20,000 nt of DNA from an uncultured virus (IMG/VR IMGVR_UViG_3300006802_000088) (IMGVR_UViG_3300006802_000088); one strand, 5' to 3'; positions 1 to 20,000 are shown, counted from the first letter of the stretch. Program-made: numbers and translations. The notes: generated by a model not told the origin, from the letters alone.

Positions 1-1
1 G

Positions 2-694
2 TCCCTAGTTACCTACGGCAATAAAAAATATTTTTTACATTCAGCACCCAGACAATATCAGCACATTGAAGAGCTTTTTGCTTCCGATATACAGCAATAC
101 ATGGGGCTTGAATCACCAGATATTATTTTGGCTTCCGGCGAAGGTCCGGAGCGGCCATATCTCAGAGAAGACGTTGAAACCGCTTTTAGCGGAGCAAAAT
201 TTAATCCTCAAATCAAATTTGACGATTTAGACCCTAAAGATGTTGCAACAATTATGTTGTCGGATTTTCTGACAGACCAAGAATCTAGACCATTATCCTC
301 CATATATCCAATGGAGAGCGCATCTGGTACTGTGCCAATGTTGGCTCAAAATAATTTATCCAAATTAGTAGACCTAGATAAAATTTCTATTGTAAAAAGA
401 AATAAAATGAATTTAAAAGAATTTTATAATAATTTTTCTGGAAATTATTACTCAAAATATTATCTTGCTCTAAAAGCCGAACAAAAAGTTGTTTTTAGAA
501 AAACCCTGGACAAATTAATATCAAGAGCCAAAGCAGCAAATCTTGCAGCAATGAGGGAAAGATTTAGCAAATACGGTTTATCTGCCGGAGAAAAACAACA
601 CTTAAATATTCTTGAAAAATTGTTCAACGTGAGACTTGAAACTTTAGTGAACTCAAAGAGAAGTATTACCGAAATGCTAGAAGGACGACAATAA
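2..694 (+). CDS. 5'-truncated protein; C-terminal region resembles a degenerate HipA/PI3-4-kinase-like fold
   Basis: The frame of the 101..694 ORF stays open back to position 2 (SLVTYGNKKYFLHSAPRQYQHIEELFASDIQQY-M...), so the gene starts before the window. 'EELFASDIQQYMGLESP' and 'MLSDFLTDQESR' echo the HipA/PI4K patterns E-x-x-AS...LGL-x-x-P and D-x-L-x-x-N-x-DR, but catalytic residues are not canonical. Confidence 0.55.
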   Translation, partial: SLVTYGNKKYFLHSAPRQYQHIEELFASDIQQYMGLESPDIILASGEGPERPYLREDVETAFSGAKFNPQIKFDDLDPKDVATIMLSDFLTDQESRPLSSIYPMESASGTVPMLAQNNLSKLVDLDKISIVKRNKMNLKEFYNNFSGNYYSKYYLALKAEQKVVFRKTLDKLISRAKAANLAAMRERFSKYGLSAGEKQHLNILEKLFNVRLETLVNSKRSITEMLEGRQ

Positions 695-1476
695 TGAATT
701 CGTTTTCAGTTATTTATGATGCTGTAAGAAAAATCCCTTTTGCTCTTGCGTTTAAGAAAGATAATCAAATAACTTTTCATGGGGTTAACTCGCTTGGTGA
801 GTCTTGGGCTAGAGAGATGAATGAGAAGGCAGTAAGTGCGTGCTGTTGGGACATACCTAGTGGCATGGCTCGCTCTGCGTACAAAAGCTTCAATAAAGAA
901 GAGGAATATCTCTTAATTAAGAGTTTTGGTATACCAAGAGACCAGGTCGAGACAAAAACCCTGCTAACAACAGGTACTCAAAATAAAGAAAATATCACCC
1001 CAAAGTCGACAATAGGTGCAAAATCGTTTATTGAAAGACGTTTATCAATCAGTAGCAAATCCCTGCACAAACCGCTATTAATTAGCGGCTTGAGCCAACA
1101 TGGAAATGAAAATAAACAGATAAATCTAGAATATAAGGTAAAAACATTCACTATTAATAGAAAAGTTAGCTCTTTTGCAAACTTAATTAAAGCCAAGAGT
1201 CTTGGTTTCGACCCACAGACCAATTTGTTCAAAAACAAACCATCCAATGAACTATCTGATTTTTCAATACAAAAGATGATGGAAAACATTGGGTTTGGTG
1301 TTTTAAGACGTTTTGGCCGCAAAAATTTAAATCAACAAGATTTATCTTTATTAAAGAGAAGAGTCAGCAGACGTGTTGGGAGTTTGACTGAAGCGGGAGC
1401 TGAGGACAAAAAAAGTTTAAATTTTGGTCAGAAAAAAAATAATTTATTTTACGTAAATACCAGGTTAATAAAATGA
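694..1476 (+). CDS. hypothetical basic protein, possibly head-associated
   Basis: 260 aa ORF coupled to both neighbours (TAATG overlap at 692-696, short overlap at 1473-1476). No recognisable family. Confidence 0.75.
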   Translation: MNSFSVIYDAVRKIPFALAFKKDNQITFHGVNSLGESWAREMNEKAVSACCWDIPSGMARSAYKSFNKEEEYLLIKSFGIPRDQVETKTLLTTGTQNKENITPKSTIGAKSFIERRLSISSKSLHKPLLISGLSQHGNENKQINLEYKVKTFTINRKVSSFANLIKAKSLGFDPQTNLFKNKPSNELSDFSIQKMMENIGFGVLRRFGRKNLNQQDLSLLKRRVSRRVGSLTEAGAEDKKSLNFGQKKNNLFYVNTRLIK

Positions 1477-2165
1477 AAAAACCAAAATCTCAATTAAACG
1501 AAAAAATACAAGCCTTAAATGTCGCCAAAATGATTGGCTGTAGTGGTGCCCACAGGACTTCCGACGGTGTTTGGATGCCATGTGAGTCTCATGAAATTCT
1601 TAATGAAATATCTACCGTGGCAGAATCCTCTAGGTGGCAAACTGTCGTCCCTGGGTCAAGAGCGGAAAGAATTCAAAAAAAATCTGATGAAACTTCACAA
1701 AAAAGCAGTCAAGAAGACGCTCGCAGATTTACTCGGATGAAAAAGGGTAGAAAATACAAGAAAAGAAGAAACCTCCCAATGCATACCGGAGTAATACACC
1801 TTGACGGAGTAGGCCTTGTTTCCGATAGCGGAATTTCCATGAAATCTGAAATAAAATCCTTGAATAGAGGCCCTGAGTACGTAAGGGAAACAGACCCAGA
1901 TGTATTTTTAGACCCAGAATCAGCAAGATTTAGGTCGCGACAACTTGGCTGCATTGGTATAAGCAGAAGAATTTCAAAAAACGGGAGAGCCGTTTGGATG
2001 CCATGCACAAATATGACTGATTATTCAAGGCTTTCTGGAACCACATCCCTTGGCAGAAGACGTCAAAGAGAAAACAGCCAATCCATGGTTAGGACCATCT
2101 TGCGTCAAGAGTTGGGCAAATTAAAAAGAAAAAAATCAATTTGCGAAGAGATTTTAGAAAAATAA
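1473..2165 (+). CDS. protein with two GC-x-G...WMPC repeats (DUF3721-like)
   Basis: Repeats 'AKMIGCSGAHRTSDGVWMPCESH' and 'SRQLGCIGISRRISKNGRAVWMPCTNM'. WMPC is the signature of the short DUF3721 domain. Lies directly upstream of the capsid gene. Confidence 0.7.
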   Translation: MKKPKSQLNEKIQALNVAKMIGCSGAHRTSDGVWMPCESHEILNEISTVAESSRWQTVVPGSRAERIQKKSDETSQKSSQEDARRFTRMKKGRKYKKRRNLPMHTGVIHLDGVGLVSDSGISMKSEIKSLNRGPEYVRETDPDVFLDPESARFRSRQLGCIGISRRISKNGRAVWMPCTNMTDYSRLSGTTSLGRRRQRENSQSMVRTILRQELGKLKRKKSICEEILEK

Positions 2166-2203
2166 AATATTTATTGACATTCTTTTCTCTTAAACACAAC
2201 TAG

Positions 2204-2235
2204 TTGCACTATAGGTGCAAAATGCCTGCTAATTT
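2204..2235 (+). promoter_or_regulatory. putative capsid promoter: palindrome TTGCAC-N5-GTGCAA plus extended -10 TGcTAATTT
   Basis: Perfect 6-bp inverted repeat at 2204-2220 and TG-n-TAnnnT at 2227-2235, in the 152-nt gap before the capsid gene. Confidence 0.45.
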
Positions 2236-2245
2236 TGATAACTAG

Positions 2246-2310
2246 GGCTGGGTGCTTACCTAAGCCACGAAAAATAAATATTAAACCCAACCCTCAAATT
2301 TCAATAGGAG
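2246..2310 (+). promoter_or_regulatory. capsid mRNA leader: 5' hairpin and Shine-Dalgarno
   Basis: Stem-loop GGCT-GGGT-gctt-ACCT-a-AGCC at 2246-2266. AGGAG at 2306-2310, 7 nt before ATG 2318. Confidence 0.5.
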
Positions 2311-2317
2311 AAATATC

Positions 2318-3676
2318 ATGTCGCAAGACAATAAGAGAGTCGAAGAACTGCAATCAGCTCTTCGCACAAAAATGGCAGAAAACAAGGCAATTGCTGATTC
2401 TTTCAAAATCGAAGAAGGCACAGTAGTCGTCTCTGCAGAGCAGAAATCAGCGTTCGACAAGAACATGGTTGACATCAAAGAAATCAAGAGTCTCATCTCT
2501 GGTTTGTCGGCAATGGAAGAAGTTGACCAGTGGGCATCAGAGCCACAAAGTTCAGTAGCAGGCGCATATGCTTCTGCAGCTGCAGGTGTTCAACAACTCA
2601 CAAGCCGCGAAATCAAGACAATCGGCGAAATGTTCCTTGACTCACCAGAGTTCAAGTCACTCGCCAATGGTCGCAACGGCTACAACATGTCATCACCATG
2701 GCAGGTAGCTACATCGTTGACTCAACACAACTACGGAGTCAAAGATGTCTTCAGTGCAATGCCAACAGTTGGTGCAGTTGCTCGTGGTTCGGGTCTCGGC
2801 GACTTCGGCACCATTCAGCGTGACCCAATGGTGACACCACCGATGCGCACAAAGCGTGTTCGTGACCTGTTCCCAGTTCGCACAACAACAGCATCGGTTA
2901 TCGAGTACTTCCGTCAAGTTGGATTTACCTCGGTTTCAGGCGCACCAACCAACAACGCTGCATCAGTTGCAGAACGAGCAGCCGGCAACGTTTTTGCCGC
3001 TAAGCCACAATCTGGTTTCTCGTTTGTTGGTGAGCAAGTAGCAGTGAAGACATTGGCTCACTGGGAGGCTGCACACCGCAACGTCCTTGCTGATGAACCA
3101 CAGCTGCGTTCAATCATTGACAATGAGTTGATGTACGGTCTTCGTCTTCTTGAAGACCAACAAATCCTCAACGGTGACGGTGCAGGAGAAAACCTTAAGG
3201 GTATTCTTCAGACATCAGGCATCCAGACTTACCTCTGGTCGTCGGGTGCTTCGGCTCCAGTCAAAGACACACGAGCAGACGCAATTCGTCGTGCGGCAAC
3301 ACTCGCTTACTTGGCCTACTACGAGCCAAGCGGCGTTGTTGTTCACCCATCGGATTGGGAAAACCTCGAATTGGCAAAGGACACACAAGGTCAGTACCTG
3401 ATTGCTCTTTCAGTAGCAATGGGTGGCGAACCAAAGGTGTGGAGAATGCCAGTTGTTGACACACCAGCAATCGCACAGGGCACCTGCTTGACAGGCGCCT
3501 TCGGCACGGGAGCTCAGCTCTACGACCGTGAGCAGGCGAACATTCGCATCAGCGAACAGCATTCGGATTTCTTCATCCGCAACGCAATTGTTATCTTGGC
3601 AGAGCAAAGACTCGCTCTTGCTGTCAAGCGACCAGAAGCGTTCGTGAAGGTAACATTCGACAACGCTCCAGCCTGA
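2318..3676 (+). CDS. HK97-fold major capsid protein with N-terminal delta (scaffold) domain
   Basis: 452 aa. Coiled-coil N-terminus, then 'RVRDLFPVRTT', 'LRSIIDNELMYGLRLLEDQQILNGDGAGENLKGIL', 'VVHPSDWENLELAKDTQGQY' and C-terminal 'FIRNAIVILAEQRLALAVKRPEAFVKVTF'. Strong SD, strongly biased codon usage and a downstream terminator. Confidence 0.96.
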   Translation: MSQDNKRVEELQSALRTKMAENKAIADSFKIEEGTVVVSAEQKSAFDKNMVDIKEIKSLISGLSAMEEVDQWASEPQSSVAGAYASAAAGVQQLTSREIKTIGEMFLDSPEFKSLANGRNGYNMSSPWQVATSLTQHNYGVKDVFSAMPTVGAVARGSGLGDFGTIQRDPMVTPPMRTKRVRDLFPVRTTTASVIEYFRQVGFTSVSGAPTNNAASVAERAAGNVFAAKPQSGFSFVGEQVAVKTLAHWEAAHRNVLADEPQLRSIIDNELMYGLRLLEDQQILNGDGAGENLKGILQTSGIQTYLWSSGASAPVKDTRADAIRRAATLAYLAYYEPSGVVVHPSDWENLELAKDTQGQYLIALSVAMGGEPKVWRMPVVDTPAIAQGTCLTGAFGTGAQLYDREQANIRISEQHSDFFIRNAIVILAEQRLALAVKRPEAFVKVTFDNAPA

Positions 3677-3691
3677 TAACTAAGTAAACAC

Positions 3692-3737
3692 AAACCCCAC
3701 GCCCCCAGTAATGGGTAAGCGTGGGGTTTTTGTTTTT
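3692..3737 (+). terminator. Rho-independent terminator after capsid gene
   Basis: AAACCCCACGC / GCGTGGGGTTT stem enclosing an inner CCCA-GTAA-TGGG GNRA-capped hairpin, followed by TTGTTTTT. Confidence 0.85.
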
Positions 3738-3747
3738 GTGGGACAAT
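3737..3747 (+). promoter_or_regulatory. putative extended -10 promoter TGTGGGACAAT, leaderless
   Basis: Ends 6 nt before ATG 3754 with no SD. A near-identical motif occurs at 4162-4172 with the same spacing. Confidence 0.6.
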
Positions 3748-3753
3748 AGTTAT

Positions 3754-4155
3754 ATGCAAAGATTTTGGTACGGAGCGACAATACTGAATGTCGTCGACGG
3801 AGACACTGTCGACTTGATGGTGGACTTAGGTTTTAATGTCCACCACAAAATAAGAGTTCGCCTTTACGGTATTAATACACCGGAATCAAGAACCAAAGAC
3901 CTAAAGGAAAAAGAACTAGGGCTCAAAGCAAAGAAGTTTGTTGAGGACTGGTTCTCAAATCATAAATGGGTATTTGTGAACACAATTCCTGACAAAAACG
4001 ATAAATATGGACGTGTATTAGCACGAATATATTCATCGGATGATATAGACAGCCCTCAGACAGCCTGCCTAAATATAGACATGATTCAGTCGGGCAACGC
4101 CAGAGAGTATTTTGGTGTTGGAGACAAGACTTGGGCTGAGTTCAAAATTAAATAA
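3754..4155 (+). CDS. thermonuclease (SNase-like) family protein
   Basis: 'VVDGDTVDLMVDLGF...RVRLYGINTPESRT...DKYGRVLA' are SNase catalytic motifs. ATG 3754 is preferred over GTG 3721, which lies inside the terminator stem. Confidence 0.9.
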   Translation: MQRFWYGATILNVVDGDTVDLMVDLGFNVHHKIRVRLYGINTPESRTKDLKEKELGLKAKKFVEDWFSNHKWVFVNTIPDKNDKYGRVLARIYSSDDIDSPQTACLNIDMIQSGNAREYFGVGDKTWAEFKIK

Positions 4156-4161
4156 CCTCAA

Positions 4162-4172
4162 TGTGGGATAAT
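4162..4172 (+). promoter_or_regulatory. putative extended -10 promoter TGTGGGATAAT, leaderless
   Basis: 10/11 identical to 3737-3747 and again 6 nt before an ATG (4179) lacking an SD. Confidence 0.6.
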
Positions 4173-4178
4173 TAATGC

Positions 4179-4451
4179 ATGAAAAAAGACCTTTTTATAA
4201 ATGTCCTTCTTAGAATTCTTGCTACTTTTGCAGCATCTGGTCTTGGCGTTATCGGCGCAGGAACGATTGCTGGTGTTCCAGTACTCAAGGCCGTCTTTAT
4301 GGCTGGAATTGCAGGAGTTGCAGTAGTTATAGAAGGTTTGTCTAGAGCGTTTCTAGAAGATGGAAAACTTTCAACTTCGGAAATAAATGAAGTGTTCAAC
4401 AGAGTTGACAAAAAATCGCCAGCGAAGGCAAAAGCGAATGAAGCGGTTTAG
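4179..4451 (+). CDS. small membrane protein with two hydrophobic segments (holin-like topology)
   Basis: 90 aa. Gly/Ala-rich hydrophobic stretches followed by a charged C-terminal tail. Confidence 0.65.
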   Translation: MKKDLFINVLLRILATFAASGLGVIGAGTIAGVPVLKAVFMAGIAGVAVVIEGLSRAFLEDGKLSTSEINEVFNRVDKKSPAKAKANEAV

Positions 4452-4653
4452 TCTTGGGTTGGTTATTGCTTTTTTGCTTACTGGCTGCGGTTATGACGGT
4501 AGTTATCGCTATTCTTGTCAAGACCCAACAAATTGGGGGAAAAAAGAGTGTGAACCACCCGTATGTGAAGTGGATGGAAACTGCACAGAAATCCTGCTTG
4601 GTTGGGACCCAGCAAAACCAAAAGTAAAAACCACACAAAACACAGGAGATTGA
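4438..4653 (+). CDS. small Cys-rich lipoprotein
   Basis: From ATG 4438: MKRFSLGLVIAFLLTG-C signal peptide with lipobox LTGC. The mature part has 4 more Cys (YSCQDP..ECEPPVC..GNC). Confidence 0.8.
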   Translation: MKRFSLGLVIAFLLTGCGYDGSYRYSCQDPTNWGKKECEPPVCEVDGNCTEILLGWDPAKPKVKTTQNTGD

Positions 4654-4654
4654 A

Positions 4655-5317
4655 ATGGCTGAGAGAAATGGTTGGGGCATTGTTTACCATCGCTCAGATT
4701 GTGGTGACGATTATGTGAGAATGTATGGTTTTGGTGGCGATGCTCCGGGGTCATGCTGTGATACGTGGGGGCTCACCAGTCATGCAATAAGATACATCCA
4801 CGAACATCCCGAAAAAAATCACACACTTGAAGACTTACTTGCCTTAGAAATAGTAGACGGCTACGAAATAGTAAAAGCAGGAGTAATTGACGCATACCAT
4901 TGGGTGGATGAAAACGCTTGCAACTTAGCGATAACCGCACTAGTTAATGCGGCGGTATTTGCTGCGTTTGGGCCAGAGCAACCCGAAGGTGCCGCGACAT
5001 CGACCACTTTGTCATTGATGGCAGAGCCAATTCTTTGGATTGAAGACAAGGCGACAAAAGCGGTTGTAGTAAAAGCGATGACCGAAATAATTGCTGATGC
5101 ATTTTTGCTTATTCCGGAAGTCAGCAACAGCATTGACCACTCACTGTTAGACAACATAATTTCAAATTGTTTGGCTGAAAGTTTGAAACATACAGAACTG
5201 TGGGCAACACCAGCGGGTGTTTTTATTGCGATTGGGGCGGCATTTGCGCCTGTTATTGCAGATTTGATTTGTAAAAAAACTTGTCCTCAAGGATTTACGA
5301 AAGCGTTTGGAGCATAA
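4655..5317 (+). CDS. hypothetical protein, Cys-containing, with hydrophobic helices
   Basis: 220 aa ORF with SD AGGAG upstream and TAATG coupling to the next gene. Confidence 0.75.
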   Translation: MAERNGWGIVYHRSDCGDDYVRMYGFGGDAPGSCCDTWGLTSHAIRYIHEHPEKNHTLEDLLALEIVDGYEIVKAGVIDAYHWVDENACNLAITALVNAAVFAAFGPEQPEGAATSTTLSLMAEPILWIEDKATKAVVVKAMTEIIADAFLLIPEVSNSIDHSLLDNIISNCLAESLKHTELWATPAGVFIAIGAAFAPVIADLICKKTCPQGFTKAFGA

Positions 5318-5628
5318 TGTTTAAGATAGGCAACTCTAATAACCGTCCTCGTTTAACGCCAGCAGAACTAGATGCCCGGCTCAAATTTGTGGTCGGCTGT
5401 ATTCTTGGTTTTGTTCTTTTGATTACAACCGTTGGTGTTCTTTGGGCATTGGTGTTTGTGACTCAACCAATCGGTGCACAAGCAGAGAATGACAAAATGT
5501 TCTTTGGGGTTCTTTCTTCTGTGGCGACCTTCATTACAGGCACCCTTGCGGGCATTATGATTTCAACAGGGCGTAGCCCTGAAAGTAAAAGCAATAATGG
5601 AACATCTGACTCCGAAGGGTCAGAGTAA
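5317..5628 (+). CDS. two-TM membrane protein
   Basis: ATG 5317 overlaps the upstream TAA. Two long hydrophobic segments joined by 'TQPIGAQAENDK'. Confidence 0.8.
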   Translation: MFKIGNSNNRPRLTPAELDARLKFVVGCILGFVLLITTVGVLWALVFVTQPIGAQAENDKMFFGVLSSVATFITGTLAGIMISTGRSPESKSNNGTSDSEGSE

Positions 5629-5652
5629 CCCTAATTCAGAAAGCGATTCATC

Positions 5653-6357
5653 ATGAATGACGAAGATATTCTTCTAGAAGAATTATTGCTAATTGAGCAG
5701 CAATTAAAAATTGCTTGTTGTGGTGATGCTCAATCAAAGTCAGAAGAATCAACTAATGAAGACATCGACAGAAAAATAAAAAATATAGAAGAAAAAGGAC
5801 TTCCATGCTGGGAGGGCTACATCCAGGTGGGAATGAAAAAGGGAAAAAATGGGAAAATGGTTCCCAACTGTGTCCCAATTAAAAAGAAGACAGAAACAGA
5901 CGAAATAGAAATATCTGAAAAATCTGAAAAACAAAAAATACGTGACCCGAAAGGTGGGCTAACAGCTGCCGGTAGGGCTTATTTTAAACGAACAGAAGGC
6001 GCGAATCTTAAACCAGGAGTAAAAGGTGCCGCAAACACCCCAGAAAAAATGCGTCGAAAAGGTTCATTTTTAACAAGGTTTTTTACCAACCCATCAGGCC
6101 CACTTGTTGACGAAAAAGGACGAGCAACTCGTTTAGCTTTGTCTGCAGCGGCTTGGGGTGAACGTGTTCCCAAGAACGCAGAAGATGCAGCTCGTCTTGC
6201 CGAAAAAGGAAGAAATCTTCTCGAAAGATACAAAAACACAAAAGAAAAATCAGACGAACTAGACATGGAAATTAAAAATCTTGGTCAATCAATTGGACAG
6301 ATGGCTGGAGTATCCCCAACATCTAATCAAGCAGTAGACCACGATAACGAAGATTAG
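5653..6357 (+). CDS. modular putative head-associated protein (CW-x-GY...VPNCVP module plus DUF6321-like domain)
   Basis: 'PCWEGYIQVGMKKGKNGKMVPNCVP' and 'DPKGGLTAAGRAYFKRTEGANLKPGV...RRKGSFLTRF...TRLALSAAAWG' resemble short modules I recall from aquatic phage proteins. Modules are separated by acidic/Lys linkers. Confidence 0.65.
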   Translation: MNDEDILLEELLLIEQQLKIACCGDAQSKSEESTNEDIDRKIKNIEEKGLPCWEGYIQVGMKKGKNGKMVPNCVPIKKKTETDEIEISEKSEKQKIRDPKGGLTAAGRAYFKRTEGANLKPGVKGAANTPEKMRRKGSFLTRFFTNPSGPLVDEKGRATRLALSAAAWGERVPKNAEDAARLAEKGRNLLERYKNTKEKSDELDMEIKNLGQSIGQMAGVSPTSNQAVDHDNED

Positions 6358-6367
6358 GACAAAAGAA

Positions 6368-6709
6368 ATGCCACCTCCATCAAGAAAAAAGAAACGCGAA
6401 GAAACAAGGTCCAATGAAGAAATTGCCTTAACTTCAGCAATGAATTCGGAATACAACATAATGCACCCAATGATTAATGCTGAATATGTTCGTGTTCACA
6501 ATCCTTTGACAGGTCTTGACCCATCTTTTAAAACCAATTCAGAATCTTTTCGCAATTTAATACTAGAACTGTGCGATAAAGGCCTAGACAAAAAACTTTC
6601 TAAAGAATTTGATGAGTTTTCTGTGAACTACGATTCTAAATGGTCTTTGATAAAAGAATTTGCAATGCATCCAACCACAGAAACTGTAGTAGTTGACGAT
6701 GTACAATAA
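6368..6709 (+). CDS. hypothetical protein
   Basis: 113 aa ORF filling the gap in the + strand gene run. AGGA upstream. Confidence 0.6.
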   Translation: MPPPSRKKKREETRSNEEIALTSAMNSEYNIMHPMINAEYVRVHNPLTGLDPSFKTNSESFRNLILELCDKGLDKKLSKEFDEFSVNYDSKWSLIKEFAMHPTTETVVVDDVQ

Positions 6710-6878
6710 TTCAGAAAAAGCACAAATTTCATCAATAGTCTGCAAACATTGTGGATGGCCGATACACGAAGAGCCCTATAAAGAATTTACTGTTTGGCTT
6801 GACTATCAAGGTGATGGAGTATTTTGTGGCAGACGGAACAAAGGTTTGCCGCATGAACCAAAAGAGAATGGGTTATAG
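6699..6878 (+). CDS. small zinc-finger-like protein
   Basis: 'CKHCG...FCG...PHEP' Cys/His pattern. ATG 6699 overlaps the end of the previous ORF. Confidence 0.55.
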   Translation: MYNNSEKAQISSIVCKHCGWPIHEEPYKEFTVWLDYQGDGVFCGRRNKGLPHEPKENGL

Positions 6879-6883
6879 CAAAA

Positions 6884-7339
6884 ATGAGCAACAATACGTG
6901 GGGAACATATAAAGGACAAATATCTGGATTTCGTTTTGAGACAAAAGGTGATTCAGCGGCAGAAAAATGTCCAAAAGCCACAAAAGACATAGCCGTTAAT
7001 CTTCGCAATCGTAGTAACGCAATCAAAACCGCCATGTATGGTCCGTTAAACCCATCTGAACCAAACGAGGATTATTGGAAGAAACTTGGCAAGGAATGGG
7101 ATGTTGACTCCGTCAGCGCTAAAAAACAACTATGCGGCAACTGCTCTCTTTTTATTAAGACTCCGTCTATGATGGCGTGCATCGAAAGCGGCGTAACCGG
7201 AGGGGAAAGAAAAGATGAGTGGGACGCAATTGATGGTGCTGGACAGCTTGGTTATTGTGAGGCATTTGATTTCAAGTGTGCATCTAAGAGAACTTGTCGT
7301 GCATGGGTTACCGGTGGACCTATCACTAAGGAAAAATAA
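6884..7339 (+). CDS. Cys-rich protein with HiPIP-like motif
   Basis: 'QLCGNCSLF...GYCEAFDFKCASKRTCRAW' matches the C-x2-C...G-x-C...C-x2-W arrangement of high-potential iron-sulfur proteins. The metal is not established. Confidence 0.6.
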   Translation: MSNNTWGTYKGQISGFRFETKGDSAAEKCPKATKDIAVNLRNRSNAIKTAMYGPLNPSEPNEDYWKKLGKEWDVDSVSAKKQLCGNCSLFIKTPSMMACIESGVTGGERKDEWDAIDGAGQLGYCEAFDFKCASKRTCRAWVTGGPITKEK

Positions 7340-7584
7340 TGAAAGTCTGGATTGACCAGGACTTATGTACTGGAGATGGCCTGTGCGCGGAGATAGCCCC
7401 CGATGTATTCATCATGCTGGAGGATGGGTTGGCGTACGTCCAAGAGAATGGGAAAGTATTTTCGAAAGCGCGAGGCAACCCAGAGGGAGCAAGCGGTTTA
7501 GCCTCTTTCGCAGAAGACCGCCTTGGTGATGTTATTGAGGCAGCAGAAGAATGTCCTGGTGAATGTATCTTTATCGAACCTTAA
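7339..7584 (+). CDS. fdx: single-cluster ferredoxin (3Fe-4S/4Fe-4S, actinobacterial type)
   Basis: 'MKVWIDQDLCTGDGLCAEIAPDVF...AAEECPGECIFIE' gives C-x2-D-x2-C...CP. Acidic, 81 aa. Confidence 0.92.
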   Translation: MKVWIDQDLCTGDGLCAEIAPDVFIMLEDGLAYVQENGKVFSKARGNPEGASGLASFAEDRLGDVIEAAEECPGECIFIEP

Positions 7585-7607
7585 ATTAAGGTTTAATTAA
7601 TAATAAT

Positions 7608-8405
7608 TCACTTTCCGAATTTAGTTATAATAACATGCCCATCTCGATGAGACGTGGGTGGCAATGTGTCAATAGCAAGAATTCGCTGCACCCATCTATC
7701 GGTACCGTCATATCGAGCATCAAATGGCCGACGACCATGTACTGTTGTCTTGTTATTTATAACAAGTAAGTCTCCTGTTTTTAGCACTATCTCACGGGTG
7801 CAATTTTTAATTGCATTTTTAAGGTGCATCAAGGCATTAGTGGCTTCATCATTTATGCCCTTCATTAAAACCTCATCGTAAGTTATATTGAAAAATCGGT
7901 CAACATTTACGTTTTTTGAAAAATCTTCCCTCAATATGGAGCAAGTAATTTCCATATCTAATTCACCGTTGGTTCGAAAACTTTCATCAATAGAGGTGGT
8001 GAACCATAACTTTGTTAACGTATCTATAACTGATGGTTCAAGATGCTTAACAATTTCATCAATATATGCGTAGGTAGTTATAGCGTTTGGGTCGCCACGA
8101 AGACAAAGCAACAAAACAGCGGTGGGTTTGTAGGGGTGAAATGCTGTTTCTGTGTGCAAACCAAGTTCTATTTTTGATGAAGTAGAAATCTGTTGATTTT
8201 CTGTTTTCTTAATTGGAAATATATTTTGAATTAATTCACCCTTTTGTTCTTGGGCAAAACTTATTGGCCAACCATAAACCTGAGCATATTTTAAAAGTAT
8301 ATTGCGAGATGGGTTTAGCGTTAAATTATTAAAATTTGAGTTTTTGGGCGTATTTGGAATATCGCCAATATCCAGATTCTCGACAAGGACAATACCTCTA
8401 TCCAT
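7608..8405 (-). CDS. Fe(II)/2-oxoglutarate dioxygenase, clavaminate synthase/AsnO/VioC-like (TauD/TfdA superfamily)
   Basis: H-x-E iron motif 'LGLHTETAFHPYKPTAVLLLCLRGD', distal His and Arg in 'GDLLVINNKTTVHGRRPFDARYDGTDRWVQR'. Confidence 0.88.
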   Translation of the reverse strand: MDRGIVLVENLDIGDIPNTPKNSNFNNLTLNPSRNILLKYAQVYGWPISFAQEQKGELIQNIFPIKKTENQQISTSSKIELGLHTETAFHPYKPTAVLLLCLRGDPNAITTYAYIDEIVKHLEPSVIDTLTKLWFTTSIDESFRTNGELDMEITCSILREDFSKNVNVDRFFNITYDEVLMKGINDEATNALMHLKNAIKNCTREIVLKTGDLLVINNKTTVHGRRPFDARYDGTDRWVQRILAIDTLPPTSHRDGHVIITKFGK

Positions 8406-8412
8406 AGGAGAT

Positions 8413-8622
8413 TTACTCTAGTACAGAATCCGCCTCTATCCAGACCCTAGCCCCACACTTATCTGGTGTATCTGACTGCACAACTTTGGCTGCCTCATGT
8501 CCACAATTTGAGCAAATTATCGTAATGCTCTTGCTGTGTTTGGAACCCTTATAGGTCCTATCAATAATCGCAGCGAGGCCTTTTTTAATCTTTTGTTGAT
8601 GAACGTGAATAATATGTTTCAT
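8413..8622 (-). CDS. small conserved phage protein (IHV...CGARVWIE type)
   Basis: 69 aa. 'MKHIIHVHQ...CGARVWIE' pattern recalled from many phage hypothetical proteins. Co-oriented in the minus-strand block. Confidence 0.7.
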   Translation of the reverse strand: MKHIIHVHQQKIKKGLAAIIDRTYKGSKHSKSITIICSNCGHEAAKVVQSDTPDKCGARVWIEADSVLE

Positions 8623-8696
8623 GGCGCCTCATGAGAGAATCGAACTCCCCTAAAATGCTTAGAAGGCATTTACTTTATCCACTAAGTTAATGAGGC
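8622..8696 (-). tRNA. tRNA-Arg, anticodon UCU, CCA encoded
   Basis: Reverse complement folds as acceptor GCCTCAT/ATGAGGC, D-arm ACTT-AGTGGATA-AAGT, anticodon arm AATGC-CT[TCT]AA-GCATT, T-arm GGGAG-TTCGATT-CTCTC, then G-CCA. Confidence 0.95.
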
Positions 8697-9229
8697 TAGA
8701 TTCCTTTGTTTTTACGATAATACTTCCTTTGATATTCGCGCTGATACTTTAGATAGGCTTCTTTTGTTTCTGGGTTCTGCCGTTTTTCTAGAGCTTTATC
8801 ACGCTGACACTTCTTGCAAACGCGGTCAATCCTGCCATTTTTTCTCTTTCGTTCATACACGCCAAATTCTTCAAATAGGTGACCCTTGCGACAATGTGTG
8901 CGCTTTCTTGAAGATGAGCCTTGCCTGTCTTTCTTAAACATGTCTTTCATATTTCCAGAATTTGTGCCAAGAAATAAGTGTTTTGGGTTGACGCAAGGCG
9001 GATTGTCGCAATGATGGCAAACAAGCATTCCCTTGGGAACTTCGCCTATATGGAAAAGATAACTTGAGACATGCGCTCCGATTGGAGGTTTTTTTGTATA
9101 GTAGGCAAAAGAGCCGTATTTTTTGCTGGTCTTTCCACCTTTCCAAATCCAACAGTCTGGATATTTATCGCTGCCCGATTTATCGACTTTCTGAAAAAAT
9201 CTTTCAATGAGTGGCATATGCTTAGCCAT
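8696..9229 (-). CDS. HNH endonuclease with one C-terminal HC-x2-GH...C-x2-C module
   Basis: 'ERFFQKVDK..CWIWKG..YG.F...AH...VCHHCDNPPCVNPKHLFLGTNSGNMKD'. ATG 9229 chosen because it has an AGGAG SD and aligns with the paralog's N-terminus. Confidence 0.9.
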   Translation of the reverse strand: MAKHMPLIERFFQKVDKSGSDKYPDCWIWKGGKTSKKYGSFAYYTKKPPIGAHVSSYLFHIGEVPKGMLVCHHCDNPPCVNPKHLFLGTNSGNMKDMFKKDRQGSSSRKRTHCRKGHLFEEFGVYERKRKNGRIDRVCKKCQRDKALEKRQNPETKEAYLKYQREYQRKYYRKNKGI

Positions 9230-9851
9230 TTCTCCTCTTTCTTTGCCTAATCCGCATACACTCTGCGCACGTCCTATATTTTCGTCCACTTTTTTTCACG
9301 TACCACTTTTCTCCATAAATGCTAAAGTCATGGCCCTTTCTGCAGTGATTTAACTTTTGTGGTCGTTCTGCTTTTTTCTTTTGCCTACGTTCTCTGCGCT
9401 CTTGACTCCACCTCATGTGGCAAGCCCTACAATCCCGTGTTCTAAAACCAGTACGTTTACTGATTTTATAGATTGTATTTTCTTCATCATAAGGATGACC
9501 GTGTTTACAGTGTGTCTTCCTGCTCTCTTTGTGATTCCCATACATAACCGAATAACGCTGATTATGAGAACGGCTTCCAACCTCAAGGTGGTCAGGACGA
9601 ACACATGGAGGATTGTTACAGAGATGACAAACTTCTAACCCACCGGGGACAGGACCATTTAGTTTTTCCCAAATATATTTATGTGTCTGGACTTTTTTGT
9701 TTATCCCATCGCGTTTATATGAAAACATGCCATATTTTTTTACTGTATGCGCAGTCCATTCCCAACAATTCGGATAATTTGGATTTCGCCCGGATTTATC
9801 AACTTTCTCCCAAAAACGCTCTTCCTCTGGGATTGGTGTTCTTCCTGCCAT
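9222..9851 (-). CDS. HNH endonuclease with two C-terminal HC-x2-GH...C-x2-C modules
   Basis: 'ERFWEKVDK..CWEWT..YG.F...VCHLCNNPPCVRPDHLEVGSRSHN', then 'THCKHGH...RDCRAC' and 'NHCRKGH...RTCAEC'. Confidence 0.9.
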   Translation of the reverse strand: MAGRTPIPEEERFWEKVDKSGRNPNYPNCWEWTAHTVKKYGMFSYKRDGINKKVQTHKYIWEKLNGPVPGGLEVCHLCNNPPCVRPDHLEVGSRSHNQRYSVMYGNHKESRKTHCKHGHPYDEENTIYKISKRTGFRTRDCRACHMRWSQERRERRQKKKAERPQKLNHCRKGHDFSIYGEKWYVKKSGRKYRTCAECMRIRQRKRRNG

Positions 9852-9855
9852 ACCC

Positions 9856-11781
9856 CTACTTTATCGGGCATGCTCCTGTGGCGCAATTGTCAAGGTCTAA
9901 ATCCCCCATGAATGCAACTTCTTGTAATGGGGTCGAAAAGTCAATCTTGGCAAGCATCTTGTCATACTCATCTTTAGACACTTCTTCATACGGAGGTAAA
10001 GAAAAGTTATGGTCAACATGCAACAAGAACGAAACTGACTTAACGCTTTTGTCATAATTCTTTGAGAGCCACTCCTGGATTTCCCCAAGCTCTTCTTTGC
10101 GGTAATAGACGGTCACGGAGACAGCATTATCTGCCCACTCAGTCTGCATCTTTTTCACCCATTCAAGCTGTTCAACTGCAGTCATTGCTGAAGCAAGAAT
10201 TGAGCCCTCTGGTGACATGCATGGGAAGTCCACTACGTAGCGCGTGTGGTCTTCTCTGCCATCAATACCGATGTCCCATTGAACTTTGTATCCACGCTTA
10301 CGACACGCATCGACAAGCGGGTCAGAAGAGCCAAAACGAACTCGCCTAACGTAGAAGGGGGCAAATGCAGGGTGAATTCCTGGTGTGACGCCAGGGAGTA
10401 GTGAAAGCGTTCCAGAGGGCTGCACCGTAGTCAAACGAACCGATTCTGGCCACCCACGTTCAGCAGAGTACTGCTTATCAAATTCCTGCAAGTATTCGTA
10501 CGCAGGAGACAGCCATGAAATTTGCTCATCTGAACACTGAAGTATTCCGGTCACAGATTGTCCAAGTCTTGCGTTCTTGCTTACGATATTTGTTGTTTTC
10601 TCATATGGGTACGCCATACGAGTGATTTGTTTTTGTGTCTTGTAAAGCAAGCGAGAGATTTCTTTAAATTGCTCAAGCGACTCAACGTTTGACAAAAATA
10701 TAGTTGCAAGGTTGCATGACTCTCCGTCGGCAAGGGCAATCTCAGCACAAGGATTAAACCCCTCAATTGAGTTGTCAATTTTTACTTCACCAAGGCGACC
10801 ATATTTACGAGCAAGACGGCGGTTTAGCAGTCCATAAGGCTCTCCAGTGCCATCGTAACCCTTCCATAGCTCACTCATTATTTCGTCATAATGGTCTGCG
10901 TAAATTGAGTTGTTCGAATTTGCTCTCCAGGCAGGAATATTGCCTGATGCCCAGTTTTTGGCGCGGATAAACAACACATCGTCTGGGTCCCCCATGGCGA
11001 TTTGCGCTGAACGTCGCGAAGAGCCAGAAACGACAATACGTCCAATGATGTTGCAGATGTCTAATACGTCAATGGAACGAAGCTTTTTGCCTTCACGGTT
11101 TTGCAATACCTTACAGATATCTGAAATTCCATCAATGAGCGCGCCAGGACCGGATGCGGTACCACCAAAAGTTTTTAGAGGAGCTCCATATTCGCGAATC
11201 AAAATAGTTGAATATGAAAATGATTTGCCAGTATCAAAATATGATTTCAGAACAGCATGGAGAAGACGTTTCCAGCCTTGACGTGAATCAGGAACAATAA
11301 TATCTGCGTCATTGCTGCGCTCTTGAGTAATTACAACCCCTGATTTAACTTTTGGTAAGTCATGAATCTTTGAACGCTCTACAGAAAAACCGACACCACC
11401 ACCGAGCATTAAATATTCAAACAAAAGCTCAAAATCTTCAATTTTTTCAATATTGGTGAAATAGCAATTATTAAGCGATGTGGCATTAAATTTCTGAACA
11501 AGAGGTGTCCCCAGTTGCCATAAAGAGCGTCCAGAAAAAGAACAACGAAGATTGAAACAATGGTCAAATAGTTTTTCCGCTTCTTCCTTGGTGTAATCGA
11601 CGCCTATTTCATGCGCACCATTAATAACTCTTTGAAGGGTCTCAACCCATGTTTCGTTATTACCATTACTTTTTTTGCGACTATATGTTCTAAGGAAAAC
11701 AATTTCTCCCATCCCGTTAAAACCCCATGGTGGCAGTTTTTGGGAATACGAATCTACAAATTCTTGGTCAAGTAATGTCAT
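9856..11781 (-). CDS. nrdJ: class II (adenosylcobalamin-dependent) ribonucleotide reductase, monomeric RTPR type
   Basis: 'RTYSR', 'LNNC', 'GGGVGF', 'RRSAQI', active-site 'NPCAEI...ESCNL', 'TTVQPSGT' and C-terminal redox Cys pair 'CATGACPIK'. No small-subunit gene adjacent. Confidence 0.93.
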   Translation of the reverse strand: MTLLDQEFVDSYSQKLPPWGFNGMGEIVFLRTYSRKKSNGNNETWVETLQRVINGAHEIGVDYTKEEAEKLFDHCFNLRCSFSGRSLWQLGTPLVQKFNATSLNNCYFTNIEKIEDFELLFEYLMLGGGVGFSVERSKIHDLPKVKSGVVITQERSNDADIIVPDSRQGWKRLLHAVLKSYFDTGKSFSYSTILIREYGAPLKTFGGTASGPGALIDGISDICKVLQNREGKKLRSIDVLDICNIIGRIVVSGSSRRSAQIAMGDPDDVLFIRAKNWASGNIPAWRANSNNSIYADHYDEIMSELWKGYDGTGEPYGLLNRRLARKYGRLGEVKIDNSIEGFNPCAEIALADGESCNLATIFLSNVESLEQFKEISRLLYKTQKQITRMAYPYEKTTNIVSKNARLGQSVTGILQCSDEQISWLSPAYEYLQEFDKQYSAERGWPESVRLTTVQPSGTLSLLPGVTPGIHPAFAPFYVRRVRFGSSDPLVDACRKRGYKVQWDIGIDGREDHTRYVVDFPCMSPEGSILASAMTAVEQLEWVKKMQTEWADNAVSVTVYYRKEELGEIQEWLSKNYDKSVKSVSFLLHVDHNFSLPPYEEVSKDEYDKMLAKIDFSTPLQEVAFMGDLDLDNCATGACPIK

Positions 11782-11862
11782 AATAATTTTCCTTAAGTGG
11801 TTTAATTGGTCTATCGATATTAACCGAAACCAGAATACTAAAATGGTCTAAAATTAATCAAA

Positions 11863-12189
11863 TTATTTTTTGATTAGACCTAGTCTCTCGGCTTCTTTGT
11901 ATGGTATGTATTTCCCTTTTGCGTGAAGGATTACCTTAACACTTGTAAATGGAGTTATTTGCACTGTTTGCAATATGTCTTCTTCAACTAAGAAATTTTG
12001 AATTTCTTTAAGTTCTTCTGTTGTGCCATAGCCGGCTATAATTTTTGGTGGCTCAGATTCTCCGACACAATCTCCAGTTGGATGTCCGCAAATCGGACAG
12101 GGGGTGTTTTGTTGTATCCCCGAACCGCTATTACGTATTAATCCTGCGCTAGCCCTATCCCTAAATGAAGGAGAGTCGTAGAACGGCAT
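11863..12189 (-). CDS. hypothetical protein with CPICGHPTGDC metal-binding motif
   Basis: 108 aa. TATAAT 5 nt upstream of ATG. Confidence 0.75.
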   Translation of the reverse strand: MPFYDSPSFRDRASAGLIRNSGSGIQQNTPCPICGHPTGDCVGESEPPKIIAGYGTTEELKEIQNFLVEEDILQTVQITPFTSVKVILHAKGKYIPYKEAERLGLIKK

Positions 12190-12204
12190 ACCCCATTATA
12201 TACA

Positions 12205-12843
12205 TTAATTAAATTCCTGTACATAGAATCCGTTATGTTTAATTAGCATTCTTAGCTCATCATAAGATTCTTTAGGTAAATCATCAATAACTTTTTCTGC
12301 TAAAACTGATTGCAACATTCTCGGATAAAGTCCGTTTCTTAGCTGAGCATCTGGCCCGTTTGGGTAAACCAAAATCTCGGACCAATCAATACTTTTATTT
12401 AAGCCATAAGAATATGGAATTGCCACCATGCTCACGTAGGATGGGGCTCTACCATCTTCTTCAACACCAGCATGACTAACAGTTATGCATTCTTTTACCC
12501 CTATATTGGGGTCAAGAAAAGCCATAGAAAGCTCCATATCCTTAGTTCTGGTTTGGTTAGCCGAGCAATAGCCCTCTGCGACCATGGCTATTGAATTCAC
12601 CCCCCAATACCGTCTGAGGACCGAACATAACTCAGCCGCTATATGCAGCCTTTTGTCGGTAGAAAGGCTCATAAGCTCCCTTTTCATTTGGCACACAATA
12701 ACCAGGCGGTCATCAACCCAGCCAAAAAAGTTCATACTCAAGTCCTCCCCTATTCCATCCTCCTTAACAGTATTTGACTTGGCTAATTGAGCAGCCGTCA
12801 TGACTAGGGCCATTTTGCTCAGGGAGTTATCATAGTCATCCAC
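12205..12843 (-). CDS. hypothetical protein
   Basis: 212 aa ORF with GTG start and TAATCT 6 nt upstream. Confidence 0.75.
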   Translation of the reverse strand: MDDYDNSLSKMALVMTAAQLAKSNTVKEDGIGEDLSMNFFGWVDDRLVIVCQMKRELMSLSTDKRLHIAAELCSVLRRYWGVNSIAMVAEGYCSANQTRTKDMELSMAFLDPNIGVKECITVSHAGVEEDGRAPSYVSMVAIPYSYGLNKSIDWSEILVYPNGPDAQLRNGLYPRMLQSVLAEKVIDDLPKESYDELRMLIKHNGFYVQEFN

Positions 12844-12849
12844 AAGCCC

Positions 12850-12928
12850 AGATTAAGCCAATTAGCTCTTCCACAGGGGATGGTCGTGCTGGGCACATCC
12901 ACTAAGGAGTATTTTTGTGTACTAAGCT
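12850..12928. promoter_or_regulatory. divergent pair of putative leaderless -10 elements
   Basis: TAATCT on - (12850-12855) 6 nt before GTG 12843. TAAGCT on + (12923-12928) 7 nt before ATG 12936. Located at the strand switch. Confidence 0.45.
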
Positions 12929-12935
12929 CTTGCCC

Positions 12936-13133
12936 ATGACAACACAAAAGAAAAAATCAACCCCAAAGAAAAAAGCTACCCCTAAAGCAGCTAAGGAACC
13001 TGCGGTTCAAAAACCAAAAGAGAGCGCACCAGCTACTCCAGAGGTCAAGTTGCCAGCGCCAGTTCAGGCTCCAGTCAGCGTAGCTCCATCTGCGAAAAAG
13101 AAGAGTTTTTTGCGCAGATTTTTTGGGTTTTAA
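12936..13133 (+). CDS. small Lys/Pro/Ala-rich protein with C-terminal amphipathic helix
   Basis: MTTQKKKSTPKKKATPKAAKEP...KKKSFLRRFFGF. ATG 12936 preferred over TTG 12915. Confidence 0.7.
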   Translation: MTTQKKKSTPKKKATPKAAKEPAVQKPKESAPATPEVKLPAPVQAPVSVAPSAKKKSFLRRFFGF

Positions 13134-13177
13134 AAATTTAATAATTTCTCTTTCTCAAAAAAGAAAAAAATAGCGCC

Positions 13178-13591
13178 ATGACCACGGAGCATCGTCGCGC
13201 CCCTAGACGTAAGATAGTCGAGGTTAGTCGCGAGGGTGCTTGGGGTAAAGTTAAATATAAACATTTACTTGAGTGTGGACACACCGAAATAAGACCAAGA
13301 GCATCATCAACGCCAAGCCTTGCTTGTGCGTGGTGTTTGAGAGTAGACGTAAGGCAAAAAGAAATTAACGCTCTCTCTATTATCAATAGAGGCCCATACG
13401 TCGACGTTTCACCATTAATGGCGTCCGATGAAATCACTTTGAGTAAAACACGAGCTTTACTCTCTTCTAAATTTGGAGTTCCTCTCGACGCTGTGGATAT
13501 TATTTCCAGCGACGTAAACGGAAATTTAGAAATAAATTATGCAATAATTTTTCTTTCTTCAGGAGATGTGGCTAGGCTGATGAAACCATAA
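13178..13591 (+). CDS. hypothetical protein with LECGH...CAWC zinc-binding motif
   Basis: 137 aa with C-x-H...C-x2-C pattern. Confidence 0.7.
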   Translation: MTTEHRRAPRRKIVEVSREGAWGKVKYKHLLECGHTEIRPRASSTPSLACAWCLRVDVRQKEINALSIINRGPYVDVSPLMASDEITLSKTRALLSSKFGVPLDAVDIISSDVNGNLEINYAIIFLSSGDVARLMKP

Positions 13592-13613
13592 TCACATAAA
13601 AGGGAGTTAGTCG

Positions 13614-14009
13614 ATGGATAATAATAAAGAGCCTTTTAATAATCCACCGAAGAACGGTAAATGCGTTGGACATCCAACAGAGTTATGGTTCCCCCACCAC
13701 GTCAGGGGAGCAAAAGTTCAAGAGTTCCGTGAAAGAAAAGAAAAGACACGAAGAGCAATTGAGATTTGCAAAACCTGCGATGTCAGTGAAGAATGTTTAC
13801 AATATTCATTAAGACACGAACCATGGGGTATATGGGGCGGCAAAACTGAACTACAACGTGCAGCAATACGTGTTCAAACCAATGTTCGACTTACTCGGGA
13901 TGGAAAAATATTTATACCTGGATTAGGTAATAGAAATGCCAATGGAGAAGCATTAATTCGTCAGCCCAAGAGTCTAAAGAGGCCAACCGCATTGTCTGAG
14001 GTTCAATAA
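13614..14009 (+). CDS. whiB: WhiB-family Fe-S transcription factor
   Basis: Four Cys (C...WFP...ICKTCDVSEECL) and the 'GIWGG' turn. SD GGGAG. Confidence 0.93.
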   Translation: MDNNKEPFNNPPKNGKCVGHPTELWFPHHVRGAKVQEFRERKEKTRRAIEICKTCDVSEECLQYSLRHEPWGIWGGKTELQRAAIRVQTNVRLTRDGKIFIPGLGNRNANGEALIRQPKSLKRPTALSEVQ

Positions 14010-14010
14010 A

Positions 14011-15723
14011 ATGCCAACACCAGGCCCAATAGCAGAAAATTTTTTGACACGTTTGTCGTCGGTGAGACAAACAGGTTCCGGCTGGCAAGCTAAATGTCCA
14101 TGCAGGAATGACGATAATAATCCGTCTTTATCTATAGCGGAGGGCTCGGATGGTCGAGTGCTGGTGACTTGCCATAGAGGCGGTGGGTGTGATGTAAATC
14201 AAATATGTGCTGCCGTAGGACTTAAGGTTCATGAATTAATGCCACCAAAAGAGGAGCGAGCCGAAAGGAAAGAAAAATTAAAATTTGTTGCTGCTTATGA
14301 CTTCACTGATGAGCATGGTCATTTATTGTTTCAAAAAGTACGTTTCGTCAATCAGGACGGCGTTAAAACTTTTAGACAAAGAAAACCAGACGAAAATGGT
14401 GAATGGATTTATTCTTTGGGTGAAACACCAAAAGTTTTATACAATCTTCCCGCAGTTTTGGCGGCAAAAGCAAAGGGTGAACCTATTTGGGTTGTCGAGG
14501 GGGAAAAAGACGCTAACACACTTATCGAGATGGGTCTTTGTGCCACCACGATGCCCGGCGGAGCAGGAAAGTGGTTAGACATACACACCGAGGCACTATC
14601 GGGTGCTTTAGTTGAAATCATCGCAGATAATGATTTACCAGGCAAACAACACGCCCAAACAGTTCTTGAAGAATTGTTAAAAGCGGGCTGTGATGCTCAA
14701 ATATGGATTTCGCCAAAAGCAAAAGACGTAACCGACCACCTAAACGAGGGCTTATCTCTTTCTGACCTAGTGGCTTTTGAACCAGAGAGCAAAGAAGAAG
14801 TTGATGAGTCTCAGCTGAACCCAAAAGACCTTGCCATCCATCGGCTTAAAGAAGTACTAGATAGAACAGATTTAGATTCTCAACAAAAAATTTCTAAATC
14901 ATCGTTAATTATTGCCGCATCAACAATTGTTGACCCAGGTGACCCAGGCAGACTCATTCAGTGGAATGATTTTATTAACGAAACAAGTTCAGACAGCTAT
15001 GATTGGGTTATACCAAACCTGGTAGAAAGAGGTGAGCGCGTTATTGTCGTTGCGGCCGAAGGCGTTGGCAAAACAATGCTTGCTCGTCAAATCGCTCTAT
15101 GCTCTTCCTCTGGTATTCATCCCTTTACTTTTCAACCAATGAAGCCAGTAGTAACTCTTACTGTTGACCTGGAAAACCCAGAAAGAATTATTAGAAGAAT
15201 GTCTTCTTCTATTTTAAATAATGCAATGAGTATGGGTAGGGTGCCAAAAGTGACTGCATCTATTTTGACAAAACCGGCAGGCATGGACTTGCTCAAAGCG
15301 TCGGATAGAGCAATTCTGGAGGAAGCAATTGACAGCGTAAAGCCGGACATCCTTTTGATAGGACCGTTATACAAAGCATTTATCGACCCTGGAGGAAGAA
15401 CGTCGGAAGCCCTTGCTGTCGAATTGGCTAAGTATTTAGACACAATCCGAACCGTATATAAATGTGCTCTTTGGCTTGAGCATCATGCCCCATTGGGCAC
15501 GACTATGTCGTCTAGAGACCTAAGACCATTTGGCTCTGCTGTGTGGTCTAGGTGGCCAGAGTTCGGAATCTCGCTTCAACCCGACCCGACATCTCCCGAC
15601 CCATATGTTTACGACATTAGACATTTTAGAGGCGCTCGTGATGAGCGGCCTTGGCCCGTAAAGATTAAACGTGGGAAACGTTTCCCTTTTGAGGTGCTAG
15701 AAGCGTCTAAGATAATTGTATGA
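14011..15723 (+). CDS. DNA primase-helicase (Zn-binding + TOPRIM + RecA-type/AAA_25 helicase)
   Basis: N-terminal 'CPC...CHRGGGC', TOPRIM 'VVEGEKDA...IADNDLPG...KDVTDHL', Walker A 'AAEGVGKT', and 'LEHHA...RPFGSAVW'. Confidence 0.9.
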   Translation: MPTPGPIAENFLTRLSSVRQTGSGWQAKCPCRNDDNNPSLSIAEGSDGRVLVTCHRGGGCDVNQICAAVGLKVHELMPPKEERAERKEKLKFVAAYDFTDEHGHLLFQKVRFVNQDGVKTFRQRKPDENGEWIYSLGETPKVLYNLPAVLAAKAKGEPIWVVEGEKDANTLIEMGLCATTMPGGAGKWLDIHTEALSGALVEIIADNDLPGKQHAQTVLEELLKAGCDAQIWISPKAKDVTDHLNEGLSLSDLVAFEPESKEEVDESQLNPKDLAIHRLKEVLDRTDLDSQQKISKSSLIIAASTIVDPGDPGRLIQWNDFINETSSDSYDWVIPNLVERGERVIVVAAEGVGKTMLARQIALCSSSGIHPFTFQPMKPVVTLTVDLENPERIIRRMSSSILNNAMSMGRVPKVTASILTKPAGMDLLKASDRAILEEAIDSVKPDILLIGPLYKAFIDPGGRTSEALAVELAKYLDTIRTVYKCALWLEHHAPLGTTMSSRDLRPFGSAVWSRWPEFGISLQPDPTSPDPYVYDIRHFRGARDERPWPVKIKRGKRFPFEVLEASKIIV

Positions 15724-16346
15724 GTGATGAAAAATCTAATAAAATCTCCACAAGGGAGTTTATTAGTGACAGAGATTTACGTATTTTCAAACTACGTCAA
15801 GCCGGAACCTCAACATCCGAGATAGCCCGTCGTTTTGGGGTATCAACAACGGTCGTATCTCGTGCAATACAAAGACAATTGCAAAAGATGAATAGTGAAA
15901 CACTTTTGGCTTACCCTGAGGTTTTGAGACTAGAGCTAGAACGACTCGACAATCTTCAGCAAGCTATCTGGCCCCTAACGCAACATAGACGTGTGGTTAT
16001 GGATGATGGCACAGAGCAGTCAGTTGAGCCGGACTTAAAGGCGATACAGCAAGTTTTGGGAATTATGGATAGAAGAACCAAGCTTTTAGGAATGGACCAG
16101 GCGAATATTAATGTTCAAATGGATGTTAAATCATCAACAACTGAATCTATTAAAGCAACACTTGCTGGTTCTGACAGCTTAAAATTAGCCGCCAACAGAT
16201 TTGACCCCGAAGCCGAGGCTAAGCAATTGTTGCAATTAATGGGTATTTCTGGTGTTTTGCCCGAATCTGTCATAAATCAAATTTTAGAAAAAAACGAAAT
16301 ACATGATGCGGAAATTGTTGAAGACGAGGAAGAAAGTGATGAATAA
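15720..16346 (+). CDS. HTH protein, terminase small subunit-like
   Basis: N-terminal HTH 'LRQAGTSTSEIARRFGVS' followed by 'LELERLDNLQQAIWP...DLKAIQQVLGIMDRRTKLLGMD', a pattern seen in actinophage small-terminase-like proteins. ATGA overlap with the primase-helicase. Confidence 0.65.
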   Translation: MSDEKSNKISTREFISDRDLRIFKLRQAGTSTSEIARRFGVSTTVVSRAIQRQLQKMNSETLLAYPEVLRLELERLDNLQQAIWPLTQHRRVVMDDGTEQSVEPDLKAIQQVLGIMDRRTKLLGMDQANINVQMDVKSSTTESIKATLAGSDSLKLAANRFDPEAEAKQLLQLMGISGVLPESVINQILEKNEIHDAEIVEDEEESDE

Positions 16347-16680
16347 CGAACAAAACAACACAGAAAACAAAGACTCAAATTTGATTTCCGCAATGAATCA
16401 CGTTGCAGAAAATACTTCTATGTCCGTTTCTCCAATGCAAAAATCCGACGATGCACCAGCCGACAAGCAAGTCCTTATTCGCGCAACCGAACACGACCGA
16501 GATAGGTGGAAAAACGCATCCAATAAAGTCGGGGTTACTCTTTCCTCGTGGATTAGAGATGTCCTTAATAAAGAGGCCGCAAGCGTTCTGGACTGCCCAC
16601 ACCCTAGTCACCAGGTGAGATATTACCCATGGGCAACAATATGCCTAGAGTGTGGACAAAGATTTCCTGTTGTCCAATAG
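16339..16680 (+). CDS. ribbon-helix-helix-like DNA-binding protein with C-terminal Zn ribbon
   Basis: 'KQVLIRATEHDRDRWKNASNKVGVTLSSWIRDVLNKEA' (strand-helix-helix) plus 'CPHP...CLECG'. ATG 16339 has GAGG upstream. Confidence 0.65.
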   Translation: MNNEQNNTENKDSNLISAMNHVAENTSMSVSPMQKSDDAPADKQVLIRATEHDRDRWKNASNKVGVTLSSWIRDVLNKEAASVLDCPHPSHQVRYYPWATICLECGQRFPVVQ

Positions 16681-16702
16681 ATAATTAATAAACCTTGTTA
16701 TA

Positions 16703-16730
16703 TCGACTTCAGGTCGACAGAGCATACAAT
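16703..16730 (+). promoter_or_regulatory. putative promoter: palindrome TCGAC-N5-GTCGA plus -10 TACAAT
   Basis: Inverted repeat 16703-16717 and TACAAT 16725-16730 in the 62-nt gap before ATG 16743. Confidence 0.45.
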
Positions 16731-16742
16731 GGATATACCACT

Positions 16743-19700
16743 ATGTTCGAACCAATTATTATAAAGCTTGACTACTCGCCACGAGACGAAAGACATAGCA
16801 AGCAGATAAAAAGCGTGGCATCTAGACTCGGTAAAAGAATTGGTAGAGGCCTGGTGGGCAGGCCAAATATTGGTAGAAACAGAAGAACGATTGGTTCTGG
16901 AAGAATTGACATACCCACTGGTGGTGTGCGCGGATACAAGAGACCAACAGGAAATCGTCGCGACATTGACAGAGATGGCTGGGCAGACGAAGGCACAACT
17001 AACCCTGTATGGGTCGGGCTGAGCGGTGGGCGAGATAGACCAATTATTGAAACCCAAAGAGCTAGACCAAAAATAAATTTAAATAATCAAAAAATAAATG
17101 AAAGAAAAAAAATTCGTCAAAAAATTAAATATGGCGAAAGTTCTTTGGATGGCAAATTAATTAGTAAAAAAAACGGCCCCAAATGGTTGGATGGATTAAG
17201 CAATGAGCAGATTTCAAACATCCTCGTCCCCGACTCGTATCAGACTTATTCTCAAATGCTGGCCGATGGATTCGGTGTCGACAAAGAGACTATAGAAAAA
17301 TATCTTAAATCTAGATGGGGGGTTGGAAAACCTTGGTTGGAAATTGATTACTCGGAAAGTTCAACTAAGCAATTAAAACAAGCACTCAAAACTGCTCTTG
17401 ACGAATCGCCTATTTTTTCTTGGGCCGTAAGAAATTACGGCTCACCAACATATACGGTAATGACCAGAAAAAGTGCAGAAACATACAACAATCGAGATGC
17501 AGTAAAGCCATTATATGATGCACTCAAAAAAATGTATCCAGATGCACCTGGAGAGCCACAATTTGCCGCAAGCAATCATCTTGATTTTGAAATGGTGACT
17601 TTTAATCCAATCAATGTGATTGATAAAAAATCATGGCAAACAAATGAACCAATTTCAAGCAGCTTTCAAACGTCTAAATTACCATCTAGCTCCGACACCG
17701 TAATAGATAGAAGCATCTCTGGAACTATTTTGCATGAATGGGCTCATTGGTATCACTCCGAGATGCTTTTGGCAAATATTGAAAGTTCTGAAAATAAAAA
17801 ACGGTCGCCTAAATCTTTGATTAATCCTCAAGATTCTGATTTTACCGAAAAAATCAAAATTGCACTTGAGTACAATTCCGATAATGGAAACATGAATCTT
17901 CATTCAACCAAAAAATCACTGGAAGACTCACCAAACGAGCCAAGGACGATTACGTCTTATGGGCACGTGAGCAGAAAAGAAATGTTTGCAGAAGGGATGC
18001 TTGCTTACATGCACCCCAATGAGCAACTGAAACTAAAAGCAATAAATAAAAAATTAAGACAAGATATAGAAACAATCTTGGCCGGAGATAAAGGCGTTGA
18101 TGCGTGGAAAGACAGTAAGGCGAACATAAGAAGAGAAAAAAATATTTTAAGTTCGGGTAGGAAAAATCGTAAGTTAACAAAATTGTCATCAGGTTCAAAA
18201 GCTGAGAAACCCGAAAGACCAACGTACCCAAGACACCCTAGCTATGGTCCATTCCTTGATGACGCTGAAGACGTGTTTGCAGATGTAAAAAACTGGAAAG
18301 AGTTCAAAGAAGTTTACGATAATTTAGAAATAAATTTCTTTGACTACGAAACTACTGGATTGGTTTCTGACGAATTTCGACAATCGTCCGGTAATGGCGC
18401 TCCAGTGCAGTTTGGTGTAACAAAGACCAAAGGCGGCAAGGAGATTGGTCGACTAAATATTTTTATGAACCCGGGAGAAGAGCTTGGGGATTGGTCGAGA
18501 AAAAATCTTAAAAACAAAGACGGAGAACCGCTTACCGACGAATGGCTGTCATCTCAAACATCGATAGCTGATGCGCATAGAAAATTAATTGAATTTGTGG
18601 GTCCTGATGCAATTTTTGGAGTTCAAAATGCAGTATTTGATAAAACGGTACTAGAAGATGCACTGACATCATCAGGCATCGAGTGGAGACCAAAGGGCTG
18701 GGTAGATACGAAAGTTGTATCCGATTTAGTAATTCCTAAATGGACAAAAGAAAATCAAGACGCACCTTGGACTACTGACGGGAAAACTGGTGAAAAAATT
18801 CCGTCAAGTAGCCTAAAGGCTTTGACCGAATATCTCAACATAGACCTCGGGAAAAAACACCATACAGCAGACGCTGATGCGGCAGCCACATCAGTGTTGA
18901 TGTCAAAAATTATTGATAAAGCAATTGAAAAAAATTGGAGCAGCGATATTTTTGATAAAAATTGGCGCGACCAAAAAATCAAAGACAAATTAGAAAACTA
19001 TCAACAAAAAATTATTGATTTTGAACAAGAAAAAAATAATTGGATTTCCGAAACGTCTCCTAAAAAATCCACAGTTCCAAAAGAAGTGGAGAAAAAAGAA
19101 TTTGGTTTTGGCAGACTATCTAGTGGTACCACTTCGTACAGGGGCCGCCACGAATCTCCTGATGCGTCAAGTGGGGCACCCCTACACAACCTGGCTAATG
19201 GCGCCATATATCCAGAAGATATCTATGGTCCAAATGGAGCGAACCTTTATGGGGGCGCATTCCCGGATTTAGCTCAAAAAGCTGTTGCTATTTTTAGAAA
19301 ACTCCGCAATAAACCAGACTCTGAATTGACCATATATAGGGCGGTTCCAAGGGGCAAAAACATTAAAGAAGGCGACTGGGTAACGATTCTCCCCGAATAC
19401 GCAAAAATACATGGAGATAGTTGGTTAAAAGATAACTATGAAATAGTGACCAAGAAAGTAAAAGCAAAAGAATTATTTAATGAAGGTAATTCACTTCTTG
19501 AATTTGGTTATCACTCAAAATTGTCTTCTGGCAAATACGATGGTGCCCCCACATATAAAGGAAAAGTCTGGAAAGATAGAAAAAATGAATTAGATGGCCC
19601 TGTGTGGTCATTTCGGTCTCAGGCCAAACAGTACCCAGACGATGGTCCGCCGGGAATTTCATATTTTAAAGGCGTAGTTGATGATTCAACATGGGTTGAT

Positions 19701-20000
19701 TGCCTGCTTTATAGAGATGATTCAGGCAAAGTTATTGGCATCTTAAATCATTATCCATTTGCTCTTGTAGACCCAGATGACCCACGAATTGTAGAAAGAC
19801 GCGGGAATATCAACATCTTTATTGACCCCAAACATCAAGGTAAAGGTATAGCAACAAAACTTGTAGATGAAGCAGTTTCTCGATATAACGTCGACCTACG
19901 CAGGCAGCGATATAGCGAAGAGGGCGCAAATTTTATAAACAGGTATATACGTAAGCTTCCCGAAAATAGGGATAAATCAAAACTTTCATCTGGAAGCCAA
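16743..20000 (+). CDS. large polyvalent protein/polyprotein, 3'-truncated: basic leader - zincin metallopeptidase - DEDDh 3'-5' exonuclease - ART-like domain - GNAT acetyltransferase
   Basis: Hand translation from ATG 16743 shows no stop up to 20000 (1086 codons). HEWAH 17733-17747 with SY...EMFAE 17955-17993. DYETTG 18342-18359, QNAVFD 18624-18641, HTADAD 18861-18878. IYRAVP...GDWVT 19332-19385. FIDPKHQGKGIA 19818-19853. Confidence 0.9.
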   Translation, partial: MFEPIIIKLDYSPRDERHSKQIKSVASRLGKRIGRGLVGRPNIGRNRRTIGSGRIDIPTGGVRGYKRPTGNRRDIDRDGWADEGTTNPVWVGLSGGRDRPIIETQRARPKINLNNQKINERKKIRQKIKYGESSLDGKLISKKNGPKWLDGLSNEQISNILVPDSYQTYSQMLADGFGVDKETIEKYLKSRWGVGKPWLEIDYSESSTKQLKQALKTALDESPIFSWAVRNYGSPTYTVMTRKSAETYNNRDAVKPLYDALKKMYPDAPGEPQFAASNHLDFEMVTFNPINVIDKKSWQTNEPISSSFQTSKLPSSSDTVIDRSISGTILHEWAHWYHSEMLLANIESSENKKRSPKSLINPQDSDFTEKIKIALEYNSDNGNMNLHSTKKSLEDSPNEPRTITSYGHVSRKEMFAEGMLAYMHPNEQLKLKAINKKLRQDIETILAGDKGVDAWKDSKANIRREKNILSSGRKNRKLTKLSSGSKAEKPERPTYPRHPSYGPFLDDAEDVFADVKNWKEFKEVYDNLEINFFDYETTGLVSDEFRQSSGNGAPVQFGVTKTKGGKEIGRLNIFMNPGEELGDWSRKNLKNKDGEPLTDEWLSSQTSIADAHRKLIEFVGPDAIFGVQNAVFDKTVLEDALTSSGIEWRPKGWVDTKVVSDLVIPKWTKENQDAPWTTDGKTGEKIPSSSLKALTEYLNIDLGKKHHTADADAAATSVLMSKIIDKAIEKNWSSDIFDKNWRDQKIKDKLENYQQKIIDFEQEKNNWISETSPKKSTVPKEVEKKEFGFGRLSSGTTSYRGRHESPDASSGAPLHNLANGAIYPEDIYGPNGANLYGGAFPDLAQKAVAIFRKLRNKPDSELTIYRAVPRGKNIKEGDWVTILPEYAKIHGDSWLKDNYEIVTKKVKAKELFNEGNSLLEFGYHSKLSSGKYDGAPTYKGKVWKDRKNELDGPVWSFRSQAKQYPDDGPPGISYFKGVVDDSTWVDCLLYRDDSGKVIGILNHYPFALVDPDDPRIVERRGNINIFIDPKHQGKGIATKLVDEAVSRYNVDLRRQRYSEEGANFINRYIRKLPENRDKSKLSSGSQ
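18144..19994 (+). repeat. dispersed peptide repeat [K/R/I]-L-S-S-G, five copies at domain boundaries
   Basis: ILSSG 18144-18158, KLSSG 18180-18194, RLSSG 19113-19127, KLSSG 19518-19532, KLSSG 19980-19994. Confidence 0.9.

Follow-up and report, generated by a model that had tools for sequence, protein, structure and literature searches.

The tetrapeptide LSSG marks the junctions between protein-sized modules in giant phage ORFs, and we consider it somewhat probable that effector polyproteins packaged in the head are cut by a protease at this peptide. The motif is nearly confined to giant ORFs, lies at module junctions, and occurs in proteins to which a protease is fused and whose genes keep a set order. 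With the computational checks of the motif all favorable, a protease recognition site would be the best reading of these sequences.

Within the window (the whole 20,000-nucleotide stretch of DNA from an uncultured virus that we analyzed), a giant "class I" polyvalent ORF occupies positions 16743..20000 on the plus strand, which also carries the sites, modules, and capsid gene located below, and runs past the window edge. Its first 1086 aa are the N-terminal part of a protein that reaches 2082–2403 aa in relatives. ORF translation and a six-frame scan place LSSG at 18147..18158, 18183..18194, 19116..19127, 19521..19532, and 19983..19994, and a variant, LSGG, at 17019..17030, all where the first-pass annotation had put them, its coordinates counting the preceding residue as well. 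The variant, read as GLSGG behind the leader, is GLSSG in L003 and most other relatives. The first two copies form a double site around a basic spacer of 8 aa, RKNRKLTK (18159..18182). As that annotation had also said, the five LSSG 12-mers of the ORF all differ at the DNA level, and the pieces between sites, counted with their motif, measure 376, 311, 135, and 154 aa. Without the motif they are 372, 307, 131, and 150 aa long.

These copies are far more numerous than composition predicts. The amino acid content of the ORF gives an expectation of 0.042 LSSG in 1086 aa, against five observed, and none of 20,000 shuffles of the ORF reached five, the maximum being two. Six-frame translation of the 20-kb window contains just two LSSG outside the giant ORF, one (at 12541) within an open stretch of 63 aa and the other (at 13553) within a 137-aa ORF (13178–13591). 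The sites map to low-confidence coil in two AlphaFold2 models. In that of the full 1086 aa, all six window sites (five LSSG and the LSGG) have pLDDT <50; since 599 of the 1086 residues fall below that value, their location in such regions is weak evidence, and the use of the model (mean pLDDT 52) is limited to the core of the exonuclease and to showing coil at the sites.

Between the sites lie distinct modules. A 92-aa leader rich in Gly, Arg, and Pro (16743..17018) carries DxDxDGxxDEG at 16962–16994, has pLDDT below 50 in the AlphaFold2 model, and is N-terminal in all 37 class I cases (cluster 1 of the segment clustering). It is followed by a zincin peptidase, module 0 (17031..18146), assigned by alignment, modeling, and structure comparison, with HEWAH at 17733–17747 and EMFAE at 17979–17993. 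The third module, of 307 aa (18195..19115), is a DEDDh exonuclease of the RNase_T type (Pfam PF00929), and the exonuclease label given earlier holds: the RNase_T score of the window ORF, 22.5 bits, falls just below the cut-off of 24, relatives reach 45 bits, and the core, residues 491–771, is confident in the AlphaFold2 model. The earlier GNAT label likewise stands for the 150-aa acetyltransferase module at 19533..19982 (PF00583, PF13508; Acetyltransf_1 at 23.3 bits against a cut-off of 20.7). The 131-aa module before it (19128..19520), previously called ART-like, loses that name, matching no Pfam ART family at E ≤ 0.1 or at E ≤ 1. Its homologs occur in mycobacteriophages, and its residues 1–128 align with residues 1456–1584 of the classical polyvalent protein P0053 at 44% identity, in a stretch that sits between ART-PolyVal and LPD23 and outside the ART-PolyVal domain. 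From this alignment, the module appears to be an unnamed domain shared with P0053, and not an ART by Pfam. Pfam searches gave nothing significant on the leader and five further modules, and no MPTase-PolyVal, ArdC-N, LPD, or ART-PolyVal in the window's 1086 aa.

The motif recurs throughout the relatives of this ORF. Full-length relatives, which include the part beyond the window edge, hold 10–12 LSSG, and 54 of 57 related giant proteins from databases contain it in 2–17 copies each. ORFs fused to an S78 protease from 80 IMG/VR loci carry 469 copies in 168,241 aa, every such ORF of at least 1000 aa bearing the motif, which is still present among protease-fused proteins down to 41% identity. At the level of the proteome, three giant ORFs of a complete 170-kb relative (G003) hold 20 of its 21 LSSG, leaving one in the other 38,659 aa, and two giant ORFs of a second genome (G004) hold 16 of its 20 [LF]SSG. 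At least 557 matching stretches were found in IMG/VR contigs. Against GenBank phages, megablast of the window ORF gave no match and tblastn gave single-module matches only, below 60% identity; therefore, the system is absent from the cultured phages of that collection. There are 0 LSSG in P0049 and P0053, which are classical relatives. We found no published description of an LSSG junction motif in the literature on phage, cleavage, polyvalent proteins, and prohead protease, and the terms "polyvalent," "giant protein," and "large protein" are all absent from the main text of the COBRA actinophage paper.

LSSG delimits exchangeable cassettes. Of 511 LSSG-delimited segments, 456 match another such segment end to end, and modules have up to 10–11 different neighbors per side; the exonuclease segments (cluster 2), for example, have 10 on the left and 10 on the right. 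BLAST HSPs start within 10 aa of a site in 54% of cases and end there in 42%, against 8% for random positions, and homologs with altered module order keep the motif exactly at the junctions. The claim that LSSG marks every domain boundary survives in part. The bounded units are of whole-protein size (ArdC, 310–316 aa; UvrD, 648–652 aa; GNAT, 150 aa), but not every domain is set off, as ArdC-N and MPTase share one 310–316 aa unit. The nearest cultured relative encodes comparable effectors as individual genes, located between those for the portal and the protease.

Selection on LSSG acts at the peptide level. Site 12-mers within single genes are distinct in 9 of 10, 12 of 12, and 14 of 14 cases (35 of 36 over three genes), and in pairs below 70% identity the motif columns are 73–77% identical, against 22–44% in the flanks. 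The consensus is [L/F]-x-S-G, usually [K/R/S]-LSSG-[K/A/R], within disordered, mostly basic linkers, with Gly the most constrained position. Flanking "dialects" (K/R/S/G-LSSG) vary between lineages while the core is unchanged. Double sites 2–20 aa apart, separated by short basic spacers, recur in relatives.

Protease and motif meet in the sister giant ORFs. All class II proteins have an N-terminal S78 (HK97-type prohead protease) domain; PF04586 scores 38–48 bits against a cut-off of 21 in the nearest record (G001), G003, and G004, and is absent from the window itself. His64 and Ser128 of this domain, invariant in 11 aligned sequences, are presumably catalytic, judging by known S78 motifs. In relatives, the gene order runs TerL, portal, S78-giant, acidic protein, and MuF-type giant, with the major capsid protein further on. 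The S78-giant, encoded directly after the portal gene, contains the leader of the window ORF internally: the leader HMM matches class II proteins at about residues 534–613 and finds the leader in 65 of 80 class II ORFs, in 9 of which a site lies upstream of it. Domains in the sister and related ORFs include ArdC-N, MPTase-PolyVal, UvrD, Sigma70_r4, and ADPrib_exo_Tox, with ArdC-N and MPTase-PolyVal strong in class II; the window ORF and its full-length relatives carry RNase_T, GNAT, HTH, and zincin. The acidic, scaffold-like protein contains 0 LSSG and would therefore be spared by a prohead protease that cuts strictly at LSSG. PHROGs leave the neighboring ORFs mostly blank, and WhiB genes mark the phages as actinophages.

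The capsid protein offers a further, ambiguous parallel. The HK97-fold major capsid protein of the window (2318..3676; phrog_10) has QLTSR at 2594–2608, where cleavage of the delta domain would be expected. Among 121 capsid proteins, L94 occurs in 120, S/T95 in 121, and S96 in 116, in a family so highly conserved overall that the constancy of the L-S/T-S columns says little. A cultured relative without LSSG polyproteins has no L-S/T-S at that position. All 121 proteins and five more genomes read L-S/T-S-R/H/S and all linkers read [LF]SSG, and since neither motif varies, covariation between them cannot be read. The capsid "LSS" may be a coincidence, since R/H stands where the linker has its most constrained residue, Gly.

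From this architecture, we infer cleavage, its enzyme, packaging, and ejection. A freshwater actinophage of ∼130–170 kb would encode three giant polyproteins associated with the head, the window ORF among them, each stringing together whole effector or take-over proteins: an M34-like zincin, DEDDh exonuclease, GNAT, and HTH in the window-type string, and ArdC, UvrD helicase, a sigma-like protein, and an ART in the sister ORFs. A shared leader module would bring the polyprotein into the procapsid, the S78 prohead protease would then cut at each LSSG, and the proteins, now freed from one another, would be ejected along with the DNA. With a site that consists of a four-residue code in a linker, cassettes could be inserted, deleted, and swapped without disturbing processing, which in turn would explain their extreme mosaicism. 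It is possible, and at present somewhat doubtful, that the S78 protease is the enzyme that cuts LSSG. It is nevertheless the likeliest candidate, favored over the HEWAH peptidase because it is fused N-terminally to a sister LSSG polyprotein encoded directly after portal, and because module 0 is missing from the complete genome G004, which keeps 16 sites in its giant ORFs. The window ORF itself lies 14 kb from the head genes, beside primase and HTH genes. This location, together with a stand-alone module 0 lacking a leader in G007, fits an intracellular, non-packaged role as well. In its most general form, which we advance tentatively, the proposal is that a large clade of dsDNA tailed phages makes its injected arsenal as RNA-virus-like polyproteins, up to three per phage, which are loaded by a leader and cut by the prohead protease, the opening unit of one of these strings, at [L/F]xSG into a dozen or more independent enzymes, their cassettes being reshuffled between near-identical phages.

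The enzyme could instead be a zincin encoded by the phage, namely, module 0 with its HEWAH, MPTase-PolyVal, or the HEIAH protein, acting in cis or in trans, in the capsid or after injection. In module 0, H235, E236, H239, E317, A320, and E321 are invariant in seven sequences, the others being 27–92% identical to that of the window, and HExxH with a downstream E-x-x-A-E provides the Glu of a third zinc ligand. Its model (pLDDT 72, pTM 0.78) has disordered tails, residues 1–48 and 353–372, that adjoin its sites. By VIA-align, the closest structures are anthrax lethal factor residues 572–775 (Z 9.2, rmsd 4.1 Å, 176 aligned) and PPEP-1 (Z 6.9, 174 aligned), with the next unrelated entries at Z 6.0 or less, and the nearest Atlas feature neighbors are PPEP/ATLF clusters. 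The predicted fold thus resembles most nearly the catalytic domain of lethal factor and PPEP-1 of the M34 family, sharing with these zincins the HExxH and downstream E-x-x-A-E and differing from lethal factor and Clostridioides difficile PPEP-1/Zmp1 in an extra N-terminal helical part. Lethal factor and PPEP-1 are strict, sequence-specific endopeptidases that act on extended peptides; lethal factor favors basic residues upstream and a hydrophobic P1′, a preference that would fit [K/R]|LSSG. Among class I modules, module 0 is also the most widespread, with 38 segments (cluster 0), and in every relative examined an LSSG-type site and a basic stretch directly follow it. Zincins number two or more per genome examined, MPTase-PolyVal and the HEIAH zincin (in the MuF-type giant) occurring in all three, and autoprocessing by MPTase has been proposed in the text of Iyer et al. 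2017 (PMC5512222).

We nevertheless consider cleavage by a zincin unlikely. Module 0 has no Pfam match, and its links to M34 are nonsignificant by sequence (E 0.044–0.87, the 0.044 being that of the PDB profile to lethal factor) and by Foldseek of the model (E ≥ 0.03, TM 0.24–0.32). In the complete genome G004, with its 16 [LF]SSG sites in giant ORFs, no module 0 was found either by protein search at E ≤ 0.001 or by an HMM from 38 sequences at E ≤ 10, whose positive control scored 3e-165. In G007, the locus of the window ORF contains only a stand-alone gene for module 0, 357 aa long and lacking both leader and sites. Nothing separates MPTase or HEIAH from S78 as the candidate enzyme.

The data, a conserved recognition peptide in disordered linkers, are also what one would see if LSSG were bound and never cut, either fastening each joint of the full-length protein to the inside of the capsid, the scaffold, the portal, or a chaperone or serving as a site of Ser modification. 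There is precedent for such transfer: according to the text of Iyer et al. 2017 (PMC5512222), the N4 virion RNA polymerase is transferred unprocessed, as are some polyvalent proteins of plasmids. We regard binding without cleavage as quite improbable, however. The sites enclose complete proteins, encoded as separate genes elsewhere, a protease is fused in cis to LSSG strings, and double sites with junk-like basic spacers are easier to understand as sites of excision.

Two further explanations appear very improbable. LSSG might be functionless, a linker handed down with the cassettes or a recombination scar that travels with them. Some long linkers are indeed recent DNA duplicates: in L005, a double-site linker with the same 17-aa spacer between two LSSG is present in two copies, which differ at 3 of ∼100 nt and flank the HTH module, and in L001 a truncated module remnant lies between two sites. 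A scar, however, would not account for the distinct 12-mers within each gene, for the island of identity between divergent flanks, or for a core that stays as dialects change and persists to 41% identity. At a comparably low level we place cleavage by a protease of the actinobacterial host, whether while the protein is being made or once it has been injected; the motif does not vary between phage lineages whose hosts probably belong to one group, WhiB genes marking them as actinophages, but the phage encodes four or more peptidases beside the sites, and we know of no host protease with LSSG specificity. Sortase LPxTG, lipobox, ubiquitin-like LRGG/LxGG, 2A-type skipping, and pyruvoyl- or LexA-type self-cleavage were rejected, as LSSG does not match the familiar motifs in length and residues, its codons are variable, and its sites lack a folded context.

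Processing at LSSG would be relevant in several respects. Polyvalent proteins are common in phages and conjugative elements, and their processing has been a proposal without sites. LSSG supplies an explicit four-residue junction in hundreds of copies with a candidate enzyme in cis, making the processing hypothesis testable. Were the sites cut, annotation by gene would miss about nine in ten functional proteins per giant ORF in these abundant freshwater phages, a ten-fold undercount. Cleavage would also explain how whole anti-defense or take-over enzymes are exchanged at no regulatory cost, and the strings would form a natural, modular "cargo string" design by which foreign proteins could be loaded into capsids.

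It is useful to set these ORFs beside three known systems. The polyvalent proteins of Iyer, Burroughs, Anand, de Souza, and Aravind (2017; PMC5512222), for which the text proposes processing by zincin or "assemblin-like" peptidases, are likewise giant multi-effector polypeptides with common domains (ArdC-N, MPTase-PolyVal, ART, MuF, helicases, LPD), and are likewise encoded near virion genes: here, the major capsid protein in the window, and portal, TerL, S78, and MuF-like genes by the sister giants. In that paper, however, the assemblin-like peptidases are described as always C-terminal, whereas S78 is N-terminal here, and its main text names no cleavage or linker motif, the word "linker" occurring 0 times. 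An invariant junction peptide and protein-sized cassettes are specific to this lineage, in contrast to classical polyvalent proteins.

The second comparison is with phage head proteases. In T4, capsid-targeting sequences are N-terminal propeptides that send cargo into the prohead. According to the account in PMC10052503, the head proteases of T4, phiKZ, and SPN3US cut many internal or ejected proteins at a short consensus of the A/S-x-E type, and 13 of 14 mapped sites in SPN3US remove N-terminal propeptides. As described there, these phages mostly remove propeptides from single-gene proteins, with a protease of a different family. Here, up to ∼17 sites would split one product into many enzymes, with the protease fused to its presumed substrate.

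RNA virus polyproteins have a similar layout. A single ORF yields many mature proteins through a short conserved junction peptide and a protease encoded in cis, and both a conserved short peptide at unit junctions and a protease within the polyprotein are found here. The setting differs in that these are dsDNA tailed phages, the units are accessory effectors and not a replication core, and their order and content are free to change between close relatives.

The giant ORF that starts at nt 16743 stays open to the window edge over 1086 codons. Its translation carries LSSG at sites starting at nt 18147, 18183, 19116, 19521 and 19983 (+ strand), together with an LSGG variant starting at nt 17019 (+). 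The five LSSG are written in five different codon strings, and 0.042 copies would be expected from the composition of the ORF; in 20,000 shuffles the count always stayed below five. A six-frame scan of the window added just two more, one in a 63-aa open stretch and the other in a 137-aa ORF (13178-13591). Translation, scan and shuffles thus confirm the first-pass annotation, which had reported five LSSG with differing codons. The copy in ORF 13178-13591 (+) lies near the C terminus of the protein (13553-13564), lacks a basic flank and is the sole LSSG in any window ORF besides the giant gene; it is probably a chance occurrence. In a structure model of the 1086 aa, all six sites fall in coil with pLDDT <50, but 599 of the 1086 residues likewise score below 50; mean pLDDT is 52, and the confident part is the exonuclease core (residues 491-771) only.

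Close relatives of this ORF occur on six IMG/VR contigs. At full length it measures 2403 aa (locus L005) or 2082 aa (L001 and L002), and in L003 at least 1994 aa. LSSG continues through the rest of the ORF in these relatives, with 10, 12 and 11 copies, and the LSGG position of the window reads LSSG in L003. Searching 5.8 billion proteins yielded 57 giants that are 1174-3568 aa long. LSSG occurs 2-17 times in 54 of them and is absent from P0048, P0049 and P0053, a trio that includes two polyvalent proteins of the classical kind. The consensus across 372 distinct site contexts is [K/R/S]-L-S-S-G-[K/A/R], and there Pro, Phe, Cys and His never follow the motif Gly.

The sites delimit protein-sized units. 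When 61 giant proteins were cut at LSSG, 456 of the 511 segments of at least 25 aa matched, from one end to the other, a second segment bounded by LSSG (at least 80% coverage on both sides), in 113 clusters. The modules bordering the zincin module are of 10 kinds on its left and 11 on its right, those bordering the exonuclease module are of 10 kinds on either side, and the leader (92-131 aa) stands at the N terminus in all 37 cases. Of 7289 BLAST HSPs with <90% identity, 54% start and 42% end within 10 aa of a site, versus 8% for random positions. Segment clusters and HSP ends both show that homologues with different module orders keep LSSG at the junctions, a further point raised by the first-pass annotation. 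ArdC-N and MPTase-PolyVal share one unit of 310-316 aa, and a UvrD helicase fills a unit of 648-652 aa. The window module at 19128-19520 had been labeled ART-like; residues 1-128 of its 131 align to the stretch of P0053 between ART-PolyVal and LPD23, so it is a polyvalent-protein domain and not an ART. In the leader, window 16962-16994 encodes D-I-D-R-D-G-W-A-D-E-G, with D74, D78 and G79 invariant in 25 sequences, a stretch that we take to resemble a calcium-binding DxDxDG loop. The zincin module also exists as a stand-alone 357-aa gene, with neither leader nor sites (L120 2384-3457, genome G007), directly after primase and HTH genes, the locus occupied by the giant ORF in the window. The zincin peptidase of this locus may be the core from which the giant gene expanded.

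Site 12-mers within single genes are almost all distinct (9/10, 12/12 and 14/14), and site codons draw on all Leu and Ser codon families. Where aligned proteins are <70% identical, identity is 73-77% in the four motif columns versus 22-44% in the 20 columns on each side. Codon diversity and alignments together indicate that selection acts on LSSG at the peptide level. LSSG itself is found in 2838 of 4441 aligned partners, and the commonest variants (LASG 87, LGSG 72, LSGG 35, ISSG 29, FSSG 15, LSSA 15, LPSG 13) define the core as [L/I/F]-x-S-G. Flanks vary by lineage (KLSSG, RLSSG, GLSSG, SLSSG[A]), and in some lineages FSSG and LSSG occur side by side. Of 924 inter-site stretches, 91 are shorter than 20 aa, most of the short spacers being basic. 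At the DNA level, some of the long double-site linkers that flank a module are almost identical to each other; hence duplication or recombination has also been at work recently. In P0002, the giant protein of L005, two such copies of ~100 nt that differ at 3 positions (residues about 1271-1303 and 1630-1662) bracket an HTH-repeat module of 338 aa, in the manner of a cassette between direct repeats.

Whole genomes tie the motif to the giant genes. The complete genome G003 (170,425 bp) has 21 LSSG among 209 ORFs, of which 20 fall in three giant ORFs (3694, 2699 and 2583 aa); the remaining 38,659 aa contain a single copy. This count answers the earlier question about the rest of the proteome. That single copy lies in a 517-aa ORF with a HELMH zincin motif (24737-26290, +); five other G003 ORFs of 918-1648 aa have no LSSG. 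In a second complete genome, G004 (160 kb), two giant ORFs hold 16 of 20 [LF]SSG. The G003 gene order, shared by G001 (the record nearest the window) and G002, runs TerL (opposite strand), portal, 3694-aa ORF, acidic 558-aa protein, 2699-aa ORF, six ORFs and MCP. The G003 MCP is 75% identical to that of the window, and the homologue of the window ORF lies 14 kb further on. The post-portal giant ORF opens with an S78 (HK97-type) prohead protease (PF04586; His64 and Ser128 invariant); after about 350 aa come a leader copy, a Pro-rich stretch and then KLSSG-separated modules. In G001/G003-type genes the unit running from protease to leader measures about 620-700 aa. In the second head-region giant ORF, which has 1-2 sites, part of the sequence is MuF-like (head morphogenesis, phrog_7625). 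The hyper-acidic protein, with long D/E/M runs (558-586 aa; L009 8138-9844 in G002, homologues in G001 and G003), occupies a scaffold-like position between the two and has neither a family match nor LSSG. At least 557 stretches in IMG/VR encode S78-fused ORFs. The 80 loci kept contain 469 LSSG in 168,241 aa, with the motif in every ORF of at least 1000 aa; the leader is present in 65 of the 80 ORFs, 56 of these without a site upstream of it.

Other genes of the window are worth recording. A WhiB-like regulator (13614-14009, +; phrog_472, E 5e-15) marks the phage as an actinophage; window GC is 41.5%. Such phages probably infect freshwater Actinobacteriota. Two adjacent, overlapping HNH endonuclease ORFs (8696-9289 and 9222-9851, -; phrog_826, E 5e-35 and 7e-45) directly adjoin a ribonucleotide reductase gene (9856-11781, phrog_367) and are possibly homing endonucleases. 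Upstream of the capsid gene, a 230-aa ORF (1473-2165, +) without a PHROG match contains a stretch with Cys residues (G-C-x-G ... W-M-P-C) twice.

All genomes examined encode S78, MPTase-PolyVal and, in the MuF-type giant, a HEIAH zincin. The leading candidate for an enzyme that would cut LSSG is the S78 prohead protease; no other peptidase is both joined to LSSG strings in all 80 loci and placed at the canonical protease position. Assemblin-fold proteases recognize hydrophobic-x-small↓small sites; by analogy, L-x-S↓G, variable at its second position, matches this shape as a putative site. Residues 93-97 of the capsid protein read Q-L-S/T-S-R. They follow a variable stretch rich in Ala, at roughly the place of the delta-domain cut in HK97; among 121 sequences, L is present in 120, S/T in all 121 and S in 116, and L-S/T-S recurs in five further genomes. 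This possible link to protease specificity is no more than suggestive, since the capsid protein has R/H in place of Gly, the linker residue under the strongest constraint. The HEWAH zincin module of the window ORF, which the first-pass annotation had proposed as one of two candidate enzymes beside the prohead protease, is missing from G004 despite its 16 sites and hence cannot be the general LSSG enzyme. Its H-E-x-x-H and E-x-x-A-E are invariant, and its model (pLDDT 72, pTM 0.78, both tails disordered) is nearest the anthrax lethal factor catalytic domain (Z 9.2, rmsd 4.1 A, 176 residues) and then PPEP-1 (Z 6.9), with the next unrelated chains at Z <=6.0; sequence-level signals agree but are not significant. 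In a PDB profile search with the module alignment, the top, non-significant match was phage P1 Hdf, a head-associated Dar protein (E 0.037, profile positions 156-210).

Overall, the pattern is real, highly non-random, conserved as peptide and tied to head-morphogenesis genes. Its best explanation, which we favor by a little over even chances, is proteolytic processing of head-packaged effector polyproteins: these would be packaged in the head, where the leader may serve as a capsid-targeting signal, cut at LSSG, in our proposal by the S78 prohead protease, and ejected.

LSSG junctions are not described in the literature searched. By capsid protein, the closest relative in culture is Gordonia phage Gray (46% identity). 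Between its portal and protease genes, an RNA ligase, a VIP2-like ART and an HTH protein of 971 aa are each encoded by a gene of their own; LSSG is missing from its head proteins, and L-S/T-S from its capsid protein. The SPN3US and phiKZ prohead proteases, as described in the part of PMC10052503 considered here, recognize a short motif in head and ejection proteins and cut there, in most cases to take off propeptides. Iyer et al. 2017 (PMC5512222) defined polyvalent proteins and proposed their processing by MPTase or assemblin-like peptidases; the portion of that paper drawn on here names no site motif and places the assemblin-like domain C-terminally, whereas the post-portal giant ORFs described here carry S78 at their start.
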